Positions 1 through 64,000 of a DNA stretch of 64,000 bases are shown piece by piece. The stretch is taken from assembly GCA_030390025.1 (NCBI GenBank), contig CM059432.1:83950001-84014000 (forward strand), written 5' to 3'. The notes below the pieces were generated by a model that made no database searches, had not been told where the DNA came from, and saw nothing but the letters and a program-made list of their open reading frames with translations. The position numbers and the translations under genes are program-made. This stretch comes from Squalus acanthias (lineage: Eukaryota). The first letter of the stretch is position 1. Each line of letters begins with the position of its first letter.

Positions 1-803
1 CCCCAGGGCCTGATAATCTGCATCCCAGAGTACTAAAAGAGGTAGCCATGGAAATAGTTGATGCATTGGTTGTCATCTTCCAAAATTCTATAGATTATGG
101 AACAGTTCCTGCAGATTGGAGGGTGGCAAATGTAACTCCACTATTTAAAAAAGGAGGGAGAGAAAAAACAGGGAACTACAGACCGGTTAGCCTAACATCA
201 GTAGTAGGGAAAATGCTAGAGTCTATTATAAAGGATGTGATAACAGGACTCTGCAGTTTTGGTCTCCTTACCTAAGAAAGGATATACTTGCCACAGAGGG
301 AGTGCAGCGAAGGTTCACCAGACTGATTCCTGGATGGCAGGACTGTCGTATGAGGAGAGATTGGGTCAACTAGGCCTGTATTCACTAGAGTTTAGAAGAA
401 TGAGAGGGGATCTCATTGAAACATATACAATTCTGACAGGGCTAGACAGACTGGATGCAGGGAGGATGTTTCCCCTGGCTGGGGGGTCTAGAACGAGGGA
501 TCACAGTCTCAGGATACGGAGTAGGACATTTAGGACTGAGATGAGGAGAAATTTCTTCATTCAGAGGGTGGTGAACCTGTGGAATTCTCTACCACAGAAG
601 GCTGTGGAGGCCACATCACTGAATATATTTAAGAAGGAGATAGATAGATTTCTAGACACAAAAGGCATCAAGGGGTATGGGGAGAGAGCGGGAATATGGT
701 ATTGAGGTAGAGGATCAGCCATGATCATATTGAATGGTAGTGCAGGCTCAAAGGGCCGAATGGCCTATTCCTGCTCCTATTTTTCTATGTTTCTATGTTT
801 CTA
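1..803 (+). mobile_element. CR1 LINE 3' part, internally deleted near 250
   Basis: WRVANVTPLFKKG..NYRPVSLTS joined directly to the C-terminal LYSLEFRRMRGDLIE segment; short tandem tail (CTATGTTT)n. Confidence 0.9.
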
Positions 804-2252
804 TTTAGTTGGAAAGAGAAACCAGAAACCAGAAATGAACTTAAAGCAAAATACAAAGGAAGAGGGCATGAATCTGAACTTTCCAGGATTGATTTGTTGA
901 ACTATCCATCAATTATTTCTTTGAATCATAGAATCATTGAATCATACAGCACAAAAGGAGGCCATTCAGCCCATCGAGCCTATGCCAGCTCTTTGAACGA
1001 GCTATCCAATTATTCCCACTTCCCTGCTCTTTGCCCATAGCGTTGCACATTTGAATTTGAACATGATACAAAAAAGCTCTCAAAAGAGCATTAGATACAT
1101 TATCTATCAAAGCATAGTAACTGTGAAGACTCAACATAAACCAATTTACACTGGTAAATGCAATTTACAAGACCATTCTGATTTCCCTGAGATGATGTTC
1201 ACTCCAAGGTCTCAGGTAAACTCTTCCAGGTTCACTTAAATCAAGACATGTACACAAATCTAAATTAATTTAAATCAATCTAAATTTGGTTTACATTCTT
1301 ACAAATTTGGTTTGGGATTGGCATGTGTTTGCTGATTCCATGCACTTCCCGTTTATAATGATGTTTAAATTGAACTAATACAGTTAGCACGTGATTTATA
1401 GCAAGTCAGTATATTTCATGAACCCGATGCAAGAGCAATTTGCACTGTTTATTCAGAGGCCAGAAATTCAGACAGTAATCTGCATGTAAGCATAATTATA
1501 TGGCATATCAAATTTTAATTCATTATATATCTACTTGAAAGCAACATATAGCTCCAAAACCTTTCTATGGAGACAATAGAGGTGTGAACATCAAAATAGC
1601 CAGATCAGTTAGTAATTAGTTCCATTAGTTTTAACTTCCACATGGAAACCTTTAACTTATAAGAAACATAAGTAAAGTATAAACATACAAATCTAATTTT
1701 CTTGTTTTTGGCAGCTGTGACACAGATCAGCCACAACTTTTCACAGAAGGGAATATGTGTCATATGGCCATTCTAGTAGCAGCTAAACTACTCTGCCTGC
1801 TGTCATGAAGGAAATTGTCTCTGTGGCATTCGGGTGTGAGAGACCTGGTCAATTTGGGCTAAATAGCATATAATGGGAGAATAATCTCTTGTTGTTAATG
1901 TTACTGCTAATGTGTTAATTGCGATGTGTGAAAATTCAAATGATGATCCTGAAATCTGTATGCATCTCTGAGGAAAATGGCTAGCAGGCTGCTTCTTCTG
2001 AGCTATGATGTACTCGAGATATAATTTGACCATAATCCTGCAAATGTGATTAAAACATCATGAAATATTGTAACTTCTTGCATGCTGTCAGAAATTAGCT
2101 TTTTTTGTGAATCTGTGCAAAAAAATGCAAATTCCGACAGTTTAAAATATCAATTTTGCATTTGAAAATTGCGCTGGTGGCAGAAATCTTACAGGAGCAG
2201 GAGTGAGAGGTTTTTGCCACGGGTCAGGGTATTTAACAACAATGTGCGGCTC

Positions 2253-3560
2253 TTTTTTGTTATTCGCTTATGGGATCTGGGCGTCGCCGGCAAGGCCAGC
2301 ATTTATTGCCCATCCCTAGTTACCCTTGAGAAGGTGGTGGTGAGCCGCCTTCTTGAACCGCTGCAGTCCATGTGGTGAAGGTACTCCCACAGTGCTGTTA
2401 GGTAGGGAGTTCCAGGATTTTGACCCAGCAACGATGAAGGATCGGCGACATACTTCTAAGTCAGGATGGTGTGTGACTTGGAGGGGAACTTGGAGGTGGT
2501 GGTGTTCCCATGCATCTGCTGCCCTTGTCCTTCTAGGTGGAAGAGGTTGCAGGTTTGAGAGGTGCTGCCGAAGAAGCCTTGGCGAGCTGCTGCAGTGCAT
2601 CTTGTAGAAGGTACATACTGCAGCCACGGTACGCCAGTGGTGGAGGGAGTGAATGTTTAAGGTGGTGGATAGGGTGCCAATCAAACGGGCTGCTTTGTCC
2701 TGGATGGTGTCGAGCTTCTTCAGTGTTGTTGGAGCTGCACTCATCCAGGCAAGTGGAGAGTATTCCATCACACTCCTTACTTGTGCCTTGTAGATGGTGG
2801 AAAGGCTTTGGGGAGTCAGGAGTTGAGACACTCGCCACAGAATACCTAGCCTCTGACCTGCTATTGTTGCCACAGTATTTATGTGGCTGGTCCAGTTAAG
2901 TTATGGGGAGGTGGTTAGACTCTCGCTTGTTGGAGATAGTCATTGCCTGGCACTTCTGTGGTGCGAATGTTACCTGCCACTTATCAGCCCAAGCCTGAAC
3001 GTCGTCCAGGTCTTGTTGCATGCGGGCATGGACTGCTTCATTATCTGAGGAGTTGTGAATGGCGCTGAACACTGTGCAGTCATCAGTGAGCATCCCCATT
3101 TCTGACCTTACGTTGGAGGGAAGGTCATTGATGAAGTTGCTGAAGATGGTTGGGCCTAGGACACTGCCCTGGGGAACTCCTGCAGCAATGTCCTGGGGCT
3201 GTGATGATTGACCTTCAATCACCACAACCATCTTCCTTTGTGCTAGGTATGACTCCAGCCAGTGGAGCATTTTCCCCCTGATTCCCATTGACTTCAGTTT
3301 TACTAGGGCTCCTTAATGCCACACCTTGAGGTCAAGGGCAGTCACTCTCACCTCACCTCTGGAATTCAGCTCCTTTGTCCATGTTTGGACCAAGGCTGTA
3401 ATGAGGTCGGGAGCCGAGTGGTCTTGGCGGAACCCAAACTGGGCATCAGTGAGCAGGTTATTGGTGAGTAAGTGCCGCTTGATAGCACTTTTGATGACAC
3501 CTTCCGTCACTTTGCTGATGATTGAGAGTAGACTGATGGGGCGGTAATTGGCCGGATTGG
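2253..3560 (-). mobile_element. Non-LTR retrotransposon 3' part (CR1/L2-superclade RT; clade uncertain)
   Basis: QFGFR, GVPQGSVLGP, DD, WADKWQVTF and YSPLAWMSAAPTTLKKLD motifs, disrupted. Confidence 0.9.
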
Positions 3561-3780
3561 GTCTGCTAGCTATCCACAGTGCACTCTCACTATTTTTCTC
3601 ATTGCTGTAAAATGTGCTTCCACAGTGCTAAGGTAAATGGTTAACATTTTAAAGAAGCAGCAGGGGAGCTCAATATTCCAGTGGCAAAGAGGAAAACCAA
3701 CATTTTCCATTGGCTAATTTTGCTTCCATCCATTGACTAATTGAAAGAATATACACAGCAACCACTGCCTGTGATGCACT

Positions 3781-4729
3781 GCAGTGTCCTCGGCCCAACC
3801 ATCTTCAGCTGCTTCATCAATGACTTTCCCTCCAACATAAGGTCAGAAATGGGGATGATCGCTGATGACTGCACAACTCCTCAGATAATGAAGCAGTCCA
3901 TGCCTGCATGCAACAAGACCTGGACGACGTTCAGGCTTGGGCTGATAAGTGGCAGGTAACATTCACGCCACAGAAGTGCCAGGCAATGACTATCTCCAAC
4001 AAGCGAGAGTCTAACCACCTCCCCATGACATTCAACGGCATTACCATCGCCGAATCCCCCACCATCAACATACTGGGGGTCACCATTGACCAGAAACTTA
4101 ACTGGACCAGCCACATAAATACTTTGGCAACAAGAGCAGATTAGAGGCTAGATATTCTGCGGCAAGTGTCTCACCTCCTGACTCCCCAAAGTCTTTCTAC
4201 CATCTACAACGCACAAGTAAGGAGTGTGATGGAATATTCTCCACTTGCCTGGATGAGTGCAGCTCCAACAACACTCAAGAAGCTCGACACCATCCAGGAC
4301 AAAGCAGCCTGCTTGATTGGCACCCCATCTACCACCTTAAACATTCACTCCCTCCACCATCGGCGTACCGTGGCTGCAGTGTGTACCATCTACAAGATGC
4401 ACTGCAGCAACTCGTCAAGGCTTCTTCGGCAGCACCTCCCAAACCCGTGACCTATTCCACCTAGAAGGACAAGGGCAGCAGATGCATGGGAACACCACCA
4501 TCTCCAAGTTCCCCTCCAAGTCACACACCATCCTGACTTAGAAGTATATCGCCGATCCTTCATCGTCGCTGGGTCAAAATCCTACCTAACAGCACTGTGG
4601 GAGTACCTTCACCACATGGACTGCAGCGGTTCAAGAAGATGGCTCACCACCACAAGGGCAATTAGAAATGGGCAATAAATGCTGGCTTTGCCAGCGACGC
4701 CCACATCCCATAAACAAATTAAAAAAAAA
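3781..4729 (+). mobile_element. Second copy of the same LINE family, opposite orientation
   Basis: Same motifs; reverse complement of ~2253-3165; A-rich tail. Confidence 0.9.
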
Positions 4730-5575
4730 TTCCAATCAACATTTACCACGAGCCAGTCTGTCAATATTGCTTTTTACTAACTTGCTCCCCAGCTCCTGTA
4801 CAGTTTCTGCACCCCATTTCCTTTAGAGTCTTGCTTTCCAAGTCTCTGTTCTTCGTGCACCTTTAGAATCATTGGCTTAGAAATTGGTTCATGCCCGCTG
4901 TGCTGAAAATGATCTGCAAGTGGACCACATGAAATTGTTCCTCTTGCATGAAAGGACGCGACCAGCATGGTGGGGATGCCGGCATCGGGCCTATGATGAA
5001 TCTGGCGGGGGGGGAGCGTAAAAATTGGGAGCGAGATGAATGTTGGCTGGCATCCAGCCTACACCCCTGCTTCTCCCGGCTCCAGCTGCTTCAGCTAAGT
5101 AAACACTTTATTCTTTACATTTAAGGACCACTGGTTTGGCTGCTTTAAGCTACAGAAAACGAGTCAGTCACGCTCCAATTTCCCAAAGGGACGTGAAATA
5201 GGCCTAAACGGGAGCTGCATGGTCCAACAATGAGCCATTGTTTCCTGCGTTCTTTTAAAGTCCTGCTCCTCGAGTAATTGAGGATTTTACTCCCCAGCTG
5301 ATCGAGAATCCCCCTTCATTCTTGATATGTGTCCTCTGTCTCCTTTGTATTCTCACTACTGCTGCCCAGTCTTCCCATGAAACAGCTCCAAAGTGGTCGA
5401 AAATAGAGGGCAAATAAAACTGTTGAGAATAAGTTAAGCAAGAGGCAACAAAGGGAGAGTGAAAAGTAAGAGGAGAGTAAAACAAGTGTGAGAGAGAAAG
5501 GTGAGGGAGGAGAGAAAGAGAAAATTGGAGGAGACAAAAGCGAGGGAGGTGAATAACAAGTGGGGAAGAGAGATA

Positions 5576-6258
5576 GGGGGAAAAATTGGGTAGCTTTGTG
5601 CCTCCCGTCAGTGCCCCCAGGGGGCGCAATGCCCCTAGTGCCTGGGCGTGGCGCTGTAACAACTCCCGCGAAATTCAGCGGGAGGTTAGCGGCAGTGGTA
5701 GCCAATAGCACCCTGCGGCGCTGCGCTACCGGCGATGACATCATCACCGTGTGCAGCGCCCTGGCTGCAAACTTCCCTTGCGCCCCCTGACCTATCGCCG
5801 GACGATATGTCCGACCAGTTCAGGGGGCATTTTGGCAGCAGCGGTGGCGCAAATTAAACGGCAGGTGCCGGGCGGCCATTTTTCTTTTAGCTGACTGCCA
5901 GCACCTGCTCCTTCTTACCTCTGTATGTGGAGTGCCGGCTGCGACCGCTCAGTCCGGCACTCCTCTTGAGTGCCGGGCTGTTTTCCCGGCACCCCGCTCC
6001 CCGTTGGTCCAGCAGGGCCCCGGTGCGTGCAGCGCTAGGCCCCTCCCCTTTAATCGGGGGAGGAGGCCTGCAATGACGCAGTGCTACGTGTCGCTGTGCA
6101 TGGTGTGGTTGCATGTAGCGCCGCGAAATTCACTGGTAGCGCCCCAATAAGGAGGGGGAGCACTTTCCAGTAGCGCCCCACCTCCTGCTTGGGGCGTTAC
6201 TACTGAATTTACGGTGCAGGGGTGCTAACTTTGTTGGGCGCCACCAAATTTTTCCCCC
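5576..6258. mobile_element. GC-rich non-autonomous DNA transposon (Harbinger-type termini)
   Basis: 12-bp perfect TIR GGGGGAAAAATT/AATTTTTCCCCC; related copy in opposite orientation at 22550-23292. Confidence 0.75.
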
Positions 6259-6261
6259 ATC

Positions 6262-7100
6262 GAATCTTAGAATCATAGAAATTTACAGCACAGAAGGAGG
6301 CCATTCGGCCCATCGTGTCTGTGCCGGCCGTAAAAGAACTAGCCAGCCTAATCCCACTTTCCAGCTCTTGGTCCGTAGCCTTGTAGGTTCTGGCACTTCA
6401 AGTACTTTTTAAATGCGATGAGGGTTTCTGTCTCTACCACCCTTTCAGGCAGTGAGTTCCAGCCCCCCACCACCCTCTGGGTGAAAACATTTCTCCTCAA
6501 CTCCCCTTTAATACTTCTACCAATTACTTTATATCTATGCCCCCTGTCTGCTAAGGGAAATAGGTTCTTCCTATCCACTCTATTTAGGCCCCTCATAATT
6601 TTATACACCTCAATTAGGTCTCCCCTCAGCCTCCTCTGTTCCAAAGAAAACAACCCCAGACTATCCCATCTTTCCTCATAGTTAAAATTCTCCAGTCCTG
6701 GCAACATTCTCGTAAATCTCCTCTGTAACCGCTCTAGTGCAATCATATCTTTCCTGTAATGTGGTGACCGGAACTGTACGCAGTATGCTAGCTGTGGCCT
6801 AACTAGTGTTTTATACAGTTCAAGCATAACCTCCCTGCTCTTATATACCATGCCTCAGCTAATAAAGGAAAGCATCCCGTATGCCTTCTTAACCTCTTAT
6901 CTACCTGTACTGCTACCTTCAGGGATCTGTGGACATGCACTCCAAGGTCCCTCTGTGTTTCTCTACACTTCTCATTATCCTACCATTTATTGTGTATTCC
7001 CTTGACTTGTTAGCCCTCCCCAAATGCATTACCTCACACTTCTCCGGATTGAATTCCATTTACCACTTTTCTGCCCACCTGACCAGTCCATTGATATCCT
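6262..7100 (-). mobile_element. CR1 LINE 3' fragment
   Basis: ORF 6348-6851: LYKTLVRPQL..LFSLEQRRLRGDLIE..WNSLP. Confidence 0.9.
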
Positions 7101-8309
7101 CTGAAAGTGAGGGAGGCAGTGAAACAGAACATATGAACATATACACAAAAAGTATAGGAAAGGGCTAGCTGGTCCATCGATCCTGTCCCATCCTGGCATA
7201 ATGTAACTTCTGCACACCATCACCCACATTGCCCTCCCACTACCGCACGTAGTCATGCAATCTCCTGAGACAGGCAAAGAACTAGAGATAACTCTTTTGG
7301 CCAATTTAGGAAAACACCTGGGAAATTCCTCTCTGACCCACGAAGGCAATCAAGCAAGCTTCAGGAAACCATGGTGACTAGGGTGACACAATATCCAATG
7401 ACATACCTACCTTCTATATGTAAATAATGTTTGCCACTCCCAGGAACTTTCCCAGCTCCCTTTTGAATGCTGGCAGCAAATCTGTACTCACTGCACGTCC
7501 TAGCAACTTATTCCAGAGGTCAATGACTCTGAAAAAAGAAGTACCTCCTTGCATTTAACCTAGTTCTATGTTCTATTTTCTATGTTCTATGAAGTGAAGG
7601 AACAGAGAGAAAAACAGAGTGGAGGAGAGAGACAGTGAAACAGCGAGGGAGGAAAGAGTGAAAACTGAAGTGGAGCAGACAGACAGATGTCTTGTGGCAC
7701 TTTTGCCACTATTAGTATCCTTAGTTAGAGAAGTGTGAGAGTTTTTGCTGAAGCCCAGATTCAAAAGTTTAAGAACCACTGAATTAGATAATTTTGTTCA
7801 AATTTATTGTCAAAAGCGAATCTTAAGTGACCGTTGGCTTAAAAAATATAAAAATAAAATAATTCTGCTCCAAAGCTTCAAGATTTTGCTCCAACAAAAT
7901 TAGATGTGCCTTGCTGTGTTTACTAAAAAAAAGGGTATTTTACTTTTCACTTTAGAATTTACAGTAAGTTCTTATGCCACAGACTTCCAGCAAATGCAGT
8001 TGAGGCTGAGATGATTAATTTCTTTAAATACATGGTTGGGAGTAAGATTGGTTGCTATAGGGATATGTATAAACTGGGATGATTAAGTACTCCATAAGAG
8101 GTATACTCTTGTGCTGTTGGGGCAAGAGGAATTGCCTGGTGGGCAATAGAGCAGAATTGAGTGGTAGAGATGGATAATTCACAATAGGGAATCAGGGATA
8201 GTACCGTAAAACTTTCCGTAGGCCTTTTGTTATCACAAGCTTTCTTATGTTCTTTAACTCCCCCAATAGCCAAGTGTGTAAAGTCACAAAATGGTGTAGT
8301 CCTAAACTA

Positions 8310-8660
8310 TACAGACCAAAAGGTTCCAGCTTTGATTTCCAATCTCTGCTGAATTAGATGATGCCATCTGGGGCAGCAATTGGGGCACTACAAATTGGTG
8401 TCAACACCTCTGGACTAGGGAGGGGAAAAGCAGCCATGGTTCCCATTTCAGATCGCTGTCCAGTGATTCCTGCTGGAAAGTGCTCATGTGGACGTCAGGC
8501 TCACCTGTGATGGTCCCATGGTCAAAGCCTGCGGGCTCTCACCCTCTAGGCTCATGCATGAAGAATGGCCACGTGGGTGAGATACTGAAGGTCTGCTGGT
8601 GCCCATGGAACTCTACCCCAACAACGGTCAGCACCTTCAGGAGATGAGGGGAGAAAAGAG
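8310..8660 (+). repeat. Old dispersed SINE-like repeat; related copies near 14960-15070, 29540-29940, 37620-37840, 47200-47430
   Basis: Shared blocks such as TCTAGGCTCA..ATGAAGAATGGCCAC and CACCTTCAGGAGA..GGGAGAAAA seen by eye. Confidence 0.5.
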
Positions 8661-10924
8661 AATTTTTTTAAACAAAAGCTCCCCGAGAGTTCCAATGGAT
8701 TAATGTGCTAGATGGTATAATTTTGAGACATATTTTCCCCTTTTCTGCACTACTCCGTGATTTTCTAACCCCATCCCTCCCAAATAAGGAGTGAAATCGA
8801 TAGTAAATTTTTTGAAAACCAGCTGTTGCTTAGCGCAGCCTGATAAGGCCTTGTTAATGATCTTACAGAGAAAGAGGAGTCAGTTTTCCACTGGGGAAAA
8901 TAGAAATGACCATGTAGGAATTAGCTCACCTGCCGAAGTTAATTCAATGATGGAGCGGGTAAACTATTTGGCAGAATATTTGTTCAATACAGATTTTGCT
9001 TCAATGGTTACATTAACTGGTTCAGTTTTGCCACTGATGGAAGAAGGCTGCAGGAGAGAACAAACTAAACATCTAGCCCATCAACAACATCAGGTCTCTA
9101 ATGCACACACTCACTCATATTTTACTCAGCTGAGCACTAAACTGCCTGATGTATATTTCATTTTCCACCATGGGAAGTCAAAAATTTCAAGGTTTGGATG
9201 TTTGAATAAATATTGCAACTACAAAGAAAGTGAGCACTAATAAATTAACTAAAATTTTCAAGGTTTGAATTATTTTTATCTCATTTTAAAATTCAGAAGT
9301 TGATAACCGCAACAAAAACAACTTGCATTTATGCAGTAACTTTAATGTGGAAAAATGTCCTACGGCACTTCACAGGGGTATAATTTAAAAAAATGGATAA
9401 CAGCAAATACTTTGGTTTCAAGGACATGCATTTATAAATCAGCCTTGCAAAATAATGAAATGGTCATGTTAGAGAACCTGGTTGTATAGATTCACTGCTC
9501 TTAGTTTCCTAACGTTTCCCACTGGAGCTGGATTAACGTCATTGGCCATTACTTGACCAGTTCAACCACTTGAGAGGCACAGATTGAACAGTACTGCAGG
9601 TGAGTCCTGGTTTGGCCAGGTTTCTGTCAGTAAAGCTAATGTAATATTGAATGAGTTCATCCAGTGGAAAAGTGAAGTCATTTAAATCAACAAAAGATGA
9701 CAAGATTATCACTCTGGTTTCTAAAAGTGGGAAACACCCCTCATGATACATAATTTAGCATGCTTATAGGGCAAGAGGAACATAACTTCCAAACTGAAAG
9801 GGACTGAATGGCCAGTTTAGATTATGTCACTGAGTATCCCATTTTAACCCATTTCAAGATTGCTCTGAAACAGAGTAGCATGATCTACGTGTACCCTCTG
9901 TCTGCAGAAAAGGCATGATGGTCAACTATCTTTTGTCTGTAGCTGGAGTTAGATAGGAACATACAAGACTGGAAAAGATCATACACTTAGCACCTTGGAT
10001 AGGCAAATGTCTGCTTAGTCCTCCTCCAATGCCTACACAGCTGCTGCAAATCCTGGCTATTAAATACCTCTTCATCCTCCATCTCCTTAAGGACATGGGA
10101 AATTCCTAGTGGAATGGCCATGCCACCCACAAAGTGCTGTTGGTAATTTTTGGCAAGTTATCTTGAATGATTGGGGAAGAAAACTTAAATTCACTCCAAA
10201 AGAAAGCAACAAATTAAAGATTCAATCGAAACCTTGAGAGAAATAAGGTGCAATGCAAAAAAAACCCCTACAAAAAGTCCAGTAGAACAGTTTTAAGAGT
10301 ACTTCTGGTGGATGTGCAACTGCAGAAGTGAACTGTGCTCCAGATTTTACAGGCATACAGTAATGACGTCATGCTGATGAAGTGACTTATTAGGATTTTC
10401 AGGGCACCAAGGTCTTGCCCCCAAATGTGGCCCTAGTAAGGCTTACATTATGGAGTAGCACAAGCCTCCTGCTCCCCCAGCACAAGCCTGCCAGAAAATC
10501 CAGGGCAAATGGAAAGCTAGAGTTTAGCCCCGGTTTTTCATCACCTCTGCACCTGCCATGCACCTGTGCATGGGAGTGATATTTCAACCCTTAAATCTCT
10601 GTGCTTCTGCTCCCATTTTGATCCTCCCAGTTAATTTCCAGTAAATTAAAATCTTCTGTTACAATTGTATTTGTGCTTAAATATATCTCCCTAATCTGTT
10701 TGCATAATTCAGCATCCATAGTCATATTCTAACATGGTGACCTGTAACAGATTAAAACATCTTGCTTCTTTCTTTTAATATTTCTTATATCAATCCATAA
10801 TGCCACTATCATGTCGATGCTAAATCCAGGTGTACTTATTTCCCTTACCGAAATATATCTTTGTTAACATAAAAAGCAACACCTCCTCATGGTCTATTTT
10901 CTCTTTTTTTATATATCAATCTAT

Positions 10925-11780
10925 GGGCTAGAAATTTGTTTAGGCCTGTTTTCAGGTCCAAAATGGCCAGCGCGCACCAGAGGCTGGATGCCCAAGGCTC
11001 ATCCGAAATTGAACCTCAGCCCAATTGTGGTGAGCTGTGGATGCCAATCAGGCATCCAGAGGCAGCGAAGACAAAAGCATAATACTGCGGATGCTGGAAA
11101 TCTGAAATAAACACTGTTTCTCTCTCTACAGATGTTGTCTGATCTGCTGAGTATTTTCAGCATTTTCTGTTTTTATTTCAGATTTCCAGCATCCGCAGTA
11201 TTATGCTTTTGTCTTTGCTGCCTCTGGATGTTTTTAATCCAGAGGCAGCTCGCTGCTTTCCAGCTCATCAATTTGGGTCAGTTGCATCACCAGCCCTCAG
11301 GTAGGTCCTGGAGGTTGGGGGTGGGGGGAGGGGGGGCGCGAGGAGAACAAGAGGCAGGTGATGCAGGTAGTCAGCAGCCTGCAGTATCACTGTGGAGGCA
11401 AGAGGTGCTCTTGGCTCCACATTTAGATAAAATAAAATTGAAGAACTTAGCTTTTGTTGGCAGTCTTATTAAGAACTGCTGGTTAGGCCTCAGCAAGAGC
11501 ATGAAAAACTAATGGGAGCACGACAGGCACATACTCCACTCAGTGCTAACGAATATCTGAGAGGGCTCCTGAAATAGACGTTAGGCCCCTCCATTACTAT
11601 ATGCAGGGGCCGAACGCCTATTTTAGGCAGAAGCCAGGCAAACCTGAATATCACTCAAGCCAATATGGCATTGGACATATTTCAGGAGCCCTTTGGGCAG
11701 AGGACATAGCCCACAAAATTGGTTGTTATTGCCCCTCTGATATGCCTAAAAACCAGTGAAAAAGGTTCAATTTCACCCCC
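10925..11780. mobile_element. Non-autonomous Harbinger-type element
   Basis: Termini GGGCTAGAAATT / AATTTCACCCCC flanked by a 3-bp TAT duplication. Confidence 0.65.
11053..11249. mobile_element. Penelope-like terminal fragment with inverted arms, nested in 10925-11780
   Basis: 59-bp inverted arms with 1 mismatch; same family as 47791-47927 and 53758-53826. Confidence 0.65.
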
Positions 11781-12520
11781 TATATCTTTTGAGATGTATC
11801 AACTACTCTACGTTCTTATTTAGCCATGATTCTATAATACTTATATCATAATATTTTCAGCTGCATAGAGTTACAAATCATGTAATTTATTCTTATTACT
11901 TTTTGCATTTGTGTATGTTACTTTAAGACCTTTACCTGCACTCGTTAATGCAGTCGCTTCTTGCATTCCCAATCCTGATCTTTCCTTATTCTTTAGTCTA
12001 GCCTAATTCTTAACCTTCTTACTTTAACATGCTCGATATGTGGCTCAATTTAATGTTGTGTTTACTGATCTTCAGATTTCTATCCTCACCCATCATACTA
12101 GTTTAACTCTATTCCCATTGTTATATTTACTTTTACTGCTTGTATATTGGTGCCAGTGTAGTTCAGCTAAGGCCATCTCATTTCCACAGCCTCCCCCTGT
12201 GCTCGAACTTACTCCAATGCCTCCCAAAATAGAAATCTTTCCCTCCTTTATCAGGGCCCTAATTTTCCACTTTGGCAGAATTGTGAAGCAACTTCAAAAT
12301 AATTTCAATATTTTAGGTGGGTTTCCCATGACAATGCCGCATCAGTCGGGAAGCCCACCTCAGGTAGGGAAGAAACTCACTGAGATAGGTCTTGGGTGCC
12401 AGTCACAGTGAAACAGGGCTGACTACCTCCAGGCAGCTGAATAAAAGTGTATTTGTTTTCCTACAATTTAGATTTCATGGGCTGGAGAACTTGAACCATT
12501 CATGCCATGATCACATCAAT

Positions 12521-12750
12521 CCTCCAAGTCACACACCATCCTGACTTAGAAATATATCGCCGTTCCTTCATCGTCGCTGGGTCAAAATCCTGGAACTCCC
12601 TCCCTAACAGCACTGTGGGAGTACCTTCACCACACGGATTGCAGCGGTTCAAGAAGGCGGCTCACCACCACCTTCTCAAGGGCAATTAGGGATGGGCAAT
12701 AAATAATGGCCTTGCCAGCGACGCCCACATCCCAGGAACTAATTTTTTAA
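12521..12750 (+). mobile_element. 3' stub of the 2253/3781 LINE family
   Basis: RSFIVAGSKSWNSLP..FKKAAHHHLLKGN. Confidence 0.85.
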
Positions 12751-13842
12751 AATTCTCTGCAGTGCCCTTAAAATGTAATTCACCTGCTCTGCATGCAATA
12801 GCAACACGGGACATGAGAAACGTACTAACGTTCGTAGCACCCAGCAGTGTTAAGGCACAAATGATGAGAAAAACATCAGACTGTGTTGTTGAATATGCCC
12901 ATCCCAGTCACTTCAAGTGATTGAGGAGAGCTAGAAATCAGTAGCGTGGCTCCCAAAAAATGTCCTGCTTCCGTCTGCTGGAAAGTCCTGGCCTGTATAT
13001 CTAGCCATGCATTTACCTGCCTAATGTAATGATGGATATACTATACAGTGCGTGCAGTTATAGCAAAAAGTTTTTTTTCTTGCTGCTAGTTTTTTCTGGG
13101 GGAGCAGGTGGGTAGGTAGTATCTTCTGGGTGGACAAAATCTGTTCAAACCTTATTAGCCAAGAGGAAAGGGGAATAATTACCCTTGGGTGCTGCTGGGT
13201 CTTTAAACCTAGCTAATTTAGTGGTCGTGCAAATCCAAAGAAAGCAGGCGAGACTGCTCTACTACTTATAGATGTAACCATAATTCTTATCCCTACAGTC
13301 ATACATGCAAAGGTTCTACTTGATGCAAGACAAAATTGTTTTCCAGGCACCAGTAGGGTCCTATTACTTGTGAGTGAAATAAAATAACTGATAGGATTAC
13401 TACCAGCAATTTTAATTTTTTTCAATGATGGGAAGGGATAATGGCAATTAAACGCCATTGCATCTAATGGCATTATCATTGCATTGTCTATTTTGAAAAT
13501 AATAAACAAAAATGCTGCCTCTTCACATACATAACTGGAAACTATAATAGAGCAAGACTCCACATATTTGTTTCTTGGCATTTGAAGAGTGAAGTTGTTA
13601 TAAAATTATATAAAGTTTTCTCAACCAGCCTGCACTTCACTGCTGAGCCCGATGCCCCTCTCTTTACTTTCTAACAGCAGATTATATTGGGCATAAAACA
13701 CCTTAATACCATATTCAGATATAGGGTTTATGTACGCCAATACAATTTTTGGTGGCAAGCATTTGATCTTTTAAAATAGCATGCATTAGTTAAACAACAC
13801 TGCACAATGAAATTGGTTAAATCACATTAGAGTGGCACAGAC

Positions 13843-13980
13843 CTTGCATTTGGTAACTGTAAGGGGCTTGGCCTGGTTGAGGTGCAATAAAGCTTGAACC
13901 ATAACTTAGAAATCCCGTTTGGCCAGGTGACTGCGTTTGAGTCAATCCACCTTCTGTCTTGATGCCTGCCCATAATGCAC
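13843..13980 (-). CDS. EYA1: EYA1 exon: (G)[45 protein letters not shown]
   Basis: gatatag|GTGCATT...CAAG|gtctgt; 138 nt; near-identical to EYA1. Confidence 0.96.
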
Positions 13981-14198
13981 CTATATCGGTTAGTGACATC
14001 AGATCTGCAGGTTCTTATTCAGGTATATTAGAAACAGAAGAGTTATCATTTGATGAAAAAAATCTCTAATGACAAACAAATTATAAGACTTATTTGTTGT
14101 TAGTTCTTGAAGCTCATTTTGTGCAGTAACTGCACTGAATGTAATTACAAACAAGATGAAAAAAATATTTTATTTAAACAAGCAATATATCTGTTTAC

Positions 14199-14344
14199 CA
14201 TAGGATGGGATTCCATAATGCTGGCCTGGTTGTGGATAAGTTGCATAAGCTGTTGCTTGCTGCATTCCTGTGGCATACGTAGACTGTCCATATGATGCCA
14301 TGGTTTGTGAAGAAGGGGTAGGGAGAATGTGTGGATATGACCTG
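14199..14344 (-). CDS. EYA1: EYA1 exon: (N)[48 protein letters not shown]
   Basis: Tandem acceptor aaacag|CAG|G, donor TATG|gtaaac; 146 nt; strong EYA1 match. Confidence 0.96.
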
Positions 14345-14666
14345 CTGTTTGTTACAAATGACAGACATAAAACAGAGATTTGCAACAGATCAAAAACTGT
14401 ATAAATGCATAGATCAACTGATAAATTACAGCTAATTCTGCCACTCAGACTTTGATTAAATAAGATAGGAAACAAACTAAAATTCTTTTGAAGAATATTA
14501 AATTTATAAAGGAACATTTTGTAGACAATAATTACTATTGGCTTCAAGACATGTTAGGACATACTTTTCCTCACAAAGCTTAAAATATGATAAATAAGAA
14601 GGAGCTAATTAGAATTTAAATTGCATTTGATGCTGCTTATTTTTTAAAGAATAATAGAAATCTTAC

Positions 14667-14730
14667 TTGGAAGGATAAATCTGTGGAGAGAAGTGATGTG
14701 TTTGTCTTGGGCTAAAGCCACTACCAATTG
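14667..14730 (-). CDS. EYA1: EYA1 exon: (A)IGSGFSPRQTHHFSPQIYPS
   Basis: ctgtacag|CAATTG...TCCAA|gtaaga; 64 nt, phase 1-2; matches EYA1 [23 protein letters not shown]. Confidence 0.94.
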
Positions 14731-15463
14731 CTGTACAGAATTTAAAAGAGAAAATGATTACAAGATAAATATTATGCTAACAGAGTTCTGAAAGCTATAG
14801 AAACTTCTGATTTTGATAATGCTCATTATCATCTCACCAATTTGTTTACATGTTTAAATAATAATACAAGTGCAGTAACATTGATTTCTAATCGTGCTCA
14901 ACTTGTCATTCCATTCTGCTATTCCATCAATACATGTAATACACAAAGATAGTCTTTTTCTTTTTTTCAATTTTCTTCCCTCCTCTCCTGAGAGCAGTGG
15001 GAGACAGCAGAGCCATGCCTAATGCTGTTCTCACCTGATGCATAATCACACATTCCAGCAAGAGTCATTGAATAGCTATCAGGAGTGGGGACTCTGACTG
15101 GGCAAAGCTTTCATCTTTAGCATGGGCGTAAATTGTGCGGTAGTGGATCAGCCATCCATTATACACCAGACACGGTTTTCTTTTCCATTGAGTGGGGTTT
15201 CTGAGGGGCATCCGATCCTCTGCTACCTGTTTTACGCTGAAGTTGAAAGTTTTGCTCACTGTGTTTTTATCTCATTAGCTCATGCTGAAGCCAACTGCAT
15301 TGCCACCACTTCCAGAAGCTAACTCAACACAGATGAATTAACTAATATATTAATTTATACAAGGGTCAATTCTGTGCTCTGAGTGGGAATTGGCACCTGC
15401 AACGAGTGCATCGTGGAAATTGCTGGTGCACAGCCCATGCTTTCTGCCCTTTAAATTTAATGA

Positions 15464-15648
15464 AGGTAATTTCCACCTTCGCCGCTCAGGTGGTAAACTG
15501 ACGGGTGGATCACCGGCCTGTTACAGAACTAGCCTGATTTTCACTCAAATCAATGGAAATTAAAATCTGGAGGGGGAGGAGGTTGTATAACGGTTGGGAA
15601 ATCCGCTCCGGCAGTTTACCTCGCCAGCAGCGAAAGTGAAAATAACCC
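15464..15648. mobile_element. Foldback MITE (~185 bp); related copy 47472-47658
   Basis: Left GGTAATTTCCACCTTCGCCGCT..GGTAAACTGACGG pairs with right CCGGCAGTTTACC..AGCAGCGAAAGTGAAAATAACCC. Confidence 0.7.
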
Positions 15649-16197
15649 TACTGGACAGAAAATCATGGACTTCAAGCACACAGGGGGAAATGTTAAAGTG
15701 TGTGGGTTTGGGTGCGGGTGGAGGGTGAAATCCCGGAAAAATGTGAGTGCGTTGGGAAGCCGGCACCAACCCGTCGACTTCTGCATTTAACTGCAGCGCG
15801 TTAGGCTGCGTGCGAGCAACTCCCTCGGGAGAGGCAGGTGGTCAATTTCATTGTGTTAATCGCTCAATTACAGCGATATTAACGTGGGTTTTGGAGTTTA
15901 ACTTTGGCTCCACGGGTTTCCCAGGCTTCCTGGAACTCACCAGTGAAAGCAAGGTGAGAAAACAATGGCAATTGAGGGGGCTGAAGCCATGACAGGGAAA
16001 GATGTCAATAATACTCAGTACTCATGCTGCTTTCTTACCTGCTTGTGTGACAGGGTTTGCTCACAGTACTTGTGCTGAGAGGTTACTTTACACACTTTGG
16101 AGGTGTCATCTAAAATTTGGAGGTTCAGAGGTCTGATCTGCACTTTGGAGCTCTGATCTACAATATCAGCTTGAATGCCGCTTACGCTGTGTTACTA

Positions 16198-17664
16198 TGG
16201 ACCTCAGATGAGAAGCAAGATGAGCACCAGCAGCACCAGGAGCAGCACCCGCAGCTCCACCAGCAACAATAGAAGGACAAGGGCAGCAAGCGCATGGGAA
16301 CACCACCACCTCTAAGTTCCCCTCCAAGTCACACACCATCCTGACTTAGAAATATATCGCTGTTCCTTCATCGTCGCTGGGTCAAAATCCTGGAACTCCC
16401 TCCCTAACAGCACTGTGGGAGTACCTTCACCACACGGACTGCAGCGGCTCAAGAAGGCGGCTCACCACCACCTTCTCAAGGGCAACTAGGGATGGGCAAT
16501 AAATAATGGCCTTGCCAGCGACGCCCATATCCCATAAACAAATAAAAAAAAAACAGCCAGCTGCTCACAGGCCTGCAGCTCCACAGAAAAGAGGGGATCA
16601 GCAGAGAGGTGCAGTTCGCAGAAGGCCATACCCGGTACACAAGGTCTACAGACAGAGGATGAGCTTCCTCGACATGTCGGAACACCAGTGTCTCAGGAGG
16701 CTCAGGGCATCACGTCAGGTGGTGACAACAGTTGCAGCCTTCGGGAACAAGACCTGCTGCCAACTGGATCTGGTTGCCACCAGTGGCTGTCAAAGTCACT
16801 ACCGGCTTCAACTTTTTTGCCTCTGGATCCTTCCAGGACTCATCTGGAGACATTTGCAGGATCTCGCAGTCAGCGGGACACAAATACATAAGACAGGTGA
16901 CTGATTGCTTCTTTGTCAGGCCCGGCAATTATGTCAACTTCGCCTGAGATGGCGCCAGTCAGAATGAACGGGCGCTCGGGTTTGCGGTTCTGGCTGGCTT
17001 CCCACAGATGCAAGGCATCATCGACTGCATGCATGTGGCAGTTAAGGCACCCATAGATCAACCAAGAGTGTTCGTGAACCGCAAGTGCTTCCACTCCATC
17101 AAAGTGCAGCTGGTGTGCAACCACAAAAAGATCTTTATGCAGGTGTGCGCAAGATTCCCAGGCAGCTGCCATGATGCTTTCGTCCTGCGGCAGTCCACCC
17201 TCCCAAACGTCTTCGCACCTGGAAGCAGAGTTACCAGCTGGCTGCTCGGACACAAGGGATACCCATTTAAAACGTGGCTGATGACACCTCTCGCAAACCT
17301 GAGGAATGAGGAGCGATATAATGAATGCCACATGACCACCAGATGTGTCATTGAATAAGCCATCGGCATGCTGAAGATATGCTTCAGGTACCTGGACAGA
17401 TCTGGAGGCGCCCTTCAGTTCACACCAGTCAGGGTTTCCTGAATGGTCGTGGTGTGCTGCGCTCTGCACAACATTGCGCAGCAGCAAGGTTTGGACCTGC
17501 AGGAGGAACAAGGCGCAGAGCACAGAGCCTCTTCAGAGGATTCTGAGGATGAGGAGGAAGACGAGGAGGAGGAGGAGGAGGAGGTGGAAGGTGATGTGGG
17601 CAATGCACCACCAGTGGCACACATTGCTGCCTGGGATGCCATCATTATTGCAAGGTTCACTTAG
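16198..17664 (+). pseudogene. Harbinger (HARBI1-like, DDE_Tnp_4) transposase pseudogene
   Basis: [39 protein letters not shown] (catalytic D>H), CCALHN; stops, frameshifts and a LINE insertion. Confidence 0.9.
16270..16553 (+). mobile_element. LINE 3' stub inserted in the Q-rich N-terminus of transposase A
   Basis: Matches ~4462-4729; poly-A tail. Confidence 0.85.
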
Positions 17665-17949
17665 GTTCCACTAGTGCAACCATCTAACAACCACATGCAA
17701 AAGCCACTTTTGCTACCCCCCCAATTCCCCTCCCCCACCCAATGCCACTAACGCAAACAACCAAGCCTCCCTTTCACAGCCCCCCATTGCTCGGCGTCAA
17801 TTCATGTCTTCCCATTGATTATTACATAACTGAAAAGGCCACTTGCCAGCCAGAAAGAATGGGAAAGACGTGAAAGTGGTACAAAAGAATAATATTTATG
17901 TGGCTCACACATAAAACAGAAACTTAACATTTAACAATGTGTAACTCAC

Positions 17950-20097
17950 CCATGTGCATACCCTTGTGCGACTACAAATCTTTACTCTTCCGTTTCCTAC
18001 CACTGATACAAGTGCAACCCCTGTGGCTTCAGCAGAGGCAGCAGTGTGCTCATATCCCTGCTCCGACAGCTGAAATGCTCTTGGCCAATGTCCTCTGTGT
18101 TTTGGAGCCCGTGAGGGCCCCGCCAAAGACTGCTCCACCTGCACCCGTACAGGGGCAGACTCACCCATCGGGACATGAGACAGCATGTGGCGTACTGACT
18201 GAGGGGGTGAGGCGGCAACGAGTGAGAAGCGGAAGAAGTGCTTTGAGCCGAGTCCCCACTTCCGTGTCCCCTTTCACCATCATCCCTCTCATGGCCCAGC
18301 CACATCCCCTGCTAGCAATGTGCTGGAGAACACTTTGCTGCAGATCAGTGGGGCGATGAACGGCCAAGGCTAGGGTATTATTTATCCTAATTAAAGTGGC
18401 ATTTATAGTGTGCAAGCAATTGGTGAGGGCCTGCATCCACTCGTGTGATTGCTGCATTTGATGCTCCATGCAGGTGGCCACTCTGTCCATAGTCGAAGAC
18501 ATCATCACAAAGGCCTGCAACATCATGCCACTCATACTCGAGATGGACTCCTCCAATCTCTCTGCAAGCGTGCACAGTGTAGCTGGAATGCCTGTCAGTA
18601 CATCGGGCATTCTCTGCTGCTGCTCCAGAAGTATCCTGTTCGTCGACGGCCCCCGAGGTACAGTATCTGTGCCCAGCTGAGCAAAGCTTGGAGCGTCCTG
18701 CGCCCTCTGATGCGGACTCTCCACTGCTGTCCCTGTCTGCACCATCTGCTCATGCTCACTTATGATGTGTGAGTCACCAGGTGAAAACAATCTGCCTTAC
18801 TGGTCCCACCGAAGTGTGAGTACCTGAGCTGCTACATGCTCTGCATGAGTCCTGTGACGGTGCACCCTCCGAGTGAGTGACCTCCTCTGGGAGTCAGCAG
18901 TGGCCAGCTGGACCACCTCCTCCTCTGAAGGCCCTGTAGGAGATAAAAGACATGAATGAGTACTGCCAATGTAAGAATGTTTGACGTAATCATTTTGCAC
19001 ATGATCATATTTCACTCGCTGTTGACATCAAGTTGCATGGCATGTCTGATATTTAATTCTGTCACCAGACGGCTGGGAGGCCCCCATCTACGATGGCCAG
19101 GCATGCTGAGACTCCATCAATTTCCAGTGCCTCCTTCTCTGCACTTGTTAGCTGTGAGATGGCTGGAATGCCACCTCCGGTTCTCTGCCTCTCCCTTGCG
19201 TTCTGTGCTCTCTTCTCCTGTAAGAAGGGAAAGAGGAGACCTGTGAGTGATAGTTATGTATGTGTTGAACGTAACTTTTTTAAAAATTTATTCACGGGAT
19301 GTAGATATGCTTGAGCTTTCATTGCCCATCCCAAATTGCCCTTCTTGAATACAACTGAATGGCTTGCTGGGCCATTTCAGATGGCAGTTAAGAGTCAACC
19401 ACATTGCTGTAGGTTTTGAGTTACACATAGGCCAGACCAGGTAAGGATGGCAGCTTTCCTTCCCTAAAGCACATTAGTGAATCCAGATGGGTTTTATACA
19501 ATTACTAAAACTAACTTTTTATTCCAAATTAATTGAATTTAAATTCCCCAGCTGCTATGGTGGGATTTGAACTCCTATTTCCAGATTATTAATGCAGGCC
19601 TCTGGATTACTAGTCCCGTAACATAACCACTATGCTACCGTTGCCCCATGAGGGAGAAAAGTGACATTGCATAAGGATGAGGGTGAGTGTCAGCGGTGGA
19701 TGGACAGATGGGGATGTGAGGAAGTGCATAGACAGAGAGGGATGGGTGCACCTGCAAGGTGAGTTGGTGTGAGGAGTGAAGTGCTGGAGTAGGCTTGAGA
19801 AGGCAGAGTGAGGGGAATTGGGGTGATATGCACATCAGTATATAGGTGACTGTACCATTGCTCTGACCTTACCTGCCTGCTTGGGTCATTGAACCACTGT
19901 ATCCATGAGCATTGCACCATGCTCCTGCTGCTGACCTCTTGTGCCACCTCCAACCATGCCTTCTTGGTGTCCCTAGCCGGTTTCATCCTCCCGTCGCTAG
20001 GGAAGAGTATATCCCTCCAGGTCCTCACAGCCCCCAGCAGCACATCCAGGGAGGCATCACTGAACTGAGGCGCAGCCTTTGACCTTCTGGACTCCAT
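17950..20097 (-). pseudogene. Spliced Myb/SANT-like DNA-binding partner gene of Harbinger A (exons ~20097-19873, 19217-19066, 18933-17950)
   Basis: APQFSDASLDVLL..W.EVA.EV..WIQ..FND; exon 2 EKRAQNARERQRTGGG; GT-AG boundaries. Confidence 0.8.
19277..19648 (-). mobile_element. tRNA-derived SINE with a 3' tail like the 2253/3781 LINE
   Basis: Head GGTAGCATAGTGGTTA..GAGTTCAAATCCC (A/B boxes); tail AAGGGCAATTTGGGATGGGCAAT. Confidence 0.7.
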
Positions 20098-20510
20098 TCT
20101 AGCACTCCCTTCTCTTTGACTCCAAACTGCAAACTCCTTCAAATTGCATGATTGGAGTGTCCCTTTAAATTCTGGGGTTGAAATCGCCTCATGCGGGTCG
20201 TCATCATGCCCGCTGACGCTAATTTGTTGGGAAATCTGGAAATCATATGGTAATGCAGTGGCTGGGTTAAAAAGCCATTGACAGATGCGGTGCACTGACT
20301 TCTGGGGTTCTGGTGCGACACCGGACAGCCCCACTCCCAGCGCGTCACAAACTTAAAATCCAGGCAACAATAACGTGCCCCTGTGAGCACCGCATTGGAG
20401 AACAGAATCAACCTTATAGTTAGAAGTGAAAATCCTATTCCACTAATCTATGTACCATTAAATTCAGTGTATAGACTATACCTGTGTAAAATGCAGCTAT
20501 ATTTGTAAAT

Positions 20511-20985
20511 ATCATAGAATAGTACAGCACAGAAGGAGGCCATTCAACCTACCGAGTCTGCGCTGGCTCTTTCGAAGAACAATCCAGTTAGTCCCACTCC
20601 CCTGATCTTTCCCCATATCCCTGCAATTTTTTCTCCTTCAAATATTTATCCAATTCCCTTTTGAAGGTTACTATTGAATCTGTATCCACCACCCTATCAG
20701 GCAGTGCATTCCAAATCCGAACCACTCGTTGCATAAAAATGTTTTTCCTCATGTCACCTCTGGGGTTTTTTTCCAATCACCTTAAATCTGTGCCCTCTGG
20801 TTATCAACCCATCAGCAATTGGAAACAGTTTCTTTTTATTTACTCTATCTAAACCCTTCATTATTTTAAATACCTCTATCAAATCTCCAATTAGCCTTCT
20901 CTGCTCTAACAAGAACAACCTCAGCCTCTCCAGTCTATCCATGTAACTGTAATCCCTCATCCCTGGAAGCTTTCTAGTGAATATG
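20511..20985 (-). mobile_element. CR1 3' fragment
   Basis: LEQRRLIGDLIEVFK; QRVVRIWNALP. Confidence 0.88.
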
Positions 20986-21009
20986 GTACACAAGTCCCAA
21001 TAGAGTTGT

Positions 21010-21500
21010 TGATTTTATACCGCTTCCAACTCAGATCCTGTTCAACTTCTTTCTGGATATTACTAATAAAGCAACAAGTGGAAGTCCCTGTCATATAGGC
21101 TATTTGGACTTTCAGAAAGGCTTTGACATGGTGCCATATGAGAGATTACTAATAAAACGAAAGGCCATACTTATCCAGGTTAGAATGGGACTGGATAAAG
21201 AGATGGATAAATATTAAAAAGACAATGCTTATGAGAGTTATCATATCAGACTGTTGAGTGGAGTGCCACATGGGTTAGTGCATGTTCTTTCTTACCTAAT
21301 TAAATCTTTTGGGTGCAGCAGTGAATTGTAAAGTGGTCAAATTGCCAGACAACACTAAAATAGGAAGAGAAGTAGGGATAGAGGATGCAGTTAACTATTT
21401 ACAGATGGATTTAAATCAACTATGCAATTGTGCAGGAAAATGGCAAATGGAATTTAATACTGACAATGTGTTGTATATTCGGTGAAAAATTGAGTGACAT
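21010..21500 (+). mobile_element. Heavily decayed CR1 RT fragment
   Basis: LDFQKGFDMVP and KWQMEFN remnants. Confidence 0.6.
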
Positions 21501-21609
21501 GGGTATATGCGAGGGAATAGAATTAACATAGGCAGTTTTAAAAACAAGCTTTTGGAGTAACAGTAGACTCATGGCTTTCAATGTTGATGCAATATGGAAA
21601 ATAAATATA

Positions 21610-22060
21610 AAAAGCTGACTTTCTGGCAGTAATACGTCATTCACGTCAACCATATCCTTGAGTGCCTCTTCATCTTGCTCATCCCCTGAAGGCAGCAGCA
21701 CATTGGACTCCTGCATGCTGATGCCTCTCTTGATTCCGATATTATTAAGCAACCCCCCTAACTAATTTGGACACCTTAAATGGGTGTATTACAAGGAAAC
21801 GTCCCCAACCCGCCATAAAACAGCATCCTCCTCCGTGATTGAGGCAAACAAATCATGGTATTAGGACTTCAAAGCACTGCTCAATGAGTGCCCTGGTTTT
21901 GGCATGGGCCTCATTTTAGTACTCCTCAGCCATATCAATTGTCAGAGTGGTTAGTATCATTAGCCAAGATTGAAAAAACTCATCAGAATGCCCCAGAAGT
22001 CATCCATGCAGCATACTATCCCCCTGGAATAACTCTTGATTGTTGGAATATTGCAATTTG
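21610..22060 (-). pseudogene. Old Harbinger transposase C-terminal remnant
   Basis: NEAHAKTRALIEQCF..FVCL..GG..LNNI followed by an acidic tail. Confidence 0.6.
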
Positions 22061-22349
22061 TTAGACTTGGAAATCTTTTGGGTGTGCGGCCCCTTCACAG
22101 TTTCACACATGTCCAAAGTTTAACATGGGAAAAGCCAGTCCCAGGCTACGTGGGACCGGCAGAGAGCTGCGTGGCCGCGCAGCTTAGAGGGAACGTTGGT
22201 GACAAGTGGTGTTCCCCAGGGATCTATACTGGGGCTTCAGCTTTTCACCATATATATCAATGACTTGGATGAAGGAATAGAGAGTTGTATATCCGTAAGT
22301 TGTGTGGATGGGAGCTAGAAGTTACAAAGGGATATAGATAGACTAAGTG

Positions 22350-22440
22350 GGATTATTCTGAGTTCAGGCGATAGTGTATAACGGGTGATATTGAATCAGC
22401 TGTCCATTATACACTATTACCCGAAGCCAAAATTATCCCC
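22350..22440. mobile_element. ~90-bp palindromic MITE
   Basis: Inverted halves (GATAGTGTATAA / TTATACACTATT); GTG on both sides; interrupts the CR1. Confidence 0.7.
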
Positions 22441-22549
22441 GTGAATGGCCAAAACTATGGCAGATGGAGTTTAATGTAGGAAGTGCGAGGTCATCCACTT
22501 TGGATCTGAGAAAGAGAAACTGGAATATTTTCTTAACGGTGAGAGATTA

Positions 22550-23292
22550 GGGGGGAGAAATTCATTATAGCCCCATTTGGGGCGCTAAAACTTCGAAAGC
22601 TGAAAAATTAGTGCCAGGCGCGAATGATGATAGGCTCCTGTGAAATTCAGTTCTAGCGCTCCAGGAAGGAAGTGATGCGCTAAATCAAGCGCTGCCATGT
22701 CCCTTGGAGCGCTAAAGCCAACAAGAGGGGCGGTAGCGGTGCAGCGCTGCCCAATGTCGAGGGCAGCGCTGCCGGGAACAGAGGTTCCTTCCCTCCCTTA
22801 AAGGGAAGGGCCATCGCTGCAGGTTCTGCATTGAAATGAGGTCCCTCGTCGCCGATGGCAGTCGCGATCCGGCACGATCAGCCCCAAGCACTCTAGCAGA
22901 GTGCAGGGCTGATCGATCGAGGCCAATGGAAATGCTGAAAAATGGACGTAAGGCATTAAGAAGATTTTTTTTTCACGCAACCATCATCACCTTTAAATAC
23001 CGCTCCCCAAGCAGCCGGCCTCCCTGACAACGCCTCCTGTTGGTGTTGTCGCCCGGCGATGCTGCAGGGGGCGGAACCAAATTTTGGGTCCGGGGCGCTA
23101 CGCAGCACGATGATGTCACGATCTCTGGGCGCAGGAGATTGTGGCACTAGGGGTCACCGCTGCCGCAAACCTCGACGGGAATTTCACGGGCATCGGTACT
23201 CTTGCCGCGTCCGGTCGCAAAGCTGGTAGCGCCCTGTCATCATCCCCCGGAGGCGCTAATGGGAGGCGCAAAGGAGGTGAATTTCTAGCCCC
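22550..23292. mobile_element. GC-rich non-autonomous Harbinger-type element
   Basis: Termini GGGGGAGAAATT / AATTTCTAGCCC; inverted relative of 5576-6258. Confidence 0.75.
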
Positions 23293-23762
23293 TGGTATTG
23301 TGGAGGAGCAAAGGGATTTAGGTGTCTATGTACACAAATCACTAAAAGCTGGTGCACAGGTACAAAAAGTAATCAAAGAGGTAAATGGAATGTTGGCCTT
23401 TATCTGCAGGGGTTGGAATTCAAAAGTGAGGAAGTGATGCTTCAGTTGTACAGAGCCTTGGTCAGACCCCAACTGGAGTACGGCATTCAGTTTTGGGCAC
23501 TGAACCTCATATATTGGCCTTGGAAGAGGTACAGAGCAGATTGACCAGAATGATACCAGGGCTTAAAGGATTAAATTATGAAGACATGTTGCATAAACCT
23601 GGCTTGTATTCCCTTGAGCTTAGAAGGTAGAGAGGCGAGCTAATTGAGGTACTGAAGGTCACAGAATCATACAGCACAGAAGGACATTCGCCTGCTCTTT
23701 CCTCATAGCCCTGCAAATTTCTCCTTTTCCAGTACATAGCCAATTCCCATTTGAAAGTTTCA

Positions 23763-24222
23763 GTGTCAGCTGTGGCTCAGTTGGTAGCACACTTGCCTCT
23801 GAGTCAGAAGGTTGTGGGTTCAGAGTCCCACTCCAGGGACTTGAGCACATAAATCTAGGCTGACACTCCAGTGCAATGCTGAGGGAGTGCTGCACTGTCG
23901 GGGGTGCCGTCTTTCAGATAAGATGTTAAACCGAGGCCCGTCTGCTCTCTCAGGTGGATGTAAAAGATCCCATGGCACTATTTTGAAGAAGAGCAGGGGA
24001 GTTATCCCTGGTGTCCTAGCCAATATTTATCCCTTAATCAACATAACAAAAACACATGATCACATTGCTGTTTGTGGGAGCTTGCTGTGCGCAAATTGGC
24101 TGCTGCGTTTCCCACATTACAACAGTGACTACACTCCAAAAGTACTTCATTGGCTGTAAAGCGCTTTGAGATGTCCGGTGGTTGTGAAAGGCACTATATA
24201 AATGTAAGTCTTTCTTTCTTTT
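23763..24222 (+). mobile_element. tRNA-derived Deu-type SINE (SacSINE1-like) inside a minus-strand CR1 stub (23659-24272)
   Basis: A box TGGCTCAGTTGG, B-box-like GGTTCAGAGTCCC, core AAAGATCCCATGGCACT..GGTGTCC, L2-like tail and (CTTT)n. Confidence 0.8.
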
Positions 24223-24626
24223 CTATTGAATGTGCTTCGACCACCCTTTCAGACAATGCATTCCAGATCATATCAAATGATTAAGGGATTCAACAGGGTA
24301 GATAGAGAGAAATTATTTCCTCTGGTAGGGAAATCCAGAACAAGCAGGCATAATCTTAAAATTTGAGCTAGACCATTTAGGAGTAAAATCAGGAAGTATT
24401 TTTTCACACAAAGGGTAGTGGAAATTTGGAATTCGCTATCCCAAAAGGCTGTGGATGCTGGGTCAATTGAAATGTTCAGAATTGAGATCGGTAGATTTTT
24501 GTTAGGTAAGGGCATCAAGGGATATGGAGCAAAGGTAGGTAAATGGAGTACAGATCATCCATGATCTAAGTGAATGGTGGAACTGGTCAAGGGGCTGAAT
24601 GGCCTACTCTTGTTCCTATGTTCCTA

Positions 24627-26100
24627 AATGGCTCCCTCTACTCAGGTACTGTCCCCCTCCCTTTCAAAGCTGTCATCATCACCCCCTCCTTAAAAATCTA
24701 CCCTTCATCCCTCTGTCCTTACAAACCACCACCCCATCACCAACCTCCCCTTCCTTTCTACAGTTCTTGATCATGTGCTAACCACCCAAATAATGCCCAT
24801 CCTTCGCACAACTCTATGTCTGAATTTCTCCAATCAGTCTCCACCCCTGCCACAGCACTGAAATGGCTCTAATCAAGTCAAAAATGACAGCCTCTATGAC
24901 TGTCACCGTGGTACATTATTGTTCCTCATCCTCACCAACCTCCCTGCAGCCTTTGACACAGTCGACCATACCATCCTTCTCTAATGCCTTTCTTCTATTG
25001 TCCAGCTCAGTAGAATTGCCCTTGCTTGGTTCCATTGTTACCTATCTGATTGTAGCCAGAGCATCCCCAGCAATGGCTTCTCTTTTTACCTTTGGAGTCA
25101 CCCAAGAATCTATCCTTGGCCTGATGCTTTTCCTCATCTATATACTGCCCTTTGGCAACATCATCTGCAAGACATGGTTAGCTGCCAACACCCAGCTCTA
25201 CCGTTCCACCATATCTCTCAACCCCTCCACTGCCTCTGTGTTGTCAGACTGCTTGTCTGATATCCAGTCATGGATGAGTTGCAATTTCCTTCCGGTTAAT
25301 CACTGGAAAGACTGAAGCCATCGTCTTTGACCCGGCCACAAACTCCGAACACTCGCCAGCAATTCTATCTTCCTTTCCGTCCACTGTCTCAGGCAGAACC
25401 AGACTGTTTGCAACACCATCTGTCCTATTCGACCCCACGTTGAATTTCATATCCCATACACTATCCATAACAAAGAATGCCTACTTTCATCTTTGTAACT
25501 TTGCCCGCCTCAGCTCATCTGCTGCCAAAATCCTTATTCATGCCTTTGTCACCTTGAGACTCGACTATGTAGTTTCCTGGCCGACCTCACATCCTCTACT
25601 CTCTGTAAAGTTTAGTTCATCCAAAACTCTGCTGCCATATCCGATTCCGCACCAGGTCTTACTCACCCCAGTCCTCGCTGACCTACATTGGATCTCGATC
25701 CCCCAAAGCCTGAAACGTAAAATTCTCATCCTCGTGTTTAAATTACTTCATAGCCTTTCCCCTCCCTATCTCTGTTAGCTCCTCCAGCCCTACAACACCA
25801 CCCACCCCCGCCCCAACAAATCTCTGACCTTTTGTGCTCTTCCCCCACTTGCTCCAATATTGGCAGCTTTGCCTTCAGCCGTCTAGGCCCCATGCTCTAG
25901 AATTGCCTCCCTACATCCCTCCGCCACTCCACCTCTCCCTCCTCCTTTTAAGAGCCTCCTTAAAATCCATCTCTTTAAACCAACCTTTTGATCACCACTC
26001 AATATATCCCTCTTTGGCTTGGCGTCCATTTTTATCTGATAGTACCTTGGGACTTTTTTCTACGTTATAGGCACTATATAAATGCAAGTTGTTGTTGTTT
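24627..26100 (+). mobile_element. L2 LINE 3' part, decayed
   Basis: AFDTVDH, DIQSWMS, LIHAFVTLRLDY, LADLHW; tail GCACTATATAAATGCAA(GTT)n. Confidence 0.85.
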
Positions 26101-26284
26101 GTGTTGCTAAAGATTTTAACTTAATCTGCAGCAGCATTTGCTGCTGTTACCTCAATTTTTGATGTTCCCTGCTAAATTTAGCACCTGCTGCAGTGGATGT
26201 TTGGCTTATGCATTCACATTAAATTCGCTACCTGAAGCATACGGCTCATGACTGCATTCTGCTACCAACTGGAATGAAGAGACT

Positions 26285-28466
26285 GGGGGCCAACTGCTGT
26301 TAACGTCCGCCCGAAATGGCCGCAGCGCTAACCGACCTAAACTGATGTGGGGGGCATGGAGGTAGGTGGCGCAGCGCTAACCTTAGGTGCAACGCCTTGT
26401 GGCTTTGATGCTTCCCCTAGTGTCTGTGTGCGAGACTGTGAAGCTCGCAATGCATTGTGGGCATGAGGAGCTCTGAAATTTAAAGGGGCCATGCACATTG
26501 AAGCAAGACAAAATAAAGTGCACTGATTCAATACATTTTTCAGCCATTTCTGTCTTTTTACAAATATTCAATATTTAAAAGAAGTTCCAAATATGATTAT
26601 TCATCTCTTAAAGCTGAATTACCTTCCTAAACTGAACAAATGGAAAAACTGTCTCAGCACTAACACAAATGGCTCAGCAAGCCAGGGAAGCGGCACCCAG
26701 AGTCTCGCACGCAGCACCCAAGCTTTGTGCAGGGGGTCAACACTAAGACTGGCCCTCTACCCACAGAAGCCAGGAGGCCCTCCAGAAAGAACAATGTGGG
26801 AGTACATTACCAAGGCCGTCACTGCCAGCAGTGTTGCCCCCACCACCTGGCTCCAGTGCCCACAGAAGCTTCATGACCTCAGACCACTGGTCAAGGTCAG
26901 TGAATGCATCTTCAAAAGCCGTCACCTACCAACTGCACCACTAGCCTCACATAATGCTCAATGTATGACCCCCAATCACTCACCTACCAACAATCTGCGC
27001 CAATGACGAGGCACATCCACCATTCCTAGCATCACCTCACTTCCTTGGAGGAGACGGTGCAGGCCATTCTTGGCAGGAGCATGGTTGAGCCCTTGGCCAG
27101 CGGCGGGGCTGAAAGGATACAAGATGCGGGTATCCTCGTACGTTATCCCCCTTCTGGCATGCACCTCTATGCTTCCCGCCCTCCCATCAGCACAACTCCA
27201 CCCTTGTGTTTTCCTCATTTTACACACCCAAGAAATGCAGTTTGCCCAGCCAATGGGACCGCAGGCGAATGATTCCATCCCGGATATCCTAGCCACAAAG
27301 GGGCTGACTGGGATGCATCCTTCCGTCTGATTCCTCCTCTTCTGCGTCTTGCTCTTCTGCGTCTTGCTCTTCTGCGTCTTGCTCTTCTGCGTCTTGCTCA
27401 CCTGCGTCTTGCTCACCTGCGTCTTGCTCACCTGCGTCTTGCTCACCTGCGTCTTGCTCTTCTGCGTCTTGCTCACCTGCGTCTTGCTCACCTGCGTCTT
27501 GCTCTTCTGCATCTTGCTCTTCTGCGTCTTGCTCACCTGCGTCTTGTTCACCTGCATCTTGCTCTTCTGCGTCTTGCTCTTCTGCGTCTTGCTCTTCTGC
27601 GTCTTGCTCTTCTGCGTCTTGCTCACCTGCGTCTTGCTCACCTGCGTCTTGCTCACCTGCGTCTTGCTCTTCTGCGTCTTGCTCACCTGCGTCTTGCTCA
27701 CCTGCGTCTTGCTCTTCTGCGTCTTGCTCTTCTGCGTCTTGCTCACCTGCGTCTTGTTCACCTGCATCTTGCTCTTCTGCGTCTTGCTCTTCTGCGTCTT
27801 GCTCTTCTGCGTCTTGCTCTTCTGCATCTTGCTCACCTGCGTCTTGCTCTTCTGCATCTTGTTCACCTGCGTCTTGCTCGACCTGCGTCTTGCTCACCTG
27901 CGTCTTGCTCTTCTGCGTCTTGCTCTTCTGCGTCTTCCTCTTCCCTCTGCAAGTGGATGCTGTAAATGTGAAATGACAGCATAAGATGCTGCAAATACTC
28001 AGCATGTTGACCTGAGATGTGAACTCCACGGATGTAGCGTGACCTGCTGAGTATTCGCAGCATGTTCTGTCTTCTCAAAGGCATTCACTTACCATCCGAG
28101 CCCTTGCAAGCGTCCAGCAGCACTCCCAAAACACTTAAACTTTTCACATATATTGCAGCAAGCCACCACTTCAATAAAATCCAAAAAACCAAGGCCAAAC
28201 CCTTCCATTCAAACTTACCTGATTGATGTGTGTGTCCCTTTAACAGCTGCAGATATCGCCACTGTCAGCATCTGTCAGCCTGCTTGCACGCCTGGCGTGA
28301 TTAAGACCCAGCGGTCGAAGTTCGCATAGGTGATGTTAAATCTGCATTGCACGAATATGGTGGCCGCCGCGGGGACCGCCTCCAGCTGGCACAAGAGCGG
28401 CAGCCGCCATTTTTTTGAGAATCGCTGGCGCTAACAGGTGCCGGTAAGTATATGAATTTCTCGCCC
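26285..28466. mobile_element. Internally deleted Harbinger C (Myb/SANT remnant on +; left end uncertain)
   Basis: W.YITKAV.ASS.AP.TW.QC..K.HDL; 27045-27140 matches exon 2 of the element B partner gene; right terminus AATTTCTCGCCC. Confidence 0.7.
27343..27943. repeat. 15-bp minisatellite, ~40 units, TGCGTCTTGCTC(TTC/ACC)
   Basis: Directly visible tandem array with one 16-bp unit near 27880. Confidence 0.98.
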
Positions 28467-28539
28467 GAAGTGTCAGCATTCACTGTGGTAGTATTGAGTA
28501 TTTTGATTTGTTCCATAGAAAAGCATGGAAGAAATACAA

Positions 28540-29000
28540 AGTTACAACATGGTTATAGTGCATTTGGCCCAACCCGTCCATGTCAGTGTACCTTCCATGC
28601 AAGCAAATAGTCCTAATCAGATTTGCTCACCCTGTTCCCAAATCCCTTCACCCCCTTTTCCTTCATCCACCTAGCCAATCTAATCTTGAATGCTAACATT
28701 GATTCTGCCTAAACCATTAATCCTGGAAGTGAATTCCACTGCCTCACAACTTTTCTCCATAAAGAAGTTTCTCCTGCCCTCTATTCTAAATCTCTTACAT
28801 TTAATCTTGTATCTATGGCCCCTTGTTCTAGACCCCTTAACTACTGGAAATTGTCTTCTTCTATCTACCCAGTCCCATCCTTTCACAATTGAAACACTTC
28901 TAACATATTGCTCCATAATTTAAAAAAGCCATTTTTCAAGTCTTTCTTCATATTTGTATTTCCTCATAGCAGGCAGCACCCTCGGATTCCACGAGGTACC
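28540..29000 (-). mobile_element. Old CR1 3' fragment
   Basis: FPVVKGSRTRGHRYKI..RRNFF. Confidence 0.75.
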
Positions 29001-30937
29001 CTCTCAAAAGCCTATTATAATTCCCAAAGACTGTTTTAGTTTAAGACTGTGGTAACTACTACAAAAGGCTATCGGTTATTAATTCCAGTTGTCTTATGCT
29101 CCACTGTTAATCTTATCCTCTGCATTTTCTAACTCTACCTGATCTTTCAAATACATTTAATTAATTGTTTTAGCCTCCCAAATATCCAGACTATGAAATA
29201 TTATCACCTATTTGAAGTGAGAGTGGCAGTGTAGCAGAAGGCTATGCGTAATCTAGTAGCAGTATCATAACTGGGATAATTGTTAATTCCTGGGTGCAAA
29301 CACTCTGTTAGAGCAAAAAATGAAAAGATACAGATGCCAAATTGTAAGAGAAATGATCCAGCTATAGAAACTTTCATCAAATTGTTGAATGAGTAAACTG
29401 TGCAGAAGAACCTGAATATTTAACGACTGCGTATGTCAGCCCTATATTTAAGGAGCATAAAACATGCACAAAACCACGACATACACCAGGTTTTACAGTA
29501 TCTAGTGCACATCAGACATGGCTAATTTGCCTTAATTTTTCTTCTCTCCCGACTCCAATTCCTCCCCCCTTCTCCCTGGAGGCACAGGTTCTTGTGAAGT
29601 TACAGCTGCACAGTGGACATCAGCTCTCCCCCCCACACCCCCATAACTCACATATGTGGCCCTTCTTCATGTATATGCTAACACATGTTTGTTGACAGAT
29701 TACTTGATTGTGATAAGTAATGCAGCCAAGCCTGATATCGCCCTCAATCCGATATCCACATAAATGGATAGTCCAGCAGAATAACAATCAGGAATAGGAA
29801 TCCTGGCTGATTTTTCTCCTCCCAACCCAGGGCACTGTGTCCAATCGTACTGTCCATACTGCTTCCCAGCTGAGATCAGCCAGCCTGAGATCTACCAATC
29901 TCTATTTCTTAATGTTCAACTTGGTGCATTAACCCACTAGGCAATCAGGAGATTTTCTTCTAATATTCTTATACACATAAAACATCAACATTCTAGTTGA
30001 AACTGCCCATAGAATTGTAAGGTGATTTTATCAAAATTCATTTTCTTTGCAATACTTAAAGAGGCAGGAAAGTCCAGAGGGAAAATGTTTTGTTCAAAGA
30101 ACTTCCCTATTTTGTAGAGTTAAAAAAAATTCTCATTGAATATTTGAGATCTCAGAGCCGCCTTGGGAAATCATGCATTTGGCTAGAAAACCTGCATCTC
30201 TAGCTGGAGTGGTTGTCAGGCCAGTTCAAAGTCATAGCCCTGTTGTTTCCTTGTTTCCTATGGAGCCTCCCTGGGGTGCATGAGGGCAATTATATCAAAA
30301 GAGGAGCCTAGGTACAAGTGTCTCCCAGCAGGTAAGAAAATTTACATTTTTACAAAAATATCAAAACAAATTCTTCTGAGACTATTATTTTACTCTGGAA
30401 AATTGGGTAGTATGTTGAAGAAAAAATCTCACTCTACATTTTACTCTTCCCCTACAACTGAAGGAAAATCTTATAACAATGAAATATAAAAGCTATATAA
30501 AATATTGGTAAATTTACAAAATATATTTATGAAATATGAATATATTATGAAATACATTTAACTATTTGTTTCCTATCTTAGGTACAGAATTATACAAAAC
30601 CTGGTAAAGGCATCATATCTCTTGCCATCTAAAAGGTGTATTTACAAAATAGTTAAGCAACCTTTGAAATTGTATAATTCCCTCTCTACGTTTTTTTGGA
30701 ATAGAACAAGGTGGATAGAGTAAAGCTTAGGTAGAAGGACAACATGGAGCTGGATTATTGCCATCACTAATGACACCTTGTCCTTTTTCATCTTAGTAAC
30801 ATTTCAGAAGTGGAATTTGCCTAAGGGCCTGCTTACTGAGCTGAAACTGAGAATCATATCCTTTATCTGCAGTCTCAATGGGTTTGTTTGATACACAGTA
30901 GGCCATGACCTTCAGAAGACTTTTCACTCCCTCTTAC

Positions 30938-31015
30938 CTGATCCTGAGAAATTGTCTAAAGAGCCGTCTGCTGTCGTTGTGGCAATATCGCTGCTGCTCA
31001 TTGGTTCTGTTTTGA
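30938..31015 (-). CDS. EYA1: EYA1 exon: (V)[25 protein letters not shown]
   Basis: ttttcag|TCAAAA...TCAG|gtaaga; 78 nt, phase 1-1; matches EYA1 [26 protein letters not shown]. Not visible in the ORF track. Confidence 0.96.
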
Positions 31016-31325
31016 CTGAAAAGCAAACAGAAAAAATGCAACTATTTCAACCATTTGATGAACACTTGCCTTATGTTTAAAGGAAACTAAAATTACATCT
31101 GATATTAATAAAAAAGTGGGAGTATTAAACAGGCAGCACAAAGTATGTTTCCCATTTATAAACATTGAGATATTAGGCTGTATTCTTATTTCACACATCT
31201 AGAATATTATTTTTAAAGTAATTTGAAATGGAAGGGGTATGGAAGTAGAGTAGATAGCTCCAGCAGAAATGCTAGCACTGGCAGATGGGACAGTCTCCTT
31301 CTGTGCTGTGATTTCTAAATTTTTT

Positions 31326-32641
31326 AAACAACAACAACAACTTGTATTTATATAGAGCCTTTAACATAGTAAAACATCCTAAGGCGCTTCACAGGAGAGT
31401 TATCAAATAAAATTTGACACCGAGCCACATAAGGAGAAATTAAGGCAGAAGAGGTAGGTTTTAAGGAGCGTCTTAAGGGAGGAAAGAGAGGTAGAGAGGC
31501 AGAGAGGTTTAGGGAGGGAATTCCAGAGCTTAGGGCCTAGGCAGCTGAAGGCGGCCACCAATGGTTGAGTGATTAAAATCAGGGATGTTCAAGAGGCCTG
31601 AATTAGAGGAGCGCAGATATCTCGGGGGTGGTGGGGGGTGGGGGGGTTGTGGTGCTGGAGGAGATTACAGTGATAGGGTGGGGCGAGGCCATGGAGGGAT
31701 TTGAAATCAAGGATGAGAACTTTAGAATCGAGGCATTGCTTATCCGGGAGCCAATGTAGGTCAGCGAGCACAGGGGTGATGGGTGAACGGGACTTGGTGC
31801 AAGTTAGGATACAGGCAGCAGAGTTTTGGATGACCTCAAGTTTACATAGGGTAGAGCGTGGGAGGCCAGCCAGGAGTGCATTGGAATAGTCAAGTTTAGA
31901 GGTAACAAAGGCATGGATGAGGGTTTCAGCAGCAGATGAGCTGAGGCGGGGCGGAGACGGGCGATGTTACGGAGGTGGAAATAGGCGGTCTTAGTTATGG
32001 CACGGATATATGGTCAGAAGCTCATTCCGAGGTCAAATATGACACCAAGGTTGCGAATAGTCTGGTTCAGCCTCAGATAGATGCTAAGGAGAGGGAGGGA
32101 GTTGGTGGCTGGGGAACGGAGTTTGTGGCGGGGACCGAAGACAATGGCTTCGGTCTTCCCAATATTTAGTTGGAGGAAATTTCTGCTCATCAGTACTGGA
32201 TGTCGGACAAGCAGTCTAACAATTTAGAAACAGTGGAGGGGTCGAGCGAAGTGGTGGTGTGGCAGGGGTGGTAACCTGATTGGAGGGATTCAAACATGGG
32301 AAAGATGGGCATGGATTTGGGAGGCGACAACACATTCAAGGACGTTGGAGAGGAAAGGAAGGTTGGAGATGGGGCAGTAGTTTGCAAGGACGGAGGGGTC
32401 AAGGGTTGTTTTTTTGAGGAGAGAGGTGATGACGGCAGATTTGAGGGAGAGTGGGACAGTACCTGAGGAGAGAGAACCGTTAACAATATCAACTAACATG
32501 GGAGCCAGAAAAGGAAGTTGGGTGGTCAGCAGTTTAGTGGGAATAGGGTCAAAGAAGGAGGAAGATGGACAAGATGAGTGTGGAGAGGTCAGGAGGGAAG
32601 ATTGGAGAGAAACTGGAGAAAGATGTGAGTTCAGGGCTAGA
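31326..32641 (-). mobile_element. L2 LINE 3' part with internal deletions
   Basis: DPIPTKLL, NYCPISNLPFLS.VLE, LADLHWLP; (AAC)n tail at the left. Confidence 0.88.
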
Positions 32642-32941
32642 GAAACAGGATATATTGGGCGCAAAATTGTGATTGTTGGCGCACACTTGTGGGGCAAATT
32701 GCGCCAGACACCATATTGGTGAGTGCGTTGGGACACCCCACTAGTGCTATTCAAAGGGATCATCAACTACTTACAGGTTAGTTCCTAGTTGATTTCTTCT
32801 GGCTGTTGCTATGATTCTAAAAGTGTTTGGTACTTTCTATAGTTGTTTCAAGTTGCAAAAGTCTACAGGGAGTGGTGTGGCAAGTGCCGAAGGACTTTTT
32901 GCTGACTTCAAGGCTTCTGCACAAACCAGTCGCTCCCAGAC

Positions 32942-34157
32942 ATGGGTGCACTAGTAGACATTCCGCTTGGAAAATGAGCAGAGGCCACGCAGAGCAGGAC
33001 AAGCTGCTGGAAGAGGGAGGAGGAGGAGGTGGAGAAGGGTTCTCAGCAGGAGGCCATATCGCCCAGGGTGTTCAGGGGGCAATTCTCCTACCTGAACCTC
33101 AGCAAGGAACAATGTGTGAAACATCTGCATTTCAGTAAGGACGTCCCCACTGAAATCTGTCATGTGCTGCAGCCACAACTGCAACCTCAGAGCAGGACAA
33201 GGACCACATTGCCAGTGGCTGTGAAGGTGACCATGGCCATGAACTTTTGTGTGTCGGGCTCCTTCCAGGCTGGAGCTGGAGATATTTGCAACATCTCACA
33301 GTTTGCCATCCACTGTTGCGTAAGGAAAGTCACTGAGGCTTTCTATTCAAAGAGAGCTGACTACATTTCATTCTCTCTTGCCAGAGACTAGCATGCAAAG
33401 CGAGCATGCCTTGCGCCAGATACCATATTGGTGAGTGCGTTGGTGCGCACGTAGTGAACGCCCGCAGAGCAGGCAGATCATGATGTCAATCAGCATGCAA
33501 TGCTGATTTGATGCCTTACAGGCTTCCCATGATGCACAGTCCCATTGACTGCACGCACATCGCTTTGTGGGCACCGCATGTCAACTCTGCCATATATCGG
33601 AACCGAAAGGGCTTCCACTCACCAAGGTCCAGCTGGTGGGCAACCTTAGGCAGCGAATCATGCAGGTCAATGCCCGGTATCCTGGCAGCAGTCATGATAC
33701 CTTCATTCTGCGACAGTCAGCTGTGCCAGCTGCATTTCAGTCACCACGGCAAACCAAAGGGTGGCTACTGGGTGACAAGGGCTAGCCGCTGATGACATTG
33801 CTCATGACTCTGGTGCGCAACCCATGTGGGCAGCACGCATACAATGAAAGCCATGCTGCCACACAAAATGTGATAGAGCAGACCATTGGTATGCTGAAAC
33901 AATGCTTCTGCTGCCTGGACCGCTCTGAAGGAGCCCTGCAGTACTCGACAGAGCGAGTGCCAAGATTTGTGGTGGTCTGCTGCATGCTACACAACCTCGC
34001 CATGATGAGGGCACAGCCCTTGCCACCAGTTATATGGCGAGCAGCTGAGGAGGAGGAGGATGAGGAGGAGGAGGAAGAGGAAGGGAGGAGGCAATCTAGA
34101 CAGCCCCTTTCTATCCAGGTTGTCTGTAAAGAACTCATCCGCATGCGATACCAGTAA
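32942..34157 (+). pseudogene. Harbinger transposase pseudogene
   Basis: LPVAVKVT..SGSFQ, IDCTHI, YPGSSHD, LLGDKG*, VIEQTIGMLK, CCMLHN; stops and frameshifts. Confidence 0.9.
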
Positions 34158-34399
34158 CTGCAACCCCAATTCCCCATTCACCAACAGTCCCACACCTTAC
34201 CTTCCCTCTGTCACTGACCATCACAGCATCTGTTTGGCCACAATGCAAAAATAAAAGCCATCACAAAATAAACATTCCAAACCAAATTTATAAATCAAAT
34301 CATGTCATACTGCATACAAACAAAAACTAATCATCTTGTGCATTCTGTGCTTTCCTGAGAGAGGACAGCAGGTTCATGTTCCATGGAGCCACTGCCTCC

Positions 34400-36665
34400 C
34401 CCCCCAGGGTGGAGCCTCAGCAATCCTAGTAATCTGTTGGAGGACAGATATCCTGCAAGCCCCTTTGAACACTGGTATCCACAGCCATGATGGCAGCAGT
34501 CTGAGCTTGCATGGCAGGAAGCTAACCTTGCCTGACACCAGTCTGAGTTTCCATTGCAGCACTCAGATGTTGGGTGGCTGCTGCTTGTACTGCAATGGAA
34601 CCTGCAATAGTGGCCATCAGACGCTGCATCATAGTTAGGTCCACAAGTGTGCGAACCAAATTGGCTACCACTTCCATGTTGGAAATGAAGGGCTCCAAGC
34701 TCTGTGCAAAGCCCTGTGTCAAGTTCGTGCCAGACTCCTCCATGCTCCTTGACATTGTACGCAGGCTTCCCAATGCACCAAACATTTCATTGTGCATAAC
34801 CATCAGCCTTCTTCTGTAGCCTGCCCCATCGAAGTCCTCATCTGAGTCCTCTGCAGCAGAACCCGTGTGCGACCTCACCCTCCGGCGAGCTGACGCCTGT
34901 GCTATCCTTGTCCCCTGTACTGGCTGAAGGCCACTCGTGCCTGGTGTCTCACCATATGCAGATCCTGCCTCTATCCTATCCTTTAAATTACGCACAGAGT
35001 CAATATCTGAGCTGGTGGCTGTGAGTGTGAAATCGAGTGACGGTGTGTCTTCATCATCACTACTGTCTTCTTGCTGTTCCTCCACTGCCTGGCCAGGTTG
35101 CACTTCTTGGGTATCCGAAAGGAGAAAGGCACAAGGTTAGGGTTGTGGTGAGGGGAGGGGGGCGGAAAGTAAGAGGTGCATGCACCATGTGCAGCTTTAA
35201 ATCAGAAGAGATTGTGGGATGAGGGGGAAGTGGGATGTGAGAAGGAGTGTTAGGTATGAGGATGCCATCATCTTTGGTTTCAACCCCGTTATTGGCCAAG
35301 GCCTCAGCCATGGCCCTTCCAAAACTGGCCAGCACCATCTCCTCTATGGGGGTTTAGGCCATGCAGGCAAACCAGTCCCCAGCCGGTTAGCTCCTGCTGC
35401 CTCCAGTTGTGCGCCACCTTGTCCTGCAAGAGAGAGGGAAGTGTGTCAGTGAGTGTCGAGCAATCTGTTTGGGTGATGTGGCTGTCATGGTTAATAAGAA
35501 CATAAGAACATAAGAAATAGGAGCAGGAGTAGGCCATTTGGCCCTTCGAGCCTGCTCCACCATTCAATAAGATCATGGCTGATCTTCTACCTCATCTCCA
35601 CTTTCCTGCACTATCCCCATATCATTTGATTCCCTTAATATTCAAAAATCTATCGATCTCTGTCTTGAATATACTCAACGACTGAGCCTCCACAGCCCTC
35701 TGGGGTAGAGAATTCCAAAGATTCACCATCCTCTGAGTGAAGAAATTTCTCCTCATCTCAGTCCTAAATGGCCGACCCCTTATTCTGAGATTGTGACCCC
35801 TGGTTCTAGACTCCCCAGCAAGGGGAAACATCCTCCCTGCATCTACCCTGTCAAGCCCTGTAAGAATTTTGTATGTTTCAATGAGTTCACCTCTCATTCT
35901 TCTAAACTCTAGAGAATATAGGCCTAGTCTACTCAATCTCTCCTCATAGGGCAATCCCCCCATCCCAGGAATCAGTCTGGTGAACCTTCGTTGCACTCCC
36001 TCTATGGCAAGTATATCCTTCCTTAGGTAAGGAGACCAAAAGTGTACACAATACTCCAGGTGTGGTCTCACCAGGGCCCTATATAATTGCAGTTGGTTGA
36101 ATAGCTGGCAGTGTGTACAAGCTGTGAGATGTGGGTGTGAGGCTTGCAGCAGTGCTAAGAGTGTGAGGGTGAGGTGAAGCTATGAATGTTAGGTATGAGT
36201 CCTGATTGATAGAGATTGTTGGTAGGTGAGTGATTGGGATGTGGTGGATTGAGCAGTGGCTGAGGCTAGTGGTGCAGTTGGTAGGATATGTCATTTGAAG
36301 ATTCATTCACTCGTGTGAGGTAACTGAACTTCTTGCGGCACTGTATCCAGGTCCTTGGGGTTTGACTCCTGGCATTGACCTCCACCATTGTTCCCTTTAA
36401 GCTGCACAGCCATGCAGCTCAATGGACCTCCCGCACATCCTGCTCAACACGCATGCGCGGTATTTTGAATGGCCATGCACCCAAAAAAAATTAACAGGAA
36501 CATCGACCTCCACGGCTATCTGCTCCCACTGCCTTCTGAGCGTGTGTCGGGCCTCCTGGCCCCCTGCGGATACAGGACATCTCTCCTACTTTCCAGCTCC
36601 TCCACCAAGGCCTTCAGTGCAGCGTCTATAAACCTTGGAGCACGTTCTCTCCCATGGTGCGCCAT
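34400..36665 (-). pseudogene. Spliced Myb/SANT partner gene of Harbinger B
   Basis: MAHHGRERAPRFIDAALKALVEE..RRDVLYP; PRTWIQCRKKF; exon 2 DKVAHNWRQQELTG. Confidence 0.8.
35496..36080 (-). mobile_element. Young CR1 3' fragment in an intron of the Harbinger B partner gene
   Basis: Uninterrupted 149-aa ORF2 C-terminus; (TAAGAACA)n tail. Confidence 0.92.
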
Positions 36666-38065
36666 TCTTCACTGGTTTCATGCCAGATTCACTTCCTGAA
36701 CGACTGCCAGCACGTGCCCCAAGCACAATGCACCTCCCCTTTAAGAGGTGCAGGCTAGCTTAAACTGGTGCTAGCCTATCAAAATATTGGCCCCTGCTGA
36801 TGCATCCAGACAATGAACAGTGTGATTAGCGCTGGCTGGACGCTGAAATCATTTAAATGAGCAGACAGCACAAAGCTGGCATGCTGTCTGCATTGCAATC
36901 ATCGGGAACGGGTTAATCGTGCATCACAATCCCCGTGAACGTTTTCGAGGGCTATCGAATTTAGCCTCCATTATATTTTATTCTCACCTTTAGAATTTTT
37001 CAAATATTTTTTGAATTGACAGGATATCCTTTTGAAATGTTTTCTTTCACCCTTTATACTTATGGTTCTTCAAAGCTTACTATCTATGTCAATGATTTTG
37101 CATTGTACACTTTCAATAGCTAAAAGTTTCATAGGTGATGCAGCACTTTTTATTTAAAAAGCATAAAGTGACTCCCCTGATGACTTAGTAGCCAAATGCA
37201 TCAACATGGTGCAGTATTGAGCCTTAGGGGGAGATTTTCAGACCAACTGCTGAGCGGAAATAGTGCAGTAGCAACCCCAAATTGGTGGCATATGACTTAC
37301 CGCCCTGTTCCTGCCAATGGTGTGGCCATTACTATCTTCCCACGGGTCTACCGCTGGGCAGCTGGCGAGTCCGCCTTCGTCAGGTGATAGACCATCGGAG
37401 TTCTCTGACTTATCTCGGAACCTGATTGTCATTTTATGACTTAACTGAGCTTGGTTTCCGCCCGCAACTCGCTGGCCCTACGTTAATGAGGTCCAACCCT
37501 CAACAAGGACGAGGTCTCTGGCCAGCCGAAAATCAAATGGAGGGAATATCTACCCCCTACAAACAAGGCATGTCCCAAGTTCATTTCTGTTCTTTCCGGA
37601 GTTATTTGATCTAAGGCAGGCAGTAGTGACGACTTTACAATTGGCCTCAGCCAAGATTCTTCTGATAAGACTGTGTAAGTCCAGATGTCAGGTGACGACA
37701 AGGTAAGCTTGTCAGATCAAATAACCTGTTGATGCTGCCTGTCTAGGCTCACACAGGATGTATTGGAGAACTGCAGGAAACTATGGAACTGTGCTCCAGC
37801 ATGAGTCATCACCGTCAGATGATGACAAGAGAGAGAACATTGGAAATTTTTTTAAAGATGAAATATCAGGTGGATGCTAAAAATATAGGGCCTTACATTC
37901 CATTATGTAGATCAAGAGAACAGATTTCTGAATTTTAGGGCATTACTTAGAAGGCCACTCTTTTTCTTGTATCAATATCTAATTTGTATAACAGTAGCTC
38001 TACTAACTCGAATAAGGGAACCAGCCTGGAGTTGTTAACTGAATTGGTAAGTATTAGTATACATA

Positions 38066-38570
38066 GAGGCCTTAGAGAGGGTGCAGAAAAGATTTATGAG
38101 AATGAATCCAGGGATGAGGGACTTCAGTTACATGGATAGTCTAGAGAAGTTGGAGTTGTTCTCCTTAGAGCAGAGAGGTTTGAGAGGAGATTTGATAGAG
38201 GTGTTCAAAATCATGAGGGGTCTAGACAGAGTAGATAGAGAGAAACTGTTCCCATTGGTGGAAGGGTCGAGAAACAGAGGACACAGATTTAAGGTGATTG
38301 GCAGAAGAACCAAAGGCGACATGAGGAAAAACTTTTTTATGCAGCGAGTGGTTAGGATCTGGAATGCACTTCCTGAAAGGGTGGTGGAGGCAGACTCAAT
38401 CGTAGCTTTCAAAAGGGAATTGGATAAGTACCTGAGGAGAAAAAATTTGCAGGGCTACGGGGAAAGGGCAGGGGAGTGGGACTAGCTGAAGTGCTCTTAC
38501 AGAGAGCCAGCACGGGCTCAACGGGCCGAATGGCCTCCTTCTGTGCTGTAACCATTCTATGATTCTATGA
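38066..38570 (+). mobile_element. CR1 3' fragment
   Basis: ORF 38081-38485; (ATTCTATG)n tail. Confidence 0.92.
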
Positions 38571-39046
38571 TACTACATCTGTCAATGAGCCAAAAGCTGA
38601 AACAAAGCCTACAATTCAATTACTATTTATTTTTTCCATTTCATATATCTCAATAAATTTGATAAACTCAGAACTCTGTCGTTCTTTCCCTCATGCATCA
38701 GTTTTTAGTCTATGCAACACTGGCAACTACAATAGCATCTGTCTTGTTCTCTTCATTTTTTTTATAAATGCTGTATTTTGTTAGTGCTAGTTTTCTGCCA
38801 TCAGCTGCTAACTGTTCTGTATCTGACTGCCCATTGTTGAAATCGCAAAATACGACTTTCGAAAATCAAAAAATATTGAACAAACTTATTCATACTGGTA
38901 ATTGCAGATATAATTGCAATCTAGGTATCTTACTCAATTTAGAGCCTGGCAATAGTTTTCTCAAAATCAACACTGTAATGCTAAAACTGTAAAAACGATT
39001 TGTCAGCATAAATTGTGTTCACTCTATGCCACTACTTATGCCTTAC

Positions 39047-39241
39047 AATTGTGCTGTGTGATATCAGTGATGAGCAAGTTAACATCTTTGTCCGAAATCT
39101 TTTGTCCATTATTTTAATGAAAGCACTAACCCATTTATTTTCAATGGATTAGCACCTTCATTAGAATAGTGGTTGGAGGAGTTTCATACAAATGCGTTAA
39201 TGTGTTATTTACTAATGCGGTACAGCACAATTTCAATCCCC
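39047..39241. repeat. Old foldback/palindromic element
   Basis: AATTGTGCTGT..CCATTATTTTAATGAA mirrors TTCATTAGAATAGTGG..ACAGCACAATT. Confidence 0.65.
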
Positions 39242-40485
39242 TACTATTTTCTTAAACAGGAATAAAGAAAATTGAATCACAGCATATCACCTAAAATGGA
39301 AAGCTGGATGGAACCAAAAATATGTTGCATTACCAATACAGCTGAAGCCAGTTAAGACTGTCAAAGACGTGCCTTTTCTCAGACACCAATTGATCTCTAA
39401 TACAATGGCTTTACCAGGTTTATAGAAAAGGGAGTGGAAACTCTTTCTTTTCAAATGGCAATAGGCAAGCCATACGACAGATACTGAGCTGTCATCAGTG
39501 AGTTATGTTTTCCTACCTTCCTTTTCTGACATAGCCGCAAGTTTATGACCCACTCTCTGGCAATGCAAACTTTTACTACGAGTACTTTGTTAATTTTTTT
39601 TACATTTGTCAATCTTAATGGAAAACAATAATAGGCACTGTAAACCATCTCATTCCAAATGGAAGTAGCAAGCAGCATTTTTTTAAATGAAAATATTGTG
39701 CAGATTTTAATCAAATTGTGTACTGCAACAAAGCTGTGTAAATGCATGTGAATCATATTGGTGGTTTTTATTTAATAAGAATAATCTTATAAACAGAACA
39801 ATTACACCTCGTCTCTATTGGAATTGTTCTTTTGACAATAAAACACCAAAATAAACTGGTGACATAAAGGTAGTTAACACAGATCAAAAGTGCTTCAGAT
39901 GCATTCCTGCAAGTCACGTCATGCTTTCTTTATTATTAGTCTGCTGACCTGAAGCACATAAAAGGCCCTGATAATAATTTGTAAATAGCATTGTGAATAA
40001 CTTATTCCTAATTGGAACTTCTGAAAGCAGTTGTTTTAGCCATAGGCTGGGTTTGACTGCTACACAAAAACTAAAATGTACTTAAATAAAATGTAAAAGC
40101 ATAACTCTTAGTTTTGTAAATGTATTATTAATCTGCATAATCTTTTGACTTTGGCTGCATTACTGGAGCACAAAACAGAACCAATTGTCACAAATCCTAA
40201 CAGAGTTCAATAATGTTATTTTACAAAGGTATAATATAACTCTAGCATACATGCGTAAACAAAGGCATACAGCATAAACATCTTCATAGTGCACATAGTC
40301 AACGTAATTTCTTGGCAAAAAATTATAATTTTACATCACTTTTCACAAAAATAAAAATAATGCGAGCCTACATAAATATAAAGCAGAATGCAGCCAGCCT
40401 AAAACCACACCTAAAGGGCACTTCAGAGGACATACCACACAACATAAATCAAATTTTGTGATTTTTGTACCAGAGCCACACAAAC

Positions 40486-40551
40486 CTGCAGTGGTCTGTG
40501 TACTAGAACCTAGCAACCAGTCTGCTGTGCTGAGCATAGTCATGTTGTCAC
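40486..40551 (-). CDS. EYA1: EYA1 66-nt symmetric cassette exon: (G)DNMTMLSTADWLLGSSTQTTA
   Basis: tccctttag|GTGAC...GCAG|gtttgt, phase 1-1, no stop; resembles EYA4 [22 protein letters not shown] at the equivalent position. Confidence 0.88.
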
Positions 40552-40611
40552 CTAAAGGGAAATTGTAAACAAGAAGTTTAAACAATGAACTGACGTCAGG
40601 AGTAAAAAAAA

Positions 40612-41027
40612 ATTGGTGGGCAGGAGATATGTGCTATAGGATAGGACAGCTTGCCACGATAATGTTTCCTGTCTTGAGGTGAATTCTTTGAAGCCATGAA
40701 CCCAGATGAGAAATAGCAAACATGCTTTGTAGCTAAATAGAAATATCAAATCAAAGCTAGGATTCAAAATCAAGACTCTGTAACTGAGACTTCAGTGTTT
40801 TACCACTGAAGTAATCAGGTCTTCTTTAAATCAATACTAGAGAGTTTTATCCACAAAATAAAATTAGATTCACAAGGGAAAAAGTGCAAAAGAAGATGGT
40901 TGTAAATGTAACATTTATTAGAGGGAGCTCTCTCTGTTTCAGAAGTATAGTCTTGCGATTCCCTCATGTACAAGAGAATTATGAAGCATCAGATGAACAG
41001 TTCTATAGCTCATGAGGGAGTTCAAGG
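40612..41027. repeat. Left arm of ~415-bp inverted repeat
   Basis: Reverse complement aligns colinearly with 46048-46459. Confidence 0.93.
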
Positions 41028-41032
41028 ACTAA

Positions 41033-42597
41033 GGCCGCGAATTTAATGGAGGATGGTGGTGGGAGAGCTGGTTTCCGGGTTCCGGTCCCGCTCCAAGCTG
41101 CAGCCGCTCTGTAGACGTGATTTTCCCTTGATTGGGCTTGTTAAGCCCACCCTGCGGGCTTCCCGGCCAATTAACAGGAAGCGGGTCTGATGACGTCATT
41201 TAATGACGCGTCATCAGCCGGTTTCCTTAAAGGGACCACGTCCACTTGGAGTTTGACAGTTGTGCTGTCAGTGTTTGACAGCATTGAGGTGCTGCAAACA
41301 CTGACAAGCACTGCACAAAGGTGAACGCTTGCACCCAGGCTCTCCAATAACTCCCTCCATATGCTTATGGAGGGAGTCACAGCACCCTTCCAAGGGTGGA
41401 AGAGACCTTCCCAGGACACCAACGCAGCCTGGTTGCACATTGCACAGGAAGGCAAAAGCAGGGATGTCCTCAGGGGTCCCTGGCTGCAGTGGCACCAACC
41501 TTACAATGATCTCAGTAGATCATGAAACGTTACTGCAATGCCACACTCAAACTCACCCAGCTGTGCCACTCAGCACATCCCCATCACTCTGCCTTCCATA
41601 CCCTTCTCCTGCACATCCTTACTCACACCAACTTACCTTGCAACTCCACCTAACTCTCTCTATGTACTTTATCACTTCCCCATCTCACTAGCCACCCCTC
41701 ACACTCGCCCTCATCCTACTGCAAGCATAACAACTAATAACACACAAGGGTAGGCACTTGAGAGGTTTAGCCAATGTCCATGTGAAGTTTCTGGAAATGT
41801 GTTGTCATACAGTGAAATCTGTTTTTCCAAAAGTGCTCCTTATTGAACAGATCCTGAGTGCACCTTGAGAAGTGTCTTACTGAGTTCCAGTGATTGTTCA
41901 GACATAATTTTCCCCGCCAACCCCCCCCCCAACCCCCCACCTCGCCCGCCTCCCCCCCCCCCCCCCCGCCCCGCTATAGTGATGTGTGTGCATGGAATGG
42001 CTTGGACATTAAAGGGATGCTCCTCGGTGCTGGTATGGGATGGTGTCAACCTGGCGCATCATGTGGCAGCCAGGGTTTACAGCGTCAAGTGAAGAAAATC
42101 TGGCCATGGTGATGCCATCGCTGGCCTCCTGGGCAGCAATGTTGTCAGGGGCTGATGCCCTGTGTCCTGTGCAGCATCAGGTGATGGCGGAGAAGGTTGG
42201 TGATGTTGTCAGTGATGTTGGTGTGCCTGGTGTTGGGGCTGAACATGGAAGGATTCAGAGGACCAAGGTCTGATTTTTTCAAGGGCACCGATGTTGCTGC
42301 AATAGATGGCAGCTGCAGGTGAGATGACAGAAGCAATCTGTCAATGGTGAGAGAGGTTCTCCCAATGAGGTGGCACTGGACATACAGTTGGATCTAAAAG
42401 CTTGTAAGCTAAAGAAATCTCTATATGTATTAAAAATGCAGTAGCCAACATTTTCTGCGCTCTGAAGCTCACCATCTGCAACATGGCATCCTTGACACCA
42501 CTTCTGCAGCTGTTAGCTTTTCAGAAACATCACAGCAGACTCAAAACATGCCAGGTTGAGCTGGCATGTTCCCCGAACAGCGGGTAACCCATGGGGG
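41033..42597. mobile_element. Deleted Harbinger D, right end lost
   Basis: TAA|GGCCGCGAATTT start; Myb/SANT remnant APRLS..L.ML..AWLHIAQE..W.QW..NDL on +. Confidence 0.65.
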
Positions 42598-45500
42598 AGA
42601 ACATTATGATTAGGCAGAGTTAACATGGTTTTATGAAAGGGAAATCATGTTTAACAAATTTATTAGAGTTTTTCGAGGACGTAACTTGCAGGGTAGATTA
42701 AAGAGGAACCAGTGGATGTAATATATTTGAATTTCCAAAAGGCATTCAATAAGGTGCCACATAAAAAGTTGCTATGCAAGATAAGGGCTCATGGGGTTGG
42801 GGTAATATATTAGCATAGATAGAGGATTGGTTAACGGACAGAAAACAGAGAGTAGGGATAAATGGGTCACTTTCCAGTTGGCAGGCTGTAACTAGTGGGG
42901 TGCCGCAAGGATCATTGCTTGGGCCTCAGCTATTTACAATCTATATTAATGACTTAGATGAAGGGACTGAGTGCAATGTATCCAAGTTTGTTGACGATAC
43001 AAAACTAGGTGGGAAAGTAAGCTGTGAGGAGGACACAAAGAGCCTGCAAAGGGATATAGACAGGCTAAGTGAGTGGGCAATAAGGTGGCAGATGGAGTAT
43101 AATGTGGGGAATTGTGAGGTTATTCACTTTGGTAGGAAGAATAGAAAAACAGAGTATTTTTTAAGTGGTGAATTCTTCAAGGGAGAACCAGACCAAATAC
43201 AATAAGTTTCGAGGGGAAGTGAAGTTGAAAATAAGATTGGCAAAGAGAGAATATGAGAGTAGAATGGCGGTTAACATAAAAGGGAACCCAAAAATCTTCT
43301 ACCGGCATGTAAACAGTAAGCGGGTAGTAAGAGGCAGGGTGGGGCCTATTAGGGACAAAGAAGGTGATATATGCTTAGAGGCACAGGGCAAGGCTAGAAT
43401 ACTCAATGAGTACTTTGTATCGGTGTTTACTAAGGAGATGGATGCTGACAAAATATCAGTAGAAGTGGAAAAGGTAGAAGCAATGGAAGGGGTGAAAATT
43501 GATAGACAGGATGTACTAGAAAGGCTGGGTATGCTTAGAGTGGATAAGTCGCCTGGTCCAGATGGCTTGCATCCCAGGTTGCTAAGGGAATTGGGGGAGG
43601 AGATAGCGGAAGGGCTTGCCATTATTTTCCAATCTTCCCTAGATGTGGGGGAGGTGCCTGAGGATTGGAAAGTGGCAAATGTGACACCATTGTTCAAGAA
43701 AGGGTGTAAGGACCATCCTAGTAACTACAGGCCGGTCAGTTTAACATCAGTGGTAGGTAAAGTTTTAGAAACAATAATCAAGGAAAAAAGTAACGGGCAC
43801 TTGGAGAAGTTTAAGCTAATTAAGGAGAGCCAACACGGATTTGTAAAAGACAGATCATGTTTGACTATTCTAATTGAATTTTTTGATGAAGTAACAGGGA
43901 GGATTGATGAAGGAAATGCAATGGATGTTGTCTACATGGATTTTCGGAAGGCGTTTGACAAAGTACCACATAGAAGGCTGGTTAACAAAATTGAGGCTCA
44001 CGGAATAGGTGGGTCAGTGGCAGCTTGGATATGGAATTGGCTTAAGGACAGAAAACAATGAGTTGTGGTAAATGGCTGTTTTTCAGACTGGAGGATGGTA
44101 GACAGTCGTGTTCCCCAAGGGTCAGTGCTGGGGCCACTGCTTTTTTTGATATATATAAATGACCTGGATATTGGAATACAGAGTAGAATTTCTAAATTTG
44201 CTGATGACACCAAACTTGGGGGTGCGGCAAACAGTGAGGATGATACCAATCGACGGCAACAGGACATAGAAAGGCTAGCAGAATGGGCAGACAAGTTACA
44301 GATGGAATTTAACACAGAGAAGTCTGAGGTGATGCATTTTGGCAGAAGGAACAGGGAGAGGCAATATACACTTAATGGCACAGTTTTAAAGACTGTGCAG
44401 GGACAGAGGGACCTGGGAGTTAATGCGCATAGGTCCCTGAAGGTGGCGGGACATATTGAGAGAGTGGTTAGCAAAGCATATGGGATCTTGGGCTTCATAA
44501 ATAGAGGTATTGAGTACAAAAGTAGAGAAGTTATGCTGAACCTTTATACAGTGCTGGTTAGGCCACAATTGGAGTATTGCGTCCAGTTCTAGTCACCACA
44601 CTTTAGGAAGGATGTGAAGTCACTTGAGAGGGTGCAGAGGAGATTTACCAGAATGGTTCTGGGGATGGGGGATCTTAGCTACAAGGACAGCTTGGAGAAG
44701 CTGGATTTGTTTTCATTAGAGCAAAGGAGGTTGCTGGGTGATTTGATAGAGCTGTACAAGATTATGACAGGTTTGGATAGGCTAGACGGGGAAAGGCTGT
44801 TCCCACTAGTTCATGGTACAAGGACTACGGGACACAGATTTAAGGTTTTGGGCAAGAGATACAGGGGGGATGTGAGGAAAAACTTTTTAATGCAGCGAGT
44901 GGTGAGGACCTGGAACTCGCTGCCGACGGAAGTGGTGGAAGCGGACACACTCAATGTTTTCAAGGGGAGACTGGATAGGCACTTGAGGGAAATAAACTTG
45001 CAGGGCTACGGGGATAGAACGGGGGAGAGGGACTGACTGGATTGCTCTACAGAGAGCCGGCATGGACTCGATGGGCCGAATGGCCTCCTTCTGTGCCGTT
45101 ATAACTCTATGACTCTATGGTGAGAAACTATTAAATGTTGGTGTTCAGAGAGATTTAGGTATCCTCAAACAGGAAACACAGAAAGTTAGCATGCAGGTAC
45201 GGCAAGCAATTAGGAAGGCAAATTGCATGTTGGCCTTTATTGCAAGAGGGTTGGAGTACAAGAGTAAGGAAGTCTTACTACAATTGAGACCACACCTGGG
45301 GTACTGTGCACAGTTTTGGTCTCCTTATCTGAGGAAGGACATACTTGTCTTAGAGGCGGTGCAACGAAGGTTCACTAGATTGATCCCTGGGATGAGAGGG
45401 TTGTCCTATGAGGAGAGATTGAGTAGATTGTGTCTATACTCTCTGGAGTTTAGAAGAATGAGAGGTGATCTCATTGAAACATATAAGATTCTGAGGGGGT

Positions 45501-45853
45501 TTGACAGGATAGATGCTGATAGATTGATTCTCCCAGCTGGCGAGTCCAGAACTAGGGGGCATAGTCTCAGGATAAGGGGTCTGCCATTAAGACTGAGATG
45601 AGGAGGAATTTCTTCACTCAGAGGGTTGTGAATCTTTGGAATTCTCCACTCCAAAGGGCTGTGGATGCTGAGTCATTGAGCATATTCAAGGCTGAGATAG
45701 ATAGATTTTTGGACTCTAGGTCAATCAAGGGATATGGAGATCGGGCGAGAAAGTGGAGTTGAGGTCAAAGATCAGCCATGATATTATTGAATGGCAGAGC
45801 AGGCTCGAAGGGCCATATGGCCTTCTCCTGCTCCTAATTCTTATGTTCTTATG
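42598..45853 (+). mobile_element. Outer CR1 (42598-43171 and 45118-45853)
   Basis: QHGFMKGKSCLTNL-like, GVPQGSLLGP; resumes at GEKLLNV..QRDLG after the inner element. Confidence 0.9.
43172..45117 (+). mobile_element. Inner, younger CR1 with near-intact RT domain
   Basis: ORFs 43165, 44065 and 44614 share one frame with two internal stops; FADD motif; TGGTGA duplicated at both ends. Confidence 0.93.
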
Positions 45854-46047
45854 AGATACAGGTTTGTAATAGCTAAGAACCACGTACAACATGCTCAAAC
45901 AGAACAGGTAACCTTCTATTAAAGTGGCATCACATTTTGTTACTTGACAGACACTCATTAACTTAACTCAGGGCTAAATTAAATGAGGTGCACTACAAAA
46001 AATAAAAACTTTATAATGTTTGTTACAATGAAGAAACTATTATGAGA

Positions 46048-46459
46048 GCTTAAACTCCCTCATGAGCTATTGAACTGTTCAGCTAATGCTTCATAATTCT
46101 ATTGTACATGAGGGAATCTCAAGATTACACTTCTGAAACAGAGAGAGCTCCCTCTAACAAATGTTACAGTTACAGCCATCAATTTTTTTTTACTGTGAAT
46201 CTAATTTTATTTCCTGGATAAACCTCTCCAGTATTGATTTAATGGACACCTGGTAACTTCAGTGGTAAAACACTGAATTCTCATTTACAGGGCCACAATT
46301 TTGAATCCTAGCCTTGATTGATATTTCTATTCAGCTGCAAAGCCGAGTTTGCTGTTTCTCATCTGGGTTCATAGCTTCAAAGGATACCATCTCAGGACAT
46401 GAAAAATTAGCAGGAGCAATCTATCTTATCCTATAACACACATCTCCTGCCTACCAATA
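46048..46459. repeat. Right arm of ~415-bp inverted repeat
   Basis: For example CTTCTGAAACAGAGAGAGCTCCCTCTAA is the reverse complement of TTAGAGGGAGCTCTCTCTGTTTCAGAAG at ~40918-40945. Confidence 0.93.
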
Positions 46460-46931
46460 TACAGTGACACCAACAACAGGTATAAAAAAGTTTGCAACCT
46501 TGACCCTGCAACCTTTCTTGCTGAAAGAGGGTGGTATTGAGACAGAAAATAAAATGAAAAATGATAAAATGGGGAGTTTATGAATTTGTTAAACTGAGTT
46601 TCTTGTATTTTGTTGAAGAAGAGCGAATTAAAACAGCAACCTTTTAACTCTGAAGAACTTTAGTTCAAGAAATGAAATAATCCAAGAAAGGTATATGGAA
46701 GGAGTGATCTGAATTGGCCTAATGGCCTTTTCTCATTCTATGCTTTATATATTCTCATGGAGGTGTAAGAATATTTTCTCAATGTTGTTCATCAGTAATA
46801 CAATGTTTTAAACTGAGCAAAGTTTACAGAGCTTTCCACTTGGTTCATGTCATAAAATCAAGTACAACTTACATTCAATGCAATATCCATTATATATTAA
46901 AAATTATGTTGTATAATCTTATATATGCAAT

Positions 46932-47156
46932 AGGGTAAAATTTACAAATATGTGTTCTTGTGTAGAGCCTCACCCAGCAAGAGTGTGCATCAGGAAATCA
47001 TGAGTGCATACCTCAAATTTTATGAATGCGCACGCTAGACACAGAGCGTTGCTCACTGGGAGTGCATATCGCAAAATCATGGGTATATTACCCCTGGTGT
47101 GCCTGCAATGTCTCGATATACACTCCCAGTGGGTGAAACACACATAAAATTTACCT
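46932..47156. mobile_element. MITE-like element
   Basis: Termini AGGGTAAAATTTA..ATGTG / CACATAAAATTTACCT. Confidence 0.5.
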
Positions 47157-47471
47157 TAACATTCTATATAATAATTAACATTTGATATTTTTAACCTTTT
47201 GTTTCTCCCCTTCTTCCCTCCCCTCTTCTCTTCTGAAGTTGTAGACTCATTGTTGGGATATAGTTCCAGGGTTACCATTCGCTCTCCAGTACATTGCCCA
47301 GGTGACCATTTTTCATGTGTTAGCCTAGACATAAGTGTTGCTAGGCTATTGCACCATAGGAACACCAGAACAGGGCCCTGAGCCTGTCCCATCAATATCC
47401 ACACATGTGCACTTATAGCAGGCGTCACTGGATAAAATTTCTAATTTCCAACATTTGTGCTGTAAACATAT

Positions 47472-47658
47472 GGGGGTAATTTTTCATCTTCACACCATGG
47501 ACGATAATCTGGCAGAGTGCATTGCCTAACTATTATAGAACCTGTCTGATTTTCATTCCATTGAAAGCATGGAATGAAAACCGAGTGGATTCTATAATGG
47601 GAAGGTGATCCACTCTGCTGGATTGCTACCCATGTGGTGAACATGAAAATTCAAACCA
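47472..47658. mobile_element. Foldback MITE, family of 15464-15648
   Basis: AATTTTTCATCTTCAC / GTGAACATGAAAATT; TTATAGAA / TTCTATAA. Confidence 0.65.
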
Positions 47659-47790
47659 TGATGTTGCCTAATGTATTCAATCAGTTCCATTACAAGTACC
47701 GTTAGGTCCTGGTTAAAAAGGACTCATCTAGTACAGGCCAAGTAGACTGAGTATTCTCATACAAAAGCTGTTCATCTCTAACAACATCTA

Positions 47791-47927
47791 GTTCTGATGA
47801 AAGGTCATCCACCTTAAATGTTAACGCTGTTTCTCTCTCTGCAGATGCTGCCTGACTTGTTGAGTGTTTCTAGCATTTTCTGTTTTTATTTCAGATTTCC
47901 AGCATCCACAGTATTTGGCTTTTGTTT
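47791..47927 (+). mobile_element. Penelope-like terminal fragment with degenerate hammerhead motif
   Basis: CTGATGA-AAGGT-catcc-ACCTT-AAATGTTAAC followed by the same sequence as 11115-11215. Confidence 0.65.
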
Positions 47928-49798
47928 GAGTATCCAAACTGTTGTGTAACTTTACTTTTATCAACAGGTGCCAAGTCCATACCTATATAACCTGCTGTGG
48001 TGACCACAGAGAAATTTTGCAAGGCTCCATTATCAGCATGGAGTCTTGCTCAACAGGAGCGTGGATCCGAGATTGGGGCAAGAATGTCTGTACACCTGAT
48101 TCACAGAAAATTAAGAGTATTGGACATTGGTGTGCTAATCTCTGCACCCATTTCTCTGATCCATGCTGTCGTCAGGCAAAACTCTGCTCTGCGAGTTGGA
48201 CCTCAAGATTTATCCTCACATGTTATCAAACTAGCAGGGTGAAGCTGCATAATGATGGTGACAGCACAAACCATCCTAAAAGTTTACCATAGCTCTAGGT
48301 GTTCTGTTGATACAATTATATAGGGAAGCAGAAGCACATCTTTCTTGTAACAACCGTGGCGGAAGATTTCCTCTGTGCACTCGGTGGCATGAGATCATAA
48401 ACTTGATCTTTTTTCTTCACTTAACATTTTGCTACACTAAGCATACAGAGGAGATCTTCTCCTTAATAGTTTTCTGACAGTTTGAACACAAGAACTTTAG
48501 GTTGGGTAACAAATTCCTTAATCTTCTCGCCAGCACCCTAATCTCCTTAGGCCATGCTACACCTATGGCCAAGAGAGCAGGTGTGCAATCTGCCCGCAGG
48601 CTTTAACCAGTGCCACTCTAGCTGGCTGCTAGGATGTGTGTGACAGTGGCCAGGGATGATCTGCTACAGGTTCTGCTCAGCACCTCACCACAGCAGTATC
48701 ATTGATTTTGGAAAATCAGTTCTGCGTGGAATTGATTCTGCATCCTCCTACTAGTGAAGCATGGCACATTTGTACTGCATGACCATCTCGTGAAAATGAT
48801 GTGCTATCATTAGAGCAGAAAGACTACTTAAAATAGGTTGTTACTGCAAGCAAAAGATTTATCAAGATGCTTGTGGTTTTAACACTAGATGTTATTGTGA
48901 ACAGCTGACTTTTCAGAGTTCTTCTACAAGGAAGATGCAGAACAGCAATAGGATTAGCATGTTTACTCATTTCTAACGAATAAATTAAAGAATTGAAACT
49001 TCCTTAAAGGATGCAATGTGCCGTTATACAAAAGTTGCACAATACATTTTAGAGCAATTATATTGTAACCCTTAAAAATGAAAATTAAAAGTAACACTGT
49101 AACACACTTGGAACAGTTGGGAGTTTTGTTTGATGTAGGCATGACACATTCTATTTTCCCATCAATTAAACAGTAGTTTTTTCTTGCTAGCCTAAATGAT
49201 TGTTTTGCCAACATCTCCCAACTTTATCTTACCATCTCTGAGAATATTGCCAAATTATTTTGTTATTTATGGCTGCGTAAATAGAATACATATTTCAAAA
49301 CAATAACTATTTTTGTGTCAAGACTATTCCTGCTGGATGTGTTGAATACTTTCTCACTTAAAGTTTAAAAATTCTTGGCAGGAGGTGTCCAATCAACAAA
49401 GACAAGTAAGAACAATAGCTAAATGTAAAAGAATCAGTTTTGCTTGTGCAGTATTGGATTTTTTCTATTTGTATACACAATAGAATTCTCACTTCCAACC
49501 TCCCTTTTCTAAGTCTCTCTGATAAATCATAACCTCTGGCGCAGTTTTTATCTCCCCACCTAACAGAAGGTCTAGAAATGTATTCCTTTATAGTACGTTT
49601 TTCACCTGGTTTCAAGAGCCTGCTAAAGGGGCATTTGGAAGACAAACAAAAAGCTTTTCAAAAGTCACTTGGAAAAACCGTTGCATATTATATCACATAG
49701 GGGTTGAAAGGAAAACAGTAAATACGTATGACAATGAATGCACAGTACCCAAATTAGTTTCATACCAAAGCACCTAATTAAGAAAATCAAGCACTCAC

Positions 49799-49926
49799 CT
49801 TCTGTGCCATTTGGTGTCATGGAATTATTATTGATACAGGAGTTGTCAAGTTTTGGACCATTGGGAGATTCACTGCTTCCACTTACTCGACTGTGTGGAC
49901 TTGCTAGATCCTGCATTTCCATAGAC
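49799..49926 (-). CDS. EYA1: EYA1 exon with canonical start ATG at 49922: [41 protein letters not shown]
   Basis: Close match to the EYA1 N-terminus; ttgtttgtag|GTCTATG...GAAG|gtgagt; 128 nt, ends in phase 1. Confidence 0.97.
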
Positions 49927-51647
49927 CTACAAACAAGAAATAATCCTTGTTTTCCTATGCAAAATATTACAAATGTATGCATTTAAATTATAAATACCAA
50001 CCAGGATTAAAACATTTTTGAACTGGTTTTGAGAAAAGTGCACTTATTTATTTATCTACTGACTGACTTACATTACTACAAAAATTCAACCTTTATGCAA
50101 TATTTAAACAATACAATTTCGTGAATCTGAAAATGGAATATTATTTTAATTGTAGATTCTGTAATCAAATATATATTATATAATATGCCGCACAATCAAA
50201 ACACTTTACATTTGCTGTTGTAGTTGTGTATCACTGTCAAATCTTTTTTATTAGAAACTATTAGAAATAGAATACAGAAACCCATCTTTCTATGATAGTT
50301 GAACATAAATGCTCTATCCAGGAATCAGGATTTCAGAAATACCACCCAGTGATAGGCAATATTCAAAACTTTTTAAAATCAAAATTGCGATATTGCACAA
50401 ATTGACAAAAATGTCATCACCTGTCTCTTTGTCATGATTAACCTTCTTCATATATCTGAAATATTACAAATTCTCAAAGTTTAATGATTCTGCAATCCTC
50501 TATAGTCATATCATGCTATGTAATTACTTGATGTGATTTTAAAATCTCATGTTACCTATTATTATATAACAATTTTTTTTGGACAAATACTATACATTGG
50601 ACCTACCAGTAAGAAAAAATTCCATAAATTATCTGTAAGTTCAGTTTGAATCAGTCATCTAGCTTTATCTAGCACTGCAAATAACTGGAGAAATATATGC
50701 TCAATTGACAGGGAATGAGGCACTCTTGATATATGTGTTTACTCTGGCAAACTACTTAATTGTTTCTTTGTTTCCTTCCCAGCATGAAATACATTAAAAC
50801 ATTATTATGCTTTCTGATCTGTTTGTTTTTTGGATTATATTAAGCACATCCAATTAAAAAGGGATAAGATTTACACCCATTCAGTTTATAAATGAATTAA
50901 ACTGCTTTAGTAATTTGGAGTACTTCAGTTGCCACTTGATCTCAGAAAACAGAGAGGGCTAAGCAACATTTCTTCTGTCTATTTGATATATGATTGAGTC
51001 CACATTTCACATAAAGCTGAATCAATTGAACAGCTTAGTCGATGAGGTAAGTGCACTGTATGGTTATTTCATTTTGTATCCTTTGTGGAATTGGAAGACT
51101 TGTATCAATAGCTAGACTGCAGTATTAAATGATTAAAACATTATCTTATCTAAAATATCTTTGAAATGTTCATTATTCACTGCGCACTAGTTGACTAGAA
51201 GGCACATTATTTTAAAAATCTATGGATTGCTTCTCACAGTGATACCAAATTACAACTCTATAATATAACAAAAATTATAACGTGTATCACAGGAGACTTT
51301 AGTAATAGTGGAACAATTGCCATTTTTTTTGTGACAATTGCCATTATTGCTATTCTAAGACTCTATCTTGAAATATTTAAAATTTACTTAGATACACTGC
51401 ATGATTGGAACAGAAAAAAAAAACATTAACCGTTCACAAGTGAAATTGTTTTTACATTTTATAGTACTCATAACTCTGGTAATTATTGTGAAATAAGTGT
51501 AAACATTTTTTATTTCTTGTGTATATACTGACAAAGTATGTTCCTGGAATCATTCTCTGTAGTTGTATATTTTTGAACAAAGCTCAGCGCAAGCATAGGC
51601 AATGCCTAATCATAGTGCATACAGTAAAATTTCAACAATGCTCTTAC

Positions 51648-51697
51648 CTGGAACCTGGCAGATCTGAAACATCGGAATCAGGTCGAGTTTTTTTCAC
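51648..51697 (-). CDS. EYA1: EYA1 50-nt exon (UTR or coding depending on isoform): VKKTRPDSDVSDLPGS(R) in one frame, MFQICQVP in another
   Basis: Splice sites gactggcag|GTGAAA...TTCCAG|gtaaga; joins in frame to R-S-MEMQDL of the next exon; resembles EYA4 [24 protein letters not shown]. Confidence 0.85.
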
Positions 51698-53757
51698 CTG
51701 CCAGTCAAGAACAAAACAGCTCCTTGTTATTCAAGTGTCACGGCTCACCATATTCCCAAACAATAGGCCTCAGCTTGAAAAAAAACATTCTTTCCCTTTG
51801 TCAGAAAGGAAGAAAGAGAGACAGTGTAACATAGAGTCAGATTGTCTTTCGGTTGATCTTTTCTGTTGTTTCCTCCTACAGGTCTTTTCTCCTCCCCATA
51901 TCAGGGAAAGCAGCCAAATGATGGGAAGGTGATTCATCACTGGGTTAGACAGCTGCAAACTGGATTAACCCTCCCCCAAGCAACATGCAAAGCAGTTTAG
52001 CCAAGGTAAGCAGGAATAACTGCCTAAAAACAGGTAGCGGTTGGAAACTGGACTTGTTGAACAGAAGCAACTGAAGCATTACACCTCCAGCAGCTTTAGA
52101 TCTTTCATCTTCCATTCACATAATGAAATACATCACTGTTTCCTCCCGAGCTGCATGACTGTCATCTATGATACTGGTTAATTTACTCAACTGCTCTTTA
52201 CTGTAGTTCAGATCACAGCCATTAATCTCTACACTTTTATAAATTTAATATAAATTAAGCAGATTTTAATAGTTCTTGTGAACTCATCACCAAGATATTT
52301 TAGGTATTAGAAAATCTTTACAATTCAATTTACCAACACTTCCAAAGTAATTTTGTTAATTATTATAGAGTGCTTTAGTGCCATAGAATTAAAATAACTT
52401 ATTATTGAGAAATTGGAATAAAACTTATGAAACTTTAATCTTTTTAAAATTTAATGTAAACTACACCCAATTGCAGACTAAATAAATTTCTTCCTGAAAA
52501 TACCTCATTTAATGATGTAGTTATGTGCATTGCTTACTCGTAGAAAGCAGTAACAAACTTTTTATCCATTATTGCTACAGATCTGAGTATAAGTTCCATG
52601 CTAAAAATGTATTGATGAAAATTAGCTCAGGTAAAATTGTTTCACGAAGGTCTTGTTATAGATCAATCAAGAGAAACTCCAGAATTGCTAAGGTAGAAAA
52701 ATGAACTTAAGTTACAAGTTACAGTCAGATCTGTAAGTTGTACAATGGAAGGCAGGATTTTTCTAAGCTCCTTCACAGTATTAACTGAAGTGAAGTACAG
52801 TGGATTTTTCATCCCCCACATATTGCAGAATTAATGCTAACACAAATGCACAGTGGATTTAATAAGATAATGCAGTACAACAATTTCAAACAACACAGTA
52901 ATCTTACTGCTTGCACATAAGTTTATACCAGTTAACTTAATCTATTCTGTTTTCACATTTCCCATTCAAATCAAATCTAACTTTGTGCCATAATGTTGAA
53001 AAATGTATTTAGAAGAATTTAAGTAAATGTCACAGTTATTAAACACACCTTTATTATTATTATTTATTGCAGTATATAACTGGCTCAGGTCCCGTTTTAT
53101 GCACATTCCTAATGTGACTTAAAATACCCACTCATTGATGTCTGAGTAATTGGAAGGTAGAATGGCGATGAGCTAGGACCTAATAGACAGATTTGGATTT
53201 GACAGAAAGAGGTAAACGTATGTTTAAAATTAGGAATTGTGATATTTCCTACTGAGCACATTTTGCAACAATGCAACAACAAAAAAGCTAGCAGCAACCT
53301 GTACAGCAAGGTACCATGGAGCACATTTACTTTCACAAATATGAAATCTGCTTATTATTACTCATTTTTTTCATTGTGTTGAAGTCATAGTTTAAGGCCA
53401 GACACTGAATTTAAAAAATGGAAAAGAAACAAAGTACACGCATTTGAATTAACTGAATAATAGTAAAGAATAAACAATATTAAATTTCGCTGAAGATGAT
53501 TACATTTAAATTAGTTATGCTTAGTTGTCACTTTTACTTATTAACATACTTTAATTTTCATTTAATCAAATCAAACTAAATTTGACAGATAGAAGTTGGA
53601 ATTTAGTTCTGGAAAGTCAAATAAATGGTCTAAGAACATTATTTCACATTAAAGACAATGCATACAGCGTATAAATCAGTGTAGTTTTTAATCTGAAAAT
53701 TAATGCCACATACTGTACATGGACATTTTGAAGATTCTAAGACAGCTGTTATGTAAA

Positions 53758-53826
53758 ATAACAACAGAAAGCGCTGGAAAAACTCAGCAGGCCAGGCAAC
53801 ATCCGTGGAGAGAGAAACAGAGTTAA
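53758..53826 (-). mobile_element. Short Penelope-like fragment
   Basis: Reverse complement of part of 47820-47885; flanked by the 11-bp direct repeat TGTTATGTAAA. Confidence 0.6.
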
Positions 53827-56800
53827 TGTTATGTAAATATAGACAACATGAAGAAATGTGGATGTCATTTTATTATAATTCTTGTTAACAATAAATTATA
53901 CCCAAAACTCCAAGATAATGACAGTGAGATTTTTGCTAGCCAAGGTGTAATATATATCGATCATATGAGAAAAGTGCAACGGTTAGAGCCATGGTACAGT
54001 AGAGAAAACACTGTACTGAGAAGCCTGGATATTGTTGGAAAATCAAGACTGTCTCCATTTTTGTTCTGTCATTATAGGAAACTTTGCACACTGTGCAGCT
54101 GGATGAACAAAATAGTCAGCATTTATACTGATTAAGAGGTAATTTAGCTGGGTGAGAAGTATGAAAAGAGCTTTGTTATAGGTCAATCAAGATTGGCTAA
54201 TTTGCTTTAGTTACCACTAATAGATTTGCCTAACATGGAAAATATGGCAGAAAATTTGTGTATACTAACCACCATGATTTCAGTTCATTATTTTTATACT
54301 ATATGGGCAATTAATCTTTATTTAGGAAAAGAGGAAATTATGTTCCTGTGATTTCTCTGAAAATGTAAACAACTTGTTTACAAACGACATTCAAATTGTA
54401 TTCTAATACAAATTTTCATGATGTTTACTATGAAAATTCAATAGATTTGTCTGACACATGTTTCTGCACTTAACTAGGAATCTTAAGTGACTCTATATCT
54501 TGCCACTTACATTAACAGTAAAAAGCTGTGAGTTACAGCGAGCGACACCAGTCCTTCTGCAATAACCAATACAAATTGCCAGCAGGTGATATGGTCCAGG
54601 TGAGTAGAATTTGTTGGCTCTAAAGTACAAAGAAATCTATCCCCTGCTAATAGTATATTGTCCAAAAAACCTGCATTCAGCATCTTTGATGTGCATTTCA
54701 ATTCAACCCGAACCCAGCACCTCTTTGATGTTTCCAGAACAAAGCCAGAGGAGATGAAACATTCTAAGTGCCATCAAATTGAACAAAGCAACTCTTAGAC
54801 ATTCCTGTTCATACTAATTTTTTAGTGTTTAGCCATGTTCAGTAGTTTTACTTTTAAATATACTAAATTATCAAAAGAAATATATTTCTTTATTAAACTA
54901 CAATAAAAAACAGAATATAGTGAGTGGCTCATTGAACTGGAATGCATAAGGAAGCCAGATGGTTTAACTTACCAAAGACTAACAATTGCTATGAACCTGA
55001 TTTAGAGATCTTATTTGTTCACAGTGGTAATATTTTAATCTCTTATTTTTCTGATAAGGAATTAGGTTCTACTTCTGTAATTATTTAAGTGTTTACCAGT
55101 GCAAGCTGGACTTTTGATTATTTTTCATTGCGGAATAAGAACATATTAAAATTAAAAGAATTCTTATGAATTTGCTAGTACAATAACAACAGCAACTTGC
55201 AGTTATGCAGTGCCTTTAATGTAGACAAACGTCTCAAAGTGCTTCACAGAGGTGTAATATTGGAGGGGTTTTAAACATTTAAAACATTCTTGTACACCAC
55301 AGAACTATGATGAAATGTGAATGTAAACTAAGTTTTTTGGTTTTTTACATTACATTGATGTAGCTCTGACAGCACAGTAGTACGTACACTTTTTGGTATT
55401 TTGATCAGGACAGCAATACAATTACTTTTATGATGCATAAAGTGCTATGATAAGAAGAACCTCAGCTCATTACTTTTGTCTTAAATGATAACTAAACTCA
55501 TTTGCTTCTAATCATACATGTCCTTATGTGTCTAATATGGCCCCTGTTTTGTCACTGAATGTGATACCTTATTTTCTCGATAATAAAAAAATGCACTGTG
55601 TGGACAGACTCTCCACCTTCAACTTTACATGTGCCAATTTTCTTTTGACTTGCCCTAAGTAAATTGTTTTACTGCTGATTAATTTCAATAACCGTGTTAC
55701 TATGACTTAACAGCAATAGTTTCATTAAAATATGTTAGTGCTTCAAGTAAAAGATGTAGGGAGGTAATAATACCCACGAGTAGGTCTTCCACCTGGTTTG
55801 TTTTTTATATCTACATGTCTCTACATCATATATGCTTGATTATTGATGTGCACCTCCCGCTTTGATTGTACTTGTTCCAACATGGAAAAAATTAATGAAA
55901 GTCAAAGTTTTGAAAAAAGATTCCACTGTCAAAACAACTAAACCTCACCAGTCTGCTGAATTTATGTGTTGGCCTAGAAAAAAATAAGTATACCTACAGA
56001 GCATTCAATTTTAGACACCAATGAGATGCAAATTTGAATGGAATTAGTCACAGTTGATAAAATGATGCAACAAATGAATTACTGTATTTTTTTAATAATT
56101 TAAACACAAAAATGATAACCCATTAAATGAGTTGATAATTAAATCCAAACAAGCTCAAATATCTCTAAATGTTGAAAAAATAAGTAATCAGACATTCATA
56201 ACCAACTGCTGGTGAACATACTAAAGATTTCTCCTTTTTGTTTTATGATCACTTTCATAAAACTTCATATTCCATAAAATAATTAAAAAACATTTTTTTA
56301 AACAAATTACACATTTTCTTAACTGTTAAGCATTAATCAGCAGTAAACATATTTTGACTTTAGAAAAACAGTAAATATTAACTGAAATCAATGAAGGATT
56401 TCATATTCCCCCCAAAATCGCAAAAGCCCAATGCAGCCATGAGACAGAATAAACAGCATTTGTAAAATAAACAATTCATTAGCTCAGTTGCAATTATTTT
56501 AATTAAAGTATAATTTCTCTTTAAATAGTAATTTGCTGTAGACCCACAGCCATGAACATTTTCAATTTGTTTCTTTTGTTTTGTTGAAAATGACATACTG
56601 TTTTAGCCATCTTACTGAATTGCTATATTAAATCTGTTAATGCTGTGCTCTTCAACCCCAGAAATTATTTCCAGAAGGGAAACTCTTTGAGAGATGATCA
56701 AACAAGATTTAAGGTAGACATTCGATCACATTTTCCCTACCACAGAGCCAGGCATAAATGTTTAAGCTCAAAAAATCACAAGTCATTTCAATCTACTAGT

Positions 56801-58958
56801 AGAGTACAACATACAAACTTTAAATACTTAGAAATTTCAGTTTTGAAAAATATCTGAGAAATGTAAACAGGTTCTGAATTTTGGTCACCTATTTAGTTTG
56901 TGAAATTGAGTTTTTCAAATGATTAATTTCTAAAACCTTTAAAATATCACTATTATTAATACACACCTTTTTCTTGCTATAGGATTTTTTTTACCCTGAT
57001 CAAAATTGTCCTTTAGTCTTTTTATTTATAGAATTAATTATTATGTAAAGGTTACATGTTTTTGAAAAATAAAAATTAAGATAATAAAATTACAACTAAA
57101 TTCAAACATCCACTTTTATAAATCACTTTCCAAGTGGATTCTAAGGAATCTGGACAGAAGGAGTAAATTAATTCTAACCCTTGGCAGCAGTCGGGGCACC
57201 ACAGGGTGCTAGCACCTCTACATATCCAGCTGCCAGTAATTTTTTTGCTACAATTCTAAAGCATTTATTTCTTCTAAGGCTGCCACAGAAGGACCTTGAT
57301 ACCTGTTTGCAAAAGTAGTCTCCTATTTAAGAAACTGAATTTATGGAGATTTGCATAGGCCACCTCATGGATGAAGTGGGAATACAGATCAGAGACAATA
57401 GCTACTTTTTCCTCTCTTAATTATCAGATTTTATTGGACTATGATTTTCACCTGTGTCACCTTATGCCAAAAAGTATCAAGCCCACACTACTAGACAGAC
57501 AGAGATATAATTCAAACAAATTAACTAGTATAATGGTAATAATTATTTTCACATTTGGCTTTGGTGTCAAGTTGTCTTTTGAAAAAAATGAAAATGCAAC
57601 ATTTCTAATATAACCAATAATCAATCAAATAGTTTTTACTTGAATTCTTTCAGTAATATATTTAACATATAAAAAACAATTTTTTTTAACAAATTACAAA
57701 TTCTATTCTCTCATGTGCCCTTTCCTTCAAAATTTTCCATTTATATCATAGACACAGAATGCTTGCATTAATTTATTTTTCTTCTCTTATTCACATAAAT
57801 GTCACAGTTAAGTTGCATCAGCTAAGCTTGTGTCTCTATCATTGTTTCAAGACTAAAAGTTCTGTATGGTGACAAATGTATTTCCCCCCTTTAGAGTACT
57901 ACAGCAATAGACTAAATGAACAGCTTGTAAAGGGAAGCCTAATCTATCCAAATGAAGATATCTTTCAACAAACACAGGCAAACAGTCTAAAATCAAGCAA
58001 TAGTTTAGCCAGTGCAATATTAACAAAGTAACTGTGGTAAAGAATGGAAATAATGGCTTATGACTAAAGCAAAGCTGTAATAAAAATGTGAAAACTGAAT
58101 TGTTCACATTTAAGCTATTTCTATCTAAATGAAAAATGCTCCATACAGTGTGCCATAACAGAAATTACTATGCCACACAAACAAACATAAAAAACAAATT
58201 AACTTTGTTAATCAGTTTTATTTGTAAGCATTTAAACATATGTCCAGCATAAAAAATGCACTAATAAACGTTAACTGTTTAACTTGGTACATTCTGTTTA
58301 TTCTGCTGGTTCGAAATGGTTTCCTATGGGGATTCGAATGTTTTGCTTGGTGCAAAGAAAATTTAAACTTATTAAGAAAAAGGATTTCCCGGTTCGACAA
58401 GGACCATCTAATGTCCTCAGGTTCAAATTCACCATATTCAATTTAAATGTAAAATATGCTTTTATAGATCTTCTTGTATATTTAATGGCATGTACGTCAA
58501 AGGAAAAGTATAAAACATTTTCCTCTTCAGTAAAGATTCCATCTAATGCAACTCACTTTATAACAACTCAACAAAAAAGCTATGTTCACCTGCTACAAAG
58601 CACCATTTAAATTCACAATTTTTTAGAAGAAATATGTGAATTGAATTTTATCTAAGAATGGAAATAACAGGCTTGTTATGTCAATGTTATGTTAAACCAG
58701 TCTTTCTACAAAATTAATGTAATATTCTCACTTCATTTAAGGATATTCACTGTGGCACGCACATAGTTAGTGATTTAAACCGTATTATTGTACAAAAACT
58801 ACTTAGAACAGTTACTATAACCTAGGCCTTTCTTTACTAAGTCCCCAGGGCAAATGTAAAAAAGGGTTACTGATGCCTCAGCCCTCAGAGAATTGGACAA
58901 CTGCTGGCGGTCCAAAGTGCTCTTCCATGCAATTTAATAGATGAAAACTTGTACTCAC

Positions 58959-59380
58959 AGCACTTTAAATGCAGATCCCCCTGAACTCTTCTGGATTCCC
59001 TTCAAGTTTTTGAATTTAATGAACCATCATTTCTTAGTATAATCCTTTTCCTGATCAACACGAAAGTCTGCACTAAATGCACCAATTGTCCAAGTAATAC
59101 GCAAATAACATAGTAGCAGTTGTGGAGGTTGAAGCAGAGCTGGCTGAGTGCAGTCCAGTCACCACTGCAGACTCAAGACTGGAGAATGTCTGAGTATAGC
59201 AGCTTCCACAAAGGAAAAAAAAGCCACAGTGGACTTTGACAGGAAGAGAATCGGAAATGACACTTGGGAGTAAGCAGCTACCAGCAAACTGAAGCACCAA
59301 CTCGCTTATGTGTCACTAAGTCACTGCTCTAAGCAATGTACCTTTTCCCATTAAACAGCAGCAGATAATATCAGTGATCC
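58959..59380 (-). other. EYA1: Probable non-coding first exon (5' UTR) of EYA1; upstream boundary approximate
   Basis: Donor ...AAAGTGCT|GTGAGTAC at 58959/58958. Minus-strand blocks (TATTATCTGCTGCTGTTTAATGGGAAAAGG; CCAAGTGTCATTTCCGATTCTCTTCCTGTCAAAGTCCACTGTGGC; ATCAGGAAAAGGATTATACTAAGAAATG) resemble the human EYA1 5' UTR as I recall it, in the same order. Confidence 0.65.
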
Positions 59381-61161
59381 ATAGACAAAGAAATGGCAGA
59401 ACCTTCATCCGTCCTATTTGTTTGCTCAATCTTGTGGTTCTGCCCAAGCAGCCTCAGGGCTTTTTGTTTTTGTAATGCAAACCACAGCTTTTCTCCTGCA
59501 TCCAGCCCCACTGGCTTAAATGCAACAATGGAAATCAGCACAGTGTTATTCCAGTCCCCCTTAGTAGTTTAAATAAATTCATTATGTAAATGAGCAAGTC
59601 CGCAGTTTCTGAACAAACTGCTGTGTGTCTGACCTAATTCAAGTACTCCATCAACAGGCAGCAAGCATACATTTCTCTAGCATCATTATATTATCTAAAA
59701 GCTACTGGTAGTTCACACACCTAGAGCTTTGCTATATTTATCAGAGCAGAACAATAAAGAAAGCGATTTGACATTCTCACAGGACTATGCAATTAGTTTT
59801 ATTTTAGTACCTTATGGCAAAAAAACTATATATATGAAATATTATTTTAATTTACACACAAACTTATACATAAAAAGCATATTTTATGCTTGCATTTTTC
59901 TAGCAAATGAATACTGGATATATTTTGCAATGATTTTTAGTTTTATATATGTACTATCTTCTCTCTCTGGTGACATAAAACTTTTGAGATCTACAGCATA
60001 ATAGCTAAAATGTTTTCAGCTCTCCATGAACTAAATAAAAAGGCACCAGCAAGTGACTAAACATATTTTACTTAAAGGATGCTCTTTTACCAGTTACTGA
60101 CGACTTACTACTTTTTTGTTAAGTAATTATTAAATTACTAAGTAACTAAATTGAAATAAATAGTGCCATGCAATTTTTGAAGGTTATTTTTCCAACATGT
60201 ATTGAAAAATGAAATATACCTGTAAGAAATTAAATCAAAAGTATATTTTAGTTTTAAAAATGTAATTTTCTATATGCATACATATAGTTACGTAAGCTGT
60301 TACATAAAATATTACATTTCAAACAATAAAAATGTTTTATAAAACTGTAAACGTAGTGAGAATTTTTTCAGTTACTTACAAGACTTTAAAACTTTTACTT
60401 TTATTTTTATCCCTAACGTATTTTACATGTTACATGTAAAACTGTTATTTCAAATATTGGAATCTAATTTTGCATGATCGTTTGATTCCAAAACTGCATT
60501 TTTAAAATGTTGTAAAATACTTTTGCTCATTTCTCTCTCTTCCTCCAATTTAATGTCAAGTACATTTAAAATAAGAAAAACAAAACCTTCCCATGTGCGT
60601 ACTGTGCAAGACCATGGTCTTGTTTTTCTCAGTAAACTTGCATAGGTCAGACTGCAAAGTGGTAAATACAGCGTGTGCCGTCACAATATTGCTGCTACAT
60701 GTTGTGACACTGGAGTTCTATGAATAGACTGAAAAATAAGATGAGTCACTAACAATTTTGAAACTTAATACACTTTTAAATCGGAATTTATATATGTCTT
60801 CATATAAGACAAAATTAAGTTTAATAGTTAGACATGCAATTTAAAAAAAATTACGTTAAAAACAAATGAATAGAAAATCACTTCGCATTGAGATATGCCA
60901 ATCTGGCATTTCTTACCTTTTACACAACTCATCAATACAGCAAAGAAACCTAAAGCGGAAATATTGTCACACTATATATCCAGTTCATGCTAATGTACCT
61001 CTCAATATGATACCCTTCTCTTTGCACTAGTTGAGTAAACACAGTGCAAATCTTAGAATAGAAGAATGTTTTGCCAGAGCTGTATAGCTGCTTCAAGTTG
61101 CACACACCTAAGATTTTGTTTTGCTTGTGTGCAGCCAAGGAACTCTGGGATAGTCACCTAG

Positions 61162-61171
61162 CCATATATGG
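61162..61171. promoter_or_regulatory. Perfect CArG box CCATATATGG (candidate SRF site)
   Basis: Matches CC(A/T)6GG ~1.8 kb upstream of the putative first exon; function untested. Confidence 0.35.
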
Positions 61172-62911
61172 TCAACCAGGTCAAAATGAATAAACCTACA
61201 GGGCTTGTCCATTGAAATGACAATTAAAGGAAGCTGCATTCTTCATAGGCAGCACGGTTTGAGCACCGTGGTTCAAAATCATTATATGGTATCAGTTATT
61301 GTGTTTTGGTTTGATTACAACATAACAGAGTTAAGACATAGGTTAAGGTAAAAAAAAATCAATTTAACAAAAGAACTAAGTATCACAGGAAAAAGTACTT
61401 TGCTGAAAAAGCACAATTAGTGATTCTTAAGAGTCTTTGAGTTTCTGATCAAAAGCATGCAGATGGATTAAGATGATCTGAAAGAAACTTTTATTTCAGA
61501 TAAAAGTGATTAAATTGTCAAATGAGACAACTGTTCTGCCTCTGGTACTATGAGCTTAACCACTTTTTAAATCAATGAAAGAAAGCAAGAAAACAATTGA
61601 ACCTTAAATTAAAGCTACATATTTGTTTGGTTTCATTAATGTTCAGCCTATTACAAGAACAGCAAAGAGCAGTAATGGGGCAACATCCAGTTACTTTGAT
61701 GTTCGCTGTTCAAACAAAATTAACATTTTTCAGCAATCACGCAAGTGGAAAAACAAAAACTAACAGAATGAAATCCATGCTATGCTTGATGTCTCTTTGG
61801 ACTGAAGGTCAAAATTCATCCTTTTTTCAAAGAACTAGTAATTCAATCCATAGACGATTAAGTTCCCTGGCCAAGCTAGGTAAAGACATCACTGTCAATA
61901 AAAAAAGGATGATCCAACTCCTTACATCTTCCTCTCCACCGCCCCCCAGAAATGTTAAGGGACTGTAAGTATCTAGGCATCTGAAGGTTTTGTTTTTCAA
62001 TTGCAACTATAAAGTTTATGCAGATCCACACTTGCTAAGCACATGTTACTTTTCCTTATTCAATGCCTGCTCGTTACTGTGCAAACCTGCTTTGTAGATA
62101 TAAATTCAAACTCTGATCTTAATGTTACGGAAAACAATTTTTTACAGATTCATGCAGAGACTTAACAGGTCCATATTTTATTAGTAAATAACAACAGTAT
62201 GTAAACAGTACTGTACTTATTTTTCAAACTGTTCATTTAACTTTTGACTTTAACAAAATGATGACATTTAACTGAGTAATTATCAAGTTCAAAATCCAAA
62301 AAATCACACCTTTTATAATTTCAATAAAGTTCAGACCTCATATAGAAATATATATATTTTTAATTTCCTTCTACTTTATTTGCATTTTCCATAAGTGAGG
62401 TTGTTGCAGGAAAAGATGCCAAAATATTATAATATATCACAATATGTAAAACCACAACTGTAACAACCCACTTTTTATATTGTAATGTTCATGACAGAAT
62501 GCATCATGATAACCATAAAAATCACATGAAAAGTAGACATTTAACATTTTTAAAGTTGCTTTCTTTCTTACCTAAATAGCTAATGACATGTTTTGGGATT
62601 ACATAAACAATACTGTAAAGACAGAAACAGAAAATAAAGTAAATAAGTAATTTTTACATAATTGTAACATTATTATGAAGGAAATGCCATTTTACATTTT
62701 TGAACAATTTTGAGTAGCCTTTTGTAAAGTATTTGATTGAAAACAAAATAAAACAAGAAACATAAATATTAGATATACAGAGGGCATTTGTGAAACATGG
62801 CATGTTCAATGCTTGCATTTGTGATTTTTAATTATCATACCAACATCACAATATAGTGACAATTATATTTTTTTGGCAAATTTACCATCATAAAATTTTC
62901 ACTCAAACCAA

Positions 62912-63880
62912 TGGGCCAGTATTTTCTGTCAAAATAGCGATAAGGTTAATGGCGCTCATCATTATTTATGGATAAATGGTAGTACTGCAACTTCAGGCAA
63001 GGAGAAAATGTGTGGCTAAATATGAATATCCGAAAGTTGCTGTCCAAGTTGCACCGCTTTGACGTTAGCTTCACAAAAACGACATTTCGCCCTTAGCCTG
63101 CCTTTTGTTTTAGTGAGTTGCCATATTTGTCAAAATTAATTGCCCATTAAACTCGCCACAGAAAGTTAAGTCTTGTCACTGCAAGCATAAGTACCCTTTT
63201 AACAACGTGATAAGTGTTAATGACTCCCCAGTCAACCTCTCTGGCACCGAAAATTAACTATTACAAGTGTGGAGTCACATTCCTTCAGGTTTTGAATATT
63301 TTGGGGAGATTTAAAAAAATGTCAAATTTTAAATTTAACATTTTCTTTCTTACTTTTCCTTTCTGCCTCTTTTGTCTCCCGCTTTCTTAATCCAATCTTT
63401 CTTACCCTCTCTTTGGCCGGAATTTTTCGGGGCGTCAGCGAGGGCGTTTGTAGGCGGGTCAGCTGGGAAAATGTTTTTTTGACAGCGGGTAGGGAACCCA
63501 CTGTCAACCCGCCTCCACGCTAGTCTCCCAGATGTCGGGTCTGTCATTGCAGAACAGACCCGACACCAAGCGGCGGGGGAGGCAATTGACATCATTAGAT
63601 ACATTGTTAACAGCCAATTAAGTAATATTTTATGCCTATTTTTCAATTTTACGTGTTCTCCAATGGCTTCCCCGCTGCTCGGGGATCACGTCAGGTAAGG
63701 AGGTCAGGTGTTGTGTCAGCATGGGATGATTTCTTTATTTGGCAGCTGCAAATGGTCTATAAAAGCTCCCATTTCATAGGTCTTCAATTTGCAAGGTTAG
63801 AAGTTGTTACTGCATTTGGAAGACATATTGAGCTTTATGCAGCTTGCAAGTGGTTGGAGCTAACTCACTATCCAGTGTCA
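62912..63880. mobile_element. Probable non-autonomous DNA-transposon remnants (second start near 63415)
   Basis: GGGCCAGTATTTT and GGCCGGAATTTTT starts; CpG-richer than the flanks. Confidence 0.4.
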
Positions 63881-63894
63881 CTGGATATATATAT

Positions 63895-64000
63895 CTATGA
63901 GTTAGATATATTTCTTAAAGCTAAAGGTATCAAGGGATATGGGGAGAAGGCAGGTACAGGGTACTGAGTTTGGATGATCAGCCATGATCTCATCGAATGG
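63895..64000 (+). mobile_element. CR1 3' end
   Basis: ELDIFLKAKGIKGYGEKAG then GATCAGCCATGATC. Confidence 0.85.

Follow-up and report, generated by a model that had tools for sequence, protein, structure and literature searches.

RESULTS

EYA1 and its 66-nt exon

EYA1, which acts in the development of the ear, kidney, and placodes, lies on the minus strand of the DNA analyzed here (the window; the whole stretch of 64,000 nt). In tblastn comparisons with two shark proteins, its exons were located at approximately 49.9, 40.5, 31.0, 14.7, 14.3, and 13.9 kb, and the best named protein matches were those of sharks and a chimaera, which makes a shark the likely source. The exons that frame the region described below are as follows.

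49799..49926, minus strand: upstream EYA1 exon, placed by tblastn with shark EYA1 proteins
40486..40551, minus strand: EYA1 alternative exon, 66 nt, presumably weak donor CAG/GTTTGT
30938..31015, minus strand: downstream EYA1 exon, 78 nt

The translation of the 66-nt exon (40551-40486) is identical to residues 42 to 63 of two shark EYA1 proteins. Its donor, which we take to be weak judging from the splice consensus, is CAG/GTTTGT, versus GTGAGT and GTAAGA at the neighboring EYA1 exons. The exon is both present and skipped among the annotated isoforms of Cetorhinus (present in 1 of 7), Pristiophorus (1 of 6), and Callorhinchus (2 of 8), and likewise in those of Pygocentrus, Colossoma, and Salminus; it is present in all three Heterodontus entries and in no entry from rays or carpet sharks. 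This tally, which covers 87 of 120 proteins, is one of database gene models clustered at 90% and not of inclusion levels. The exon is thus old and is annotated as alternative well beyond the clade, from a chimaera to teleosts, and its skipping is likely explained by the weak donor together with this ancient alternative status.

An inverted pair upstream of the exon

The 9.2-kb intron upstream of this exon (49798-40552) contains both arms of a long inverted pair.

40612..41026, no strand assigned: left arm, exon-proximal and 3' in the transcript; defined by alignment and covered by one contig per run in organisms A, B, D, and F
46049..46458, no strand assigned: right arm, 5' in the transcript; defined by alignment and covered by a second contig in four of four runs

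The original prediction of two colinear reverse complements at 40612-41027 and 46048-46459, roughly 80 to 85% identical, was confirmed by local alignment, except that the right arm begins at 46049 instead of 46048. The alignment of 40612-41026 with the reverse complement of 46049-46458 comprises 419 columns, of which 356 are identical, 50 are mismatches (28 transitions and 22 transversions), and 13 are gap columns, which corresponds to an identity of 85.0% over all columns and 87.7% without gaps (K2P distance, 0.135; Jukes-Cantor [JC] distance, 13.5%). Its score is 512, whereas none of 180 random inverted comparisons between 800-nt pieces exceeded 35. The arms are 5,022 nt apart. The innermost 69 columns are 93% identical, a gradient that is not significant between the inner and outer halves (p = 0.41), and divergence is highest over the 74 nt nearest the exon (15 mismatches, approximately 80% identity). 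As the original prediction held, 60 nt separate the near arm from the acceptor of the 66-nt exon, and a CTGAC motif lies close by at 40599-40595, outside the arm. As native sequence, the left arm probably extends as far as the TAA at 41031-41033.

The outer flanks of the arms are unrelated, as judged by outward extensions of 40, 80, 150, and 300 nt (shuffle p, 0.11 to 0.73), and the extension into the branch region gave no significant match. By eye, no target-site duplication was seen at the outer ends of the arms, although age could erase one. An nhmmer profile of both arms found no third copy in the 64-kb window; the sole further match was a weak one of the inner ~65 nt to itself. This inner portion of each arm (40958-41026 and 46049-46117) is itself a small imperfect inverted repeat, and a short hairpin is present at 40793-40812 within the left arm.

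Sequence between the arms

The interval between the arms is occupied by the following elements.

41034..42603 (end approximate), no strand assigned: Harbinger-like DNA transposon fragment, which follows the TAA in the old left arm and lacks its far end
42604..45853, plus strand: outer CR1-like LINE fragment, including the nested inner one below; RVT_1 within this span in frames 42819-43202, 43165-44058, and 44062-44589
~43172-45120: inner CR1-like fragment, nested in the outer one, with GGTGA at both junctions
45854..46048, no strand assigned: 195-nt spacer, of which at least the first ~30 nt next to the arm are read as orphaned inner right arm

The Harbinger-like fragment shows 38% amino-acid identity to 19744-20091, which itself lies near a DDE_Tnp_4 frame (16948-17355; Pfam), and we presume its family from this relative together with the TAA target expected of Harbinger elements. 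It also matches a copy at 63654-63881, and the match stops at ~42603, which indicates that the far end is missing. Of 10 frames compared with Pfam, 5 gave a match; no family was assigned to the Harbinger-like frame 41305-41688 or to its relative 19693-20352. The family label CR1 for the two LINE fragments in 42604-45853 is likewise our assumption.

The transposon stack thus agrees with the expectation of a Harbinger element, two nested CR1s, and ~190 bp of other sequence between the arms, whereas the 195 nt proved to be partly arm. Behind 41034, the left-arm contig of organism F continues with 30 letters of which 24 agree with the reverse complement of 46018-46047 (by eye; binomial p ~9e-8), and the second contig of F runs into sequence matching the window spacer at 28 of 30 positions (by eye). 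Judged by these matches, at least the first ~30 nt of the spacer is the continuation of the right arm, the left partner of which was lost in the window and survives in F.

Elsewhere in the window, a 15-nt tandem array with long open frames (~27200-27950; 34 overlapping 270-nt copies) lies inside a probable transposon, and a short inverted repeat at 11053-11230, with 62-nt arms that are 97% complementary and 54 nt apart, overlaps a dispersed repeat also found at 28004, 47823, and 53756.

The arms in contigs of related species

Four of 22 contig runs were compared: X1 of organism A (the species of the window and possibly its source), X6 of B, X9 of D, and X14 of F. Contigs were placed on 39601-41100 at 80% likeness, so the comparison would overlook copies with less than approximately 80 to 82% identity; this detection limit shows in the true partner arm itself, whose outer 74 nt (80% identity) were not matched. 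The contig figures rest on the best 40 of 225 differences, 12 of 42 indels, 24 of 144 loose ends, and 29 of 1,851 pieces.

In each of A, B, D, and F, one contig joins the left arm to the exon and the downstream intron; it differs from the window at 46/1,472 positions in B, 32/1,090 in D, and 83/~1,200 in F. The second contigs of A, B, and D are similar in length (1,731, 1,715, and 1,724 nt) and in offset, with the arm starting 219 to 222 letters in. The depth over the arm is that of the two listed contigs summed, i.e., 11.8 + 15.2 = 27.0 in A, 17.9 + 17.4 = 35.3 in B, 10.4 + 13.9 = 24.3 in D, and 8.59 + 9.46 = 18.1 in F, with flank depths of 11.8, 17.9, 10.4, and 8.59, respectively; in D, a single bin lies ~1 depth unit above this sum. 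Depth is not copy number, and the argument is the number of contigs covering the arm: at 80% likeness or more, no dispersed copies were found beyond two contigs per run in all four runs. On the other hand, the first 67 nt of the Harbinger-like element reach 725 to 3,964 times the flank depth in A, B, and D (zero in F) and attract most of the 500 to 730 records in each of these three. Two contigs per run on the arm versus hundreds on the Harbinger-like element indicate that the arm does not represent a recent high-copy repeat. This candidate, against which a check of copy number had been proposed, was rejected at that likeness. The proposed check in relatives likewise came out in favor of the pair, since contigs of three related species match both arms, so that all four species compared carry them. 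We infer the linkage of the arms in the relatives, as no contig spans both and the comparison covers the left side.

Three further features of these contigs were noted. An extra G behind 40680 in four of four runs, including that of the window's own species, and a difference of X1 from the window at 39678 are likely allele or assembly differences. In all four runs, coverage rises at 40501-40550 because a similar exon from another place also matches there (9 differences in 51 in the X14 contig), and the diverged exon-like sequence over 40501-40557 is likely the matching exon of an EYA paralog. The low count of differences around the exon (3/312 versus 26/699 in plain intron) is not taken as evidence, because positions under this paralog overlay are hidden.

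These contigs bear on two other explanations of the pair. An assembly artefact, in the form of a fold-back chimera, is hardly credible and is refuted by the 15% divergence of the arms and by the finding, in four species, that the two arms lie on separate contigs with distinct flanks. The arms could also be long terminal inverted repeats of an extinct fold-back or nonautonomous DNA transposon. Alternatively, they could stem from a very old dispersed repeat, such as a tRNA-derived SINE, present here as two copies in opposite orientation. The sharp outer boundaries and unrelated flanks are consistent with such origins, as are an A/B-box-like stretch at 46255-46312 and the small internal palindromes, and other copies that had drifted below the 80% limit of the search would escape it. 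Nevertheless, copies that are 85 to 88% alike should have similar siblings, none of which appeared in the four runs, and the outer ends show no target-site duplication by eye. The A/B-box-like motif occurs in both arms and folds as simple hairpins and not as a cloverleaf; ARAGORN found no tRNA, Rfam gave no match in the whole window at the gathering score, and the five weak Rfam matches at E <= 10 on 40400-46700 lie outside the arms. Of the old tRNA-SINE-like head suggested for the arms, only the box-like resemblance therefore stands, and we consider a transposon or dispersed-repeat origin unlikely.

Origin and order of events

The pair probably goes back to one old event in which unique intron DNA was duplicated locally in inverted orientation; it likely decayed neutrally thereafter and was later split by transposons. 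The original prediction had argued for a local inverted duplication instead of two SINE insertions, and the two contigs per run, the lack of a third copy in the window, and the presence of both arms in three relatives agree with it. The arm-arm distance of 13.5% (JC) is approximately 1.9 times the A-F distance of 7.3%, which places the duplication before the split of F. The left-arm contig of F, the most distant of the relatives, is without Harbinger-like sequence and continues for 646 letters behind 41034; its continuation into spacer-matching sequence indicates that the repeat was once longer than 415 nt. The inverted duplication predates the transposon stack. The arms as ends of that stack were considered and rejected, the stack being younger than the arms.

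The following order of events would account for these observations. The inverted duplication would have arisen before the split of F, probably by a template switch in replication or by break repair, and the F lineage would then have separated. After this split, a Harbinger-like element was likely inserted at the TAA inside the left arm, and a deletion likely removed the old spacer together with the inner left arm and the far end of the transposon.

Decay of the arms

A search for G-U-biased changes between the arms had been proposed as a sign of selected pairing. No such bias was found: on the transcript strand, 16 mismatches form G-U and 12 form A-C (p = 0.29, with low power). The left arm of A differs from the right arms of A, B, and F at 38/334, 39/334, and 46/333 positions, respectively (p = 0.35 for the extremes). 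It is thus about equally far from all three, as expected for independent drift, with no marked homogenization. The differences between A and B in the left arm are bracketed at 7 to 17 of ~399, versus 26/699 in plain intron (p, 0.07 to 0.75; best 40 of 225 differences), and the per-run totals suggest the upper part of this bracket. Damage in one arm is not mirrored in the other, as illustrated by a 16-nt deletion in the left arm of B, a 79-nt stretch replaced by 65 nt in the right arm of D, and three small deletions in the right arm of A and B; the substitutions at 40755, 40784, and 40956 in the left arm of A break matches kept in the other species. Counted against the neutral reading are the lower bound of 7/399, which is about half the intron rate, and the persistence of both arms in four species with an identity of still 85%. 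With their low power, these pairing tests reveal no selection but do not demonstrate that it is lacking.

Three sites hint at conversion or compensation between the arms, possibly as short gene conversions: in B, the two arms show an identical letter change at 40750, and the left arm of D carries the right-arm letters at 40730 and 40900. Together with the higher inner identity of the arms, they fit a neutral duplication without an RNA role, the divergence of which was slowed by occasional arm conversion at the DNA level, so that it would be older than 13.5% suggests. We regard this explanation as very unlikely: the within-species arm distance is not clearly below those between species (the 38/334, 39/334, and 46/333 above), A and B share their arm-specific indels by orthologous descent, and parallel transitions can explain two of the three sites.

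Potential RNA duplexes

The duplex of the arms is predicted at -543 kcal/mol, with a longest unbroken helix of 43 bp. Five further inverted pairs of at least 300 nt, all derived from repeats, lie between the EYA1 exons at 13.8 and 49.9 kb, and the three that were folded gave -646, -833, and -997 kcal/mol; long potential duplexes are thus routine in EYA1 pre-mRNA, and the arms may pair in it at times, like many inverted transposon pairs in the gene.

One CR1-like inverted pair, 35501-36070/45285-45853 (570 nt, 85%, -833 kcal/mol), brackets the 66-nt exon in a loop-out or back-splicing geometry and crosses the 415-nt arm pair. Two head-to-head inverted LINE copies with RVT_1 (2253-3167/3781-4728) are ~89 to 94% alike and ~613 nt apart, and their duplex, predicted at -1,679 kcal/mol, would be a much stronger candidate for double-stranded RNA and editing if it lies inside the next EYA1 intron.

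A regulatory role of the arm duplex has a described precedent. Lev-Maor et al. (PMC2533698) showed with a minigene that two inverted Alus in the intron upstream of human RABL5 exon 3, the nearer at 24 nt from it, pair with each other and undergo editing, and that they render the exon alternative. By analogy, the arm duplex 60 nt before the acceptor would modulate inclusion of the 66-nt exon and be edited by ADAR. The geometry is indeed similar, with both elements in the upstream intron: the arms lie in one pre-mRNA near an alternative exon and are predicted to pair, with the folding energy and helix length given above, and both are kept in four species, with one both-arm change in B. However, the 5,022 nt between them contrast with Alu pairs "within 2000 nucleotides" as ADAR substrates and a mean of 682 nt for edited Alus, as quoted in PMC2533698, where inter-Alu spacing is also described as mattering less than the distance to the exon. 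In addition, the mismatches show no G-U bias (16 versus 12, p = 0.29), the exon-proximal end is the most eroded part of the arm with CTGAC outside the helix, the inner left arm was lost in A, B, and D, deletions are unmirrored, arm divergence is compatible with the rate of the flanking intron, and the annotation of the exon as alternative extends across jawed vertebrates. The long double-stranded RNA that the original prediction had put forward as affecting exon inclusion or attracting ADAR editing has no positive support, and a duplex of the RABL5 type is, in our judgment, improbable here. Similarly doubtful is its fuller form, in which an inverted duplication of nontransposon origin became fixed ahead of the separation of several shark lineages and was recruited as a long-range duplex that stops short of the branch region and tunes an ancient EYA1 exon, with arm conversion slowing its decay. 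If it were true, the Harbinger insertion and the arm truncation in three of the four species would provide a natural experiment in which duplex length and loop size vary, and a duplex that tunes the exon would be a cartilaginous-fish counterpart of splicing control by inverted Alus, built from unique DNA.

DISCUSSION

The inverted pair neatly records, within a shark intron, an order of events that runs from duplication over transposon insertion to deletion. As it stands, the arm pair matters little, since long introns commonly contain small inverted duplications as well as inverted transposon pairs. A literature search by title and beginning of abstract, with subscription papers and supplements outside its scope, returned nothing on the arm repeat or the 66-nt exon.

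Small local inverted duplications arise by template switching or break repair. The arm pair resembles them in being two-copy, at the same locus, in opposite orientation, and with unrelated outer flanks, whereas the breakpoint signatures are gone here, given the 13.5% divergence and the deleted inner junction. Fold-back and long-TIR nonautonomous DNA transposons consist of long inverted termini around a noncoding interior. The EYA1 pair shares both of these features and, unlike such elements, has no dispersed copies at 80% likeness or more and no target-site duplication visible by eye.

Among inverted repeats with an effect on splicing, loop-out exon skipping is caused by inverted Alus that flank an exon, as reported in PMC13019027. 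The EYA1 arms are like these in being intronic inverted repeats with predicted long stems near a skippable exon; the loop-out Alus lie on both sides of the exon, whereas the arm pair lies on one side. At RABL5 (PMC2533698), as here, both inverted elements are upstream of an alternative exon and the nearer one is tens of nucleotides from the acceptor. On the other hand, the RABL5 elements are high-copy SINEs close together, with pairing and a splicing shift shown, whereas the EYA1 arms are two-copy DNA, 5 kb apart, and known from sequence alone; and RABL5 exon 3 is described there as constitutive in outgroups, while the EYA1 exon is annotated as alternative in its outgroups.
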